This document shows positions 1 through 64,000 of a stretch of DNA of 64,000 nucleotides, in pieces. This DNA is from a virus. The notes beneath the pieces were generated by a model that saw nothing but the letters and a program-made list of their open reading frames with translations, was not told the origin of the DNA and did not search any database. Position 1 is the stretch's first letter; every line of letters begins with the position of its first letter. The DNA lies in IMG/VR virus record IMGVR_UViG_3300044612_001255, positions 1 through 64,000 of that record, one strand, 5' to 3'. Position numbers and translations under genes: made by a program.

Positions 1-2
1 TC

Positions 3-455
3 CAGTCAAACGTTAAAGCAATGGCTACTGATATGATATTCTTAACAACTCTACTAGTTCTTACAACACAAATCATCCCAGCAATGGCACCAGATGATGA
101 TGAGGATAAAGCTGTAGTTAACCAACACAAGTTTGTCTCTAAGATTGGAGACAAACTACTTGATGAATTGATGTACTTCTACAATCCAACATCTATTCTA
201 AATCTTGTTGGTAGTGGACCATTTCCAGCATTCTCTTTGATAAATAATGCTGTGAAGACAATAGGAGGTACACTAGATGAATTATACGGAGTGCTAACTT
301 CAGATGAAGAGAGAATAGAAAAAGCAAAACCTTTGAAGTATTTCTTAAGAACATTCCCTATTACAAATCAAATAGTTGGATATCTACCAATGTTCTACCC
401 TGATATTGCAAAAGATCTTGGTATTAGAATGCAGAGTAATTACGGAGTTAGATAA
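3..455 (+). CDS. C-terminal end of a large virion (ejection/cargo-type) protein, 5'-truncated by the window
   Basis: Frame is open from position 3 (no stop upstream of the ATG at 21). Hydrophobic helix followed by PDDDED, upstream of the fibre genes. Function inferred from position in crAss-like genomes. Confidence 0.5.
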   Translation, partial: QSNVKAMATDMIFLTTLLVLTTQIIPAMAPDDDEDKAVVNQHKFVSKIGDKLLDELMYFYNPTSILNLVGSGPFPAFSLINNAVKTIGGTLDELYGVLTSDEERIEKAKPLKYFLRTFPITNQIVGYLPMFYPDIAKDLGIRMQSNYGVR

Positions 456-508
456 CCTATTGAGAAATAACTCAATAATCATTAGTTTTACATAACTACA
501 GAAAGTAA

Positions 509-540
509 AAAACCTAGGAGCAATACTGTTTCTAGGTTTT
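509..540 (+). terminator. Intrinsic terminator-like hairpin
   Basis: AAAACCTAG...CTAGGTTTT inverted repeat in the intergenic gap after the stop at 455. Confidence 0.55.
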
Positions 541-566
541 GTATTTTCTGAAAACATAACAACAAC

Positions 567-3095
567 ATGGCAGAAGCATATTGCGGATCTGAACCTTGCC
601 CTTTATTCTTGAATTCCACTTGTGTGTTCTACACAGGTGAGAGTCTTCTTTATATAGGTGTACAAACAAATGACACTCTTGAGGCAATCATTATAAAGAT
701 TAACCAAGCATTCCAAAATACTGGGATTGGATACGCATTTACAAATGGATTGATACAACCTACACCATCTCAACCTGTACAGCTTGGTGGTGCATTGATA
801 CAGAACACTACTATTGGTGGAAACTTCACGCTAGCATTTACAGGAAACGTCCAAGCTGCTAAACACATCACCACTGGTGGAACATCTTCACAGTTTGTAA
901 AAGGTGATGGAACATTAGATTCAACAGCCTATCAACCAGCTGGCAATTACATGACTGGACTCTCTGGAGATGCAACAGCTTCAGGTCCTGGTGTAGCAGC
1001 TATGACGCTAGCCACTGTAAACTTTGCCTCTGGAACATTTGGTAATGGAAACACCATACCAATTGTAACAGTGAATGCAAAAGGTTTAGTTACAAACATA
1101 ACTCCTGTACCAGTTACTATACCACCACTACCATTAAACTTCATTGGTGATGTAGTTGGATCGGGATTCACAGGAAGCAACATCACTCTGCTATTGCAGA
1201 ATGTCAATCCAAACCCATACACCACCATCACTCCTCTAAAGTTTACAGTGAATGGTAAAGGATTGGTTACGTCTGCTTCCCCAATAACAGCTTCTGACAT
1301 TGTAAACATTCTTGGTTACTATCCAGGAACATCTGGAACTACAGGAACAAGTGGTACATCAGGTACAAGTGGTACCTCAGGTACAAGCGGAACAACAGGG
1401 ACAAGCGGAACCACTGGTACAAGCGGTACTAGTGGTACCAGTGGTACCAGTGGTACTAGCGGTACGACAGGTACTTCAGGGACAACAGGAACTAGTGGAA
1501 CTACTGGCACCAGTGGTACTAGTGGTACGAGTGGAACAACAGGTACGTCTGGCACAACAGGCACCAGCGGTACAACAGGAACTAGTGGTACAACAGGTAC
1601 TAGTGGCACCACTGGTACGAGCGGTACTAGCGGTACATCTGGAACTAGTGGAACGTCTGGTACAACAGGTACTAGCGGTACTACGGGAACTTCTGGTACA
1701 ACTGGTACATCAGGTACAAGCGGAACCACAGGTACATCTGGTACTACAGGTACTAGCGGTACTTCAGGTACATCAGGTACTAGTGGTACTACAGGAACAA
1801 GTGGAACCAGTGGAACAAGTGCAACCAGTGGAACTAGTGGCACAACAGGTACCTCTGGTACCTCTGCAACAAGTGGTACCTCTGCAACAAGTGGTACGTC
1901 TGGAACAGCAGGAACTACTGGAACCTCAGGTACATCTGGTGTAAGTGGTGACGAATATAGAACAACATCAACATCAACTTTCACTCTTGGTAATAGTGGA
2001 ACTATTACAGTGGGAACAGGGCTAGCTTACACTCCTGCACAATCTATTATTGTCGTATATGACACTAATAATTTCCAAGAATGCGAAATAATATCATATA
2101 ACTCAATTACAGGCGAACTTGTATTTGGAACACCCACTAGAACAGTTGGTTCTGGAACTTATTCTACATGGACTATTAACCTAGATGGTGCTAGCGGTGG
2201 AGACGGTTCTTCTGGTAGCAGCGGTACTAGTGGTACATCTGCTACTTCTGGAACAAGCGGAACAACTGGTACTAGTGGTACATCTGGTACTAGCGGTACA
2301 AGTGCAACAAGTGGGACAAGTGGTACTACAGGAACTTCTGGAACAAGTGGAACTACAGGTACTTCTGGTACAACTGGAACAAGCGGTACTAGTGGTACAA
2401 GTGGCACAACAGGAACAAGTGGTACAACAGGTACCTCTGGTACCACAGGTACATCAGGCACCACTGGTACAAGCGGTACAACTGGAACATCTGGAACTAC
2501 TGGTACTAGCGGTACAAGCGGTACCAGCGGTACAACAGGAACAAGCGGTACTTCTGGAACCACTGGTACTTCTGGTACTTCTGGAACTAGTGGTACAACA
2601 GGTACTAGTGGAACAACAGGTACTTCAGGTACAAGCGGAACCTCTGGTACTTCTGGTACTTCTGGTACGTCAGGTACAAGTGGTTTATCATCTTTATTTT
2701 ATGGTGAAAGTTTAAATTGTATAACTTTACCATTAACTACTACTACCACTACAACAGGAACACCAACTACTACTACAACTACAACAGCTGCATCTTGTAT
2801 TTTAACAGTATACTTTGATGGATCACAGTCTCCAGGAACTCAGGGTTGGAACAATTCTACTGATGCTTGTAACGGAACTGGAACTCCATTATCTGTTTAC
2901 TTTTCTAATGCTGGTGGTTGTCCTACAAACTTACAAGATGTATTCAATGATGGTAAGATAATCTATATAGATGTTGCTTTAACGACTCCCCTTGCTGGTA
3001 ATAGTAAATGGTATAAGAGTGTTTCATCTCCTAGTTCTGGTCAAGCAATTCTAGTAGATAATAGTGGATTTATAAACCAGATTCTAAATTGTTAA
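567..3095 (+). CDS. Fibre protein 1 with Gly-Thr-Ser collagen-like blocks, poly-Thr linker and C-terminal globular domain
   Basis: 842 aa. Tail-fibre TVNxKGLVT repeats, two long G-X-Y blocks (X,Y = T/S), a 79-aa beta domain, and a [17 protein letters not shown] linker. Confidence 0.8.
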   Translation: MAEAYCGSEPCPLFLNSTCVFYTGESLLYIGVQTNDTLEAIIIKINQAFQNTGIGYAFTNGLIQPTPSQPVQLGGALIQNTTIGGNFTLAFTGNVQAAKHITTGGTSSQFVKGDGTLDSTAYQPAGNYMTGLSGDATASGPGVAAMTLATVNFASGTFGNGNTIPIVTVNAKGLVTNITPVPVTIPPLPLNFIGDVVGSGFTGSNITLLLQNVNPNPYTTITPLKFTVNGKGLVTSASPITASDIVNILGYYPGTSGTTGTSGTSGTSGTSGTSGTTGTSGTTGTSGTSGTSGTSGTSGTTGTSGTTGTSGTTGTSGTSGTSGTTGTSGTTGTSGTTGTSGTTGTSGTTGTSGTSGTSGTSGTSGTTGTSGTTGTSGTTGTSGTSGTTGTSGTTGTSGTSGTSGTSGTTGTSGTSGTSATSGTSGTTGTSGTSATSGTSATSGTSGTAGTTGTSGTSGVSGDEYRTTSTSTFTLGNSGTITVGTGLAYTPAQSIIVVYDTNNFQECEIISYNSITGELVFGTPTRTVGSGTYSTWTINLDGASGGDGSSGSSGTSGTSATSGTSGTTGTSGTSGTSGTSATSGTSGTTGTSGTSGTTGTSGTTGTSGTSGTSGTTGTSGTTGTSGTTGTSGTTGTSGTTGTSGTTGTSGTSGTSGTTGTSGTSGTTGTSGTSGTSGTTGTSGTTGTSGTSGTSGTSGTSGTSGTSGLSSLFYGESLNCITLPLTTTTTTTGTPTTTTTTTAASCILTVYFDGSQSPGTQGWNNSTDACNGTGTPLSVYFSNAGGCPTNLQDVFNDGKIIYIDVALTTPLAGNSKWYKSVSSPSSGQAILVDNSGFINQILNC
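1326..2684 (+). repeat. (Gly-Thr-Ser/Thr)n coding repeats, two blocks (~1326-1949 and ~2187-2684)
   Basis: Gly at every third residue. 9-nt periodicity with heavily varied synonymous codons. Confidence 0.95.
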
Positions 3096-3139
3096 ATGAT
3101 TGCGTTAGCTGTCTAAAAACTTAAAATATTAATTTTAAA

Positions 3140-6100
3140 ATGCCATACTCTAACATAACAATAACAACTGATACAGGATTATCATTTATTGCTGGTCAAT
3201 TCATACAATTGATTGCTGACAGCAGCAATTACATTGTAGGTCAAGTAGTTTCTTATAATCCCGCTACTGGTGAATTAATATTTACTCCAAGTACATTCAT
3301 TGGTAGTGGTGAGTACTGTAATTGGGATGTTGTACTTTCTGGTGTTCCAGGAACTACAGGTTCTTCTGGTAGTAGTGGAACAAGCGGAACTTCTGGCACA
3401 TCAGGTACAAGCGGAACAGCAGGAACAACTGGAACCAGTGGTACAACAGGTACTAGCGGTACTTCTGGAACAAGTGGCACATCTGGTAGTGTAGGAACAA
3501 GCGGTACTTCAGGAACTACTGGTACATCGGGTACAAGTGGTACAAGAGGTACTAGTGGTACTTCAGGTACAAGCGCAACTAGTGGTACCTCTGGAACGAC
3601 AGGAACCAGTGGCACTACTGGTACTTCTGGCACTACTGGTACTTCTGGTACAACGGGTACATCTGGTACCAGTGGTACAAGTGCAACGTCAGGTACGAGT
3701 GGTAGCTCAGGTACTTCTGGAACCACTGGCACCAGTGGAACTAGTGGTACCACAGGCACGTCAGGTACTACAGGAACCTCTGGTACATCTGGAACCAGAG
3801 GAACGTCTGGAACCTCTGGTACCACTGGTACGAGTGGAACTACTGGTACTTCTGGTACCACTGGTACTAGCGGTACAAGTGGTACACGAGGAACTTCTGG
3901 CACTAGTGGTACATCTGCTACCTCTGGCACTAGCGGTACAACAGGTACTAGTGGTAGCTCTGGAACAAGTGGTACATCCGCTACTAGTGGAACATCTGGT
4001 ACAGCTGGAACTACAGGAACCTCTGGAACTAGTGGTATCTCTGGAGATAGATATAGAACAACTTCTACATCTTCTTTTACTTTAGGAAACAGCGGTACAA
4101 TAACTGTAGGTACAGGTTTAGCTTATACTGCTGCACAATCAATCATTATTGTTTATGACACTTCTAATTTCCAAGAGTGTGAAATAATATCTTACGATTC
4201 TAATACAGGCTCTCTTACATTTGGTGCCCCTACACGAACAGTGGGTGGTGGCACATACACTTCTTGGGTTGTCAATTTAGATGGTGCTAGTGGAGGCGAT
4301 GGTTCAAGTGGATCTAGCGGAACTAGTGGAACTTCTGCTACTTCTGGTACCAGTGGAACAACAGGAACTAGCGGAAGCAGTGGTACCAGTGGAACAACAG
4401 GAACATCTGGTACTTCTGGAAATAGTGGAAGCAGTGGAACCAGTGGTACACGAGGTACATCTGGAACTTCTGGAACAAGAGGTACTAGTGGTACTTCTGG
4501 TATAAATGGAACATCTGGCACAAGTGGTATTAATGGAACATCTGGAACTTCTGGAACTTCTGGAACCTCTGGTATAGATGGTACCAGTGGAACAAGTGGT
4601 ATTAATGGTACCTCTGGAACATCGGGTACTAGGGGTACCAGTGGAACTAGTGGTACTAGTGGTACCAGTGGAACTACAGGAACCAGCGGTACCTCTGGTA
4701 CTAGAGGCACTTCTGGTACAAGTGGTACTTCGGGTACTACTGGTTCAAGTGGTACTAGTGGTACAGCTGGGCAAGCAGGTGGAGTAAGATATAATTTTTC
4801 TACAACCACGACCAACGCAGATCCTGGCGATGGAATAGTTGCATATAATAACTCTACAATTGCTTCAGTAACTGAAATTTATATAGATAATTTAGACCAG
4901 TTAGGTAATACACAAACTGCATGGTACGATACTTGGGATGATAGTACAACAACCTCAGCTAGAGGCGTAATTGCACTATATAGTAGAGATAATGGTACAG
5001 TGGTAAATCAGTTTCAAGTTACAGGAGCTGTAACAGCAAATGTTGGATATTATACAATACCTGTTTCTTACATTAGCGGAACTCTTCCAACTAATGGTGC
5101 ACAATTAGCAACCATGTTCTCAAGAACTGGTAATGCTGGTACAACTGGTACCTCTGGAACTTCAGGTACTAGCGGGACAAGCGGTACCTCTGGGACAAGC
5201 GGAACAAGTGGTACTTCTGGTATAAATGGTATAAACGGTACGAGTGGTACAAGTGGTGTGAATGGTACCAGTGGGACATCAGGTACTAGTGGTACTAGTG
5301 GTACTAGGGGTACTAGTGGTACTAGTGGTACTAGGGGTACCAGTGGTACTAGTGGTACTAGTGGTACTAGTGGAACATCAGGTAGTACACCTGTTAATCA
5401 AGTGACAGGAACAGGGACAAGCGGAACAATTCCAGTATTTACTGGCAGCACAACTATTGGAAACAGTATTGTGCAATCAAATTCTACTCAAGTAAACATT
5501 GTTGGCAATGGCTCACAATTACTTTTTGATTCTTTGAGTGCAAGTAAATCTGGAGGAATTCAATACACAAATGATTTTGAATTATTAATAAATAATAGTA
5601 GAGGAACTGGAAGTGCTATTTATTTAGGAAATACAAATTTAGATTTTCATACCAACGTATCTGGAAATCCTAGACTTAGGATTACCGATGGGGGCAACGT
5701 GCTTATTGGAACGACAACGGACGCAGGCTTTAAGCTAGACGTTAACGGGACTGGGCGGTTTTCAAGTAGCGTGACGGCTGGGGGGACAAATTATTTGGTA
5801 AACACTTCAACAGGAACTGCAACAACTTATCAACGTATTTTAAACACAGGAGGTGATTTAATATTAGGTATAAATAATAGTGCTGGTAATTCTTTAGCAA
5901 GTGGAGGTTTATCTTATGCAACTATGATGTATAATAATACTAATACCGCTTTGCAATTTGGAACTAATACAGACATAAAATTAACCATCACCTCAGGCGG
6001 CAACGTAGGGATTGGGACGACTACTCCAGGACAAAGATTATCAGTATTCCAAGATACAAACGGGGATGCAAGATTATCTTTAACTAATCCTAACACAGGA

Positions 6101-6922
6101 GTATCAGCAAGAACATTTTTGTATACGATTACCACAGGTAACAGATATGTTGGTATGCTTGCTTATGGAGCTAATGCAACAGGTACAACAGTTGGATTAA
6201 GTAATGCAAGTTTAGGTATTTTAGAAGCTGGAGGTGATATAAGTAATTTTTTAATTAATTCCACAAATCCTATGGTATTTGGGGTTAATGGTTCTGAGCG
6301 AATGCGCATTAATTCAAATGGTTTTTTAAAAGCTAGTAATAATGGTGTTTTTTATGATTCTGCAAGTAGTTATCACGAATTAATGAGTAATCAAGGTAAT
6401 AATATAGCTTATTTATGGAATACCTCAGCTAATCCTTATGGCCCATATATAAGGTTTTCAGCTGCTGCGCCTAATAACGGTACTAATTATTACCTTTATT
6501 TTGATGACACCTCAGCAGCTAGATTTATAGTTTACTCAAATGGTGGAATTTCTAATTATCAGGCTAATGATACAAACCTTTCTGACGAAAGGACAAAAAA
6601 GGAAATTGCGCCTCTTGAATCTTATTGGGATAAATTTAAAAATATTGAAATTGTAAAATTCAAGTACAAAGACCAAACGCATGACGATTTTAATATTGGA
6701 GTTATTGCACAACAAGTTGAAAAAGTAGCTCCTGAATTTGTAGACGTAGACGGATGGACTAATAAAACCGAATCAAATAAAGATGCAATAATTAGTCAAG
6801 AAGAGCCAATAAAATCAATTTATACCGCTGACTTGCACCATGCAACTATTAAAGTACTTCAGGAAGCAATGGCAAAAATCGAAAAACTAGAAACAGAAAT
6901 AGATAAACTAAAAAACGTATGA
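3140..6922 (+). CDS. Fibre protein 2 / receptor-binding fibre with GTS repeats and C-terminal peptidase S74 intramolecular chaperone
   Basis: 1260 aa. Three G-X-Y blocks, GNV(G/L)IGTTT fibre repeats, and an S74 signature ([10 protein letters not shown]...[15 protein letters not shown]) with a terminal coiled coil. Confidence 0.85.
3341..5385 (+). repeat. (Gly-Thr-Ser)n coding repeats, three blocks (~3341-4045, ~4283-4782, ~5129-5385)
   Basis: Strict Gly-X-Y periodicity with occasional GTR/GIN/ATS triplets. Confidence 0.95.
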
Positions 6923-7278
6923 AAACAATCGAACCTGTCTCAATCTGGGACAACGGACAAACAGTAGAGGCAAAGATTCTAAATGCCTACGCTGTAAATG
7001 TTACACTAGGAACAAGTGCTACATTCTACTATCAGCTGTTTGCTGAAACTGTAGACCTAGCAGTTGGTCAACAAGTGGCACAAGGAAACTTGAGCATGAC
7101 TGGTGAGGCATACCAAGAATGGAATCAAGACGAATTTGCATGGGAATGGGTAGCAGCACAGCTGAACCTAACCATCACAGGTGACTATGTACCACCAGTA
7201 CCAACCACTACTACCACCACTACAGCTGTTCCAGAAACTACAACCACTACTACTACTACTACGGATATTGTAGAATAA
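6919..7278 (+). CDS. Small fibre-associated protein with C-terminal poly-Thr tail
   Basis: Start overlaps the S74 fibre stop. Ends [25 protein letters not shown]. Confidence 0.65.
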
Positions 7279-7303
7279 TTAAACAAATAAAAAACCAATA
7301 AGT

Positions 7304-7708
7304 ATGAAATTTAAACTATTTCAAATGTTTGAGCTTGAGCTAGAAATAGCTGGAGGCAAGAGAGAAGAATCATCAATTGTAGGATTGATGAATGAGAGTA
7401 TCAGCTTCAAAAACAAATATCTTCTACAGAAAGTTCTGAAGAAGATTGGTGAAGAGAAGGAGCAATACATGAAATCTGAGAAAGAGTTATTCACTAGTCT
7501 TGGTGCTGTTGAAAAAGATGGCAACCTTGTTATTGAAAACACTCTTGAGGATGGTTCTCCTAACCCAGCAATCCAAAAGCTTATTGAAGAAAGAACACAA
7601 CTTATGAACGTAGAAGTGGATGCTGGTGAACTAGATTTTAAAATCGAAGACTTTGATTTTAAATCAGAATCAACCTATCCAGTTTTCATGTTGCTTGCTT
7701 TCGATTAA
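7304..7708 (+). CDS. Hypothetical helical protein (tail-module associated)
   Basis: 134-aa ORF with A-rich leader. Overlaps the convergent GT gene end by 39 nt. Confidence 0.6.
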   Translation: MKFKLFQMFELELEIAGGKREESSIVGLMNESISFKNKYLLQKVLKKIGEEKEQYMKSEKELFTSLGAVEKDGNLVIENTLEDGSPNPAIQKLIEERTQLMNVEVDAGELDFKIEDFDFKSESTYPVFMLLAFD

Positions 7709-10681
7709 GGCTATAACATCCCCACTTGTTATGCTTGACTGGCATTCATATTGTCTGTCAGTTCCAGCATGAACAGGACACCAGTCCCAACTCTTATCAA
7801 ACTTATACTTGGGACTATTCCAACAACCACTACATACACTCTTCTTCACAGGACGTATGCAGGAAAACTCATGTCCTTCCTCTGTGAAGTTTGCTATCAT
7901 CACAACAGGCTTATTCATAGCCCAAGCTAACCAGCTTAACCCACTAGATAGTCCTATAAAGAACTCGCTATAGCTTATAGCGTCCATCGCACTCTGCAAT
8001 GATTTATCTTCTAGTGGTTCACAATTCTCAAATGGATTATCTTCTTTAGACACGTTAATCACTCTGTAATTTTTTGAATGCAGATAGTGTATTAACTCTT
8101 GCCAAGCTTCTCTTGTCCAGAACTTACAACCAGCTGTTGAATTGGTGGCTATTGTAACAATTTTATTATCAAATTTGTTACAAACAGTGTGTGCAATTCG
8201 TGGTCTAATCTCTTCATATTCAAGTCCTAGGATGTTCGTAGCAGCTTTCTGAAGTGGTATAGTGTTTGGTAGGATGGGTTCCTTAGTGCTATCGTAAAAC
8301 CATCCAATAGAATACATTCCTTTGATGTTGTTAACCACTGTACCTGGGTCTACAAACTCAAGCTCTGGATACACATCCTGGAAAAGAAAGTTCTTGAATG
8401 TGCTTACAACAACATGACAGTTGTGTTTTTTCTTGAACTCAAGTGCGTATGGCATCCAAGCTATTGTATCTCCTAATGAAGAGCTCTCTAGTGATATGTA
8501 GACACGTTGGTTTTCATAGTTGAGTTCAAAGTGGTAGATGAGATAGTTATTTTCCCACACCTTTATTCTCCAATCAGTGAACCATCTTCTACTAAGTCTT
8601 ATCCAATTATTTGACCTGATGGTGTTCTGATAAATGCATATATCATTCTCATCGTAGAATCTTACTAAATAATCTTTGTTTGATCTACCAGTGATTTCAA
8701 GAAATGGTTCACCTACAAAGTTTACATCAATATTAATCTTCTGAAGCATCATCTCATTAGTGAGTACAGTGTTGTAGATGTACATCTGACTCACCTTGAA
8801 ATTAAAAAATGCTTCACTAAGTGGTTTATTCTTTGGTGCTTTGATCGATAGAAGCTGCTCCAATACATCATTTTCTTTCAGGGGCGTAATCCAATCATCA
8901 AACATTCCCACATACTGTGGAAGGTTTCTTGCAAGAATAGGCAATCCGTGACTCGCTGCTTGACGAACGACTAATGGATTGCATTCCCATGTAGAATTAA
9001 ACATGAACACGTCACAGGCTATCATAAACTTGTCTACATCACTACGCTCTCCCCACACATGAACATTATCTGGAAGATTTTGCATTAATGGTTCCCAGTA
9101 GTGCTTGAAGTTAACAGCTTGGTTTCCTACAAAGTGAAACTCCATCTCAGGAAGTTGTCTAGCTATCTCCACTCCCTCTCCTTGATTTTTTCCTGGTGTC
9201 CATAGTCCCACATTGAGAACATGTTTCTTTAATGGATTCATACCAAGCTTCACCTTTTCATAAAGCTTTTCTGCTTTACTTGGAATTTTATTCTCTATTG
9301 GATATTCTAGAACAAACTTTGCAGAAGGCATCTTTCCAAATGTTCCTAGATGATATGGTGTACAGAAGATGTATGCATCAGGGTGATACTTCTTCTCTAT
9401 ATCAGGTTTGAAATATACATTGTGACAAGTCTCTACAATCTTCCAAGTTCTATCATTGTCGTACAGATTGTTCAATAGATCAACAGGAAAGTTATTGACA
9501 CTATCCTCCACCATCTCTTCTATGTGCACAAGGTGTACATTGTGTCTCTTGATGATGTCTATCAATTCCATCTTGTTATCCACAAGTGTGTACATCTTGT
9601 GGACAAGTTTTTTGATTTCATTCTTCTGTACAACGTATTCATCGCTGTGATTAGAATATTCAACAACAATAATCTCTACATCAAATCCTTCTAAAGCCTG
9701 TATCCTCTTTAGAAGAACTGATGGCATCCCACCTGTTGACAAGTGTGGGGCTAGATATAAAATTTTAAACTTGTTATGCTGGTTGACAACCTCACGCATT
9801 TTTTTCATTTTGTCAACTCGTTTCTCTCCATGTATGACAAGAACATCTTCTTTCTTTTCAGGAATTTTTTTCCAATCCTCCACGAGATAAGTTTCTCCAA
9901 TGTATCTGTATTCATTGTACACTTTCTTTGTCTCTTCTACAGATCCATTAGTGTAAAGACATGGTAAACCATCAATATGATTATATTTCCACAATAAAAC
10001 ATTCAGCAAAGTCTCCTCATGGAATGGTGTATAAAACTCTCTATTTTTAATTATTTCAGAGTGCTTGCTTATCGTTTTCCATTCTTTAATAAATGATAGA
10101 GATGGTTGACCAGCTATAAAAAGATTTGTTGTTCTATAAAGTTTTCTTACAGATTGATCTATGCCCAAAAGCTGACAAACATTATACTCTAGTGTTCCTG
10201 TCATGTCTTCTCTTGTCTCACAACCACCACGACCATCGTAAAGCATCCATTCATATATCCCCTCTGTGGCAAGCACGTATGGCTCACCATTGTACATGTG
10301 GAATATTCTGTCTAGATTTTCTGTAGCAATAGAATCACTGTCTACATACACAATAGTGTCTGCATGATTTAATAAAGCATCTTCAATGATTGCTATGCGT
10401 TCTACAAGAATGTTGTAGATGTCTTTCTTTCCACGCTTGATGTAGAAGTTTCCTTGCTCATCTTTATTGTAAAGATCTTTTTCAGACAGATCGATGTACC
10501 AGGGAACAATAGTGACATTCTTATCTATGTAATAGTCATTATTAAAATTACTACCATCTCCCATCAAATACACCAACACTGGCACATCACTGACTGCTGT
10601 AATGGATAGTGCACACTGTTCTAGTGTTGGTAGATATGCTTCTGTTCCATAGAGAACGTATGCTCTTTTTATTTTTTGCAT
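7670..10681 (-). CDS. Three-module glycosyltransferase: GT-A (DxD) + GT4-like GT-B + Aah/TibC-type protein O-heptosyltransferase domain
   Basis: YVDSDS in the N-terminal domain. LAPHLSTGG and FNSTWECNP in the GT4-like domain. ESSSLGDTIAW, FIGLSSGLSWLAWA and the CSGCWN...WCP...YEC four-Cys iron finger characteristic of Aah/TibC. Confidence 0.85.
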   Translation of the reverse strand: MQKIKRAYVLYGTEAYLPTLEQCALSITAVSDVPVLVYLMGDGSNFNNDYYIDKNVTIVPWYIDLSEKDLYNKDEQGNFYIKRGKKDIYNILVERIAIIEDALLNHADTIVYVDSDSIATENLDRIFHMYNGEPYVLATEGIYEWMLYDGRGGCETREDMTGTLEYNVCQLLGIDQSVRKLYRTTNLFIAGQPSLSFIKEWKTISKHSEIIKNREFYTPFHEETLLNVLLWKYNHIDGLPCLYTNGSVEETKKVYNEYRYIGETYLVEDWKKIPEKKEDVLVIHGEKRVDKMKKMREVVNQHNKFKILYLAPHLSTGGMPSVLLKRIQALEGFDVEIIVVEYSNHSDEYVVQKNEIKKLVHKMYTLVDNKMELIDIIKRHNVHLVHIEEMVEDSVNNFPVDLLNNLYDNDRTWKIVETCHNVYFKPDIEKKYHPDAYIFCTPYHLGTFGKMPSAKFVLEYPIENKIPSKAEKLYEKVKLGMNPLKKHVLNVGLWTPGKNQGEGVEIARQLPEMEFHFVGNQAVNFKHYWEPLMQNLPDNVHVWGERSDVDKFMIACDVFMFNSTWECNPLVVRQAASHGLPILARNLPQYVGMFDDWITPLKENDVLEQLLSIKAPKNKPLSEAFFNFKVSQMYIYNTVLTNEMMLQKINIDVNFVGEPFLEITGRSNKDYLVRFYDENDICIYQNTIRSNNWIRLSRRWFTDWRIKVWENNYLIYHFELNYENQRVYISLESSSLGDTIAWMPYALEFKKKHNCHVVVSTFKNFLFQDVYPELEFVDPGTVVNNIKGMYSIGWFYDSTKEPILPNTIPLQKAATNILGLEYEEIRPRIAHTVCNKFDNKIVTIATNSTAGCKFWTREAWQELIHYLHSKNYRVINVSKEDNPFENCEPLEDKSLQSAMDAISYSEFFIGLSSGLSWLAWAMNKPVVMIANFTEEGHEFSCIRPVKKSVCSGCWNSPKYKFDKSWDWCPVHAGTDRQYECQSSITSGDVIALIESKQHENWIG

Positions 10682-11649
10682 GGTAGATATCTTGCTGAAA
10701 TTAATTGTTCTTTTTTATATGCCTTGATAATTAAATTTTGCTGATCAATTTGATCATTAGTGTACAGAATGTAGGTGATTTCACAAGATAGATCTTCGAA
10801 ATAATATTTAATCATCACTTCATTATTTTCATTACACAAGTCAATCCAAACATCTTCTAAGTCATCGAAGCATGTAAACTTAATTATTGAAGGTTCACGA
10901 ACATATGCCATCAATTCTCCTCCAGAAAAATGATTGAGCATGTCAAGTAGATCAGTACGCTCCTTTGCAGAATAATTGCTCACGTGTACAATGAAATCAC
11001 CTGGTTGCCAGATGTTATTGTTTACACTCTTGTTGTGAAAGTTTATAAATGGATTATTGACATACCAAAATCTATTAAGAAGATGCTCCTCAACTACTTT
11101 TACACGCTTTGAAAATTGTGGCTTGTTGATGGTAACTCTTGTTTGTCTACCCTCATGATCAAATTTATTAATGTCCATGTCAGCTGGCCAATCACTTGCT
11201 TCCCAGATGTCTTCTAGGATAGCCATTCCCATCTCATCGTTCTTTACAAAAAATTGACTGGTTATTACGCAATCTGTACCCATCTCATTTAATACAGGTG
11301 TGTCAATTGCTTTTATGTTGTGAGCTGGAATAATGAATGAGTATTCATCACTGATAAAAGTTTCTAACATTTTGGAATGATCCATGATGATGCAATCTAC
11401 ATCTATGTAAAAAATCCAATCGTACAAAGGAAGTGCATCAATACAAGCAATAATTTTATTCCAGGCTGCATACCTATCCATTCTTTCAGACTCCTGCTTA
11501 TCGATGTGCAGCGTGTATCCATGTAGCTTGCAATAGTGCTCAATATTTTCAAAAACACTAACTCTCGCCATGTCTGAGTAAGCATCATTGAATGATACTA
11601 CAACACCAATATTATACTTTTTTAACAAACCAGCTTCCGAAGAACTCAT
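10669..11649 (-). CDS. GT34-like (GMA12/MNN10-type) glycosyltransferase
   Basis: YCKLHGY, AAWNKI, YDWIFYIDVDCII and WQPGDFIVH motifs. Confidence 0.75.
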   Translation of the reverse strand: MSSSEAGLLKKYNIGVVVSFNDAYSDMARVSVFENIEHYCKLHGYTLHIDKQESERMDRYAAWNKIIACIDALPLYDWIFYIDVDCIIMDHSKMLETFISDEYSFIIPAHNIKAIDTPVLNEMGTDCVITSQFFVKNDEMGMAILEDIWEASDWPADMDINKFDHEGRQTRVTINKPQFSKRVKVVEEHLLNRFWYVNNPFINFHNKSVNNNIWQPGDFIVHVSNYSAKERTDLLDMLNHFSGGELMAYVREPSIIKFTCFDDLEDVWIDLCNENNEVMIKYYFEDLSCEITYILYTNDQIDQQNLIIKAYKKEQLISARYLPCKK

Positions 11650-12226
11650 CAGTGATGTATGAATTTAGACCATTAGATTTACAAAACTCTTCTACAGCTG
11701 GATTAACTCCAAACATTCCAAAGTATCCATTCTCATTCCAGATGTGCTTGTCGATACCATTCTTGTCAAACTTAGGATCATTCCACCAGTCCATCTTTAT
11801 ATAGTCGTGTCCACACAACCATCCACCTTTCTTCACCTTGGGCCACCATAAAGCAATGTCCTGCTTGACAAATGCGTATGCGTGATTAGCATCGATGTAT
11901 GCAAAGTCTAAACTCTCGTCAGCAAAGATGTCTGCGCCTACCTCAGAGGTAGCTCTGATCATGACACCTCTATCCTCAAGACCTTGAATGTTGTTCATTG
12001 CATCTTTGAAGACACCCTGTTCAAAGTTTGCATGGTTACTGGAATCAACATATTCATCTCCCAGTGGTCGCCACACATCAAGCATGTATAGTGTACCATC
12101 CCACATCTTTAGGACTTCTATAGACAGTTCACCTTTAAAGGTTCCCACTTCAATACCCTTACCGTTAGGTATTTGACTCAACATTTCTTTAAGAAACTCA
12201 AGTCTGTTTTTTTCAACTTGTATCAT
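11612..12226 (-). CDS. Class I SAM methyltransferase (Methyltransf_24-like), probable sugar O-methyltransferase
   Basis: IEVGTFKGE, DFAYIDANHAY and KKGGWLCGHDY motifs. Confidence 0.85.
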   Translation of the reverse strand: MIQVEKNRLEFLKEMLSQIPNGKGIEVGTFKGELSIEVLKMWDGTLYMLDVWRPLGDEYVDSSNHANFEQGVFKDAMNNIQGLEDRGVMIRATSEVGADIFADESLDFAYIDANHAYAFVKQDIALWWPKVKKGGWLCGHDYIKMDWWNDPKFDKNGIDKHIWNENGYFGMFGVNPAVEEFCKSNGLNSYITDEFFGSWFVKKV

Positions 12227-13170
12227 TTTTTAAAATTTATATAACCCATTTCTGCAAATTTTGGAAAATTTAATTCATTAATTGAAAATGATTTGAATAT
12301 TGTTTGGACACCTTCAACAATCTCAACGTTAAATAAATCTCCCACATTTACTTGTTGATAATAATATCCGTTAGGTGGAATGTTTCCTCCATCGTTTCCA
12401 TTTATTTTAAAACTGATATCAGTTGGATTATCTGGAGAGTTTGAAATCCACAAGAAATATCTATCATCATCAATATCTTTGATGACTTCAGCCTTACGAT
12501 GGTTCGCTATGATGTTGATTTCACTAGTCTGTAATAATTCTTCACTTGACTGGTTAATGATTAGGCAATGATCTTCTTTGTATCTGAAGCTTGTGTAAAA
12601 AATATCTTCAAGTGTTGGATGAACATTGTATTTTCGAATATCATCAGCTTTAGATGGTAGTTGTGCATTGTTTAAAAAGAAATGTGGGTTTCCTCCAAAC
12701 ATCAAGGACTCATACCTTGCATTAGTCTCTTCATTAATTTTAAAAAGAATTATTTCCTTTTCTTCACAAGACATTTGTGAGGCAAGAGAAGTTAGTTTAT
12801 TAACATCTTCTAAAGAAATAATGTTGTCGCTCTCCATGTAATAAAAAAATCCATAACCTAGAACATCTAAAAGTCCTATTGAATTTTTCATATTTCTAGT
12901 AATTGGAACAATGTGTCCTCGTCCATTAATTTGAACAGAGAACACATCAGAATGATACCAGTAAACAGGGGTGAGGTCAATAGGGTCTAGAACATTTTCT
13001 CCATCGTAGATGTAATAGTCTACAAGTTCAACGATGTGTTGAGGGAGTGCTTTGTGGGATGTTAAAAAAATATCCCAACCAAATCTCTTGACACTTTCTA
13101 TGCAAGAGACGAGCATTTCTTCTGTAGTTTTATCAGTGGGAAATGTCCCTATGATAATTGCCTTCTTCAT
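12223..13170 (-). CDS. Hypothetical protein of the glycosylation cassette, possibly a GT-A fold
   Basis: First gene of the 4-gene overlapping cassette. FYYMESDNII is a DxD-like motif. Confidence 0.5.
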   Translation of the reverse strand: MKKAIIIGTFPTDKTTEEMLVSCIESVKRFGWDIFLTSHKALPQHIVELVDYYIYDGENVLDPIDLTPVYWYHSDVFSVQINGRGHIVPITRNMKNSIGLLDVLGYGFFYYMESDNIISLEDVNKLTSLASQMSCEEKEIILFKINEETNARYESLMFGGNPHFFLNNAQLPSKADDIRKYNVHPTLEDIFYTSFRYKEDHCLIINQSSEELLQTSEINIIANHRKAEVIKDIDDDRYFLWISNSPDNPTDISFKINGNDGGNIPPNGYYYQQVNVGDLFNVEIVEGVQTIFKSFSINELNFPKFAEMGYINFKK

Positions 13171-13188
13171 GAATTAAAGATACAAAAT

Positions 13189-13220
13189 TTTGGTAGTTAT
13201 CGATACATGTCCTAAATTTA
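13189..13220 (+). promoter_or_regulatory. Bacteroidota sigma-A-like promoter for the lysis operon
   Basis: TTTG (13189-92), 20-nt spacer, TAAATTTA (13213-20), one mismatch to TAnnTTTG. Confidence 0.5.
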
Positions 13221-13321
13221 CTACTATTCGCCAGAATTGAATAAAACTGTCCAAAAAACTCCATAGCACACCTCAAAAGGGGTGTGCTTTGTTGTTTCAA
13301 TCAATTGTAAATGAATCTAGT

Positions 13322-13645
13322 ATGTCAACTGACTTGTATCAGCAACAAATTAACAACGAATTAAAGAGTATGGATCAGCGTCTCTATGACCTAGAGGAGA
13401 AGATGTCTTCTATTGATGGGAAACTTACACAAGTGGTGGATGCAATTCTAGGCAATCCCCTAACAAAGTCTGGTGGATTTGTAGATAAAATAGAAATACT
13501 AGAAGAGAAGATTGCTCTAATGGAGAAAAAAATAGAAAAGCAAGAAGAATTTAGAAGAAGAATTACATGGACAATTGGAATAGTGGTAGCTATAGCAGCA
13601 TTGCTACAATATCTATCTGGCTTATTGTCCAACATCAATCAATAA
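13322..13645 (+). CDS. Coiled-coil protein with C-terminal TM (XhlA-like holin or antiholin candidate)
   Basis: Heptad coiled coil and a single TM (ITWTIGIVVAIAALL). First gene of the lysis operon. ATG at 13322 preferred over the TTG at 13289. Confidence 0.6.
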   Translation: MSTDLYQQQINNELKSMDQRLYDLEEKMSSIDGKLTQVVDAILGNPLTKSGGFVDKIEILEEKIALMEKKIEKQEEFRRRITWTIGIVVAIAALLQYLSGLLSNINQ

Positions 13646-13646
13646 A

Positions 13647-14399
13647 ATGAAAAACTTATCAAAAGAAGAACTGCTAAGTAGGATGGAGGCAATTAATCGT
13701 AGTAATGCGATTATTTACTTTGACCTAAATGGCTTTATTCTTGGAATGAATTCGATATTCTTGAAGGCAATGGGATTTCAAGAAAAGGAACATGATAAGT
13801 TAATAGGCAAGCATCACAGCATTTTTGTGTCCTACGAGTACTCAAAGTCTGATGACTACAAAAAGTTTTGGGAGACCTTAGCAAGTGGTCAATTTTATGA
13901 GGGTGAATTTGAAAGGAAAAAAGTAGATGGTAGCCCAATTTATTTGCAAGCAACCTATAACCCAATCTTTGACGATAACGGTATAATTACAAAAGTAATG
14001 AAGATAGCAACGGACATTACTGAAACCATTATCAGCAAGAATAAAATTAATGAGCTATCAAGGACGTTGCAGGTTGAGTTAGATAACACTAACAAGTTGA
14101 AACTAGCTATTGAAATTGAAAAGGACGCAGCCGTTAATGACTTAGATGCTACAATTAAGAAAAGCCAAAACGAGTTAATCAAAGTAATCGTAAAGTCTGC
14201 TTTATTTGTAATTATGAGTGTAGGCTTTATTACAACCATAATGTACTCCTTTGCTATTCTATCAAATAAAGACACACAGATTATTGGTTCAACATGGAGC
14301 AACATGTTCTCAGTGTTGTTGACCAATGCCTTTTCTATAGTAGGCACAATTATGGGAATTAAATATGCAACATCAGAAGATAAAAAATCAAAGGAATGA
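13647..14399 (+). CDS. PAS-domain membrane protein (chemoreceptor-type PAS + coiled coil + 2 TM)
   Basis: AINRSNAIIYFDLNG, GKHHSIF, FWETL, GEFER, QATYNPI and KIATDIT give a complete PAS/PAC domain as in PAS-containing MCPs. Two C-terminal hydrophobic helices. Confidence 0.85.
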   Translation: MKNLSKEELLSRMEAINRSNAIIYFDLNGFILGMNSIFLKAMGFQEKEHDKLIGKHHSIFVSYEYSKSDDYKKFWETLASGQFYEGEFERKKVDGSPIYLQATYNPIFDDNGIITKVMKIATDITETIISKNKINELSRTLQVELDNTNKLKLAIEIEKDAAVNDLDATIKKSQNELIKVIVKSALFVIMSVGFITTIMYSFAILSNKDTQIIGSTWSNMFSVLLTNAFSIVGTIMGIKYATSEDKKSKE

Positions 14400-14860
14400 A
14401 AATTAGCCCACATCTAAGCATTGCAGAAATTACTAGAAGTGATTCTGCAAAACGTCACGGAATTGACAACACTCCAACTGCTGAGCATTTGGAAAACTTT
14501 AAACTATTAGCTGAGAAAGTATTCGAACCTATTCGTGCACACTTTGGAGTTCCTATTTTTATCTCGAGCGGGTACAGAAGCAAGGCCCTCAATGATTTCA
14601 TTAAAGGTAGTTTGTCCAGTCAACATTGTAAGGGCGAAGCGATTGACATCGATATGGATGGCAGTAATGGAGAAGTAACTAATAGAATGGTATTTGACTT
14701 CATAAAAAATAAGTTGGATTTCGACCAGCTTATCTGGGAGTTTGGAACTGACTTTAATCCTGACTGGGTTCATGTCAGCTACACCAAGACTGGAAATAGG
14801 AAACAAAAGTTAAAAGCTGTTAGAGTGAATGGTAAAACATCTTATCAAGTATTCAAATGA
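14396..14860 (+). CDS. Endolysin, peptidase M15A (Zn D-Ala-D-Ala carboxypeptidase-like)
   Basis: ISSGYRS, SQHCKGEAIDID, FDQLIWE and WVHVSY motifs. Confidence 0.9.
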   Translation: MKISPHLSIAEITRSDSAKRHGIDNTPTAEHLENFKLLAEKVFEPIRAHFGVPIFISSGYRSKALNDFIKGSLSSQHCKGEAIDIDMDGSNGEVTNRMVFDFIKNKLDFDQLIWEFGTDFNPDWVHVSYTKTGNRKQKLKAVRVNGKTSYQVFK

Positions 14861-15108
14861 AACAATTCATAAAAGATTTATTTAACGATCAGAACAGCAT
14901 CAATGAAAAGTCCTTAGTGGGATTCATTGCTTTTGTAATGATGATTGCTACACTAATTACAGATGTTGTAACAGGTGTAATGGGAAAAGAAATGCCTATA
15001 CATGAATTCATATTTGATGGGTTTATGGTGATTGTGCTAGGATCATTTGGCATAGCTTCTGTAGATAAATGGATTAATAAGACAAAAAATAATAGTGTTG
15101 ATGAATAA
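14857..15108 (+). CDS. Small two-TM holin candidate
   Basis: 83 aa with two hydrophobic helices. ATGA overlap with the endolysin. Confidence 0.65.
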   Translation: MKQFIKDLFNDQNSINEKSLVGFIAFVMMIATLITDVVTGVMGKEMPIHEFIFDGFMVIVLGSFGIASVDKWINKTKNNSVDE

Positions 15109-15152
15109 TGAATAATTATTTATAAATTCACACTATTGAAAATGAATGAGTT

Positions 15153-15281
15153 ATGGCTAAAGCAAAAGTTACAGCTGAATCAAGAAAGATCTCCTTTGGA
15201 AAAAGAAGAATTGGAAAGGCTAGAAACATGAACACCCCAAAGGGTAAGAAGGTCAGTAAGTATAGAGGACAAGGAAGATAA
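15153..15281 (+). CDS. 42-aa basic peptide ending KYRGQGR (absent from the ORF track)
   Basis: Read manually: MAKAKVTAESRKISFGKRRIGKARNMNTPKGKKVSKYRGQGR*. Abuts the next ATG at 15284. Confidence 0.65.
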   Translation: MAKAKVTAESRKISFGKRRIGKARNMNTPKGKKVSKYRGQGR

Positions 15282-15283
15282 TC

Positions 15284-15934
15284 ATGGGCATATTCAACAA
15301 GCAGATAGGCTGGAGCCAAGAATCTAATCTTCTCTGGGAGATTGCTAATCAATTGAATAAATTGATTGGTGTCACCAGTAAGGTTAGTGGACCTCCAGGA
15401 CCACAAGGACCTCCAGGTCCATCAGATGGTTTGTTTGCTCAAACAGCGAATAGCACTCCTGTAACTGCCACCACTGTTGAAACATCTTTAGTTAATGGTG
15501 GTGTAGGATCAATGAGTGTTCCAGCCAATGGATTTGCTGTTGGTGATAGCTTTAACGCTGCTTTGAGTGGTGTGATGGATGCTGCTAATAATCAAACTAT
15601 ACGAATTAGAGTGAAAGCTGGATCTGTTGTTCTTCTTGATAGTGGTATTCAATCATTATCAAATGCTATCATAGACGACATTTGGACATTAAATATTGAC
15701 TTTACTATTAGACAAATTGGTGCTGCTGGTGTAGCGTCAATTGCTTCGTTTGGCAGATTCACCTATGCTAAAACAAATAATGCTAGTCTAGAAGGTTTTG
15801 GAATCAACACTGTCAACTCCACCACCTTTGACACTACAGTTAGTAACATGTTAGATATCACTGTTCAATGGGGAAGTAACAATGCTGGAAACAGTATATA
15901 TACAGATGTTTTTGTACTAAATAAAATTTATTAA
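15284..15934 (+). CDS. Virion decoration/fibre protein with short GPP collagen segment and beta-sandwich head
   Basis: N-terminal anchor MGIFNKQIGWSQESNLLW, then GPPGPQGPPGP, then a beta-rich domain. Confidence 0.65.
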   Translation: MGIFNKQIGWSQESNLLWEIANQLNKLIGVTSKVSGPPGPQGPPGPSDGLFAQTANSTPVTATTVETSLVNGGVGSMSVPANGFAVGDSFNAALSGVMDAANNQTIRIRVKAGSVVLLDSGIQSLSNAIIDDIWTLNIDFTIRQIGAAGVASIASFGRFTYAKTNNASLEGFGINTVNSTTFDTTVSNMLDITVQWGSNNAGNSIYTDVFVLNKIY

Positions 15935-15936
15935 TA

Positions 15937-16095
15937 ATGGGCATACCTAACAAACAAATAGGATGGAGTCAGGAGAGTAATCTTCTTTGGCAAATATCAA
16001 ATCAGCTTGATCAGTTGATTAAGGTGACTGCTAGTTTAACAACTACTACCACCACAACTGCTTCTCCAACTACGACAACAACTACCACTGTATAA
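15937..16095 (+). CDS. 52-aa paralog of the 15284 N-terminus with a poly-Thr tail (absent from the ORF track)
   Basis: Read manually: [52 protein letters not shown]. Confidence 0.85.
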   Translation: MGIPNKQIGWSQESNLLWQISNQLDQLIKVTASLTTTTTTTASPTTTTTTTV

Positions 16096-16119
16096 AAGAG
16101 AAACCAATAACAACTACAT

Positions 16120-17136
16120 ATGAAGGATCTTAGATTTATCTGCGTTCAGCCAGATGACACTTATTTTACATGGCAAGTGCATCTATGGTTGGAAAGTCTC
16201 AAAGAAATAGGACACTCTGATAAAGCAATTGTTCTTCTTTACATTCCAACAGGAAGAGTGAAGAACACAAAATGGGAACAAATCATCAATTTGTATCCAG
16301 AAGCAGAGTTTCATTTCTATCAAGACGAGGGTGATTTAGATAAGTATTTACCTATATACATCCCAATACTCAGACCTTGGACATTATGGAAACACTTCAA
16401 GGAAAATCCAGATCTTAGTAACAAAGCAATATTCTACTGCGATTCTGATGTGCTATTCACAAAGAATTTCAATGTAGATGATTATACACAGGATGATGTA
16501 TGTTATTTGTCAGATACAAACAGTTACATCAACGCTACATATTTTGAAAGTAAACAAAATGACGTTCTTCCAAATAAGTTGGAAGAGTATAAAACTAGAG
16601 ATATTCTTGGAGAAGTGATGAGCTTAGTTGGTGTTGATAAGGATGTAGCTTATGACAACAATGAACACTCAGGAGGAGCACAATACTTCCTTAAAGATGT
16701 TGATGCTACATTCTGGAACAAGGTGATGAATGATTCTTTATTGATAAGAACTTATTTACAGAAAGTAAATAGAGAGTTCTTTGAAAATGAAAATAAGGGA
16801 TATCAAAGCTGGTGTGCAGATATGTGGGGTGTACTTTGGAATCTCTGGTTTAGAGGACAAGAAACAAAAGTGATTAAAGAAATGAATTTCTCTTGGGCAA
16901 CTGATCCAATTGAAAGACTAGAAGAAAATACGCTGTTTCACAATGCAGGAATTGTATCTCCACATAACGGAACATACCATTGCTTCTACAAAGGAAAGTA
17001 TCACAATGGTGGAGATCCTACACAAGATCCACATCTAGATGCAATTCTTAATGATGAAACATCTCAAAAATATTGCACATGGTTCTATGCAAATAAAATT
17101 AAAGAACTAAAAAATAAATATAACCTAACCTATTAA
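16120..17136 (+). CDS. Putative peptide O-glycosyltransferase (GT-A; resembles HPAT/SGT1, GT95/GT96)
   Basis: Motifs YFTWQV, YIPILRPWTL, FYCDSDVLF (DxD), GGAQY, WCADMW and FHNAG, in the order recalled for HPAT/SGT1. Confidence 0.6.
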   Translation: MKDLRFICVQPDDTYFTWQVHLWLESLKEIGHSDKAIVLLYIPTGRVKNTKWEQIINLYPEAEFHFYQDEGDLDKYLPIYIPILRPWTLWKHFKENPDLSNKAIFYCDSDVLFTKNFNVDDYTQDDVCYLSDTNSYINATYFESKQNDVLPNKLEEYKTRDILGEVMSLVGVDKDVAYDNNEHSGGAQYFLKDVDATFWNKVMNDSLLIRTYLQKVNREFFENENKGYQSWCADMWGVLWNLWFRGQETKVIKEMNFSWATDPIERLEENTLFHNAGIVSPHNGTYHCFYKGKYHNGGDPTQDPHLDAILNDETSQKYCTWFYANKIKELKNKYNLTY

Positions 17137-17149
17137 CCGTAAAACAATT

Positions 17150-17389
17150 ATGGGAGCTTACAACAGAAAAGATTTGAAAGCGTATGTACGCTACGATGGT
17201 AGCGGACGTGTAGTAGCAGGTAGCTTGATCCTAAGAAGACAGAAGCCTAAAGTTGGTAATTGGGTAGAAGTTCCAGCATACGAATGCTGTGCGCCTACAA
17301 CAACCACTACTACAAGTACAAGTAGCACAACTACCACCACTACAACGGTAGCACCTACTACTACAACCACCACCACTTCACCTACCTAA
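17150..17389 (+). CDS. Small virion-type protein with long poly-Thr/Ser tail
   Basis: About 48-aa basic beta domain ending ECC, followed by [31 protein letters not shown]. Confidence 0.8.
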   Translation: MGAYNRKDLKAYVRYDGSGRVVAGSLILRRQKPKVGNWVEVPAYECCAPTTTTTTSTSSTTTTTTTVAPTTTTTTTSPT

Positions 17390-17391
17390 TA

Positions 17392-17808
17392 ATGGCAAAG
17401 TCATTATTTCCAGAGGAAATGATTAACAAAAGCAATGGACCAGGGACTATGAGTCTCGAATCCATTGCTTCTAAGTTAACTTACTTTCAGGAGCAATTAC
17501 ATTTATTACATTGGCAAACTTCTAGCTATGCTGAACACAAAGCTACAGGTAAACTATATGAGTATCTACAGGACTTCAGAGATGATGTTGTAGAGAAAAT
17601 AATGGGATACACTGCAAGAAAACCAATGTCATTAAAGATTGATCCAATAGGACCAGCAGAGGTAGCAATGGTGGTTAGTGAATTAATGTCTTTTGCTTCT
17701 TCCCTAAAAGTTTATGGGGAATCAAACAGTTATCATGACATCGCAAATCTTGCAGATGCATTATCTGGAGAAGCAGCTAAAACTAAATATTTACTAACTT
17801 TGTCTTAA
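17392..17808 (+). CDS. Ferritin/Dps-like four-helix protein (DUF5856-like)
   Basis: HLLHWQTSSYAEHKA...DDVVEKIMG...KYLLTL pattern. Confidence 0.75.
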   Translation: MAKSLFPEEMINKSNGPGTMSLESIASKLTYFQEQLHLLHWQTSSYAEHKATGKLYEYLQDFRDDVVEKIMGYTARKPMSLKIDPIGPAEVAMVVSELMSFASSLKVYGESNSYHDIANLADALSGEAAKTKYLLTLS

Positions 17809-18089
17809 TGGAGATAGTAAGGAAGTTCTTTCCAGAGATCATGCAGGATAACGACATGGTCTACTTTGCAAGACTAGAGGGTATGATCGACTCAATCGAT
17901 GAGCTCTCTGCATTGCAGATAACAAAGAGCACTCATTCCTATCAATTTAGACTTGCCCCTAGTCACCCCAAGTATATAGAAATGTTGCTTGAGGAGATAT
18001 TAAAGTTTCACAACATCTATAACATTAGATTGAATCTTTCAAAAAGTATCAAGACAACGGGCTCAATATCATTTGAAATCATTTTATAA
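17808..18089 (+). CDS. Hypothetical protein
   Basis: 93 aa, TAATG coupling to the upstream gene. Confidence 0.6.
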   Translation: MEIVRKFFPEIMQDNDMVYFARLEGMIDSIDELSALQITKSTHSYQFRLAPSHPKYIEMLLEEILKFHNIYNIRLNLSKSIKTTGSISFEIIL

Positions 18090-18102
18090 ACCAATAATAA
18101 TT

Positions 18103-18354
18103 ATGTCTTACGATCCAACACAAAAGTACGTCTGGTCTCCAGATGAGAAAATTGAACTAACTGGTCAGGAATTTGCAATAGTGGTTAATGCTGTAAGAAG
18201 CATTCTTAACCTTCCAGAAGCTCCAGCAATCATTTTAGCTGACAAGGCTAATACAGCTCTTGACAGTATTATGGCTAAGAGTGTTGAAGAGGGAAAAATC
18301 AAACCTGCCCCTACACAATTAACTATTCACAAAGATGAAGAAGGAAATGATTAA
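18103..18354 (+). CDS. Hypothetical protein
   Basis: Likely start MSYDPT after an A-rich leader. Confidence 0.6.
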   Translation: MSYDPTQKYVWSPDEKIELTGQEFAIVVNAVRSILNLPEAPAIILADKANTALDSIMAKSVEEGKIKPAPTQLTIHKDEEGND

Positions 18355-18493
18355 AAGAGCTGATGGCTCAGTTTCACAAAGAGGTTTGTGGGACAATATT
18401 AGAGCAAACAAAGGCAGTGGGAAAAAACCCACTGCTGCTATGCTCAAGCAAGAAAAAAAGATTAAGGCACAATCTAAAAGTAAAAAGAAATGA
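18347..18493 (+). CDS. 48-aa basic protein (absent from the ORF track)
   Basis: Read manually: MIKRADGSVSQRGLWDNIRANKGSGKKPTAAMLKQEKKIKAQSKSKKK*. ATGA overlap with the next gene. Confidence 0.7.
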   Translation: MIKRADGSVSQRGLWDNIRANKGSGKKPTAAMLKQEKKIKAQSKSKKK

Positions 18494-18867
18494 AAAAGAA
18501 AATGCAAGCTGGTGGAGTTGTTAAATCTCAACCAAAACGTGTAGGACCTGTTGATCCTGATGGTGCTTGGACTAAAGTGCAAGAAAGAAACTTGCCTCCA
18601 GTTAACGCAAAAACTAAGGTGAGTCTTGCTCCAGATAAAGAACTTGGTGCTACCAAGATGATGAAAAAGGGTGGTGAGGTAGAAAAAGCTAAAGGTGGTA
18701 AGTGGATTCAAAAGGCTATCAAAAAGCCAGGAGCTCTACGTGCACAACTTGGTGCTAAGAAGGGTGAACCAATTCCTGCTGGTAAACTTGCAGCTGCTGC
18801 AAAGAAGCCTGGGAAACTTGGTCAAAGAGCTCGTCTTGCTCAGACACTAAAGAAAATGAAGAAATAA
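18490..18867 (+). CDS. Lys-rich putative internal virion protein
   Basis: MQAGG/MKKGG/AKGG motifs and a basic KWIQKAIKKPGAL domain. Confidence 0.65.
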   Translation: MKKKMQAGGVVKSQPKRVGPVDPDGAWTKVQERNLPPVNAKTKVSLAPDKELGATKMMKKGGEVEKAKGGKWIQKAIKKPGALRAQLGAKKGEPIPAGKLAAAAKKPGKLGQRARLAQTLKKMKK

Positions 18868-18872
18868 TAGCC

Positions 18873-19307
18873 ATGCAGGACATTAAGAACTTTGATATGG
18901 GACAATACATTCTTGTTATTGGTAAGGATGCTACGGACATATTTAAGTTTTATAATGTTAAAGAAATGCATGGTTTGAATTACAAAGATGCCAAAGCTGA
19001 AGAGGTTGACAAGACAAAAGGGAATGGAGTTTACATCTATGGACTTACAAACTATGATCCAGAAGATAAGAAGCTCACAGCCAAAGATCCATATAAACCT
19101 TTTGTCTTCTTGAATATGGGTACGTTTAATAAATATAGCGCAGATGAACAGAAGACAGCGATTATGCATGAAACTATGCACCTAGCTTTTCTTTTATACA
19201 AATGGGATGCTGAAAAAAAATCAGAGGAGATAATAACTCTTGCTGAAGATGAGGCTAACACAATCGTAAAGAAATTAAAATCTCTTAACCTTTTAAAAAA
19301 GAAATGA
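18873..19307 (+). CDS. Small zincin-like metallopeptidase
   Basis: HExxH motif (MHETMH) with downstream EE. Confidence 0.55.
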   Translation: MQDIKNFDMGQYILVIGKDATDIFKFYNVKEMHGLNYKDAKAEEVDKTKGNGVYIYGLTNYDPEDKKLTAKDPYKPFVFLNMGTFNKYSADEQKTAIMHETMHLAFLLYKWDAEKKSEEIITLAEDEANTIVKKLKSLNLLKKK

Positions 19308-19657
19308 GAAACATCACACCTGTTCCAAATGGTCCTCTTGTTAAAAAGAAAGGACTATTTAAAGGTTCTACACTAAAGAATGGTGGTAAGGTGAAGGTGA
19401 TGGCTGGTGGTGAAAAGCATGTAGTTTATAAATCTGCCAAAAACAGTAGTAAAGCTACCAAAGGAGACATAATGGTAAACCATCCTACAATGGATAAAGG
19501 TAAATGGGATACCATCAATCTCACTAAGATAGGAAGAGCTAAAACAGTTAAACAAGGTGTCGCTTCTACAAAGAAATGGCACAAAGATAATCCTGATTAT
19601 AAATATAAAGGAAAAAGAAATGGCAAAGACAGCAGCTTGGACAAGAAAAGAAGGTAA
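19304..19657 (+). CDS. Lys-rich putative internal virion protein
   Basis: LKNGG and MAGG motifs. ATGA coupling to the upstream gene. Confidence 0.6.
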   Translation: MRNITPVPNGPLVKKKGLFKGSTLKNGGKVKVMAGGEKHVVYKSAKNSSKATKGDIMVNHPTMDKGKWDTINLTKIGRAKTVKQGVASTKKWHKDNPDYKYKGKRNGKDSSLDKKRR

Positions 19658-19892
19658 AGATCCTAAGGGTGGCCTAAATCGTAAAGGTGTTGCCTCATAC
19701 AGAAGAGCAAATCCTGGAAGCAAATTAAAGATGGCTGTAACAACTAAGCCATCTAAGCTTGACCCAGATAGCAAGCCTGCAAAAAGACGCAAGTCTTTCT
19801 GTGCTAGGATGTCTGGTGTAAAGGGTCCTATGACAAAGCCCAATGGCAAACCTACAAGAAAAGCTTTAGCTCTAAGAAAGTGGAACTGCTAG
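19620..19892 (+). CDS. Basic phage protein (DUF6321-like)
   Basis: AWTRKEGKDPKGGLN...RRKSFCARM...ALRKWNC pattern. Confidence 0.7.
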   Translation: MAKTAAWTRKEGKDPKGGLNRKGVASYRRANPGSKLKMAVTTKPSKLDPDSKPAKRRKSFCARMSGVKGPMTKPNGKPTRKALALRKWNC

Positions 19893-20030
19893 CCATCATA
19901 TTATATATCACTTTTTTAGTTATGTGCTCTAAGCATGTACGTTATAACTTCAACTTTTTAAAATCAACTAATGATAGGAGACCAAAACTTTTTACGTGGT
20001 CAGTGAATAAATCAACTAAAGCTCCGCACA

Positions 20031-20906
20031 ATGTTTAAAATAGAAAGAATACTGAAGAATGTACATTCTTTAGAACTGAAAGACTATAAGCTAGCAATCA
20101 TATCAGACTTACATTGGGACAATCCTAAATGCGACAGAACAAAACTTAAAGATCATCTAGAATATTGTAAGACCAATAAGATACCCATCCTGGTCAACGG
20201 AGACCTATTTTGCCTCATGCAGGGCAGGGGCGATCGTAGAGCTAATAAATCAGACATTAGACCAGAGCATAACAACGCTAAGTATCTAGACTCTGTTATT
20301 GAGACAGCTGTAGAATGGTTTAGTCCATACGCACATTTATTTACAGTGATTGCTTATGGTAATCATGAGACTAGCATTATCAAATACCAGGAGACAGATG
20401 TTCTACAGAGATTTGTAGACCTTCTCAATTACAAGAACAAAACAAATGTTCAAGTGGGTGGATATGGTGGATGGGTTTCTATAAAGTTAAATTACAGTAG
20501 TGTATCACTTGTAAAACATCTTAAGTATTTTCATGGTTCTGGTGGTGGAGGTATCGTAACGAAAGGTGCAATCAACCTCACAAGAGCCCTTGAAATGTAT
20601 GAGAACATGGATATATTTGTTCTTGGTCACATTCACGAGAACTGGTGTAGAAATGATGTAAGAGACGTTTTGAAATTCAATCGTGGAAAGCGTGAATATG
20701 AGCTGGAGCAGAAAGAAATTCACCATTGCATTGTTGGAACATACAAAGAAGAATATGGCGATGGGTCACATGGATGGCACATTGAACGTGGTGCTCCTCC
20801 AAAACCTACGGGTGGTAGAATTATTTTATTCAATATGAAAAGACATCAATCAAAAAGTACAAATACTTACAGTGTTTTAATAGATTCTATTAAATTCCCG
20901 CTATGA
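20031..20906 (+). CDS. Calcineurin-like metallophosphoesterase
   Basis: SDLH, NGDLF, GNHE, HG and GHIH motifs. Confidence 0.85.
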   Translation: MFKIERILKNVHSLELKDYKLAIISDLHWDNPKCDRTKLKDHLEYCKTNKIPILVNGDLFCLMQGRGDRRANKSDIRPEHNNAKYLDSVIETAVEWFSPYAHLFTVIAYGNHETSIIKYQETDVLQRFVDLLNYKNKTNVQVGGYGGWVSIKLNYSSVSLVKHLKYFHGSGGGGIVTKGAINLTRALEMYENMDIFVLGHIHENWCRNDVRDVLKFNRGKREYELEQKEIHHCIVGTYKEEYGDGSHGWHIERGAPPKPTGGRIILFNMKRHQSKSTNTYSVLIDSIKFPL

Positions 20907-20929
20907 AAGCGAAATTGATTTAATAAATT

Positions 20930-21226
20930 ATGGAAAAGAAAAAACGTTTGTCTCGAGAAGAAAAATCACAAATGTTTCTTGTAGATGCTATAAACAAAAT
21001 GTTTGAAATTGCTGGTCACCCTATTACGTATGGAGATATTAAAGATAGAAAAGACAATTGGTTTCAACAGTGGGAAATGACATATGAACAAGGTGAAAAT
21101 TGGAAGCAGTGGGGTATTTTGGAAATTAAAAAAAGATTAAAGATGAATCAACACTTAGCAGAAAGAGAAATGGCAATGATTAACTTAATGTGGGGGTTAA
21201 AGTATTCAAACTTTCCAAAAGAATAA
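20930..21226 (+). CDS. Hypothetical protein
   Basis: 98-aa ORF. Its W-rich helix resembles the C-terminus of 45251-45757. Confidence 0.6.
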   Translation: MEKKKRLSREEKSQMFLVDAINKMFEIAGHPITYGDIKDRKDNWFQQWEMTYEQGENWKQWGILEIKKRLKMNQHLAEREMAMINLMWGLKYSNFPKE

Positions 21227-21244
21227 ACTATAACATCAAGACAA

Positions 21245-21793
21245 ATGAAAGAGTTACTTGACGATGAACGAATCAGGATTGCTATTTTAGCTTTTATTGC
21301 AGGGGTAATTTTAGCTTTTATAGTATATCCTAGACCTGAACAGGAGACAGTGTACAAGTTTGAAACAAAAGTGGAAACTGATACAGTCTACAAAGAGATT
21401 AAAGACACAGTGTACATCCCTAAAACTAAGATAAAAACAGAAGTTCTTAGGGATACAATCCTTGTTGACTACAAGCCTACAATTAATAGCTTCAGTACAA
21501 TAACTCCTTTTGAATATGGTAAGACATATGTTTCTGGAGAAGTGCTTGGAGAGGTGCTTAAAATGACTGTAACGAATGATTTCAAAATCCCTACAGTGAC
21601 AAACACCATCACCAACACAGAGACTAAGACTATTATACAAAAGCCTAAAGGAATCTATGTTGGTGCAGGCATCAACTCTTTGTTAGATCCAGCTGCAAAA
21701 GTTGCTTATTTGGACAACAAGTATCTATTCCAATATCAATATCAACCTGTGACAAAAATTCACAGTTTGGGAATTAGTAAGAAGTTATTCTAA
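21245..21793 (+). CDS. N-terminally anchored membrane protein, spanin candidate
   Basis: N-terminal TM, DTVY repeats, and C-terminal amphipathic beta strands ending in Phe. Confidence 0.5.
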   Translation: MKELLDDERIRIAILAFIAGVILAFIVYPRPEQETVYKFETKVETDTVYKEIKDTVYIPKTKIKTEVLRDTILVDYKPTINSFSTITPFEYGKTYVSGEVLGEVLKMTVTNDFKIPTVTNTITNTETKTIIQKPKGIYVGAGINSLLDPAAKVAYLDNKYLFQYQYQPVTKIHSLGISKKLF

Positions 21794-21803
21794 AGGTTTA
21801 CAA

Positions 21804-22065
21804 AAGTTCCCAATTTGGTAACTTATAAGTTAACGAGGGTAGAAAGTTGCAAAATCTACCCTCGTAATTCGAAAAACTTCCGATAAGATTAAAGATATTT
21901 TACATAAACTGCCAAATTGTAAATTCTATTTTACTTTTGGCAACTTATAGCAAATAGTGCCAAAATATAGTCCCAGATTTAGTCAATATCTGGGACGAAT
22001 TGTTTAGTTTTTTAGCAAATAAACTGGACATTTTTGTCGCAAAAACTCACTAAATGTGCGACAAA
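21804..22065. repeat. Array of sequence-diverse inverted repeats in a convergent intergenic gap
   Basis: At least seven palindromes/hairpins in about 260 bp (see findings). Confidence 0.8.
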
Positions 22066-22068
22066 TTT

Positions 22069-22446
22069 TTAATCCTCGTTGTGTGATTTACTAGTAGTAT
22101 GACTCCAAGTAGTAGTATGTGCATACCCACATGAAGCAGTTGAGTTAGTATTGTAAGGGTTGCTTATATTACTTGGTGTAGTTTGTTTTGCATGAATTTT
22201 TAACAAAACAAGATAGCCAACTAAGTCATTAACTACATCTTCATCATCCTTCTCAAGGCTACCGTTTTTGATTCTCTTGAGCTTATCATCAATCCTAACC
22301 AGTAGTCCTTCTTTTGCGGACAACTGACTGAACACACCAAGAGGTTCTAATGCTGAGTTACCATACTTTTCATTCTTAGCAATTAAGAGATCTTCAATCT
22401 TTTGAAGAACATCATGAACTTCTTCTTGAAATTTATTATCAGGCAT
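22069..22446 (-). CDS. Nucleotide-modification-associated domain 1 (DUF1599-like)
   Basis: KNEKYGNS...VRIDDKLKRI...DEDVVNDLVGY pattern. Confidence 0.75.
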   Translation of the reverse strand: MPDNKFQEEVHDVLQKIEDLLIAKNEKYGNSALEPLGVFSQLSAKEGLLVRIDDKLKRIKNGSLEKDDEDVVNDLVGYLVLLKIHAKQTTPSNISNPYNTNSTASCGYAHTTTWSHTTSKSHNED

Positions 22447-22448
22447 AT

Positions 22449-22631
22449 TTATTGGTTTTTTATTTCTATAAAATCATTCCACCTTAAAAGATCTTCTTCT
22501 GTAATGCCCGCCCATTTTCCAGAGTTGTGTCTCATGAAGTTTACATCTTTTACAGTGTACACAATTCCTACAATAGGTTTTGTCTTCCAACCATACATAT
22601 GGGGATCACCTTCAAACCTGAACTTCTTCAT
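22449..22631 (-). CDS. Hypothetical protein
   Basis: Likely start MKKFRF at 22631, overlapping the end of the upstream gene. Confidence 0.45.
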   Translation of the reverse strand: MKKFRFEGDPHMYGWKTKPIVGIVYTVKDVNFMRHNSGKWAGITEEDLLRWNDFIEIKNQ

Positions 22632-22866
22632 AGAAGGATTTGAAGCTTTTAAACTTTTGACCTTTGAGGTAGTCGCTGGTTTTAAACTTGGCTCTCCCTT
22701 TTTTAACCAGGAGACCATCTGGGAAAAGAACGTAGAATTCATTTTCAATTTCAGGTTCATTGAGTGAGACATAATCTTTCCACCATTCGTTAGGCTTTTT
22801 GTTCTCGTCAATAACCTTCAACACTTCGTGGGTTCCAAAAGGGTTTAAAACATCAATGTGTTCCAT
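22612..22866 (-). CDS. Hypothetical protein
   Basis: 84-aa ORF with A-rich leader. Confidence 0.6.
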   Translation of the reverse strand: MEHIDVLNPFGTHEVLKVIDENKKPNEWWKDYVSLNEPEIENEFYVLFPDGLLVKKGRAKFKTSDYLKGQKFKSFKSFYEEVQV

Positions 22867-22958
22867 ACATTTAATTAAATTTTGGTTTTATGAAAAATAT
22901 ACAAATTATTTTTAAATTTACTAAACATTCGACAATTCAAACAAAACATTTATAAATC

Positions 22959-23444
22959 ATGAAAAAAATTGCAAAAGCCAAATCTGGTAAAAGTTTTGGA
23001 ATGCTTTCTGTAAAAGCAGGCATTGACAAAAATCCTAAGCCTACAGCAGCTGATAGAATTGCTGGTGCTAAAATGAATGCAGGAAAAGCTAAGTATGGTG
23101 CTAAAGTTGCTGCTAAAAAAGTAGTTGCTAAGAAACCAATTAAAAAAGCTCAAGCTGGAGATAATGTTAAAAATTATGACCAAGAGGGATCAATGCTTCC
23201 TGAAGCTGTAGTAACTGCTTCCAGAATGACTGATAAGCCTACTAAAACAGCTAGTTCACAAAAAAGTAAGCCAAGCAATAGCTATAAAGCCATTATCAAA
23301 AGATCTAATAAGATGAATAAAAATCAGTCTGGATTCAGTAGAATGAATCCTAGAAAAAGATTTGAAGATGGTGGAGAAGTTAGCATGGCTAAAAAAGGAG
23401 CTTCTGTAAAGAAGTCTATGGGTAAATGTAAAATGGGTTGCTGA
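22959..23444 (+). CDS. Lys/Ala-rich putative internal virion protein
   Basis: AKSG, AKYG, KKAQAG and FEDGG motifs. Ends GKCKMGC. Confidence 0.65.
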   Translation: MKKIAKAKSGKSFGMLSVKAGIDKNPKPTAADRIAGAKMNAGKAKYGAKVAAKKVVAKKPIKKAQAGDNVKNYDQEGSMLPEAVVTASRMTDKPTKTASSQKSKPSNSYKAIIKRSNKMNKNQSGFSRMNPRKRFEDGGEVSMAKKGASVKKSMGKCKMGC

Positions 23445-23445
23445 T

Positions 23446-23940
23446 ATGAAAAATAAATTAATGTCAACTGCTAAAACGAAGGCTGTAAAAGCTAAGCTTG
23501 CTGGAAAAGTTGGTGCTAAAAAGCCAATTAAAAAAGCTCAGGTCGGAACAAAAGAAACTATGCTTCCTGAAGTTACTAAAAGATCTACAAGCCTAAGACC
23601 AATGGAAATTGCACTTGGTGATGATAGAAAGATGTCTATTGATACTGTTGGTTACAAATCAGGTAATTATAGATCACCTGATAAAATGCGTAATGAAACA
23701 TTCAACTACACTGTATCAGATAAAAGCGGAAAGGTTATTAAACAAGATAGACTAACTAGTCAGCCAGGTAGAAGTAGAGTAGGTATTGTGGATGACATGG
23801 TGAAAGGCTTGGAGAGTGGTAAATTAAAAAGACCAGCTTTCAAAAGTGGTGGAAAAATCACAGCAAAGAAGACAACAGCTAAGAAAGGCATGGCTGCAAA
23901 GAAGACAATGAATGGTGGTAAATGTAAAAACGGTTGTTAA
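23446..23940 (+). CDS. Lys-rich putative internal virion protein (paralog of 22959)
   Basis: KKPIKKAQVG, MLPEV and FKSGG motifs. Ends GKCKNGC. Confidence 0.65.
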   Translation: MKNKLMSTAKTKAVKAKLAGKVGAKKPIKKAQVGTKETMLPEVTKRSTSLRPMEIALGDDRKMSIDTVGYKSGNYRSPDKMRNETFNYTVSDKSGKVIKQDRLTSQPGRSRVGIVDDMVKGLESGKLKRPAFKSGGKITAKKTTAKKGMAAKKTMNGGKCKNGC

Positions 23941-23941
23941 T

Positions 23942-24487
23942 ATGAAAAAGGATATTAAAAAAGCTCAGCGTGGACTATTGATACCACCTCCTGGTTGGAA
24001 GCCAAAGACAGGGTATGATGATTACATGAATACCACTAAAGGAGAATCTTTCAACTTCTCAACAAAAGCTAAAGAGGAAAAGAAAGAGGTTGTTAAAAAA
24101 GAATCTTCTCCTAAACAATCCTCTGCTAAAAAATCTACAGAGCAGGTCAAGAAGCCTGGAATCACTCCAAAAATGGGAAGTGTTATGCCTTCTAAAATTA
24201 AGAAGAGTTTAGATATACCCAAGAGAGAGGCTGTAGATATTTCTTATAAACCAAAAGCAAGAACTTATTCTGATTCTGAAAAGAAAATGATGAGTGTTAT
24301 GGAAAAGGGTAAGAAGGCTGATGGTACAATGAAAGAGAGTGCTCAGCGAAAGATTCAAGCTATTCGTACAAAAGAGCGTCTTGCTACACAAAAGATTAGA
24401 AATAAAGCTGAAAGAGCTGAGAAACGATATGAAGTAAAATCAGCAAAGGACAAAGTAAAAGCTGTAAGAAAATCATTCAAGAAATGA
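23942..24487 (+). CDS. Lys-rich putative internal virion protein
   Basis: Start MKKDIKKAQRG at 23942. Confidence 0.6.
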   Translation: MKKDIKKAQRGLLIPPPGWKPKTGYDDYMNTTKGESFNFSTKAKEEKKEVVKKESSPKQSSAKKSTEQVKKPGITPKMGSVMPSKIKKSLDIPKREAVDISYKPKARTYSDSEKKMMSVMEKGKKADGTMKESAQRKIQAIRTKERLATQKIRNKAERAEKRYEVKSAKDKVKAVRKSFKK

Positions 24488-24636
24488 AATCTGGAAAACC
24501 AAAGAAAGCACCAAAGGTTCCTAATCCAAAACCAAATTCAAACTATATGAGAGAGTATAGTAGTAATGATGTTAGGAGTAAGAAACAACAAGGGAATGCT
24601 CAATGGCCCATGTCAAAGAAAAAGCTTTCAAAATAA
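24484..24636 (+). CDS. 50-aa basic protein (absent from the ORF track)
   Basis: Read manually: MKSGKPKKAPKVPNPKPNSNYMREY...KKKLSK*. ATGA overlap with the upstream gene. Confidence 0.6.
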   Translation: MKSGKPKKAPKVPNPKPNSNYMREYSSNDVRSKKQQGNAQWPMSKKKLSK

Positions 24637-24639
24637 TGT

Positions 24640-24664
24640 AAGAGCCCCCTTTTAGGGGGCTTTT
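24640..24664. terminator. Bidirectional terminator between convergent operons
   Basis: AAGA-GCCCCCT-TTT-AGGGGGC-TTTT. Confidence 0.8.
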
Positions 24665-25316
24665 ATAGTTTAATTAAAGTTTTGTAAGAAGATGCGCTAG
24701 TAGCATTATCCATGTAGTACATAAACTCTTCACTGTTCCTAGCTTCTTCAACTGAGAACTCCCAAGGATAGTGTCTAGCTACATAAGGAAATGTTGTAGA
24801 GCCTCCTCCTATAAAATAATGATCTACATTATACAGAGCAAAGGTTGTATCAATCTGAACCTCTGTATACACACCATCTATCACAGGAGAATTACTCCAT
24901 CTACTTTTCTCGTACACGTTTAATCTTTCGTAATAAGGAGACTTCTTCTCAACAATCTGCCAGTCTAGTCCTAGTCCCACCTTATCAAGCTGTAAGCTAT
25001 TGAGCTTATCAAATAAGTATAACAGTGTATCATCTGGAGTGTCTTCTAGTCCCATATCTGGATCAGTGAGTACATAAGGAGCACCATTCAATTGTTTAAC
25101 CACCTCTGATACCCAAGGAGCACCCATACCTAAGTTATCATTCAATCTTTCTATTCTACAAGGATTTGTAGCATACCACTCTAACAATGGTGGATATGTA
25201 GAATCATTGTCAACGATAATTATCTCTCCAACACCATCATATTCTTTTATTCTTTCCACCATTGCTTTGGGCCATGTTAGAAAGTTTCTGTTATTTATGA
25301 TGACAGGGATTTTCAT
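24663..25316 (-). CDS. GT2-like glycosyltransferase
   Basis: IIIVDNDSTY, YVLTDPD and IDTTFALY motifs. Confidence 0.75.
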   Translation of the reverse strand: MKIPVIINNRNFLTWPKAMVERIKEYDGVGEIIIVDNDSTYPPLLEWYATNPCRIERLNDNLGMGAPWVSEVVKQLNGAPYVLTDPDMGLEDTPDDTLLYLFDKLNSLQLDKVGLGLDWQIVEKKSPYYERLNVYEKSRWSNSPVIDGVYTEVQIDTTFALYNVDHYFIGGGSTTFPYVARHYPWEFSVEEARNSEEFMYYMDNATSASSYKTLIKL

Positions 25317-25858
25317 TCCTTTTCAATGATTAGAAGCTTAGCATTAACTGTTAAGATCATGCAATATGGTTTATCGCTTAACCATTCTGTAATTATTTTA
25401 ATTGTTTCTTGTCTATTAGCATGACCTGCGTGTAGATCTTCAATAAAATAATAACCTCCAGGTTTTACATGTTCCCACAAAAGTTTGAAGGACGATGTAA
25501 TGTGATCACCAACATGACTTCCATCATCAATTATAAAATCAAATGGTCCACCACTCTTTACAATCTCATCTAGAACAATTGGATCTGTTTGATCTCCAAT
25601 ATAAATGTGATATGAATTAGGATGTTCAATGTGATTAACAACATTAGCATCTATGTCGATTGCATGTATTTCAAGTTCAGGATTGTAAGCTTTCCACATT
25701 CTTAAAGAATCACCATGCCATATTCCTATTTCTAATAGTTTATATGCACCTGCTTCAGGAATATATTTATCGTAAACTTCTGTATATCCATGCTTCTCAT
25801 AATGTTCTGTACCCTTATCAGTCTTCTGATGATTGGCAATCTCTGTGAGCTTTCCCAT
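25313..25858 (-). CDS. Class I SAM methyltransferase (MycE-like sugar O-methyltransferase)
   Basis: TDK..H.Y, LLEIGI, GDQ, FDFIIDDGSH and PGGYYFIEDL motifs. Confidence 0.85.
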   Translation of the reverse strand: MGKLTEIANHQKTDKGTEHYEKHGYTEVYDKYIPEAGAYKLLEIGIWHGDSLRMWKAYNPELEIHAIDIDANVVNHIEHPNSYHIYIGDQTDPIVLDEIVKSGGPFDFIIDDGSHVGDHITSSFKLLWEHVKPGGYYFIEDLHAGHANRQETIKIITEWLSDKPYCMILTVNAKLLIIEKE

Positions 25859-25862
25859 AGAT

Positions 25863-26429
25863 TTAATTATGCACGAATAAAACTTTATTAATCTTGTGAA
25901 TTCCTTGTAATGGAAATTTCTTTTTAAAAGTTTCTATAAACATCCCATCAGCAGAATACGCAACGCCAAGATATATTTCTTTGGCTAAATCTGTACGTGT
26001 AGCAAATGCTCCCATGTCGATTTGACCATCTCCTGGGGCACATTTGAAACATGTGTAATGGTAATGTGAATGCACCATATCCCAGTAAATCATACCAGCA
26101 TCTACATCACATAAATACTTTATTTCTGATACAAAGTTAGGAGTGTAATAATTATCATCACCTGTCATAATCACATACTTTGCCTCACTCTGCTGCTTAC
26201 CATACTCTCTTGGTGTATGACCCCAGTCATTGTATCTTTTGTCCATCTTTGACCATCTGATTCTATCATCCTGAAAGCTTTCTACAAGCTTTACATTATT
26301 TTCATCATCAGGATTATCAATGACAACATGAGCTCCCCAATCTGCATTAGTTTGTGCAACTAATGAAGCTAGCATACATTTTAATGGAGCAGGTCGATTA
26401 TACGTTGGAATTATGAAGTCCACTAACAT
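25863..26429 (-). CDS. GT2 glycosyltransferase
   Basis: IIPTYNR, GDDNYY and ADG motifs. Confidence 0.85.
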   Translation of the reverse strand: MLVDFIIPTYNRPAPLKCMLASLVAQTNADWGAHVVIDNPDDENNVKLVESFQDDRIRWSKMDKRYNDWGHTPREYGKQQSEAKYVIMTGDDNYYTPNFVSEIKYLCDVDAGMIYWDMVHSHYHYTCFKCAPGDGQIDMGAFATRTDLAKEIYLGVAYSADGMFIETFKKKFPLQGIHKINKVLFVHN

Positions 26430-27159
26430 ATTCTTCTAATTGTTTTTGGTAATCAAGTTCCCAATGAGGATTCAAATTTACATCTCCTGTAGGGATTAAT
26501 TCTTTTTTTCTAAGAATCTCAATATGATTTGAATGTCTCTCAATAACATTAGCTCTGTCGCTAGTGTCTGTACCCATTCCACTCATGTGATAACCTCTTC
26601 CTCCCCACATGTAGAACCAGCTAGCGTCTTTATTAGGCATCTCAACAAACTTTCTACCACCATAATGGGCAAGAGCATTTATAAATGTCATATCGTAACC
26701 AGCGTTTTCTATAGGGTGTCCACCAATAGCTTTCCATGCAGACTTCCTAAACACAATACCTGAGTTACCTATCCATCCAACATTTGTAATACTTGAGTTG
26801 TTGTAATAAACACCTGTGGCCCAGTGAAGAATATTAACATCATCTGTAAATTGTTCTGCAACATTCTTTAAGTGCCAAGGCATAGCAACATCATCATCGT
26901 CCCATTGACAAATGATTTCTCCTCCACATAATTCTGTAGCATAGTTTTCCTTATCCCCAATAGTTTTAAATGTTTCATCTAGATTGTATATTCTTACATC
27001 TGGATGATCAAACACAAGCTTCTGTAGAGGATAGTCATTTACAATCACTAGTTCCTTTTCTCCAGGATAATCCTGAAGAAGAAAAGAGTGGAGAGACTCC
27101 TCGAGAAACTCCACTCTTCCATAAGTGATCATCTTACAAGAGATCAATGGATAGTTCAT
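26398..27159 (-). CDS. GT2 glycosyltransferase
   Basis: ITYGR, QDY, ELVIVND and QWDDDD motifs. Confidence 0.85.
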   Translation of the reverse strand: MNYPLISCKMITYGRVEFLEESLHSFLLQDYPGEKELVIVNDYPLQKLVFDHPDVRIYNLDETFKTIGDKENYATELCGGEIICQWDDDDVAMPWHLKNVAEQFTDDVNILHWATGVYYNNSSITNVGWIGNSGIVFRKSAWKAIGGHPIENAGYDMTFINALAHYGGRKFVEMPNKDASWFYMWGGRGYHMSGMGTDTSDRANVIERHSNHIEILRKKELIPTGDVNLNPHWELDYQKQLEEYVSGLHNSNV

Positions 27160-27455
27160 GATTCAATATTCATTACTTTAACAAACCTTTCTGAATCTTC
27201 TAGGTTGAGATAGATTTCAGTTTGGTAAGTGTTACGCTCACGCTTGAATCCTCTAGTCTGTCCATTCTTTGGATTAACGTCAGGCACTTCTGTAGAACGC
27301 TCATGGATATCATCTAGCAACACTAGACGATTACCATTTTCTACGATGATGGTTCTAATCACCTTCTTAATATTGAAGCTGTCTAGATGTTCTTTGAATT
27401 CAAGAGGATCTGTCCCTTGAATTGGTTCTTTTCTTGTATAAAAGAATTGATTCAT
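27156..27455 (-). CDS. Hypothetical protein
   Basis: 99-aa ORF coupled to the GT2 gene. Confidence 0.6.
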   Translation of the reverse strand: MNQFFYTRKEPIQGTDPLEFKEHLDSFNIKKVIRTIIVENGNRLVLLDDIHERSTEVPDVNPKNGQTRGFKRERNTYQTEIYLNLEDSERFVKVMNIES

Positions 27456-27469
27456 AATGTAAATTGGTT

Positions 27470-27682
27470 TTAGAATTTTTTAATTAAGATTTCAACGCTA
27501 TCAGGAGAGTGGGCATACTCTTCACCTACTTCTCTTGTGGCCCTAAAGATAACGTCTTTCTCGTCAACAGCAAGGACATACCTTGGCTCAATGATCAATT
27601 CAGAGTCTAGATACACTTTAGTTGCTGACTCATTAAGTCCATACTTGTGAAATATAACTGTATATTGGAATAATTGCTTCAT
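27470..27682 (-). CDS. Hypothetical protein
   Basis: 70-aa ORF within the operon. Confidence 0.55.
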   Translation of the reverse strand: MKQLFQYTVIFHKYGLNESATKVYLDSELIIEPRYVLAVDEKDVIFRATREVGEEYAHSPDSVEILIKKF

Positions 27683-28077
27683 GTTAAATCATATTTTTCT
27701 TTTAAATACTCACGTCTTTTGTTCACTTCTTCATAACGATAGATGTTGTTCTCTACATTCGAATGCTCGTCTAGTGTCATAAGAATAATGTTCTCTTCAT
27801 CAAGAGCTGCCTGCTTATACTTTTCCTTTGGAAGGATGTGGTGAAAGAATATTGACAAAGGTTCTGTCCCTAGTTTTTCTCCACTAATCTCAGACTTGTG
27901 TGGTCTTTTCTTCCATATCCCTAAAAACATCTCACGCATAGAGGATTTCTCCTCTATGATGAGTTTTGTTGAATAGTTAGATGTTATTCTTGCTAACATT
28001 GGTTTTCTTGGTTTGTGCCTAAAGCAATACTCTCCTTCACAGGATGCACCACATGTTTTACACTTTGGTTTAGGCAT
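27679..28077 (-). CDS. Zn-finger / HNH-like protein
   Basis: N-terminal CxxC...C..H, then HHILPK...NI...H. Confidence 0.6.
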   Translation of the reverse strand: MPKPKCKTCGASCEGEYCFRHKPRKPMLARITSNYSTKLIIEEKSSMREMFLGIWKKRPHKSEISGEKLGTEPLSIFFHHILPKEKYKQAALDEENIILMTLDEHSNVENNIYRYEEVNKRREYLKEKYDLT

Positions 28078-28375
28078 CTTTTACAAATTGTCCATCCACC
28101 ATCTTTCCTGTACGCTTAGCAATAATATTGTAAGCACCTTCGAGACATTCAACTAAGGACATGTTCTGCATCTTAGCTTGGATGATGATGGTAACAAGAA
28201 TATCACCTAGAGCATCTGATATCTCTTCTCTGTTGTCATCTTGTATAGCATCAATAAGTTCTTGACACTCTTCCATTGTTTTGTTAGCCTGTGCAGAAGT
28301 TGTAGCTTTTTCAAGAATACCTTTGTTGGCTGCCCATTCAATTACTAAGCTTTCTAATTGATTATAATCCATCAT
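28070..28375 (-). CDS. MazG-like NTP pyrophosphohydrolase
   Basis: KTMEECQEL...DALGDILVT motif. Confidence 0.85.
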   Translation of the reverse strand: MMDYNQLESLVIEWAANKGILEKATTSAQANKTMEECQELIDAIQDDNREEISDALGDILVTIIIQAKMQNMSLVECLEGAYNIIAKRTGKMVDGQFVKDA

Positions 28376-29387
28376 CTTCTGGTGTAGGTTCTATGTTTTT
28401 GATTCGATTAATAATTGTTTGCTTGATATCTTCTTCAAGCTCTGGGTTATCTTCTAGTAGTTTTTGGAATCCATCGTATTGATACTTCTCTTCTTTGTAT
28501 GTCACTGTAGAGCCATACTTTCTAAGAACACTATACTCACTACCAAGCTCCATAAGCTCTGCAAACTTATCAATACCCTGACCATAGACAATATCAAAAC
28601 TTGTTAGTCTATATGGAGGAGACATCTTGTTCTTTACAGCCTTCACCTTGGTGATATTGCCATAAGTCACATCTCCTTCCTTTGCCAATGATCTGCTCAC
28701 TTCTATTCTACAATCTGAATAGAACTTTAATGCATGACCACCTTGAGTTGTTGTTGGGTTACCAAACATAACACCAATCTTCTCACGATACTGACTGATT
28801 ACAATCACACATACATTGTGTGTAGATAATGCAGTCTTTAGCTTTGGATATGCATTGCTGTTAAGTATAGCTTTCTTACCAATAGAACTATCACCCACAT
28901 CACCATCTAGCACCTTCTTTGGAATCAATGAACTATCGCTGTCAATGATTACAAGATCTATCTCTCCAGTGTTGATTAAGTCCATAGCAATCTGAAAACC
29001 TTCTTCGCCACAGCTTGGCTGAGCAATCAACATCTCATCAGTGTTGACACCTAGAGCTTCGAAATAAATCTTATCAACAGCATGCTCGCCATCGATGTAC
29101 AACACTCTACCACCTTTTGCTTGACATTCTGCTACAGTGTGACCACAGATGGTTGACTTACCTGTGCCCTCCCATCCCATTAGTTCATACAGTTTCCCTT
29201 TAACAAAACCTCCTACACCTAATGTGATGTGATCAAAACCAACAGAACCTGTACTAATGAGTTCATAAGTGTTTTGATTCTTAGAATTCAATGTAAGTAC
29301 GCTACCTACACCATACGCTTTGTTCAGCTTGTCCAGAGCTGCTTGGAACTTAGTTTGTTCCTCTACATTTTCTTTTTTCTTTGCCAT
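28362..29387 (-). CDS. recA: RecA recombinase
   Basis: GWEGTGKST Walker A, IDGEHA, QYREKIGVMFGNP, GGHALKFY and KNKMSPP. Likely start MAKKKE at 29387. Confidence 0.95.
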   Translation of the reverse strand: MAKKKENVEEQTKFQAALDKLNKAYGVGSVLTLNSKNQNTYELISTGSVGFDHITLGVGGFVKGKLYELMGWEGTGKSTICGHTVAECQAKGGRVLYIDGEHAVDKIYFEALGVNTDEMLIAQPSCGEEGFQIAMDLINTGEIDLVIIDSDSSLIPKKVLDGDVGDSSIGKKAILNSNAYPKLKTALSTHNVCVIVISQYREKIGVMFGNPTTTQGGHALKFYSDCRIEVSRSLAKEGDVTYGNITKVKAVKNKMSPPYRLTSFDIVYGQGIDKFAELMELGSEYSVLRKYGSTVTYKEEKYQYDGFQKLLEDNPELEEDIKQTIINRIKNIEPTPEDDGL

Positions 29388-29497
29388 TATTGAATTGAAT
29401 TTAGATATAACGAATTTAATTAAAATTTCTAACATTTTCAATTAAAAAACCCCACAACACATGTCATGGGGCTTTTTTATAAACAAAAACACACTAA

Positions 29498-30848
29498 TTA
29501 ATCAAATTTCCAAGCATATGAATGCAGTCTATAGCTTTCTATATTTCCATACTTTGCTCTGAATGGCTCACTAATCTTCAAAGGTTCTAAAAGCTCAATT
29601 GGTGTATATACACTTGTTCCAGGAAATGAACCACATGTAACTACTATACTTTTACCACTTTCGATTGCAGCTTTGACAATGAAGTCTCTAATATCAATGT
29701 TTCCTCTAAAATCTTTTTTACAATGAACTTTGATTGTTTCCATTTTTCTCTATTCCTAATGTTGCATTTACATATATTCTAATCTGATCTGACATATAGT
29801 GTCTCACATGTCCTCCATCACAGAGCACAACACACCATATATCATTCTCGAATGCTCCAGAGTCACTAACATAAAGAGCATACCCATCCCTATTGCCTTC
29901 TACAACAACAGGAATGGGGTTTTTAAACTCGTGTATCAATTTAGTAACTCAAAAGCTTTCTCTACAGCAGCTCTCTCGCAAGCAACTCTTCCTTCAAAGA
30001 ATTGTCCTGTTGTTTTACCATTAATTTTGTAATAGAATAAATCAGGATTGATGTTCTCATCCCTAAGAATTTCAACCACTATTCTATTCTCATCCAAAAC
30101 ATCAAAGAAGTTTCTAGGACTCTGCTCAAACATAATTGCTAGAGTGATGTCTGACACACCTCTTGATAACATTTGCTTCTTGAAATCCTCTGGAGCATTG
30201 TCTTGCTCAAAGCTTTCAATCATCTTCTTCAAAAACCAATCCCTAACAGTTTCTGTAGCTAGGGGGTAATCATTTAGTATTTCAATTGCTAACTTGTTCG
30301 ACATGTTCTTTTATGTTGTTAATATTTAATGTTTCTCTTTCTTCGTGGAATCCTTCCCAAACTTCTTGATCACTAGATAATGTTATACCCAGCTTGTCTT
30401 CCCAAAAGTTGATGAGATCTTGTGTCTTATTAAAGATTCTGTATTGCAGAGACACTTCATCTCTGTGTTTACCATTTCTTATAATCTTCACAACCTTTGG
30501 AAAGACATTCTGAAAATCTTTACTGGTTTTGGAATACAAACCTTGTTTAACAAGTTCATAGTCCTTTTTAAACTTTGGATCTAGTTTGTAAACCATCACC
30601 ACATAACCACCTTCGTAATCATAATCTTCTATGATGTTGCTAGTTCTTTCATATTCGCCATCTATGAAATCTCTAAACAAATCCATATCAGTAGGTTTGA
30701 AAAGCAAATACACGCAATCTTGATATATACAATCATGGTTTACATCTCGTATGAAACCATTAATGAAACCCACCTTGTCAAGCTTTTCAATGCCTATACC
30801 AAGTGGTTTTACCATAAATAACGTTGTGATGCTTCTCGTTAATTTCAT
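29498..30848 (-). CDS. Four consecutive hypothetical genes (29498-29743, 29718-29939, 29936-30304, 30282-30848)
   Basis: Overlapping, coupled ORFs with phage-like codon usage. No recognised family. Confidence 0.55.
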
Positions 30849-31891
30849 TATCCTCTTATGTTTACGATTCCTTTATTTTCATAATTTGTTCTGGAAATAT
30901 TCCAGACACCATTGTAAAGAGCCCACTTCAAGTCTTCAATAGTTTCTTTCACACCAGGATAGTTTCTCCCTTTATGAGTGAACCCATTGTAACAATCTGC
31001 CAAATCTTCTTGTGTAAGAGTGTAGATGAGCGGATTATAATAGTTTGTACTATCACAGACAATGAACTCTGGAATAAGTGCTGCATATCCTTTCCACTTC
31101 GTTTCAACTAGATGAAGAGTTGCTCTGGCATAAAGATATGCTTGAATATACGCACGTCTGTACAAATAATATTCATCGAAGAAGTTTTCTACGCTCCATG
31201 TACATTTCAAATCATACACCTGCACAGTTTGTTTGTCGTGATCAACAACAAGCTTGTCAAACATACTCTTGAATACGTGACCATCTACTGTATATGAATC
31301 CACTTGGTACTGATTCAGAACAGTATATCTAACGTCACTGGTTAGATTGATGACATCTTTTGTGACAATGTTGTTTCTCAATTCTGTCACAATTCTTTCA
31401 GCATTTGTGACATCGTTGCTGTTAACCACTGTCAGGTTTTGTGATCTCACCTTTCTGATCTCATTGTAATACACCTCAGCGTCAGTGCCTACAAACTTAC
31501 TAATCACCTGCTCAATCTTAATCTTGAACCCTGATTCTAGATAGGCATCCTTTGTTAGTTCATCAAATGTCCTTGTCACAACACCAAAAGCATCTGTTGC
31601 TTCCTTAGTGAACTTGTATAGAGCTTCTACAAAGTCTAGCATGAGTCCTGTTGGTGTGCTTGCACAAGATGACATGTAGAATCTTTGGTCGAACTGCTCA
31701 GGCTCTAGAAGAAGAGTTTCAACAAGCCTGCCAATTGTAGCAGCCTGGCTATCTTTATCTTCTACACGTTCTCCAAGAACATATTTCTTGTGGTACTTCT
31801 TTCTGTCCATTGAGAACTCTTTCAATGAACTGGAGCTATCAGTTTGAATAGCTCTATAGTTAGCTTCTGTTTTACTTTGTCCTTGTATCAT
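30848..31891 (-). CDS. PD-(D/E)XK exonuclease (RecE/Cas4-like)
   Basis: SSSSLK, KSMFDKL..VYDLK and YIQAYLY motifs. Confidence 0.8.
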   Translation of the reverse strand: MIQGQSKTEANYRAIQTDSSSSLKEFSMDRKKYHKKYVLGERVEDKDSQAATIGRLVETLLLEPEQFDQRFYMSSCASTPTGLMLDFVEALYKFTKEATDAFGVVTRTFDELTKDAYLESGFKIKIEQVISKFVGTDAEVYYNEIRKVRSQNLTVVNSNDVTNAERIVTELRNNIVTKDVINLTSDVRYTVLNQYQVDSYTVDGHVFKSMFDKLVVDHDKQTVQVYDLKCTWSVENFFDEYYLYRRAYIQAYLYARATLHLVETKWKGYAALIPEFIVCDSTNYYNPLIYTLTQEDLADCYNGFTHKGRNYPGVKETIEDLKWALYNGVWNISRTNYENKGIVNIRG

Positions 31892-32111
31892 GTAGTTTTT
31901 GTTTAAATGCGTTAATAATTAATGGATACATTGCCCTCACTTCTCTAGGCACTCTTTGGAAAAACCATCTCACTTCTATTTCATACTCATTTCCATTCAG
32001 ATCAACTCCTTGTGGATGTATGAGCCAGAATCTATGTATTTCCTCATCATGCTCCACATGTCCCTCATGCCAAATCTCTGTGAATGATGGTTGCTTGTTA
32101 ATTGATATCAT
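31872..32111 (-). CDS. Hypothetical protein
   Basis: 79-aa ORF. Confidence 0.55.
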   Translation of the reverse strand: MISINKQPSFTEIWHEGHVEHDEEIHRFWLIHPQGVDLNGNEYEIEVRWFFQRVPREVRAMYPLIINAFKQKLHDTRTK

Positions 32112-32148
32112 AAAATAATCATTTTAGTTAGAAATTACAAATAAAAAA

Positions 32149-32174
32149 ACCTTCCCCCAGTGAGGGAAGGCTTT
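32149..32174 (-). terminator. Intrinsic terminator
   Basis: CCTTCCC...GGGAAGG hairpin preceded by an A-run (U-tail on the - strand). Confidence 0.7.
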
Positions 32175-32200
32175 CTGAAATGTTAACCCAAATCTATAAA

Positions 32201-32602
32201 TCATTTACTTAACTCTTTTCTGTCATCAACTGTCTTTACATCGTGACAATCCTTGCAAAGAACTTGCAAATTGTCCACTTCACAAAACAATTTTTCAACA
32301 AATTCTGGAAGATCTTTAGCTGTCTGAAGACTTCCAGCTGGAACAATGTGGTCTACATTTATAGATGTTGCAGGAAACCATCCTTTACAGCAGTTGCATT
32401 GATATTCATACTTTTGTCTCTTGTTTGGCCCATGATAGTTACGCTTAGCATTCTCTTTACAGAGTGTGATAGGTTTCCACCATCTAGACTTTTGTCTTAA
32501 AGCACTTCGTATGAATGACCAGAATGCACTCTCTGTCATTGTTCCAGCATTTCTTGATTTAGGTTTTACACTACTTCTCTTTTTTACTACTTTCTTTTTC
32601 AT
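32201..32602 (-). CDS. HNH endonuclease
   Basis: CxxC, VDHIVP and NLQVLCKDCHDVKT motifs. Confidence 0.85.
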   Translation of the reverse strand: MKKKVVKKRSSVKPKSRNAGTMTESAFWSFIRSALRQKSRWWKPITLCKENAKRNYHGPNKRQKYEYQCNCCKGWFPATSINVDHIVPAGSLQTAKDLPEFVEKLFCEVDNLQVLCKDCHDVKTVDDRKELSK

Positions 32603-32684
32603 CTTCTTAATCCTTTTCCAACAAACCTAAATGAGTTTATTGGCTAATATAATAGTATTTTTCAACTATTACGCTAGGATGAAA

Positions 32685-34166
32685 TTATACAACTTCTTTA
32701 ACTCTACCACCAAGCTCGTCTTTCATCTTCTTTAGAGAGTTGACAATCTTACCTATCTCAGAAGAAGAAATAGCAGGGAGATTAAATTCATATTTCTTAA
32801 CTTCTTGAGCAAATGCTTTCTCAGCTCTTTCAGATAGAGATTCTAATTCATTCTCTACATAGAATTCATCCAGATCAATTGTGCTAAAGTCTAAGTCATG
32901 AAGAATCTGTGTTGCTTCATCTCTAGATACAGTGGAGATTGGAAGATACTCATAGCATCTACCTTTTGCTGTACCAATACCAACAACCTTCATAGGGTTG
33001 ATGAGCATCAATACAGATTGATCACCACATCCTACATAGTGAATTTGATCAGCAGTGAAGTGAAGACCAGCAGCAGCACAATCTTGTGTAGACCAGTTAC
33101 AATCCTCCATTGGCATCTTCACAACTTGACCAATACGAATGTCAAATGTCTTAGTCCAGTCATCTGTAAATCTGTTCTCTGCTCTGTTAGGAAGATCTAA
33201 ATACAAATCTGTAAGAACTCCTAGATCTGTACCCTCATAAGTCTTCCTGCTGTAAGTAGCTTCTCCTTCCCCATCACAATCATAACACATGATATATTCT
33301 TCATATAAATCATCCCAAATATCTCCTGTACCATCACAAGTCTCACACTTCTCAGTGTATTGTTCTGTCATTTCAGTATAGTGCATGAACTTGTATTCTC
33401 CATCAGGAGAAAGAATAACATGATAGTGATTAGGGCTTTTCTTCCACACAGCTTTAATCTTTGTGTACACCTCACTAACAAACTTAACAAGTTCATTTGA
33501 GCCATGTAGTGTAACAACATTTCTTAGAGCTACGAAGAAGCCTTGCTTAGTTATTCTGAAGCTGTTGTCTACAAGAAATCTGTATAACTCATCAGCCACT
33601 TCAGCACGAGGATTTAAGCAGCACCACATAAAGAATCTCTTCAATGACAGATATTGTTCATCATTGTAAACATCTTCATGCGGATCACTATCTCCATCCT
33701 GGTATAAAGAAATCACTTCAATAAACTTTTCTACAAGAAGCTGTGGCATTGTTCTGTTAATGCCCTTGAGTTTTACAGATCCATCTTCAACATCAAAGTC
33801 TTGCATTCTGGATAGCATTTCTAGTTTTGAAGAAATGTCTGCAAGAACCTTTTGCTGCTTCACTTCTTTAACCATCTCATCAGTGGAAAGCTTCTTGTTA
33901 AACAATGCAATGATTTCAATCTCATTGTTAGCATTCTTTACATCATTGAAGTCATCAACTGTACATGATGGCTTAGATAACACTTCTCCGTCCTTTAAAA
34001 CAACTGTAAGCACATCATTAACGAGTTTCAGTTTCTCGTATGGTTTAAAAGAAGTTTCTAGTTCTCTTCTTAGTAAACTGTTCTTCAATGCTTGTTCTTC
34101 TATCTTTAGATTATCAAGCATTCTTTTTGCGTTGGATTTGAACCAATCTAGTGTGAAAATTGACAT
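32685..34166 (-). CDS. rIIB-like protein with inserted CxxCxGxG zinc finger
   Basis: LYRFL..ITKQGFFVALR, VKMP..C....C..GLH, INP..V and KGRCYEY. Lies downstream of rIIA. Confidence 0.75.
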   Translation of the reverse strand: MSIFTLDWFKSNAKRMLDNLKIEEQALKNSLLRRELETSFKPYEKLKLVNDVLTVVLKDGEVLSKPSCTVDDFNDVKNANNEIEIIALFNKKLSTDEMVKEVKQQKVLADISSKLEMLSRMQDFDVEDGSVKLKGINRTMPQLLVEKFIEVISLYQDGDSDPHEDVYNDEQYLSLKRFFMWCCLNPRAEVADELYRFLVDNSFRITKQGFFVALRNVVTLHGSNELVKFVSEVYTKIKAVWKKSPNHYHVILSPDGEYKFMHYTEMTEQYTEKCETCDGTGDIWDDLYEEYIMCYDCDGEGEATYSRKTYEGTDLGVLTDLYLDLPNRAENRFTDDWTKTFDIRIGQVVKMPMEDCNWSTQDCAAAGLHFTADQIHYVGCGDQSVLMLINPMKVVGIGTAKGRCYEYLPISTVSRDEATQILHDLDFSTIDLDEFYVENELESLSERAEKAFAQEVKKYEFNLPAISSSEIGKIVNSLKKMKDELGGRVKEVV

Positions 34167-34188
34167 AGTTTTGTTTTGGTTTTAAATG

Positions 34189-34214
34189 AAAAAGGGAGGA
34201 CTAAGCCTCCCTTA
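34189..34214 (-). terminator. Intrinsic terminator
   Basis: AAGGGAGG-ACTAAG-CCTCCCTT with an upstream A-run. Confidence 0.7.
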
Positions 34215-34234
34215 AGTTATTGATTTTTAATTAA

Positions 34235-36547
34235 TTAACAAAATTGTTCTTCTAATTTATCTTCTTCAAGACGAGTGTAGTGATCAAGATTCACTTTGAA
34301 TTTGTGATACTTCATCAAATCTACCATAGCTCTTTCAACTCCTGGAGACATACTAGTATTATAAGTATAGAAATTAAGTGATCCAAGAAGAGCATTTAGA
34401 AAATACAGCTTTTCAAGAGTTGCTTTCATACGTATATACTCATGGTATATACTGTAATCGAAAAGGTTCTTCTCTTGTGCTAATTCAAGCATAGCGTTAT
34501 AAATCTCAGTGGATCCATCTCTATAGTTCTTGTTTCTATAGTCTTCAAGCAATGATAGCTTATTCATTAACTCGCTTGATACATTTTTCAAATAAGTATA
34601 TTTTCTGAAAACATACGTTTGATCAGTCATTAGCTTATTAATTACATAAGCAGTGACAAGCTTCTTGAATGGTTTGTTTGTACCCTCCATAAATTTTGAA
34701 TAAGACATTACATTGTTCAACTCTAGTTCTTCAAGCACCTTCATCTCTTTGGTTGACAGAGAGATTATAGTGATGTTCATTTTACCATAAGATATGCCAT
34801 ATAGCTTATCAAGCTTCAGGCTATCATCATGATGACTATACACCAATAGAGTTTTCTTCTTTGCTATCTCCTTCAAAGACCACGTGTCAGCAACAAACTT
34901 ACAATGCTTACCATCAACAAATCTTTCTAGTGGAGCTGCCTTCTTGACAATGATATCACCAGCTAGCTTCTCACGTCTATTAACTGCTGTTCTACCAGTA
35001 ATTTGCTTTCTAGACTGAATAAAGCTGTCTGGAACAACAACATCATCAAGATTCTTGAATCCAGAAATCATAGATTTCACAATACCCTGAAACTCTATGA
35101 TTGCCTCTCTCCAGTGTTCTCTGTTAATCTTAGAAAGTTCTAGCAGTTGATAATAGTTATCATTACGTTTCAAACTTTTGATATAACTAGAACCATCGCT
35201 TTTATTAAACAAAGAGAACGTTCCTGTTCTTTTCACAAAGTAATAATTGCTGTATGTACCATTCTGTAAATGAGTTCTTAGATACGCCTTCTTCAACTCT
35301 GAGATCCTAGAAGAATACATGTATGTGTTGTTGCCCATAACATTGTTTCTACTAACATTCGATTCCCAGCTTCCACTCTTCACTTCCTTGAACTTTCCTC
35401 TGTTGAGAGTGTATGTTACAGCATACTCATTTAGAATGTATTCACTCTTATCAACAAGCTTTCTTAGATCAAGATGTTTTACACCTTCCATTTTAGGCTC
35501 ATTCATCACTATATCGCTGAAGATAGATAGGTAACCAACGTTCAAAGACTTGCCAGGAACAATCTCTACACTTCTTTTCTTGCTGGTGTAATACTCTATC
35601 ACTTGATCAAATGTAGAGCAGTTTTGCATCTCACGATTGTATTTCTCAATGAAGAAGTCAGACATTTGTCCCAATCTTTTGAGAATAATGTCCTTAGCTT
35701 CTTGTGTATACCTGATAGCCTCTCTGTTTGGTGTTGGAAATATTCCATCAGTCAAACTAAATCTCAATGCTACAGGAAACTCTAAATGAGAAATACCAAG
35801 CTTACCAAAGTCTAGTGGATAATACACATTGTCTAGACAAATGTGTAGGTAATTATCCTTTGACATTTCAGAATACTGAAAGTGCTCACTACGATAGATG
35901 GTGAATTTGTTATTCAAAGTGTATCCAGCTGCTGTAACATCAAGATACACACTATCAAAATAAGCTAGTTGCTCCTGAATTTTGTCGTAGAAGCTAAATC
36001 TATCACCCCATTTAACTGGAATAATCACCTTGACACCATTTCCTTCAGCTGTAGGTCTTTCATACAGACGATCAATAGTGTTTGTGTCCTCACCTTCGTA
36101 CATCATATACTTACGTTCTATGTTATCTTTACGACAGATGAAATAGAAACTAGATGAATAAGCAAGAGGGGCTTTAAAGCCAAGCCCCATCATGCCTAAT
36201 TCTGTATTAGAGTTACGTTTGGTAGACTTACCATACTTACTAATGATGTTCCTCACATCATCATCATTTAGACCAACACCAAAGTCTTCTACAGAGAAGT
36301 AGTAGTTGTTATTGTCATCTAGTTTAAAACTTACAACAATTGGATCTTCCACACAAGCTCTTCTGTGACTATCTAGTGCATTACTTGCACACTCTCTGAT
36401 AGTTGAGCCTATTGAATCTGAATAGAGATTCTTACTTAACATCTGCATCAAAATCTGAGCAGAATCTAAGTCCAAAGACATTCCAATTGATTCGTTTATT
36501 TCGCCATCAGCGAAAACCATTGCTTCTTTTTGTTTTTCTAGTATCAT
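34235..36547 (-). CDS. rIIA-like GHKL ATPase
   Basis: NLYSD..IRECASNALDSH, VEDFGVG, STKR, GLGFKAPLAY and PNREAI motifs. Confidence 0.85.
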   Translation of the reverse strand: MILEKQKEAMVFADGEINESIGMSLDLDSAQILMQMLSKNLYSDSIGSTIRECASNALDSHRRACVEDPIVVSFKLDDNNNYYFSVEDFGVGLNDDDVRNIISKYGKSTKRNSNTELGMMGLGFKAPLAYSSSFYFICRKDNIERKYMMYEGEDTNTIDRLYERPTAEGNGVKVIIPVKWGDRFSFYDKIQEQLAYFDSVYLDVTAAGYTLNNKFTIYRSEHFQYSEMSKDNYLHICLDNVYYPLDFGKLGISHLEFPVALRFSLTDGIFPTPNREAIRYTQEAKDIILKRLGQMSDFFIEKYNREMQNCSTFDQVIEYYTSKKRSVEIVPGKSLNVGYLSIFSDIVMNEPKMEGVKHLDLRKLVDKSEYILNEYAVTYTLNRGKFKEVKSGSWESNVSRNNVMGNNTYMYSSRISELKKAYLRTHLQNGTYSNYYFVKRTGTFSLFNKSDGSSYIKSLKRNDNYYQLLELSKINREHWREAIIEFQGIVKSMISGFKNLDDVVVPDSFIQSRKQITGRTAVNRREKLAGDIIVKKAAPLERFVDGKHCKFVADTWSLKEIAKKKTLLVYSHHDDSLKLDKLYGISYGKMNITIISLSTKEMKVLEELELNNVMSYSKFMEGTNKPFKKLVTAYVINKLMTDQTYVFRKYTYLKNVSSELMNKLSLLEDYRNKNYRDGSTEIYNAMLELAQEKNLFDYSIYHEYIRMKATLEKLYFLNALLGSLNFYTYNTSMSPGVERAMVDLMKYHKFKVNLDHYTRLEEDKLEEQFC

Positions 36548-37175
36548 CTTTCAATTTTAAATTTTTGTTGTTCTAAATAAATCATTGCTTCATTGTATTG
36601 CTCAAGGGTTTCATCATTCAAATCATTGACATTCACCTTAACCACTCTTGATGCATGCGGTGCATTGACATAAGACTTACTATAATTATGGAGATGTCTA
36701 TTTTCTTTATAAAAAACACTTAACGCATAAAGTGAATAGTATTGAATAGTTCCTGTTTTTCCACGTCCTACATAAATTCCAAGAAGCATGTAGTTATCAT
36801 ATCCTATCGCAATCAAATCACCTTTTCTTATTGTTCCAGTGTATTTGCTTTCAAACGTCATACCTCAATCACTTTAATTATTGGAGCAGAAAAATTCAAA
36901 TACTTCACCTCGTTAAACTCTTCAAGGTTGAAGTTCTGAGTTTTAAAGCTGCGTGTTCCTTCAATAACATACGCTCCATTTTTCCAAACATTTTTTGGGT
37001 AGGTTTTTACAGTAACATTCACTTTACATCTAGTAGGTTTATGATAAGTTGATGTGGGGGAGCTTTTAACAGGCTTCCTTTCAATCTTAGCACTTCTCAT
37101 TCCAACACCAGAAGAATATATCACTACATCTCCTATCTCTAGATCTTCTAAATCATTAACTAATTCTGTTATCAT
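36544..37175 (-). CDS. Two small SH3/KOW-like hypothetical genes (36544-36861, 36858-37175)
   Basis: RKGDLI and EIGDVV starts. Coupled by ATGA overlaps. Confidence 0.5.
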
Positions 37176-37187
37176 AATGTGTTTTGT

Positions 37188-37928
37188 TTAAAATGGCAGA
37201 TCTTCATCTAACCACCAGATTTGTGTTTTCTTTTCATCTAATAGTACTCTATTCACTTTTGTGAATACACCTTCTGAATCCCAATCAGCGTTCTTGTAAG
37301 AAGCACTAGCTGGATGACTCAATTCGAAGGACCATGTTAACGGAGGCATGTAACGCTTAAACTTGCTAGCTTCCTTACCTAGAAATACAACAGGCACTCT
37401 GCTTGCAGCAATAGCATTCTCAAATACATACTTGATAAATGGCTCCCATATTTTCAAATGAGAACCAGCTTTATTGATTTCTGTAGTGAGAGCTGCGTTA
37501 AGCATCAATACGCCCTGCTCAGCTAGATATTCTACATTAGTGTTCTTTTTGTATTTCAGATTCAATCCTTTGTAACAATCTTTCTCTACAGCATTGTAAA
37601 ACTGCTCTAGTGAAGGTTGAAGCTTATCTGCAACAGAACATCCCATTAACAAACCATCTGCCACTGGCAGGCCATTTAACTGCGTGTGATAAGGACACAT
37701 ACCCAAGAGCACCACCTTCATTTCATTCAAAGGTGTTACTTTAAAACATTTATAGGTAACAGAAGAAAGAGGGGCAATTTTCTTACCCCTCCTAGATTCT
37801 GTTTTCAAATGTTCATAGATTGCATCACACTCTTCACTCTCAATAAATGGACGCATTACATCATGCCAACTCTCATGAAAGTGATCTTTGAATTTATCCC
37901 ACAACATCTGCTTCTTGTAATTGATCAA
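37188..37928 (-). CDS. ung: Family-1 uracil-DNA glycosylase homolog with altered active site
   Basis: KVVLLGMCPYH, QGVLMLNAALT, GSH..WEPF and SHPAS motifs. Confidence 0.8.
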   Translation of the reverse strand: MINYKKQMLWDKFKDHFHESWHDVMRPFIESEECDAIYEHLKTESRRGKKIAPLSSVTYKCFKVTPLNEMKVVLLGMCPYHTQLNGLPVADGLLMGCSVADKLQPSLEQFYNAVEKDCYKGLNLKYKKNTNVEYLAEQGVLMLNAALTTEINKAGSHLKIWEPFIKYVFENAIAASRVPVVFLGKEASKFKRYMPPLTWSFELSHPASASYKNADWDSEGVFTKVNRVLLDEKKTQIWWLDEDLPF

Positions 37929-38697
37929 AGATTGTCAACTGTCTCCTAGTTGTCGACTCTTCAAATGATATGTTAACTGATTTACTTTTTATCTCACCAG
38001 ATGCATTCACAAAGAACTCATGAGCATCAACGTGATTGCCCATCCATAGTGTTGGATGAACCTCCTTCATTGAGTATGTGGTGTATTGATACAACTCCCA
38101 TAAACTTTCTGGAGCACCATAGTCAAACGTTGGTTTCTTCAACTCACGCTTGATGATATTCACTTGTGTGGATTCAATAAACTCTTTCTCAAGAATCATT
38201 CTTCCTACAAGCTCAGCTGTTACACGAGCATCAATCTGAACATGCTTCATAAGCTCACGCTCATCTTGCATTTTTCTGAATCCATCACCAGCAGCTTTAA
38301 TGTATTCTACAATAGCACTTGGTGTAAACTCTTGCACATCTCCTTGATGCTTTCTTTTGAATGCACCATAATCACCACTAACCATGCCGTTTTGACAAAC
38401 GATGATTTGTGTACCAATAGCAAACTTCAAGCTAAGACTTTTGTCATAGCTGTTCTGCCAGCCAATCTGTAGCTGCATTTCTCTATCAGCTACGTTGCTG
38501 ATTGTGAATCTGCCGTTAGCAATGTTACCATCTCTTGCAGCAGAATACTTTTCTGAATCAAGCTTAAATCCTGCTTGATGAATGCTCTCCAGGGTGAGGT
38601 CAATTAGTTGACCATGTGAAACAGGCTTATATGTTCTTGTTTCTTTAGGAAGTTCCGTACCTGTGAGGAAATATTTAGTTGTTGAATAAGTTGACAT
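37894..38697 (-). CDS. DUF932/DUF945-family protein
   Basis: YKPVSH, NSYDKS, VCQNG and ESLWELYQ motifs. Confidence 0.75.
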   Translation of the reverse strand: MSTYSTTKYFLTGTELPKETRTYKPVSHGQLIDLTLESIHQAGFKLDSEKYSAARDGNIANGRFTISNVADREMQLQIGWQNSYDKSLSLKFAIGTQIIVCQNGMVSGDYGAFKRKHQGDVQEFTPSAIVEYIKAAGDGFRKMQDERELMKHVQIDARVTAELVGRMILEKEFIESTQVNIIKRELKKPTFDYGAPESLWELYQYTTYSMKEVHPTLWMGNHVDAHEFFVNASGEIKSKSVNISFEESTTRRQLTIFDQLQEADVVG

Positions 38698-38699
38698 AA

Positions 38700-38891
38700 T
38701 TAGTTACAGTTTTCTTTGATTAATTCTTCTACGTCTGATTTGCATAATTGTATTTCATTCCATACTGATGCACCATCTTCAATCTCACTGATTGCTAAGT
38801 CTAGTAGATCTTGTATTTCTTCTTTTAACGATGGGCACTTTTTAGCACGTTCTGTGCACCATGCCACTAAATCTTTTACTTCTTGATTCAT
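38700..38891 (-). CDS. Hypothetical protein
   Basis: Likely start MNQEV coupled to the primase stop. Confidence 0.55.
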   Translation of the reverse strand: MNQEVKDLVAWCTERAKKCPSLKEEIQDLLDLAISEIEDGASVWNEIQLCKSDVEELIKENCN

Positions 38892-39901
38892 GGTATTATT
38901 AGTTTTTGTTTTAGATAGTGTTCTATAATTTGCATTCCATACTTCTTTGCCAGATCTGCCCAATCTTTGATTCCTTCTTGTAGATAGTACCTTGGTACAT
39001 TACAATAATCAAAGTTGAACATCTCTGTTACCATTTTAGAATTCTTCACACCTGGTACATCACTGTCAAAAGAAAGGATTTGGCTGCTTGAATTGTGTTT
39101 CAAGAAGTCAATATTGTCTTCAGAGAAGCATGCCACTCCTTCGTTTTGAACAGCACATGAATGAGGATAAATCTTCTTCATCACCATGTAGTCTTTCTTA
39201 CTCTTGTTTATGAAAGCCATCTTGGTTTTGTCAAGATTATCTTTGCCATCCATAGCAGATATTGGAACATTGTTTGGAAACCATTTAAAATCCTTATTAA
39301 ATGGTCTGTAAATCTTCCAATGTCCATCATAAAAGTAACCAAACCTAAGTTCAGTTTCTTTTAGATGAACAGCTCTTCTGTTCAGGTAGAGCTTCTTAAT
39401 AGAATAAACATTATTCTGCTTTAGATCTTCTATGTCTTGATGGTATTGGTTCCAGTATTCTAGCTCTTCGTTAGTGAACTTTCTAGCAATCACTTGAATA
39501 TGTGAATACTTCTTTTCCAACTTCTCAGGCTGTTCATACTTAGAAACAATCTCTACGTGACTAGGTAGATCATCTCTCTTCTTTAGTCTAATTCCTAGAT
39601 TAAAATCTCTATCAATCATTTCCAGACATTCATTATGCCCTACATTGAATAGCTGCTTTATGAAATCAAAGCATCCTCCTCTGTAGTGTGGATCTGAAAA
39701 ATCAAGATAGAATAATCTACCATCTTTGGAATAGATTGTAAAAGAGGGCCTAGACTCATTTCTGAATGGAGAATAAGTTGTTCTATTAACCTCCCATTTC
39801 TTATTAGGCATGTACCATCTGAATATATCATACTCAGATATTTTAGAAAGGATGGTTTCAAAATTTAATTGTTCGAATACTTTTTTCTCCCCAGTAATCA
39901 T
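38888..39901 (-). CDS. crAss-type DNA primase (TOPRIM)
   Basis: SPFRNESRPSF, DF, GGCFDF, KIYRP, KSKKD, FDSD..G and KDWAD motifs. Confidence 0.85.
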   Translation of the reverse strand: MITGEKKVFEQLNFETILSKISEYDIFRWYMPNKKWEVNRTTYSPFRNESRPSFTIYSKDGRLFYLDFSDPHYRGGCFDFIKQLFNVGHNECLEMIDRDFNLGIRLKKRDDLPSHVEIVSKYEQPEKLEKKYSHIQVIARKFTNEELEYWNQYHQDIEDLKQNNVYSIKKLYLNRRAVHLKETELRFGYFYDGHWKIYRPFNKDFKWFPNNVPISAMDGKDNLDKTKMAFINKSKKDYMVMKKIYPHSCAVQNEGVACFSEDNIDFLKHNSSSQILSFDSDVPGVKNSKMVTEMFNFDYCNVPRYYLQEGIKDWADLAKKYGMQIIEHYLKQKLIIP

Positions 39902-40290
39902 TGATAATTCACATATTCTTTTACCTCGTTTATTCTAGATCCCATTGCAGCGTTGATTTTACTTTTCATTTCAAATCGTCTGTCGTTAAGGAAATAAACA
40001 CTTCTGGCTTTTGCAATAAATTCTTCATCAAATTGTTTACTAGCTTCCATTTTTCTCAGGTCATCTTCTACATCCCAGAGATTTTTGTTTACTATCAGAA
40101 GAAGATCATATAGCTCTTCTACTTCTTTGTTCTCTAAAAAGGGTGTTGCTACATCCATTAACTCTTGTAGCTCATCCTTTACCATTGCTAGCTTCTCTGT
40201 GTCGCTGATCATGACACGTTTAATATTGAGGATGCTCACTTTATCAAGTAGCTCCCCAATGCTTCCAGGTATCCAAATTACTTTTGCCAT
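39898..40290 (-). CDS. DUF6165-like protein
   Basis: SIGELLDKVSIL.IK, LWDVEDDLR, ARSVY..ND.R and EVKEY motifs. Confidence 0.75.
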   Translation of the reverse strand: MAKVIWIPGSIGELLDKVSILNIKRVMISDTEKLAMVKDELQELMDVATPFLENKEVEELYDLLLIVNKNLWDVEDDLRKMEASKQFDEEFIAKARSVYFLNDRRFEMKSKINAAMGSRINEVKEYVNYQ

Positions 40291-40349
40291 AGTTTGTAAA
40301 TAAAAAAGGCCCTCATAAAATGAGAGCCTTCAATTTAAAAGATTATTTA

Positions 40350-41243
40350 TTAATAATCAGCATCATCATTAGCAATCACTTTATTTGAGGCAACCATATT
40401 TGTTTCTGGATCATAATCATGTAGATCTTTGAATGTATAATAGTCTTTACATCCATACTCACCAGAAATCTTAACAACAAATCTTTCGTGTGGACGAAGA
40501 TCTTTTGACTTCTTAGATAGCAATGAAGATACTTTAGAAGAATCATTGTAATCATTCTCTTTAAGTCTGAATTGCTTCAATGAATATGCTGGAAGAAATG
40601 CTTTGTTGTATACGCTCTGATACTCTTTTACTTCTCCATCTTTTTCTCTAGTGGTAATTGTAGCCATTGCTACAAAGTTTCCACAATACTCACCATTCAC
40701 CTGAGAAGAGATTTCCTTAACATTTCCTCTAATAAGCTTCTTCCAATCTAGTGATAGAGTGGTATCATTTCTGCTGTAATCCAATTCACATAACCAGTTA
40801 CGTAGGAATTCATAGAACTCTTCCTCACCAACATAGGCAACTCTGTAGTCTTTTTCATTACCAGGAGTTCCCTTAAACCATTGTGCAAGACCATCTTCAT
40901 CAGCTGCCCAAGCACAAAGTCCTAGTTGGTTAATGTATTGCTTTTTGGTTCCATCCTTGTTCTCACGTTCTTTGTCTTCTAGATAGTAACTGATGTTAAA
41001 ATTCTGTCCAGATTTAACATCTTTTAACCATACACTGATTCTAACAGTGGTGTTGCCATCTCTGCTTTCGCCAAGATATTCTGTTGCCTTGCTGTCTTCT
41101 TTGAGTTCGATTCCTAGAATGTCTTTGTACTGCTCAATCGTTGGATTGATTGCAATAACACTAGCTTCGAATAAGCCAACTTTCTTTGGAAACTCACTTC
41201 CACCTTCTTTTCTTTCTCTTTTTGATCCGCCAATTCCTGACAT
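40350..41243 (-). CDS. Putative ssDNA-binding/annealing protein
   Basis: VIAINPT and QYIN..G motifs, acidic C-terminus DDADY. Follows the AAA ATPase. Confidence 0.55.
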   Translation of the reverse strand: MSGIGGSKRERKEGGSEFPKKVGLFEASVIAINPTIEQYKDILGIELKEDSKATEYLGESRDGNTTVRISVWLKDVKSGQNFNISYYLEDKERENKDGTKKQYINQLGLCAWAADEDGLAQWFKGTPGNEKDYRVAYVGEEEFYEFLRNWLCELDYSRNDTTLSLDWKKLIRGNVKEISSQVNGEYCGNFVAMATITTREKDGEVKEYQSVYNKAFLPAYSLKQFRLKENDYNDSSKVSSLLSKKSKDLRPHERFVVKISGEYGCKDYYTFKDLHDYDPETNMVASNKVIANDDADY

Positions 41244-41264
41244 AGCTTTAATTGTTTAGTTGTT

Positions 41265-41936
41265 TTATTTATAATACGCATTTACACTATCTACAACCAC
41301 TTGTAGATTGTTTGGAATCTTGATTTCACTGAACATGCCATCAGGTGATTTTGCTGGCATCTTTCTGTACCTGTTGGTGATAAAGCTGTAAGTTGCTGTA
41401 CCATCCTTTTGCTCTTCTACAAGTGCATATAGACATACAGTCATCAAACCTTCCAACAACACTTGGTTGTCAATCAACTTACCTGCTGTCTTAATCTTGT
41501 AACCAATGATTTCACCACTATCCTCAATCACTTCTGGGTGAGTGAAATAAAACACAACAATGTCTTCTCTGAGCATTCTTGCTGTTCTAAACAAATCAAC
41601 CATGTCTTTTGCCATCAATGAGAACTTCTGATAGCCTACTTCTGTGGCTTTAGACACAATTGTAAAGCCCATGATGTAGTTAGAATCCTCGATAACAATG
41701 TTCTTGATGTGAGGAGCTTTCTCAGAGATAGTCTTCATAAGCCTTGAAATCTCATTAGCATCATCTACGTCCTTGTAGTTCTTCTTCTCTGCGTTGTACA
41801 TCTTCTCAGAACCTTTGAAGGGAAGTTCCTTCTTAGCTACGTTGATGATGTAAGTCTCATCTGGATTTAGGTGTTTGATTGATGTTGATTTTCCTGTGGA
41901 TGTTTCTCCAACAATCCCAATCAGTTTACTTGCCAT
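41265..41936 (-). CDS. AAA ATPase (Sak4/AAA_24-like)
   Basis: GETSTGKST Walker A, IVIED and AKSPDGMF motifs. Confidence 0.85.
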   Translation of the reverse strand: MASKLIGIVGETSTGKSTSIKHLNPDETYIINVAKKELPFKGSEKMYNAEKKNYKDVDDANEISRLMKTISEKAPHIKNIVIEDSNYIMGFTIVSKATEVGYQKFSLMAKDMVDLFRTARMLREDIVVFYFTHPEVIEDSGEIIGYKIKTAGKLIDNQVLLEGLMTVCLYALVEEQKDGTATYSFITNRYRKMPAKSPDGMFSEIKIPNNLQVVVDSVNAYYK

Positions 41937-41990
41937 TTGCTTTGATTTTTAGGTTTTAACTTTTTTGATTATAAATATACACTTTTTTGG

Positions 41991-43118
41991 TTATAAATTC
42001 CTACTGTCAACAAATTTAATTTTCTCCCTGTCAAAGAATTCTAAAGACTTCTGTAACCACTTCAACTCCACCTGTTCATTGCTTGATATAATGTATATCT
42101 GAGCTTTTTTGTCAGGATTATTGTATTCCATAGCTGTACATCTCTGTATTTTCTGAGCAAGGTTTTCACTATTGCTGTCGAAGTAATTAATTACAACACG
42201 ATTCAAGGGTTTGTATGTGACACCTGTGTTGCCAATCTTCACAACAGCCATGTGATTACCTTTGCCCTCAGCGAAATCATTAAATAATTGTTTTTCGCTG
42301 GATTTGCTGTGATAGGAAGGAATTCCTAAACCATCAGCCACCTTTGTTACACCACAGAATATGAGCATTCTCTCATCCTGGTGCTTACTAATCAACTTCT
42401 TGGTAAGATTCATCTTTGCTAAAGAAGATTGTATGAGCCTCATTCTTGCTAGTCTAAGAAACATGGTATCTCTGCGTTCTGACTGCATCTTGTTAATCAC
42501 CCATCCATAGCTATCATATTGTTGCTTCTCTGTCTTGGATTTAGTTCCAAACATTTGATTAGTAACATTATCTAAAGGTGTTGTGACAACAGTGATTTCA
42601 TAGTCTACAATGATGCATTCTTCTATAGCCTTCTCAAGAGGATATTCAGCAACGATATTTAATGCTAAATAGTCTGCTAATACATTCTTTGTGTCTTTAG
42701 AAAGAGTTCCTGTTAGTCCTAGCACTTTCTGGTTAATGTCAAAGAAGTCTTGACACACCTCAATCTGCGCTTCACTAAGAAGATGTATCTCATCTACAAT
42801 CACCAAGTCAAACTTTTTCCCTGCATATTTTTTCAATGAAAGATGTGTTGTGAACGTGATGTTGTCATTATCATATCCAAGTGCTTCAAAATCATCTAGC
42901 CAGGATTGCTTTATCTTATTGTCTGGATAGGCAATAAGCACCTCTGCATCTTTAGGAAACTCCTTCAGTACATTGATACTAGTTCTAATCTTCCCAAATC
43001 GTGGACACAAATAGAGAATACCATATTCTCCTTTGTCTTTCCAAGCTTTTGCAAACTCAGCCTGTCGTTGGTCCCTCAGTGTCATTATCATAGTATTTGT
43101 AGAATAATGCACAATCAA
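41991..43118 (-). CDS. Superfamily 2 helicase (DExH)
   Basis: PRFGK, VDEIH, GLTGT and QKIQR motifs. The true start may be ~43086-43092. Confidence 0.85.
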   Translation of the reverse strand: MIVHYSTNTMIMTLRDQRQAEFAKAWKDKGEYGILYLCPRFGKIRTSINVLKEFPKDAEVLIAYPDNKIKQSWLDDFEALGYDNDNITFTTHLSLKKYAGKKFDLVIVDEIHLLSEAQIEVCQDFFDINQKVLGLTGTLSKDTKNVLADYLALNIVAEYPLEKAIEECIIVDYEITVVTTPLDNVTNQMFGTKSKTEKQQYDSYGWVINKMQSERRDTMFLRLARMRLIQSSLAKMNLTKKLISKHQDERMLIFCGVTKVADGLGIPSYHSKSSEKQLFNDFAEGKGNHMAVVKIGNTGVTYKPLNRVVINYFDSNSENLAQKIQRCTAMEYNNPDKKAQIYIISSNEQVELKWLQKSLEFFDREKIKFVDSRNL

Positions 43119-43307
43119 TAATAGCTTGTACTATCTGTGATTTATTCATACTTGCAACTTCTTCAGGATCATATTCATCACTCTGTAGTTCTTTCAGAAA
43201 TTTTACTAATTGTTCTCTTTTCATTGTTATTCAGTTTTGTTTGCTTTTTACACTTTAAACACAAAATCACACCATTATTCAGGGTGTGACTCGTGATGTT
43301 CTTACAC

Positions 43308-44390
43308 TTATCGCAATGTTGAGCTATGCTGATCATTTAAGAAGAAGCTTTTGTTTACAACATTTTCATAGTCTACATCTGTAATATCCTTCCTCTTGGG
43401 AAGTTCCTTGAACATACCTATCTGGCCAAGAAAGCCAAGACCAATTCTTACGTCATCCTCACCATAACTATTCTTGATGAGTCTTAGTGATCTGAAATAC
43501 TTACCACCATATTCATCAATCAACCTGTCAAGATTATAACCACTGGGATCAGACACTTTGTATCTCATAGGATCAAATAGTGCTAGAACAACGTCAGCAT
43601 CCTCTTGAGGAACTGATGACTCTTTGAAGTCTTCTAGCTGTGGTTCTACATCACCATTCTTGATTCTAATAGGATTTGAAATGTCACGATTGAACTGCTG
43701 TACAGCTACAATAGTATAGCCATAGAAGTCTCTTGCATATCTGAGTTCATCACTCATCTTGTCAATAGTTTGCTTTTTTGTAGTGAGCTCTTTGGTAGTC
43801 TTGAGCAATCCTAGGTGATCTACAACAACAATAGTTACTTCATTCTCATCATTAGGAATGTAAATCTTGTTGTATTCATCAAGCTGTTCAATCACACCAT
43901 TCTTCAATGCATGACTTCTCAAGTCTTTAGCAATACCAACAGGATTTTCTGGACCATCAATGATTGTAATGACATCATCCATTTGTTCCATGTAGTCTTT
44001 GTACAATAGAAATATGTCATGTTCATCCTTTGTCATCTTCTCAGTCCAGCCCAACAACTTACTTACAGGAACAATATATCCATGATCTAAGAAGATCTTT
44101 CTACAAACCCACTTAGCAAGTTTGTATGTTCTACTACGCTCCATTGACCGATATATAATACGAAGTTTGAATTTTGGTTCTTTTTGACTGATATACCAGT
44201 CATAAGGATTCAAAACAAACGCATCGTCAACAAAGCTAGTCTTACCTGAACCTGTCAAACCACCTGTTACAAAGTACATTCTCTTACGAATACCTATGTA
44301 TCTATTAAGACGATGAAATCCCATAGGAATACCATTATTCCTACCATTTAAACCATTGTCTACTTCTCTTTTAAGTGCTTCAAAACTCAT
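43308..44390 (-). CDS. dnaB: DnaB-like replicative helicase
   Basis: GLTGSGKTS, SME, VVDH, QQFNR and EDADVV motifs. Confidence 0.85.
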   Translation of the reverse strand: MSFEALKREVDNGLNGRNNGIPMGFHRLNRYIGIRKRMYFVTGGLTGSGKTSFVDDAFVLNPYDWYISQKEPKFKLRIIYRSMERSRTYKLAKWVCRKIFLDHGYIVPVSKLLGWTEKMTKDEHDIFLLYKDYMEQMDDVITIIDGPENPVGIAKDLRSHALKNGVIEQLDEYNKIYIPNDENEVTIVVVDHLGLLKTTKELTTKKQTIDKMSDELRYARDFYGYTIVAVQQFNRDISNPIRIKNGDVEPQLEDFKESSVPQEDADVVLALFDPMRYKVSDPSGYNLDRLIDEYGGKYFRSLRLIKNSYGEDDVRIGLGFLGQIGMFKELPKRKDITDVDYENVVNKSFFLNDQHSSTLR

Positions 44391-45010
44391 ATGTCCACTG
44401 ATCTTTTTGTTTGTGCGTTAGGTACTTCTACTCCTGTTTTAATCATTTCTATAAACGGCTCAAAACTTCTCTGTACAAGATAGGTGAAACTATTTTGCAA
44501 GAAACTGAGCTTATTATCACCACTTCGTATAGAAGCTTCCTTCTTTAGATATACATCTAGATTGGTAGCATCAACAATGTCCTGTGCAACATATTCCCCT
44601 TCAGCAAGAATCTTATTGAATTTGATTCTACAATCCTCTCTAGATCTCTTTAAAGCTCTTGACCCAGGAAACTTCTTTCCTTTATGCTCAAAGTTATCTG
44701 TAGATGGAAATGCATTCCACCAGCTTTCAAAGTCTGATGATTTTTGCTTTAGTTTCTTCATAGGTTCTTTCACCTCTGAATCAGCAAATGTTAACAACTC
44801 TCTTCCTATGTGTGTAATCTCTTGAGTTACATCAGAGACAAGACCTTTCCTGACTAAAGACTGGTAGAGGCCAGCTATCTTCATACTTCCATCTGTTAAT
44901 GGTTGTATGTCAATATTGGCCTCTACAAGCTTTAATAAGAAAATGTGATCTAGACTATAGGATTGTTTGAGAAGTTGTTCAAAATGGGAGGGTGTCACAT
45001 TGAACTTCAT
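44387..45010 (-). CDS. Putative replication initiator / helicase loader
   Basis: FESWWNAFP...TYL motif. Coupled upstream of DnaB. Confidence 0.45.
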   Translation of the reverse strand: MKFNVTPSHFEQLLKQSYSLDHIFLLKLVEANIDIQPLTDGSMKIAGLYQSLVRKGLVSDVTQEITHIGRELLTFADSEVKEPMKKLKQKSSDFESWWNAFPSTDNFEHKGKKFPGSRALKRSREDCRIKFNKILAEGEYVAQDIVDATNLDVYLKKEASIRSGDNKLSFLQNSFTYLVQRSFEPFIEMIKTGVEVPNAQTKRSVDI

Positions 45011-45250
45011 TGTTCTTCTTCTCTGTAGTTAGGATGATTTTTGCAGGTTTTCTTTTCTCATACTCGTGGTTTGCTTGTTCCACTTCTTCTATCTTCTGCA
45101 ATCGTATAATAGCAGCTTCTCTAACATGTTCGTGTTCGTAATCTTCGTTTGTGTTCATCGTTTTCTATCATGTTTAATTATAAATTCTACTAATGCAATT
45201 AATAATGCAGTACTAAACAAAAAATAGATTAGAAGAAAACCAGCCATTAC

Positions 45251-45757
45251 TCAAAGTGTTAGAAGTCCAAAGTTTTTATCAAAGAACTCGTATGTTTCAC
45301 GAGCTTTTGCACCGTTGAATCTAAAAACTTTTTTCAATATTCCAAGGGCATAGCTCTTGAATATTTCTTTTTGCTTCTTAGTTAGTTTCCATTCTTTCTT
45401 CCATGATTGTTCTGTAACAGTGTTTGCCATTGTTTTACCAATAATATTGAACTGGTATTCCAGAAGATGTTCTGAAACATTTGTTCTATTTATTGGAGGA
45501 TGTGGAACATGTGTGAATTTTAAAAGCCTCACTTGGTTTTTAAACTCATCCACTTCCCAAACATCAATCATAGCATTTTCCTTAATAGGCATTAACTTAA
45601 TTGTGTCTGGCTTAGAATATATCACTACATGCACTACACCATACAGATCAAAGTATCTACTACCTCTTGCTATTGGAATCTTCATTGATCTTAAATGTAC
45701 AGGAATAAAGTTAACAGGAGGTAGTGTTTCTATTTGTGTGTAAGATTTTTCTTCCAT
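45251..45757 (-). CDS. Hypothetical protein
   Basis: 168-aa ORF directly after PolB. Confidence 0.6.
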   Translation of the reverse strand: MEEKSYTQIETLPPVNFIPVHLRSMKIPIARGSRYFDLYGVVHVVIYSKPDTIKLMPIKENAMIDVWEVDEFKNQVRLLKFTHVPHPPINRTNVSEHLLEYQFNIIGKTMANTVTEQSWKKEWKLTKKQKEIFKSYALGILKKVFRFNGAKARETYEFFDKNFGLLTL

Positions 45758-45759
45758 AA

Positions 45760-47727
45760 TTAAAATAAAGAAATTTGGTTAGGTATTCTTTCTACTTTCC
45801 GTTTCTTACCTTTTGTAACAATCTTCAGCACAAGACTTTCAGCCTTATCAATGTAATACTGATAATTGATATTCATTGATTTGACATCTGTATTTGCAGG
45901 AAGATAGTTTACCACCTTGCACAACCAATCACCAGCCTCCACTTGAGAGCTGCTTGGTGCAGTTGAATCTGATTCTTGGTTCTTGATTTTCAATAGCTTC
46001 TCACCATCACCACCACTTGTTATGTAGTAGCGAATAAGCTTATTGTATACAGATGGTTCCATGCCTTTTCTATAACCTTCATAGTGAAAATCACTTGTTG
46101 ATTTCTGTCTTATGCAAAAATCATAAGGACTTCTATGAAGAAGAATAGTTTCAGCAATATCAATACCGTCAACAAAGTAACGCTCAAGAGCAAGAGGCAC
46201 AATTCTGGCGGACTTGTTTTTATGAAGTTCGAAATCCGTGAGAAAATCCCCTTTCTTTTTAATTTCTCCATCTGTTTTGATTGCTAAATAGTCATTAACT
46301 GTTGAGAATATAATCTTCTTGTAATCAGCTCTTTCAAGCTCATATCCTGTAATCTTACACCACCAAGCATTAATCTTATCCATCTCAGCTAGTTTGCTTT
46401 TGTGGATTTGGATTGTAACACCATCAGTGTTTGCTGATATGACACGTATTTCTTTAGCTTCATACGCTTCAATGAGCATCATCAAGGACAATTCTCCCGT
46501 AATAGTTGTAAACATAGTTAGTTGTCTATCATATATCCAACTATTCATGTCACTAGATTTACCATACACAGAGTTTACAGCAAGCTTCAACGCACCAACA
46601 ATACCTCTAATCTTCTTATCCTTCTTTGCAAAAGGCTTTAGTTCAAGACGCTTCTCATACATCTTTTTATAGCCTGTAAGAAACTCTTTACCTAAATGAT
46701 ATGGATACTGTTTGTTGTTGATGATAATGGCAGGATAGTAGCTAGAAACGTCCCAGTCAATGATGAGATGATCTTCATCCTCCTCAAACACTTCTGGTTT
46801 GTTTTCTGTGTGCAATCCACCCTTCATAAACGAATACACATTGTCATAAAAGTGTATGTGTTCTTTGAAATCATCTGTAAGCTCTAGACGCATCTTCTTA
46901 ATTTTCTTAAGAAACTCTGTGAGCTGAACAGTCTTGAACTGTACGTAAGTAGCTACACATTGGCTGATGAAGATGTATTTTCTAAAGTGACCTTTTCTAG
47001 GAAGTGTTTTGATATCTATCTTCTTCTCTTCACAATAGTATTTCTTGATGATCTCATCACCAATCTTACTATCTGAATAGTTTATACATGGAATGTCAAA
47101 CTCTTTCTCTATGTCAAGTCTCAATTGAACTTGATCATTACCCTTGTACAATGGATGTTCCGTTTCACCTATGGTTACTTTGTAGAATTCATAAGTGGCC
47201 ATAACATCATTCTTACAATACTGACGTGTGAGCTTTCTATCATCTAGAGTCATTCCCACCTTTGTGTGATGAATTGGCATCTCTTCAATGTTCTCAAGAT
47301 CCATTTCAAACTCTAGTCTCTTTAGACTAACACGTCTATTCTTATTGTCAAAGTGATGTATCTTAAACAAATCAATCTGCTTTAGAGATAGTTCTTCTTC
47401 TCTGTATTCAGCAAACACATCATAATTAGCATCATGAATAACATCCTGTGCTTTCTGAGCAATCATACCTGCTACATCTAGATTAGATTTCTCTCCCCAG
47501 TCATGGCACTTTCTCAAGATCCATTCAACAACTTGGCAGTCAAATCTTAGATTGTTGTAGCCCACCCAATAGAAGTCTTTATACTTCTCTGAGAACTCTA
47601 CAAACTTATCTAGATCGTATTTGCTTTTGCTCACTTCAAACTCATGATATGTGTCCTCGTGAGGAATATAAATCCCCACGAGAAACATTTCTTTCAGAGT
47701 TTCAATGTCGTAAATTAGAACATTCAT
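45760..47727 (-). CDS. Family B DNA polymerase (crAss-like)
   Basis: Exonuclease motifs YDIET, GYNNLRFD and YCKND. Polymerase motifs DVSSYYP, KLAVNSVYGK and ANTDG. Confidence 0.92.
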   Translation of the reverse strand: MNVLIYDIETLKEMFLVGIYIPHEDTYHEFEVSKSKYDLDKFVEFSEKYKDFYWVGYNNLRFDCQVVEWILRKCHDWGEKSNLDVAGMIAQKAQDVIHDANYDVFAEYREEELSLKQIDLFKIHHFDNKNRRVSLKRLEFEMDLENIEEMPIHHTKVGMTLDDRKLTRQYCKNDVMATYEFYKVTIGETEHPLYKGNDQVQLRLDIEKEFDIPCINYSDSKIGDEIIKKYYCEEKKIDIKTLPRKGHFRKYIFISQCVATYVQFKTVQLTEFLKKIKKMRLELTDDFKEHIHFYDNVYSFMKGGLHTENKPEVFEEDEDHLIIDWDVSSYYPAIIINNKQYPYHLGKEFLTGYKKMYEKRLELKPFAKKDKKIRGIVGALKLAVNSVYGKSSDMNSWIYDRQLTMFTTITGELSLMMLIEAYEAKEIRVISANTDGVTIQIHKSKLAEMDKINAWWCKITGYELERADYKKIIFSTVNDYLAIKTDGEIKKKGDFLTDFELHKNKSARIVPLALERYFVDGIDIAETILLHRSPYDFCIRQKSTSDFHYEGYRKGMEPSVYNKLIRYYITSGGDGEKLLKIKNQESDSTAPSSSQVEAGDWLCKVVNYLPANTDVKSMNINYQYYIDKAESLVLKIVTKGKKRKVERIPNQISLF

Positions 47728-47792
47728 ATGTTTGATTATACACCATTACTATTGGTTTTAAGTTTTTTCGTTAGTAAAATACACAATTTCAG

Positions 47793-49346
47793 TTAGTCTT
47801 GCAAGTATTCATCCCAATCTTGATCATCATCATATAGATCATCTATGAATTGATATTTCATTATCACTTCTTGGTCTTCTGTAATGGTGTAGATTGTACC
47901 ATCTTGATCATAGGCTTGCTCATCAATGAGTATAGATATTTTACCACCATTGTTCTGAATGATCCAGTTCGCATCATCAATATCAAACTCTCTGATTGAA
48001 TCGTCATCTTGATGAACCCATCCTATTTCTGGCGAATATGCCACAATTAAATCAGGCTCGTCAGGATTACCCATTTCTAGTGTAACCATTGGTTCAACAG
48101 GAAATCCATTCTTTGCTATAAAATTGTCATATTCTTCTTCAATGATGTCTTCTTCAAGAAGCCACAGTTCGACAAACTCTCTATCAGTTCCTGGATATAG
48201 GCTATTCATAAACCACATACCAGCCAATAAATCCTCAGGTTGGTAGAAGCTAACTTTGAAGTTAGCCTCTAACCACATGAGATGTCTCATATCAAATAAT
48301 GACCCAGCCATTGTCTTTGTCTAGTTTATCTTGAATATCCATCCAATAATTATGACCTTCGTTTGATTTCTCCCAAACAAATGCAGAATAAAGAAATTCA
48401 TTCTCGAATACATTCACAGTTGAAGGATCTATTAATACTTCTTGGCTTGCCATATTAGCAAAGAATTTGTCTGCATTGTCCTTGTCTAGATATACATCTG
48501 CCCAATGCTTGTAAGTGCTTAGTTGTTTTTCCATGATGGGTCTGGTTTTCTTGCTTCGTTAAATATGTGATCAAATACTTCATTGAACCCATAGGTTCCT
48601 TTAATTGTGCTTTTTACACCTGTTGGTGCTAAATCTCCTGGTCTTTCGATTTCTCGTGCTTTAAATAGTTTCATCATCGTTTAACTTTTTACGTGCTTTA
48701 AAATTTCTCTTTGCTGTTTCCATTGCCTCCACTTCTGTGTCAGCAAACCCTGTATCATACGTCCAATCATCATTGAACCAATACAACCATTCTCCTACAT
48801 GTGACTGAAACACTCCTATTGAATCAATTGGAATATCTCTGCCATAAAATAGGCTCTTCGCTTGTTTTCCTAAATAGACTTCCATAATGCTAAAATAAAA
48901 ATGTCCAGTGATTAAAACTGGACAATTATTCTTTTCCTTTTACAATATCCTTGAGTTGATTCCAGATATTCTCTGCATTCTCTCCCCAATAGTAATCACA
49001 CTTACCATCCTCAATAGGCGGTTTCATAAACCAAGATTGATAATCACTTGGTTTAGCTGTAAATCTATAACATTTTTCTCTCTGGGGACAATTTGTCCCC
49101 TTGCACATGGTTATGTCAGGCATCTTTTTCTTGTTTTAAATATTCTTCAAACATATCTTCATCTGTATAATGAAAATATTCTTCTGCTTTTTCATTCATC
49201 CTCATCCACATATAGAAATTAAGCATCTGCTCCTTCTCCATCTCTTTGGCTTCTTCATACCAGTCTAGGAAATCATGCATCTCCTTTGGACTTATGTTTA
49301 GGTACATCACCTTTGATGCAAATAATTTAACTGCTGTCTGTTTCAT
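47793..49346 (-). CDS. Cluster of small hypothetical genes (47793-48311 acidic, 48292-48534, 48661-48885, 48926-49123 Cys-rich, 49116-49346)
   Basis: Coupled short ORFs. 48926-49123 has a DITMC...C..C.R...C putative Zn motif. Confidence 0.55.
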
Positions 49347-49576
49347 AACTTATCAATTAGATTTTTTAAGTTCTCATCTGATGGGAAGTTCTCCTTGTCA
49401 GCATTCCAATACTCTAGATACTTGTCTCTGTGTATAGCGTACCATTTTTGTGTGTGTTCATTCCAATGAAACACATAATTCCAAATCTTTTCCATATTGT
49501 TTTTATTTATAATAAGAAAGGCTACCTGCTAACAACTCACACCCTAATTGCAGGCAGGTAGGGTCCCTTAGCCTTG

Positions 49577-49711
49577 TAGTCAGGACAGGATTCGAACCTG
49601 CACACACATCTAAGGTTATCTCAATGTGCCATTACTTTTAACAAGTAGTTCCAATGTGCGTCTTCCTATGTACTTCCCGTAATAACAGGGCACACTTTCC
49701 GCCACCTGACC
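49577..49711 (-). ncRNA. tRNA-like RNA (135 nt) with expanded D-loop, irregular anticodon arm and long variable arm
   Basis: Acceptor GGTCAGG/CCTGACT plus discriminator A, D-arm TGGCGGAA...AGACGC, T-arm GCAGG-TTCGAAT-CCTGT. Confidence 0.75.
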
Positions 49712-49721
49712 AAATTTACCA

Positions 49722-49925
49722 TTACTCTTCTAAGAATTCAATTTTTGTAGGACTTCCTGTAAGCTTCTTGTATTGTATCTGCGTCACCGCAGTTTTTGTA
49801 GCTTCACCATACGCTTTAACAGCAATCATTGCTGCCTTCAAGTCTTTCGACTGATCATACTTTGCTTTTGCATCGTCACCAATTTGTACAAGTTTTTCCC
49901 TGATTGATAGAATTTTCTGTGCCAT
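49722..49925 (-). CDS. Hypothetical protein
   Basis: 67-aa ORF. Confidence 0.55.
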   Translation of the reverse strand: MAQKILSIREKLVQIGDDAKAKYDQSKDLKAAMIAVKAYGEATKTAVTQIQYKKLTGSPTKIEFLEE

Positions 49926-49942
49926 AGTTGTTTTTGATTATA

Positions 49943-50488
49943 TTATTTCAAAGCGTTGATATTGATATTATTTTCTTCACAAATTTTTCTTTTGAATTGA
50001 ATAAGATTTTTTTGATGCTCGTAAAGTTCATCTGATAATTCAGAAATTGAAATATTTAAAGTGTTAGAAATGTACAATTTTGATAAAGATTCAACGTGAA
50101 GCTTCATTGTTCTCTTTTTATACAAATTGTATTTCTCACGATATTTTAATAAGCATTTGTTTTCTGAAATTTTACGATTCATTATTTTACAACAATCACA
50201 ATAATGATCATTCAATAACTTAACATGATTTTTACAATCATCAGTATTGCAGGATTTATATCCATAATGATTAATCATTAATTGTCCTTTACTGTAAACT
50301 TTTTCTTTTATTCTAAATACTCTACTATTTGGCCCATAATTTTTTGAACCTTTTTTGAAATGACCTTTGATTAATGATTCTACATAGACTTTTTTTCCAT
50401 TTCGAAGAATGTTGTAATTTTTAATAACTACACCATCTTCTCTGATTGAATACTGTTCATTTGTTCCTTCAATGAATTTTGTTTCCAT
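49943..50488 (-). CDS. NUMOD4-like / Cys-cluster protein, possibly homing-endonuclease-derived
   Basis: KFIEG...YSIREDG.V start and CNTDDC...CDCC cluster. Markedly AT-rich. Confidence 0.45.
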   Translation of the reverse strand: METKFIEGTNEQYSIREDGVVIKNYNILRNGKKVYVESLIKGHFKKGSKNYGPNSRVFRIKEKVYSKGQLMINHYGYKSCNTDDCKNHVKLLNDHYCDCCKIMNRKISENKCLLKYREKYNLYKKRTMKLHVESLSKLYISNTLNISISELSDELYEHQKNLIQFKRKICEENNININALK

Positions 50489-50858
50489 GATCTTTTGATT
50501 TTATGATTGTAAACATGAAAATGAAAAGAGTCTAATCAATGACTAGACTCTTTTACCACTGGAAAGCACTGGCGACTTAGTTTAACATCAAACCCTATTT
50601 ACTATCCTACTAATAAACGCTTCTTAAGCTGATAATACACTTGTGTAGGCTTTTTATTCATGTGCCAAGCCATCTCTTTAATTGTTAGCTTATCTCGCCA
50701 CAATTCTATGAGAGTGTCTACTTCTTCTTCTGTGAATACGCTCATAATTCTATTCATAATAGCCCCATTGGATTAGTTTATCCTCTGGGGCTGTAACATG
50801 ATATAAATCTTTAACTGGTTTTACATTAAATTTGACATTGAACTTGTCAGCAATAGCT

Positions 50859-51373
50859 CTAAAGTTCTCGATCTCCTCCTCTGTTAGTTTTATTGTTTTG
50901 GTCTTTACGGGGCTCATACATGTATATTGTTAATAGAATCACTGATGACGCTATTACATGAGCCAGAAAGCCAAGAGATGGATGGAGAGTTATTGTTCTC
51001 CATGTGATTATCATTGCTAGTGTGATCATGTAATACACAAATATGTAAAACGCTAAGATCAATGCAATAAAACTTATCATATTTTTCATATGTTCTTTCA
51101 GTTGAGGCTTCATAACCTAAATTTATTCATGAGCATTTCAATTAAATCTGATCTAGTAGTCTTAGTATTTCTAATCTCCACTTCATCACTAACCACCTTG
51201 TAAATTACTTCACTTCGATGTCTGATATTACTATACCATCTGTTTGTTACAACTAATGGTGTTATCCCAGTAATATCACTTACACGTTTGAATGCGTATG
51301 TAAGATTAGTAGGATAGAGCTTCACCATTGTAATGATGATTCTGTCGAGTTGTTCCTTGTTTTTAACTTTCAT
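50859..51373 (-). CDS. Two hypothetical genes (50859-51113 two-TM; 51110-51373 HTH-like)
   Basis: Hydrophobic helices in the first. Helix pattern AF..VS..TG.TP..V..RWY in the second. Confidence 0.5.
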
Positions 51374-52098
51374 GATTGTAACCAGTTAATAAATGTGCTT
51401 TCAAATGAATCCAAACTTAGTTTACTAATCTTATGGCAGTATTTTGCATAAGCTTCTGTAAATTTCTCTCTGTCGAAGATCTCTAAGGCCATCACTACAT
51501 TCAATGATAGCACCATTCTGTTAGATAGTGGTTTATACTTAGATAGTTCACCAGCATAACTAAATACTTCGTTAGCCTCTTTCAATCTTGTTATCTTGAA
51601 ATTACCTTTCTTGATATTTTCAGACTGTGCATTTTTACTAACAGAAGAAAGTATCATTGCAACAGCAGTGATAGAATAAGGAGTTTTAGATTTGATCTGT
51701 ATTAAATCTAAATATTCCTTCTTACCAACATGAGCATATGATCTAATATAGTCCATGTTAATCCAAGCTTTCTGACTGTTGTTAAGACTTGACACATATT
51801 CAACAAGTCCTTCAACATTTGAAAACCTGTTATCTAGAATAACACCATGAAATGGAATATTCAAATAAAGAGCTGTAATTGCTCTATTGTGTCCATCTAC
51901 AATGTAAATTCTTTCAAATCCATCAAGTAGATTAGTCTTAATCATTAAAATGGGGACTGTAAATCCCCATTTGTTCATACTTTCAACTAAGTCTTTTCTA
52001 ACCTTTGCATCTCTATTAAAAGGCATGCTATTTACTTTCTTATCAAATTCTTGTCTTGATGAGAAACTGACTAAAACTGCATTTTTCATGGCTATCAA
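51370..52098 (-). CDS. ParB/Srx-like domain protein
   Basis: LVESM...G...PI...YIVDGHNR..A motif. Confidence 0.7.
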   Translation of the reverse strand: MIAMKNAVLVSFSSRQEFDKKVNSMPFNRDAKVRKDLVESMNKWGFTVPILMIKTNLLDGFERIYIVDGHNRAITALYLNIPFHGVILDNRFSNVEGLVEYVSSLNNSQKAWINMDYIRSYAHVGKKEYLDLIQIKSKTPYSITAVAMILSSVSKNAQSENIKKGNFKITRLKEANEVFSYAGELSKYKPLSNRMVLSLNVVMALEIFDREKFTEAYAKYCHKISKLSLDSFESTFINWLQS

Positions 52099-54152
52099 GA
52101 GTTAAAGAGTAAATCAAAATGATTAACCACTTCATTCATTGTATCCCATTTGTAAACGAAATGAGATCCAACTTCCTGATGTACACTAATAGATAAAGGA
52201 ATGAATGTACGTGTTAGAAAAACTTCTCCTCTCATAGCTTCAAACTCATCTTCTCCTGGATAGGAAAAGTAAAACGTGTTCTCGTGATCTGTAATCACAA
52301 TGAACTTCTTTGCTGCATCAGGTGTATTGATGTCCATCAACACGTCTGCGATTGTTGTGTGTGCTTTCATGTGCGTTTTTGCTTTAATTGTTTGTTTATT
52401 TGCTTTGATTTTTACTTAATGCTATATAATTGAGCAGTTTATTCTGATGCTCAGCAGACGCACAAATCACGTTAGAATATGATTTGTGGATATTGCTTAA
52501 TAAACTCAATCCACCACACAATAAGTGCGCAGATTAAAATCCCTAACATGCTATAGAATACTATTGCATAGCTAAACTCTTTTTTAGTTAATCTTTTCAT
52601 GTGCGTTTGATTAAATTAATCCTCTAATTCTCCAAATAACTCTCTCCATTCTACTGGATGAATACCAGATATGATAAACTCACGTTCATCAACAGACAAA
52701 TGAGGAAATGCATCTTGAGCAAGTCCTGATATGCCATCAACAAAATCATTCAACCTGATAAGTCTTACCAGATATAATACTCTGTTTTTCAATTATCATA
52801 ATCTTCAACGTCTGATTCAACATCTTCCCATTCTGTGTAATAAATTACATCATCAACATAAGCATCGTCAATATCTCTATATCCTCTGCTTATGCACCAT
52901 TGCAATGCATCTTTTTCATATTTGAAATAGACACATCCATCATCTCCCACCCATCCTTGATTCATTCCTTCACCTGTAATAGAACACTCTCTGGCATATT
53001 TCATAAGAATACCAGAGAAAGTGTTCCAAGAATACAAATGATCATCAATGTAACAGCATGATTAAATGTCGTCTGATGAATCTTCTTTACAGCTTCTGTA
53101 TAAGCCTCATCTCTTCTAATAATCGCATCAATGGCTGACCAATACAATGTAGAAATGAAGAATACAATAACAGTGATGAGAAACTGCTCATCTGTTACAC
53201 CCATATCAATTGCTGATCCTGTAAATACAAGAATACAAATAGATAAGACTCCTGCGAGCACAGCTGTTCCCATAGCTATAGCTCTAACTAATTTTAATGT
53301 TTTCATAAATAATGGATTAAAATTGGTAAACAATAAATACTATCTAATACGAGACATGTAGCAAATGCTTTCAATGTCTCAGTGCGTGTTCCCTTGAAAT
53401 TGGGCATGATACATAGTGTGATCATAAGTCATGCATGTAAGATTGATCCAATTGCTCGTTTTCAAGATGCATTCTTTCTTCATACTCATGGATCTCATCC
53501 CATTGTTGCTGCATATCATCAGCAAAATACTTATCAAGAGCATCCTTCTTTATAGAAGCAATAGTCTTAGGAAACAAGAAGGTTAAGATTGATTTTAACA
53601 TGTTGTTGTGTGGGTTTAAATGAATAAATAAATAAATAAATAAATGCAGGCTTTGCACCTGCTCGGGAGCATCTGACCCTCCAAATTATAATATACATGT
53701 TGTTTCTTTCATCAAGGTTAACCCAATCTATTGTTGGAGTCAGAATCATACATCCTACTTGATTACTTACAACATGTGATACATTACAACAATCCCTCTG
53801 CACTTAGTTGTAGCTTTATAGTCCTCTCTCTATCTAGTAAAGCTAGAAGATTAATGGAGTATACTCTTAATAGGCTACAACTGAATGGTGCATTGAAACA
53901 AAAGAGCCCCATTACAGGCTCTTATTGTCCATTCTAAGAAGATTCTTGCATAGCAATAGAATGTTCCATTTGAATCTTACCAGCTAATGCTTCAAGCTTC
54001 TTTGCCATCTGTCTAATAAACTCTTTATGCTCTATGTTAGAATAGACAGCTTCTTTACACTCACAAGAGAGTGCATATACCAATTCATCCAATGACTTTT
54101 CCATTTTAATTTTCAGTTTAATGCTATATAAAATGATGAATACTAAAATCAA
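52095..54152 (-). CDS. Small early-type genes (52095-52370, 52789-~53004, 53001-~53306 two-TM, 53422-~53601, 53934-~54104)
   Basis: Short ORFs with A-rich leaders, separated by long intergenic gaps and hairpins. Confidence 0.5.
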
Positions 54153-54413
54153 GGTTTATGAAAACACCTCATTATTACGTGTGTGGTGTCACTCCTACTC
54201 CATTACACACAACTATTTCTTAGCAAAGTACAACATGAAGTTTACAATTCCCCGTGTAAAACTTTATTAAATTGTACATTACCATAAAACCATTGCATTT
54301 TACCTAGAGAATAGCAACTACACATCCTCACACCATATATAATACAACGCAACATGTATCATATACGTCTGATTTGCTCAGATGCATTGGATGTGTAATA
54401 GTGCCTATACACG

Positions 54414-54439
54414 AGGAAAGGGCCTAAGCCCCTTCCGTG
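54414..54439 (-). terminator. Hairpin after the first - strand gene
   Basis: GGAAAGGG-CCTAAG-CCCCTTCC imperfect stem immediately after the stop at 54440. Confidence 0.5.
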
Positions 54440-54848
54440 TTAACCTATTGCCTCTTCTAGCTCAACGATGTTAGCAGTGTCTGTGAAGTTCCCTTCAGAG
54501 TAACGCTTTGCTAAGCCTTCCACCTTCTTGTTGGAGAGATAACTTCCAACAGTGCTGTAGCCATCGAAGTCCCATAAATCTCTGGTGATTCTTGCGCCAT
54601 CCTCGTCCACTCCTAAATCAACGCCTTTGCGTTCAATCAAATAGATTGCGCGAACCTTCTCACCTTTAGCAACAATATCTTTGGTAAAAGCATCTTTGCT
54701 AGGTACTCTAAAGGTGATGCCTTTAACCTTGTAGACCTCATAGGATTCGTTAGCAAAGCCTTCCTTTTCGCTCTTATACTTCCTGGTAAGGATGTGCTGA
54801 ACTCTATCGATGTCCTGTCCTTCAATGGTTTTTTCTACGATGTTCATA
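54440..54848 (-). CDS. Hypothetical protein, first gene of the - strand block
   Basis: Likely start MNIVEK after the A-rich leader AAAACAAAAACACATT. Confidence 0.6.
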
Positions 54849-55042
54849 ATGTGTTTTTGTTTTTGGTTTACAGCAACAGGGGTACTACCCCAACTTGCCA
54901 AATTCCCTAAGGGGTTTCAATTAGATGTAAGCTCCTCCCCCATTGACACAACACTTTTCCAAATTTTGAAAATTTTGGTGGGGGTCTTTTTCCCAATCGC
55001 CTCATAGTGCGGGGTGTTCATTAAAAAACAGAAATAATAAAA

Positions 55043-55075
55043 TTTGTTATTTTCACGGAGGATGTTTTATATTTG
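55043..55075 (+). promoter_or_regulatory. Bacteroidota sigma-A consensus promoter
   Basis: TTTG (55043-46), 21-nt spacer, TATATTTG (55068-75), a perfect TAnnTTTG match. Confidence 0.75.
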
Positions 55076-55093
55076 TTATAAACCAATGGACTA

Positions 55094-55441
55094 ATGATTG
55101 TACAACGATTAAAGAAGGGATTACAGAATGACACGGAAGTGTCTTACAGGTATTATTCTGTTCTTTCTGCATTGAATGATTTGGAGCTTACAGACAGAGA
55201 GATTCAGCTTATGTCTTTCATTGCTGTTTCTGGAAGTATTTCTGTTCCTAGTAATAGGGAGAAATTCTGCTCAACATATGAGACAACAGGAGCAACGGTG
55301 AATAACATGGTGAGCAAGCTTAAGAAGAGAAATCTTCTTTTTAAGAAGGATGGAAAGATTGTTGTCAATCCGTTAATATCGTTAGATTTCTCCAGTGACA
55401 TTACATTAGAGATAAAGATTTTGCATGAAGAAAAAGCCTAG
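55094..55441 (+). CDS. Winged-HTH DNA-binding protein
   Basis: LTDREIQL...TVNNMVSKLKKRNLL...VNP pattern. Confidence 0.65.
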   Translation: MIVQRLKKGLQNDTEVSYRYYSVLSALNDLELTDREIQLMSFIAVSGSISVPSNREKFCSTYETTGATVNNMVSKLKKRNLLFKKDGKIVVNPLISLDFSSDITLEIKILHEEKA

Positions 55442-55838
55442 TTCAATGTCCCATAGGGATTGGTTTGTTAAACAGCTTGCCAATTCTTTAAACATGGATG
55501 TGAAGATTGTCGATCAAGTGATAAAGCATCAGTTTGACACAACGCTAGCAGCTCTACAGAAGAATAAGACAGTGGAGATTTCTGGATGGGGAACATTTAA
55601 ATGGAACGATAGAGCTGCACAGAAGAGGCTTGATGTTTTAGATGAGAAGATTAGAAGTTTGAGAGACATGATTTCCAGCTCTGATAGTGATGTTAAAACG
55701 GAGAAGTGGAATGATGATATTGATTACATGTTGTTGAGGCGTAAAGTATTAATGAATAAGATAAATGAGCTTAACACAGATTTACGAAGGTTGGAAAAAC
55801 AAGCTGCTCCCAGAAGAAAGCCTAAAGGAACAGATTGA
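55425..55838 (+). CDS. IHF/HU-like DNA-binding protein
   Basis: LA.......V...I........L......VEISGWGTF pattern. Confidence 0.7.
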   Translation: MKKKPSSMSHRDWFVKQLANSLNMDVKIVDQVIKHQFDTTLAALQKNKTVEISGWGTFKWNDRAAQKRLDVLDEKIRSLRDMISSSDSDVKTEKWNDDIDYMLLRRKVLMNKINELNTDLRRLEKQAAPRRKPKGTD

Positions 55839-56046
55839 TCAAGTGTCAGCGGAGAGAATGAGCATATGCAATGATTGTAAGTTTCATTCTAAACATCACA
55901 AGACAATACGTTTAGATGCACATTGTGTACATTGTGGATGTACGTTGTCAGCTAAAACAAAATGCTTGTCTTGTGCATGTCCTACAGAGAAATGGAAACC
56001 AGTGATGACAAGAGAACAAGAGGAGGAAATCGATGAGGCAGAATAA
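55765..56046 (+). CDS. Cys-rich Zn-binding protein
   Basis: R..ICNDC...CVHCGC.L.AKT......CP..KW pattern. Confidence 0.7.
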   Translation: MSLTQIYEGWKNKLLPEESLKEQIDQVSAERMSICNDCKFHSKHHKTIRLDAHCVHCGCTLSAKTKCLSCACPTEKWKPVMTREQEEEIDEAE

Positions 56047-56463
56047 AGAAATACGTTTTAGAAAAATCAGCTTGCAGCTACTCCTTGATACATTGACACA
56101 TATATGGGACTCTGGAGCTGATTACGTTGACATCATTGGTATTCAAGGCGAAGATCAAGATGTCATTAATATTGTTGTACAAGAAGAATACATGTCAGAG
56201 GAAGAAGACATTGAAGAAGATGACGAGGATCCACCAACACTTTCTGATGAAGATATAAACAACTTGATATGAATAGAGCTATGATTGGACAAGAATCGAT
56301 GTCCGTAATTGAAAGATTGGCAGCGTTGTGCGCCACGCCTGGTATTGATGACAAAACCAAGGAGATTGCTAATAAACAGATTCAGGAATTGCTTGGCGGT
56401 CCTGTTCAAACTTCTGTTACAGAGTTGAAGACAGCTGCTGCTGGTATTGTAACCCTATCATAA
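56033..56463 (+). CDS. Two small hypothetical genes (56033-56272 acidic, 56269-56463)
   Basis: Coupled ORFs. Confidence 0.55.
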
Positions 56464-56795
56464 TGGCTGCTCCAAAGAAAACTACGTACATTAATACAGA
56501 GCTTGATTGGGCAGAGGAGCAGCTTTCTAGCTGGAAGCAATATGTTGATGCCAATCCCATGCATGAGCTTAAGGATAGGATTGAATGGAAACCTACAGCT
56601 AAGGGTGGAATGTTGCCTATGGTGATTGCCAGTATTGAGAGTCAGGGTAAGTTTATTCAGGAGACAATGAAGAACTATCTAGCTCTTCTTGAGGTGGTGG
56701 ATAAGCTGAGAGAAAAGGAAGAATCTAAAGTGGAAATACGTGGTAATGGTGAGCTTGGCTCAATGGCTGAAGATTTCCTTAAAGGTAGACGATGA
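56463..56795 (+). CDS. Putative terminase small subunit
   Basis: Helical protein coupled directly upstream of TerL. Call is by position only. Confidence 0.5.
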   Translation: MAAPKKTTYINTELDWAEEQLSSWKQYVDANPMHELKDRIEWKPTAKGGMLPMVIASIESQGKFIQETMKNYLALLEVVDKLREKEESKVEIRGNGELGSMAEDFLKGRR

Positions 56796-58816
56796 ATTTA
56801 GAAAATGTTAAATACAGTGAGTGGTTGATTAACCAGCCACGCCTTCCTGATAAAACATCACAGGAATACAAGCCCTTCTTTGATTTTCATAAGAAGCTGT
56901 GCCTAGATGGATTTATAATGGATGGTGTGTTCATCAACCCTTTTCTGTATTGGCATTTGAATCTGTGGCATACAGAAGTGGATGTTATGGATGATAGAGG
57001 ACGCATCTATCAGAAATATGCCAATCCCTCACTCAGAGACAATGAATGGTTAGTGACAAATGAAATAGACAGAGCCCATGCTGAGAAGCGTGGGTTGGTC
57101 ATTTTGGGTATTAGACGTTTTGCTAAGTCTGTCTTAGAAGCTAGCTACATTGCATGGGGTGCTACGTTTGATGAGAACTCACAGAACGTAATTGCTGGCT
57201 TGAATGCTCCAGATATAAAGCTTATTACAGACAAGCTTGACAAGGGCCTCAACTTTCTTCCTGAATACTTCAGATGGCAACGTGTAGAAGATAATTGGAA
57301 GAATCAAGTGACGTTAGGAATAAAGACAAAGAGTGGAGAGAGAATACCATTCTCTCAAATTCTTATTCGTAACTTAGATGAGGGTAATAATGAAGAAGCT
57401 ATTGCTGGTACAAAGCCACGAAAGCTTATCATTGATGAGATTGGTAAGGGGTCTTTTTTAAGAGGCTTACAGGCTGCTGTTCCTGGCTTTACAACACCAT
57501 TTGGATGGGGATGTTCTCCTATTCTTACAGGTACAGGGGGTGACATGAAGCGTTTTATGGATGCTAAATCGTTGATGTTTGATGTTGAGAATTACAACTT
57601 TCTAACATACAACAATGAAGATGATACAAAACGTGTACATGGGCTATTCATTTCTAATAAATATAGAATGGAAGCCAAAGAAAATTCTACGTTAGGAGAT
57701 TATGTAAAAGCTTCAAAGAATAGTGATCTTCGTAATGTAAAAATGTTAGTGTCTAATGAAGAGAAAGCTGATAGAATCACCACTGATAATTTAGAAAGAT
57801 TAAAGAAAGCTGGAGATAGAGTGGCATTTCTAAAAGAGAAGATGTACTATCCACAAAAGGTGGATGACATATTCCTCAACGAAGACACTAACATCTTCGA
57901 TATAGAAGCTGCTAAGAGACAGAAAACCAGACTATTACAGAACGAAAGAACAGGAACACCTGTTATTTTATTTAATGACGAAGGAAAGATAGGACATGAG
58001 TTTACAGACAACATGCCTATTACAAACTTTCCTCTCAAGAGTACAGACAGAAAAGATGCTCCTATAGTGATATATGAATTTCCTATAGAGAATCCTCCCT
58101 ATGGATTATACGTTGCAGGAGTTGACCCCTACAGACAAGGACAGGCAAAGTATTCAACTTCATTAGGTTCTGTGTATATTTACAAGAGAATGCACGATCT
58201 CACTGGTGAAAAATATCAGGATATGTTCGTAGCTTCGTACTGTGCAAGACCTGATAAGAAGGAAACGTGGGAAGAACAGGCTAGATTACTGATTAAATAT
58301 TACAACGCTAGAGCTCTTTGTGAAAATGACGATATTTCGTTCATTGAATACATGAAAAGCAAAGGCGATGCACACTATCTAGAGAAGCAACCACAATGGT
58401 TGTTAGAAGTGATTCCTAACACTACTGTGAAACGAGAGTATGGAATTCACAGATCAGCTCAAAAAATAATTGACTATCTACATACATGTTTGAAGAGATA
58501 CATGGAAGATGTTATTTATTCTGAGAAAGATGATAGTGGCGTTATAACTAGAGAAGTTACAGGGGTGAGTAAGATATTTGACCCAATGCTTCTTGAAGAA
58601 ATTATCCAATACAACGATGAGGGAAACTTCGATAGGATTATAGCAGCAGAACTTGCTATAGCTCAGGCACTTAAGATGGACCCTATATTAGGAAAGATTG
58701 GAGGAACTACTGATGAACGAGTTAAATCGTTATATTCAAAAAAAGGAAAGAATAATAAGCTGTTTAGCAGCTCTAAAAATATGTTCAATACGAGGAAAAA
58801 TAAATTATTTTCATAA
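56792..58816 (+). CDS. terL: Terminase large subunit
   Basis: RRFAKS (Walker A variant), LIIDEIG (Walker B), TGTGG, and nuclease motifs YVAGVDPY and NFDRIIA. Confidence 0.9.
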   Translation: MNLENVKYSEWLINQPRLPDKTSQEYKPFFDFHKKLCLDGFIMDGVFINPFLYWHLNLWHTEVDVMDDRGRIYQKYANPSLRDNEWLVTNEIDRAHAEKRGLVILGIRRFAKSVLEASYIAWGATFDENSQNVIAGLNAPDIKLITDKLDKGLNFLPEYFRWQRVEDNWKNQVTLGIKTKSGERIPFSQILIRNLDEGNNEEAIAGTKPRKLIIDEIGKGSFLRGLQAAVPGFTTPFGWGCSPILTGTGGDMKRFMDAKSLMFDVENYNFLTYNNEDDTKRVHGLFISNKYRMEAKENSTLGDYVKASKNSDLRNVKMLVSNEEKADRITTDNLERLKKAGDRVAFLKEKMYYPQKVDDIFLNEDTNIFDIEAAKRQKTRLLQNERTGTPVILFNDEGKIGHEFTDNMPITNFPLKSTDRKDAPIVIYEFPIENPPYGLYVAGVDPYRQGQAKYSTSLGSVYIYKRMHDLTGEKYQDMFVASYCARPDKKETWEEQARLLIKYYNARALCENDDISFIEYMKSKGDAHYLEKQPQWLLEVIPNTTVKREYGIHRSAQKIIDYLHTCLKRYMEDVIYSEKDDSGVITREVTGVSKIFDPMLLEEIIQYNDEGNFDRIIAAELAIAQALKMDPILGKIGGTTDERVKSLYSKKGKNNKLFSSSKNMFNTRKNKLFS

Positions 58817-61410
58817 TGGCAATCATTAGATATACCAAGGACGCAACCATACGATATGCCTATCTTAACATTTTCCCTGATCAATTCAAGACAGAGAAAG
58901 AAAAGCAGGATGAGAGTTGGGTGAAAAACACGATGGATTATTTCGCAAACAAGTCGTATGCGGAATACATGAAGAGTCGTGATACATTTGTTAAAAACTA
59001 TGACTTGGTGAAAGGAATTCTTCGTATGGAAGACTTCTACCAAGAGCCAGATGTAAAATCGTTTACAGAAATCTTACAAGCAGATTTAGGCTTACCAGCA
59101 TATGTTAAGCACTATTCTATTGTAACCACTCCTATTAATAACCTTGTAGGTGAAATATCTAAGCGTCCAGATACATTTCGTGTAAAGGCATTTGATGATG
59201 ATAGCCAGTCTGAAGAATTACAATTCAAGACAGATGTGCTACAAGAGTTTATTATCTCTAAAGCCAAAGAAGGCATAATGCAGAAACTAGCTATGCAAGG
59301 TCAAGAGATTGACGAAGAGCAGCTAGAACAAATGACAATGGAGCAAGTGAAGGATCAACTAGATTCTTACACCTCTGTAGCAGAGAAGTGGGCTAACCAC
59401 ATTCTAACATGCCAGAAAGCAGAATTCAATCTTAAAGAAAAGAGCGAAGATGCATTTAGAGATCTTCTTATTTCTGCTAGAGAGTTCTATCACATCTATG
59501 AAGATAACTCCAAACTTGGATTTAACATAGAAGTCGCCAACCCAAAGAACACATGGTTTTTAACAACACCAGATAGAAAGTGGATTTCTGATCCAACAGG
59601 AAGAAACCAAGGAGCGTATGCTGCTGGTACTGTGCAAGTTATGGAACTTTCTGAAATTATTGAATCAATTCCTGACCTCACTAAAGACGAGATTGATCAC
59701 CTAAGAAGCTCATTGCAAGACTACGGACTCATCAACGTTCGTGAATCTAATCTTGGTAATCCTAATGCTGCTGATGGTATTGACTCTATTCAATATGACA
59801 CATTCGATCCTCTTGTTCTTCAGACAAGAATGATGATTGAAAGTGAGATGAAAGAGAACAATGATGGACTAAAAGACTTCCTAGGACTAACAACAAACGT
59901 ATCTACATTTGGATATAAATATGTTGTTGTTAGATCATATTGGATTAGCAAAAGAAAGATTGGTAAACTTTCCTACCTTGATGAGATGGGTAATGAGCAA
60001 ACCGTTCTTGTTGATGAAAACTACAAATCAAACACTATTCCTACACAAATCTCTCTTGAATGGGGTTGGATTAACCAATGGTATCAGGGAACAAAGATTG
60101 GTCCAGATATCTACCACATCAAACCTCTTAAAATCCTTAACTATTGCCCTATTATAGGCACTACGTACGAGGTGAAGAACACAGAAGCTAAATCACTAGT
60201 AGATTTGATGAAGCCATTTCAAGTGTTGTACAACATTTGTATGAATCAGCTTTACAAACTCCTAGAGAAAGAAATTGGTAACGTAGCTTCTGTAAACATT
60301 AGACGTGTTCCTAGACTAAAAGATGGAGATGATCAAGATTCTCTTGACGTATGGGAAATGGAGGCAAGAGAGCGTGGTATTATATTTGATGATGACAGCC
60401 CAGAGAACACAAAGGCTGCTGTCTCTAACACCACCATTGCAAGAAACATAGACTTGACAAGAACAAACGAAATCCAGTCTAGATATAATCTTGCTCTTCA
60501 ATTGAAGAACGAATGCTGGGAACTTATAGGCATCTCTAGACAGCGTTTAGGAAGCGTACAAGCGAGCGAATCTGCCACAGGTGTCAACACAGCTGTCAGT
60601 CAGTCATATGCCCAGACAGAGCCCCTATTCATCGCACACGAGTATGTATTAGGTCAGTTATACCAAGCTATTGTAGATGCAGCACAATATATAGAAAGTG
60701 CTAAGCCAATGTCTACACTATCATACATTACATCAGAAGGAGAATCTGCATTTATACAAGTGAATGGTAATGATTTGAAGCTTCGTGATCTTAAAGTGTT
60801 TATTACAAATAGACCAGAGGATACACAAATGTTTAACGAGCTTCGTCAGCTATCTCAAGCAGTTATACAGAATGGTGGCACACTATATGATATAATAGAA
60901 TTGTATTCTACTAAGTCTATGAGAGAGATGAAGAAGACATTCAAAAATCTCAAGGATCGTCAACAGATGATGCAAGACCAGCAGATGCAACAACAGCAGC
61001 AACAGCTTGAGCAACAACAACAAATTGCAGCTGCTCAGATGCAGGCTCAACAACAGCAGCAGCAAGAAATGTTAGCTAACCAAAACTATCAGCAAGAACT
61101 TGATAGAATTAATAAGAAAGAAATAGCTCTTATTAATGCAGCTGCGAGAGGAGAAGCGGCAACACAAGATGTTGATGAGTCAGGCACTGCTGATATACTA
61201 GAGATATCAAACTTGTCTATGCAGCAGTCTAAAGCAGCTCAAGATTATCAATTGAAGATGCAAGACATTCAATCTAAAAACACTCAAGCTATGCAGAAGC
61301 TACAACTTGAAAAAGAAAAGATAAATGTTGCTAGAGAGAATATGAAGAATGATGTTGAAGTGGCTAAAATAAATGCTTCTAATAGAGCATCTAAAAGCAA
61401 TAAGAAATAA
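58816..61410 (+). CDS. Portal protein (crAss-like)
   Basis: 864 aa directly after TerL, with SLVDLMKPFQ, GISRQRLG and a Q-rich barrel tail. Confidence 0.88.
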   Translation: MAIIRYTKDATIRYAYLNIFPDQFKTEKEKQDESWVKNTMDYFANKSYAEYMKSRDTFVKNYDLVKGILRMEDFYQEPDVKSFTEILQADLGLPAYVKHYSIVTTPINNLVGEISKRPDTFRVKAFDDDSQSEELQFKTDVLQEFIISKAKEGIMQKLAMQGQEIDEEQLEQMTMEQVKDQLDSYTSVAEKWANHILTCQKAEFNLKEKSEDAFRDLLISAREFYHIYEDNSKLGFNIEVANPKNTWFLTTPDRKWISDPTGRNQGAYAAGTVQVMELSEIIESIPDLTKDEIDHLRSSLQDYGLINVRESNLGNPNAADGIDSIQYDTFDPLVLQTRMMIESEMKENNDGLKDFLGLTTNVSTFGYKYVVVRSYWISKRKIGKLSYLDEMGNEQTVLVDENYKSNTIPTQISLEWGWINQWYQGTKIGPDIYHIKPLKILNYCPIIGTTYEVKNTEAKSLVDLMKPFQVLYNICMNQLYKLLEKEIGNVASVNIRRVPRLKDGDDQDSLDVWEMEARERGIIFDDDSPENTKAAVSNTTIARNIDLTRTNEIQSRYNLALQLKNECWELIGISRQRLGSVQASESATGVNTAVSQSYAQTEPLFIAHEYVLGQLYQAIVDAAQYIESAKPMSTLSYITSEGESAFIQVNGNDLKLRDLKVFITNRPEDTQMFNELRQLSQAVIQNGGTLYDIIELYSTKSMREMKKTFKNLKDRQQMMQDQQMQQQQQQLEQQQQIAAAQMQAQQQQQQEMLANQNYQQELDRINKKEIALINAAARGEAATQDVDESGTADILEISNLSMQQSKAAQDYQLKMQDIQSKNTQAMQKLQLEKEKINVARENMKNDVEVAKINASNRASKSNKK

Positions 61411-61477
61411 TAAAATATGGAAAAATTAACATTAATGCTATACGTATCAAAAAAACAACAATTTTGATTATTCCCTA

Positions 61478-61508
61478 TTTGATTATTTTACAAACGAAAG
61501 TACATTTA
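61478..61508 (+). promoter_or_regulatory. Bacteroidota-type promoter for the capsid operon
   Basis: TTTG, 19-nt spacer, TACATTTA. Confidence 0.5.
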
Positions 61509-61543
61509 TATCATACAAACCAATCAAATAATTAACTACATAT

Positions 61544-62785
61544 ATGGCAGACAACCTAGACACTCCGTCATTTGGTAACTTCGGTATTGAAGATACTATG
61601 GAAATGGGGATAGGTAACACACAGTTGTTGGACGATTTGTTTTCTCCAGAAACTTCTACAGAAGATCCTGATAAGTTAGAAACAATCATAAAGACAGCAG
61701 ATGAACCAAAAGCTCCTAAAAAACCAGAAGTATCAAAAGGTAAAGAAGTTGTCCAAAAGCTAGATGGTGAGGAAACCACTCAACAAGATGTTTTAAAAAA
61801 CTTTCTTGGAGATGATGAAGACGAAGAATCAGAAGAAGATGATGTTGTAACACCACCAACCAAAGCTAAAGCAGAAGCTGAAGAAGAGGAAGACGATGTT
61901 GCAGAATCACCATTTGTTTCTTTATCGAAGGACCTTTTCAAACTTGGTGTTTTTACACAAGATGATGATGAAGAGGATACAGTTATTGAAACACCAGAAC
62001 AATTCCTGGAAAAATTCAATGCAGAGAAGAAGAAAGGTGCAATCGAGATTGTTGACAACTTCATTAGTCAGTTTGGAGAAGATTACCAAAAAGCGTTTGA
62101 TGCCATATTTGTAAAAGGAGCAGATCCTAAAGATTATTTTGGCGTATATAACAATGTAGTGAGCTTTGCTGAATTGGATTTGTCAGTTGAAGACAACCAA
62201 GTTAGAGTTATCAAACAAGCCTTGACAGATCAAGGATTCGATAATGAAGATGTCACTACAGAAATTGAAAGACTTAGAAACTACGGTGATTTAGAAACAG
62301 TTGCTAGCAAGCATCACAAAGTGCTTGTTAAGAAGGAAGCAGCAAAGTTGCAACAGATGGAGCAACAAGCTGAACAACAACTTCAGCAGAAAGCAATGGT
62401 TCGAAATCAGTATATTCAAAACGTTCAGTCTGTCCTCCAAGACAAATTGAAAACAAAGGAGTTTGATGGAATTCCATTAAACCCCAAATTGGCATCAGAA
62501 CTACAAGACTTCCTTTTGGTAGACAAGTACAAAACTCCTTCAGGTGAAACCCTGACAGATTTTGACAAGACTATCCTGGAACTTAAGAGACCTGAGAACC
62601 ACGCTGCAAAAGTTAAGCTGGGACTTCTTCTTAAGATTTTAGAAAAAGATCCTACGTTATCTACCATACAAAGAACAGGAGTGACTAAGAAGTCAACCCA
62701 GTTGTTTGAGGAAGTTGCGAGACAGACTAGTAAAAAACCTGGTTCTGGTGGCAATTCTGGAAAAGCGAACTCATGGTTCTTATAA
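61544..62785 (+). CDS. Acidic scaffold-like protein between portal and MCP
   Basis: D/E-rich N-terminus, helical C-terminus, conserved crAss-like position. Confidence 0.7.
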   Translation: MADNLDTPSFGNFGIEDTMEMGIGNTQLLDDLFSPETSTEDPDKLETIIKTADEPKAPKKPEVSKGKEVVQKLDGEETTQQDVLKNFLGDDEDEESEEDDVVTPPTKAKAEAEEEEDDVAESPFVSLSKDLFKLGVFTQDDDEEDTVIETPEQFLEKFNAEKKKGAIEIVDNFISQFGEDYQKAFDAIFVKGADPKDYFGVYNNVVSFAELDLSVEDNQVRVIKQALTDQGFDNEDVTTEIERLRNYGDLETVASKHHKVLVKKEAAKLQQMEQQAEQQLQQKAMVRNQYIQNVQSVLQDKLKTKEFDGIPLNPKLASELQDFLLVDKYKTPSGETLTDFDKTILELKRPENHAAKVKLGLLLKILEKDPTLSTIQRTGVTKKSTQLFEEVARQTSKKPGSGGNSGKANSWFL

Positions 62786-62810
62786 ATTAAATAAAACAAA
62801 GTAAAAAACA

Positions 62811-64000
62811 ATGGCAATTCAAACAATCCCAGGTTTAACTGGCTTTACCTATGCCCGTGTTGCGTCAATGGACAAACGTGCTGTAGGAAAGCTAACTGAT
62901 TCAAATCACTTGGAGTCATTTCACTCTACTGAGCCAGCTGATTATGACAAGAAGATTATCTCCTTGTACACTCAGAGCTCATTGTATAGCAATGACTTCC
63001 TTGATATGATCAACAAGTCCACTCCCTATTACATCGACAACAACAGCGATTCTTGGAAGTGGGATGTTCAAGTTCCTTACAAATTCCCTAAAATCATCGA
63101 CATCCCTAGCTCTACTGCTGAGTTGAGCAAGCCAGGTATTGATGGCCAGGAGTTTCAGGTGGTATTGGACACTAACGAATTCTCTAAGAACGCTATCGTT
63201 TCTGTAGGTTCTCGTCAGTATGGTCCAAGATGGTACGCTGTAAAAGATCCAGTTCCATGGAATGCAGGCTTCCTTTACACTTTCACATTGGTGTCTGATA
63301 ACCCAATCATGGATTTTGTAAGCTCTACTTTCTTGCAAATTGGTATCGAACTAGAACTAGTTGATGCTGCAATTGGTGAATTTGATCAGGACCTTCTTGG
63401 ATTACCAAGACTTGGTGAGAAAATCACTATGTTCGAATCTCTTGGTTCTGGATATGGTTTTGAGCACCAAGTTACTGCATGGGCTGATGATAAGACTATG
63501 CGTGATGCTTCTGGTAAACCTCTTGATATTTTGGTGTACGCTCCTCAGCGTAGAAACCAACTTCCTTTAACTCGTAATGATGTTAAGTGGGAGCCATTCG
63601 TAGAATTCATGTTAAGAAAAGCAATGCTTGAACTTAAGGTGAAGCGAATGATCTGGTCTAAGCCAGGCACTGTAAAAACTAATGGATCTAAGCAAGAATT
63701 GAAGCGTGTGTCTGCTGGTGTTTACCACAGAATGCGTAACAATGGTAACTTGGTACAATACAACCGTGGAGAATTCTCCGCAAACCTTATCCGTTCCGTA
63801 TTTGGAGACTTGTTCTACAGACGTGTGGATGTTAAGGATAGAAGAGTTAAAATGTACACTAACGAAGCTGGCTTCGATGTGTTCCAGCAGGCTCTTAAAA
63901 CAGATGCTTTGAACTCTGGTCTTACTTTCATGGCAGATAGCGGTAACCGTTACATGCAAGGAGAAGGACAGCACATCACTTACAACTTTGCATTCGATGC
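62811..64000 (+). CDS. Major capsid protein, 3'-truncated (absent from the ORF track)
   Basis: ATG at 62811 (MAIQTIPGLTGFTYARVASMDKRAVGKLTDSNHL...), no stop before the window end. Follows terL-portal-scaffold. Confidence 0.85.
   Translation, partial: MAIQTIPGLTGFTYARVASMDKRAVGKLTDSNHLESFHSTEPADYDKKIISLYTQSSLYSNDFLDMINKSTPYYIDNNSDSWKWDVQVPYKFPKIIDIPSSTAELSKPGIDGQEFQVVLDTNEFSKNAIVSVGSRQYGPRWYAVKDPVPWNAGFLYTFTLVSDNPIMDFVSSTFLQIGIELELVDAAIGEFDQDLLGLPRLGEKITMFESLGSGYGFEHQVTAWADDKTMRDASGKPLDILVYAPQRRNQLPLTRNDVKWEPFVEFMLRKAMLELKVKRMIWSKPGTVKTNGSKQELKRVSAGVYHRMRNNGNLVQYNRGEFSANLIRSVFGDLFYRRVDVKDRRVKMYTNEAGFDVFQQALKTDALNSGLTFMADSGNRYMQGEGQHITYNFAFD

What the first reader, a model, noticed from the sequence alone, without database searches (positions are those of the whole stretch)
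13322..15108. Candidate sensor-controlled lysis system: chemoreceptor-type PAS domain fused to a holin-like tail inside the holin-endolysin operon
Seen: four tightly coupled genes: coiled-coil+TM (stop 13645), PAS protein (13647-14399), M15A endolysin (ATGA overlap) and two-TM protein (ATGA overlap). The PAS protein has one intact PAS/PAC domain, a coiled coil, and two C-terminal TMs ending IVGTIMGIKYA plus a charged tail. It has no kinase, GGDEF or MCP signalling domain. Established: PAS domains of this type occur in Aer/BdlA-like receptors, where they often bind flavin or heme and sense redox, O2 or energy state; holin triggering depends on membrane energisation and oligomerisation. Inference: the membrane segment is the output, making this a PAS-gated holin or antiholin that sets lysis time by host physiological state. 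I know of no described example, but could not search.
Basis: partly seen in the sequence, partly recalled or inferred. Interest (0 to 1): 0.88.

Follow-up and report, generated by a model that had tools for sequence, protein, structure and literature searches.

The report
Optional PAS sensor-hairpin in phage lysis cassette
A complete 108-kb lake-water phage carries, wedged directly before its cell-wall-cutting enzyme, an optional gene that joins a cytoplasmic PAS sensor through one long helix to an almost invariant two-helix membrane hairpin, so the phage probably tunes when it bursts its host to a signal inside the cell; no studied phage is known to do this and nothing has been tested.

Summary
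In detail: four translationally coupled + strand genes. They are an XhlA-like coiled-coil/TM protein, a 250-aa PAS-coiled coil-2TM protein, an M15 endolysin and a small 2-TM holin-like protein ("c1").

The PAS-2TM protein belongs to a phage-only family with one or two PAS domains. In 77 of 80 related viral loci it lies within four genes of an endolysin, and the endolysins come from three unrelated families (M15, GH19, GH24). The gene is optional: only 11 of 80 loci with a near-identical endolysin carry it, and some phages have this window's cassette without it.

Its last 33 residues (turn, TM2, start of the tail) are invariant across lineages despite heavy synonymous change. In a second lineage the same hairpin lacks PAS and follows a phage-encoded PAS-histidine kinase and a receiver protein. 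The hairpin therefore looks like a signal-controlled output module.

Best reading: an accessory, sensor-gated lysis-timing regulator, not the essential holin. The mechanism, the cofactor and the signal are inferred, not shown. I found no published description. This scan has already flagged the same family on other genomes. Interest 0.8.

The parts
13265..13288 (+). GC-rich hairpin followed by a T-rich run, in the gap between the divergent glycosyltransferase genes and the cassette. It marks the cassette's upstream border.
   Evidence: Terminator-like site, 10 pairs. The sequence was read.
13322..13645 (+). ORF1, 107 aa: coiled coil plus a C-terminal TM helix (residues 81-99). XhlA-like lysis-cassette protein. 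The alternative TTG start at 13289 would give 118 aa.
   Evidence: phrog_937 'hemolysin' 9.3e-6; TM predicted. The same protein directly precedes M15 in the PAS-less cassettes L219 and L220.
13647..14399 (+). PAS-coiled coil-2TM protein, 250 aa: the finding itself.
   Evidence: It is the only copy in the 108-kb genome.
13704..14015 (+). PAS core (residues 20-123), preceded by an N-cap helix (residues 6-19). Cytoplasmic sensor domain; cofactor unknown.
   Evidence: Pfam PAS_9, PAS_3, PAS and PAS_4. AF2 model pLDDT 80-88 over this part. Foldseek: short LOV 7r5n, MmoS 3ewk, NifL 2gj3, Aer 8dik.
14019..14261 (+). One continuous helix (residues 125-205): the J-alpha-like/coiled-coil linker (125-177) running straight into TM1 (178-205).
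   Evidence: AF2 secondary structure H125-205; hydropathy. The lineage-2 form has the same design, with helix 38-151.
14271..14369 (+). Invariant 33-residue block D209-A241 (DTQIIGSTWSNMFSVLLTNAFSIVGTIMGIKYA): periplasmic turn plus all of TM2, with a Ser/Thr/Asn/Gln/Gly stripe on one face of the helix.
   Evidence: Invariant in alignment A1 across both lineages. About half of its codons differ synonymously. Polar stripe: 119 of 10,000 shuffles are as concentrated.
14370..14396 (+). Short mixed-charge cytoplasmic C-terminal tail (TSEDKKSKE).
   Evidence: Its sequence varies between relatives.
14396..14860 (+). Endolysin, peptidase M15 (no signal or SAR segment). Its start overlaps the PAS gene's stop (ATGA).
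   Evidence: PF08291 4.4e-19 and phrog_894 5.5e-33; no TM predicted; junction read.
14857..15108 (+). c1: 83-aa protein with two TM helices and a charged C-terminus. Candidate class II-type holin and the constant partner of the family. ATGA overlap with M15.
   Evidence: TMs. Same family within two genes in 50 of 80 lineage-1 loci and within four genes in 28 of 80 lineage-2 loci. Present in PAS-less cassettes and about 6 kb away in L054-type phages. No family hit.

Best explanation
The 250-aa protein is an accessory, signal-gated regulator of host lysis. It is built as input -> rigid helix -> membrane hairpin. A cytoplasmic PAS domain senses something inside the infected cell (ligand, redox or energy state; unknown). 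Its C-terminal J-alpha-type helix continues without a break, as a probable dimeric coiled coil, into TM1. A 5-residue periplasmic turn and an invariant, polar-striped TM2 complete an N-in/C-in hairpin. The state of the sensor is passed down the helix and changes how the hairpins pack or oligomerise in the inner membrane. That advances or delays the firing of the phage's real holin (most likely c1) and hence the release of the cytoplasmic M15 endolysin. The hairpin is invariant while the neighbouring holins and endolysins vary. I therefore think it acts generically, most likely as a self-assembling leak or trigger acting on membrane energisation, to which all holins respond, rather than as a holin-specific antiholin. 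Shown here: the architecture, the lysis-cassette linkage, the optional presence, the phage-only distribution, purifying selection on the hairpin, and interchangeable sensory inputs. Inferred: every functional step, the sign of the effect and the signal.
For: Location: translationally coupled to the endolysin. In 80 related viral loci an endolysin lies within 4 genes in 77, is adjacent in 51, and is present in 37 of 38 loci with full flanks. The endolysins are M15, GH19 or GH24, and spanin-like lipoproteins and PF05105 holins are also nearby.

Accessory status: of 80 loci whose M15 is 81-96% identical, 11 carry the gene, and 62 of 72 with room upstream lack it. In syntenic relatives the gene sits exactly between c1 and M15. 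L219 and L220 have this window's cassette without it.

Output module: the tail is always C-terminal in all 117 representatives. The inputs are one PAS, two PAS, a second PAS type, or a small N-domain that follows a phage PAS-histidine kinase and a receiver protein in 71 of 80 loci.

Design: AF2 gives the PAS core and then one helix (125-205) into TM1. The lineage-2 form gives the same design at pLDDT 86.

Constraint: 33 invariant residues with about 50% synonymous codon differences, and a polar stripe on TM2.

Phage-only: 5 MAG contigs among about 185,000 species genomes.

No similarity between the hairpin and c1.

Established knowledge: holins fire when the proton motive force drops, pinholins act by depolarising, and known antiholins pair with a cognate holin (PMC9636201; PMC11413866).
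Against: No experiment exists for any member of the family. In lineage 2 only 29 of 80 loci have any lysis gene within 4 genes, and only 13 of 80 have an endolysin there, so the hairpin's job may not be lysis as such. The PAS cofactor cannot be read from the sequence; the LOV-defining residues are not kept, and by my recollection of Aer's FAD-binding residues neither are those. In L054-L057 the gene sits alone with the endolysin, as a holin would, although c1 is encoded about 6 kb away. Extreme conservation of a TM helix could equally mean a conserved host target. Transcription timing is unknown. RNA-library contigs of relatives bridge the PAS/M15 junction but may be DNA carry-over.
Confidence: 0.5

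Rival explanations
1. Cognate antiholin: the hairpin binds the c1 holin in the membrane and blocks its oligomerisation until the PAS domain changes state. This would resemble T4 RI with holin T or P1 LydB with LydA, but with a cytoplasmic sensor.
For: The gene is optional while c1 is the constant partner. It sits between c1 and the endolysin in most lineage-1 loci. Known antiholins are accessory membrane proteins that tune timing (PMC11413866; PMC7182436; PMC9025707).
Against: The hairpin is invariant, whereas c1 is only 40-79% identical among relatives and falls into two subtypes. Some loci with the hairpin have a PF05105 holin and no c1 nearby. There is no detectable homology between the hairpin and c1. 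A specific TM-TM partnership would be expected to co-vary.
Confidence: 0.15
2. Sensor-gated holin proper: the hairpin itself forms the lethal holes that release the endolysin, and PAS sets the trigger point.
For: It has the N-in/C-in two-TM topology with a charged C-terminus and lies directly upstream of the endolysin. In L054-L057 it and a GH19 endolysin form a two-gene unit with no other membrane protein adjacent. TM2 has a polar stripe.
Against: It is absent from most phages with near-identical endolysin cassettes, which keep c1. The L054-type phages still encode c1. It matches no holin family. Holins are normally highly variable, not invariant. The endolysins here have no signal or SAR segment and so need large holes.
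Confidence: 0.08
3. Host-directed membrane effector unrelated to lysis timing: the invariant hairpin docks onto a conserved host inner-membrane machine (for example a proton-driven motor, a transporter or a respiratory complex) to take over or protect the infected cell, under sensory control. Its place near lysis genes would reflect a permissive insertion site in a late operon.
For: Invariance with saturating synonymous change suggests a partner that does not vary. In lineage 2 the constant neighbours are the kinase, the receiver and an unknown 176-aa protein, not lysis genes. The gene is optional, like a moron.
Against: In lineage 1 the link to endolysins holds across three enzyme families and many gene orders, with start/stop overlaps. 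That is hard to explain by an insertion hotspot alone. No host target is identified.
Confidence: 0.2
4. Decoy or remnant: a membrane-tethered PAS domain with no output, which titrates a host ligand or signalling partner or is a decaying fragment of a captured receptor.
For: No recognised output domain is present. Public annotation calls relatives 'methyl-accepting chemotaxis protein'.
Against: There are thousands of intact homologs under strong purifying selection, and the tail is the most conserved part. The tail also occurs without PAS. The family is absent from cellular genomes.
Confidence: 0.04

Closest known systems
Lysis inhibition systems: T4 holin T with antiholins RI (periplasmic) and RIII (cytoplasmic) (PMC11413866), and ICP1 TeaA/ArrA (PMC7182436)
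   Same: These are accessory phage proteins encoded with or near lysis genes that adjust the time of holin firing in response to information about the infection. They are dispensable for lysis itself.
   Different: There is no sequence or fold relationship. RI senses superinfection from the periplasm and binds the holin's periplasmic domain. Here the sensor is a cytoplasmic PAS domain fused through a helix to its own TM hairpin, and binding to a holin has not been shown.
Dual-start antiholins and pinholins: lambda S107/S105 and phage 21 S21-71/S21-68 (PMC9636201)
   Same: Small N-in/C-in two- or three-TM proteins in which an N-terminal cytoplasmic extension decides whether the TM domains can assemble. 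Pinholin pores are lined by a hydrophilic helix face and act by collapsing the proton motive force.
   Different: In those systems the extension is one or two residues on the same gene product as the holin. Here it is a 135-177-residue sensor plus coiled coil on a separate, optional gene with no similarity to the neighbouring holin-like protein. The endolysins here are not SAR-type.
Short LOV proteins and PAS-J-alpha sensors (PF5-LOV 7r5n, PpSB1-LOV, YF1 4gcz); flavin PAS domains of MmoS (3ewk), NifL (2gj3) and Aer (8dik)
   Same: The predicted fold is the same: N-cap helix, PAS core and a long C-terminal J-alpha helix that, in those proteins, forms a dimeric coiled coil and carries the signal to the output.
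   Different: In the alignment the LOV photo-cysteine position is Ser and the flavin-contacting Asn and Gln positions are Leu and Ala. The positions I recall as Aer's FAD-binding Arg-His-x-Asp read Val-Ser-x-Glu. The output here is a membrane hairpin, not a kinase, an MCP module or a free helix.
Bacillus PBSX lysis cassette xhlA-xhlB-xlyA (PMC5589764)
   Same: ORF1 of this cassette resembles XhlA (coiled coil plus C-terminal TM; phrog_937) and likewise precedes the holin and endolysin genes.
   Different: The match is weak (9e-6). The probable host is a Gram-negative bacterium, and PBSX has no sensor protein.

Membership tests
PAS domain superfamily (Pfam PAS_9/PAS_3; TIGR00229) | Significant profile match and the five-stranded PAS fold with flanking helices | tested here: met
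   PAS_9 40.3 bits against a cut-off of 27; TIGR00229 51.2 against 22.9. AF2 gives a PAS fold; Foldseek E about 1e-9 to many PAS/LOV structures.
LOV (blue-light, FMN) subfamily | Photoactive Cys in the GXNCRFLQ motif and the flavin-binding Asn/Gln on the beta-sheet | tested here: not met
   In the phototropin alignment the Cys position is Ser, and the Asn and Gln positions are Leu and Ala.
Aer/NifL/MmoS-type FAD-binding PAS | FAD-contacting residues (in Aer, Arg57-His58-x-Asp60; recalled from the literature, not verified here) | tested here: inconclusive
   Best PDB sequence hit is MmoS PAS-A (2.5e-8). Aer aligns at 0.0086, with Val-Ser-x-Glu at the Arg-His-x-Asp positions. The residue roles come from memory. 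A cofactor can only be settled by spectroscopy.
Methyl-accepting chemotaxis protein (the name public annotation gives to relatives) | MCP signalling domain (highly conserved cytoplasmic hairpin, PF00015) | tested here: not met
   No MCPsignal or HAMP hit in Pfam or NCBIfam at E <= 0.1 or 0.01. The name rests on PAS similarity only.
Holins (any described family) | Match to a holin family profile | tested here: not met
   No holin family in Pfam, PHROGs or NCBIfam. There is only a weak hit to phrog_1544, of unknown function (0.0014). Atlas look-alikes were uninformative.
Holins (functional class II definition) | Small protein with two TM domains (N-in/C-in) and a charged C-terminus, encoded beside the endolysin | tested here: inconclusive
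   Topology, tail and position fit. The size (250 aa, with a 177-aa cytoplasmic part), the invariance and the optional presence do not fit.
Holins (functional definition) | Forms lethal, energy-sensitive membrane lesions that release endolysin | not testable with these tools
   This needs expression and lysis assays.
Antiholins | Binds the cognate holin and delays its triggering | not testable with these tools
There is no homology to c1. Being optional is compatible with an antiholin.
Peptidase M15 endolysin (neighbouring gene) | Peptidase_M15_3 profile and phage endolysin PHROG | tested here: met
   PF08291 69 bits against a cut-off of 23.2; phrog_894 5.5e-33.
XhlA (ORF1) | Profile match plus a coiled coil and a C-terminal TM helix in a lysis cassette | tested here: inconclusive
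   phrog_937 at 9.3e-6 over residues 20-109. No Pfam XhlA hit at E <= 0.1. Architecture and position fit.

The most novel reading that the evidence does not exclude
A phage-only family of signal-gated membrane switches. One invariant inner-membrane hairpin is driven either by directly fused PAS sensors (as in this window) or by a phage-encoded PAS-histidine kinase -> receiver relay. This lets large aquatic phages read the host's internal state (redox, oxygen, energy or a metabolite) and decide when to depolarise and burst the cell. It would be the first lysis clock with a dedicated cytoplasmic sensor domain.
Probability: 0.4. Interest if true: 0.9.

Novelty: new variant of a known kind. Interest (0 to 1): 0.8.

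Why it matters
Lysis timing sets phage fitness and burst size. The only known case of a phage adjusting it to outside information is lysis inhibition in T-even phages and ICP1, which senses superinfection. A PAS-coupled lysis-cassette protein would show that phages also read the physiological state of the infected cell. The family is abundant: 4,688 database hits to the whole protein at E <= 0.001 (many may match the PAS domain only), 117 representative clusters carrying the tail, hundreds of viral contigs, and lake metagenomes from more than ten studies. It is compact and modular, so it offers a directly testable system: one gene, with natural plus and minus variants, and a soluble domain to purify. 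It could also yield a ligand- or redox-controlled membrane switch for engineered lysis. In addition, it corrects a widespread mis-annotation ('methyl-accepting chemotaxis protein').

Tried and rejected
Hairpin x c1, hairpin homo-oligomer and receiver x N-domain could not be tested.

Searches that found nothing useful:
- blastn of the region against cultured phages gave no match.
- tblastn of the protein against cultured phages found only unrelated PAS hits.
- The ESM Atlas search on the tail gave one viral hypothetical cluster at 0.78, below the lead threshold.
- NCBIfam found nothing beyond the PAS S-box.
- The sigma-70 promoter scan was at chance level, and the Bacteroidota -7 motif TAnnTTTG is absent from the 13171-13321 gap. 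The promoter is therefore unknown.

Stand-alone tail as a holin: rejected.
- The recurrent 133-aa database proteins start at the internal Met118 on short contigs.
- The 108-aa forms are mis-started genes of about 190 aa whose N-terminal 75 residues are conserved and abut the upstream gene.

Direction of the change in PAS copy number:
- The single PAS has PAS1's N-cap and PAS2's linker with a mixed middle.
- This does not tell deletion from duplication.

Other negative or weak results:
- hhalign of the hairpin against c1: no relationship.
- RNA-library contigs come from relatives at 85-99% identity and may be DNA carry-over. The parts without cover mean nothing.
- The HATPase_c hit in the window's own genome is rIIA, not a sensor kinase.
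Full report
**What is there**

The window is part of a complete 108,291-bp virus record with direct terminal repeats. It is a large tailed phage with rIIA/rIIB, DNA polymerase, terminase, portal and collagen-like fibres. Its terminase is most like that of a Leptolyngbya phage (40%) and of Cellulophaga and Flavobacterium phages (about 31%).

Behind a hairpin at 13265-13288, four + strand genes follow one another with a 1-nt gap and two ATGA overlaps:
- ORF1 (13322-13645): coiled coil plus a C-terminal TM helix, with a weak match to the XhlA 'hemolysin' PHROG (9e-6).
- The 250-aa PAS protein (13647-14399).
- A Peptidase_M15_3 endolysin (14396-14860; 4e-19 and phrog_894 5.5e-33).
- An 83-aa protein with two TM helices and a charged end (14857-15108; I call its family c1). 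It matches no described family.

**Anatomy of the PAS protein**

Pfam and NCBIfam find one PAS domain and nothing else. AlphaFold2, run on an alignment of 16 relatives (mean pLDDT 76), predicts the following:
- an N-cap helix (residues 6-19) and a PAS core (20-123);
- a single uninterrupted helix from residue 125 to 205, which starts as a J-alpha-type linker and ends as TM1;
- a five-residue turn;
- a second helix (211-247) that contains TM2.

The expected topology is N-in/C-in with a short mixed-charge tail.

The closest solved folds are short LOV proteins with their J-alpha helix, and the FAD-binding PAS domains of MmoS, NifL and Aer. In the residue-level alignments, however, the LOV cysteine is Ser and the flavin-contacting Asn and Gln are Leu and Ala. 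The positions I recall as Aer's FAD-binding Arg-His-x-Asp read Val-Ser-x-Glu. The cofactor, if there is one, is therefore unknown. An invariant His56-His57 pair in the pocket region is worth mutating, but no more can be said.

**The family**

A word-indexed search returned 4,688 proteins. The best are about 370 aa, with two tandem PAS domains, the same coiled coil and the same tail, and JGI names many of them 'methyl-accepting chemotaxis protein'. No MCP domain is present.

One-PAS forms like the window's are also common. The single PAS carries PAS1's N-cap and PAS2's linker, as any in-frame change of repeat number would give. The direction of that change cannot be told.

An exhaustive profile search with the tail alone found only 117 representatives at 50% identity. 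The tail is at the C-terminus in every one. The N-terminal parts are of four kinds: one PAS, two PAS, a different PAS type (P0293), and, most often, a small domain of about 75 aa.

Among about 185,000 prokaryotic species genomes the tail occurs on just five MAG contigs, binned to five different taxa. The family is therefore effectively phage-only.

**Linkage to lysis**

I called ORFs in 80 viral loci that encode the PAS-fused form and clustered their neighbours.
- An endolysin lies within four genes in 77 of 80 loci, is immediately adjacent in 51, and is present in 37 of 38 loci with both flanks complete.
- The endolysins belong to three unrelated families: M15, GH19 (PF00182, phrog_181) and GH24 (PF00959).
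- The c1 family is within two genes in 50 of 80 loci.
- PF05105 holins and lipoprotein-type, spanin-like genes also recur.

**The gene is optional**

I collected 80 loci by their M15 endolysin, which is 81-96% identical to the window's.
- Only 11 carry the PAS gene, and 62 of the 72 with enough upstream DNA lack it.
- In PAS-less relatives, c1 overlaps the endolysin start directly. In PAS-bearing relatives with the same flanking genes, the PAS gene sits exactly between c1 and the endolysin.
- Two loci (L219, L220) have this window's own arrangement (XhlA-like, M15, c1) without the PAS gene.
- In four loci the tandem-PAS gene and a GH19 endolysin form a two-gene unit with no other membrane protein adjacent, but those phages still encode a c1 homolog about 6 kb away.

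The constant holin candidate is therefore c1. The PAS protein is an add-on.

**The hairpin is an output module**

A second viral lineage (317 contigs, 80 examined) has the same tail without PAS. The database's 108-aa versions are mis-started: the true genes are about 190 aa, and their conserved N-terminus abuts the upstream gene.

In 71 of 80 of these loci the tail gene directly follows two others:
- a receiver-only protein (PF00072);
- a membrane-anchored histidine kinase (HATPase_c 3e-13), which usually carries a PAS domain very like the window's.

AlphaFold2 (pLDDT 86) gives the same design for this form: a tiny N-domain, one 114-residue helix running into TM1, a turn, and TM2.

So the same hairpin is wired either to a fused PAS or, apparently, to a phage-encoded two-component relay. 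That is the classic signature of a signalling output. The window's phage itself has no receiver domain, no sensor kinase and no PF05105 holin.

In this second lineage lysis genes are nearby in only about a third of loci. This is the main reason for caution about function.

**Constraint on the hairpin**

Between lineages that are about 55% identical elsewhere, 33 consecutive residues are invariant (DTQIIGSTWSNMF..LLTNAFSIVGTIMG.KYA: the turn, all of TM2 and the first cytoplasmic residues; the two dotted positions vary conservatively). About half of the codons in this block differ synonymously, so this is selection on the protein, not recent transfer or a DNA element.

TM2 carries ten Ser/Thr/Asn/Gln residues, concentrated with two glycines on one face. 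Only 119 of 10,000 shuffles are as concentrated. The hairpin shows no profile similarity to c1.

**Interpretation**

Holins are notoriously variable and are essential to their phages. This hairpin is invariant and dispensable, so I do not think it is the holin.

Known antiholins pair with one cognate holin (PMC11413866, PMC9025707, PMC9636201). Here the hairpin stays the same while the neighbouring holin-like genes (two c1 subtypes, PF05105) and the endolysins change, which argues against a specific TM-TM partnership.

All holins fire when the proton motive force falls, and pinholins work by depolarising (PMC9636201). The most economical mechanism is therefore a sensor-gated, self-assembling hairpin that alters membrane energisation and so advances lysis, or withholds it, whatever the holin.

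I put 0.5 on 'accessory, signal-gated lysis-timing regulator acting through the hairpin', and roughly 0.3 on the generic-trigger sub-mechanism. The rivals are:
- a cognate antiholin of c1 (0.15);
- a conserved host membrane target with a function other than lysis (0.2);
- the gated holin proper (0.08);
- a decoy (0.04).

**Expression and ecology**

The cassette is held almost whole in lake-water metagenomes from more than ten studies. Contigs from three freshwater metatranscriptome studies cover relatives of the gene and run across the PAS/endolysin junction. This is compatible with co-transcription but is not proof, since RNA libraries can contain DNA.

**Novelty**

Full-text searches for PAS with holin, antiholin, endolysin or phage sensors, and for phage two-component systems with lysis, found no description.

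The scan itself has flagged the same family on other genomes, and follow-up agents reached similar readings. I took two things from those notes. One was the lead that the gene is optional, which I then tested. The other was two citations, which I checked. Their claim that the receiver grips the hairpin protein could not be tested here.

Conceptually this is a new variant of a known kind (lysis-timing regulators, lysis inhibition) with a new type of input. Everything functional remains to be shown.

Noticed in passing
window 15153-15281 (+): A 42-aa, extremely basic peptide (ends ...KYRGQGR) lies just after the cassette. Homologs recur beside lysis cassettes in many related loci: before c1 in L168, L175 and L188, and after the membrane genes in L219 and L220. 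No family hit.
   Followed up: partly
L081-L160, e.g. L106:2083-4327: A phage-encoded three-gene module: a 2-TM PAS-histidine kinase, a receiver-only protein, and the hairpin protein with a small N-domain. An unknown 176-aa protein usually follows, and in some loci c1, M15 and a PF05105 holin come after that. Some of the kinases lack PAS (L133, L112).
   Followed up: partly
P0307 and P0282: Odd fusions of the same hairpin: one to a glycosyltransferase-2 fragment, one to an N-terminus with a weak C2H2 zinc-finger match. They may be real rewirings or assembly or frameshift artefacts.
   Followed up: no
L133:4407-5701: In this lineage-2 locus the hairpin gene is followed by two small one-TM proteins. 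Next come a weak Rz-like i-spanin candidate with an overlapping downstream gene, then a GH19 endolysin and a further 199-aa protein. This is a fuller Gram-negative lysis cassette than the window's, which has no obvious spanin.
   Followed up: no
window 34235-36547 (-): The only HATPase_c match in the whole phage genome is the rIIA homolog (27.3 bits). rIIA and rIIB are present and may bear on membrane or lysis phenotypes.
   Followed up: no
window 13200-15300, sequencing runs: Besides lake-water metagenomes, two runs from one sample labelled 'crustacean metagenome' hold 91-95% of the sampled words of the cassette.
   Followed up: no
L054:2764-3864 (-) and the record behind it: The L054-type contigs are fragments (19-39% complete by CheckV) of much larger phages. 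There the tandem-PAS gene and a GH19 endolysin with an N-terminal extension sit behind divergently transcribed genes, and c1 lies about 6 kb away beside a Thr/Pro-rich fibre-like gene.
   Followed up: partly
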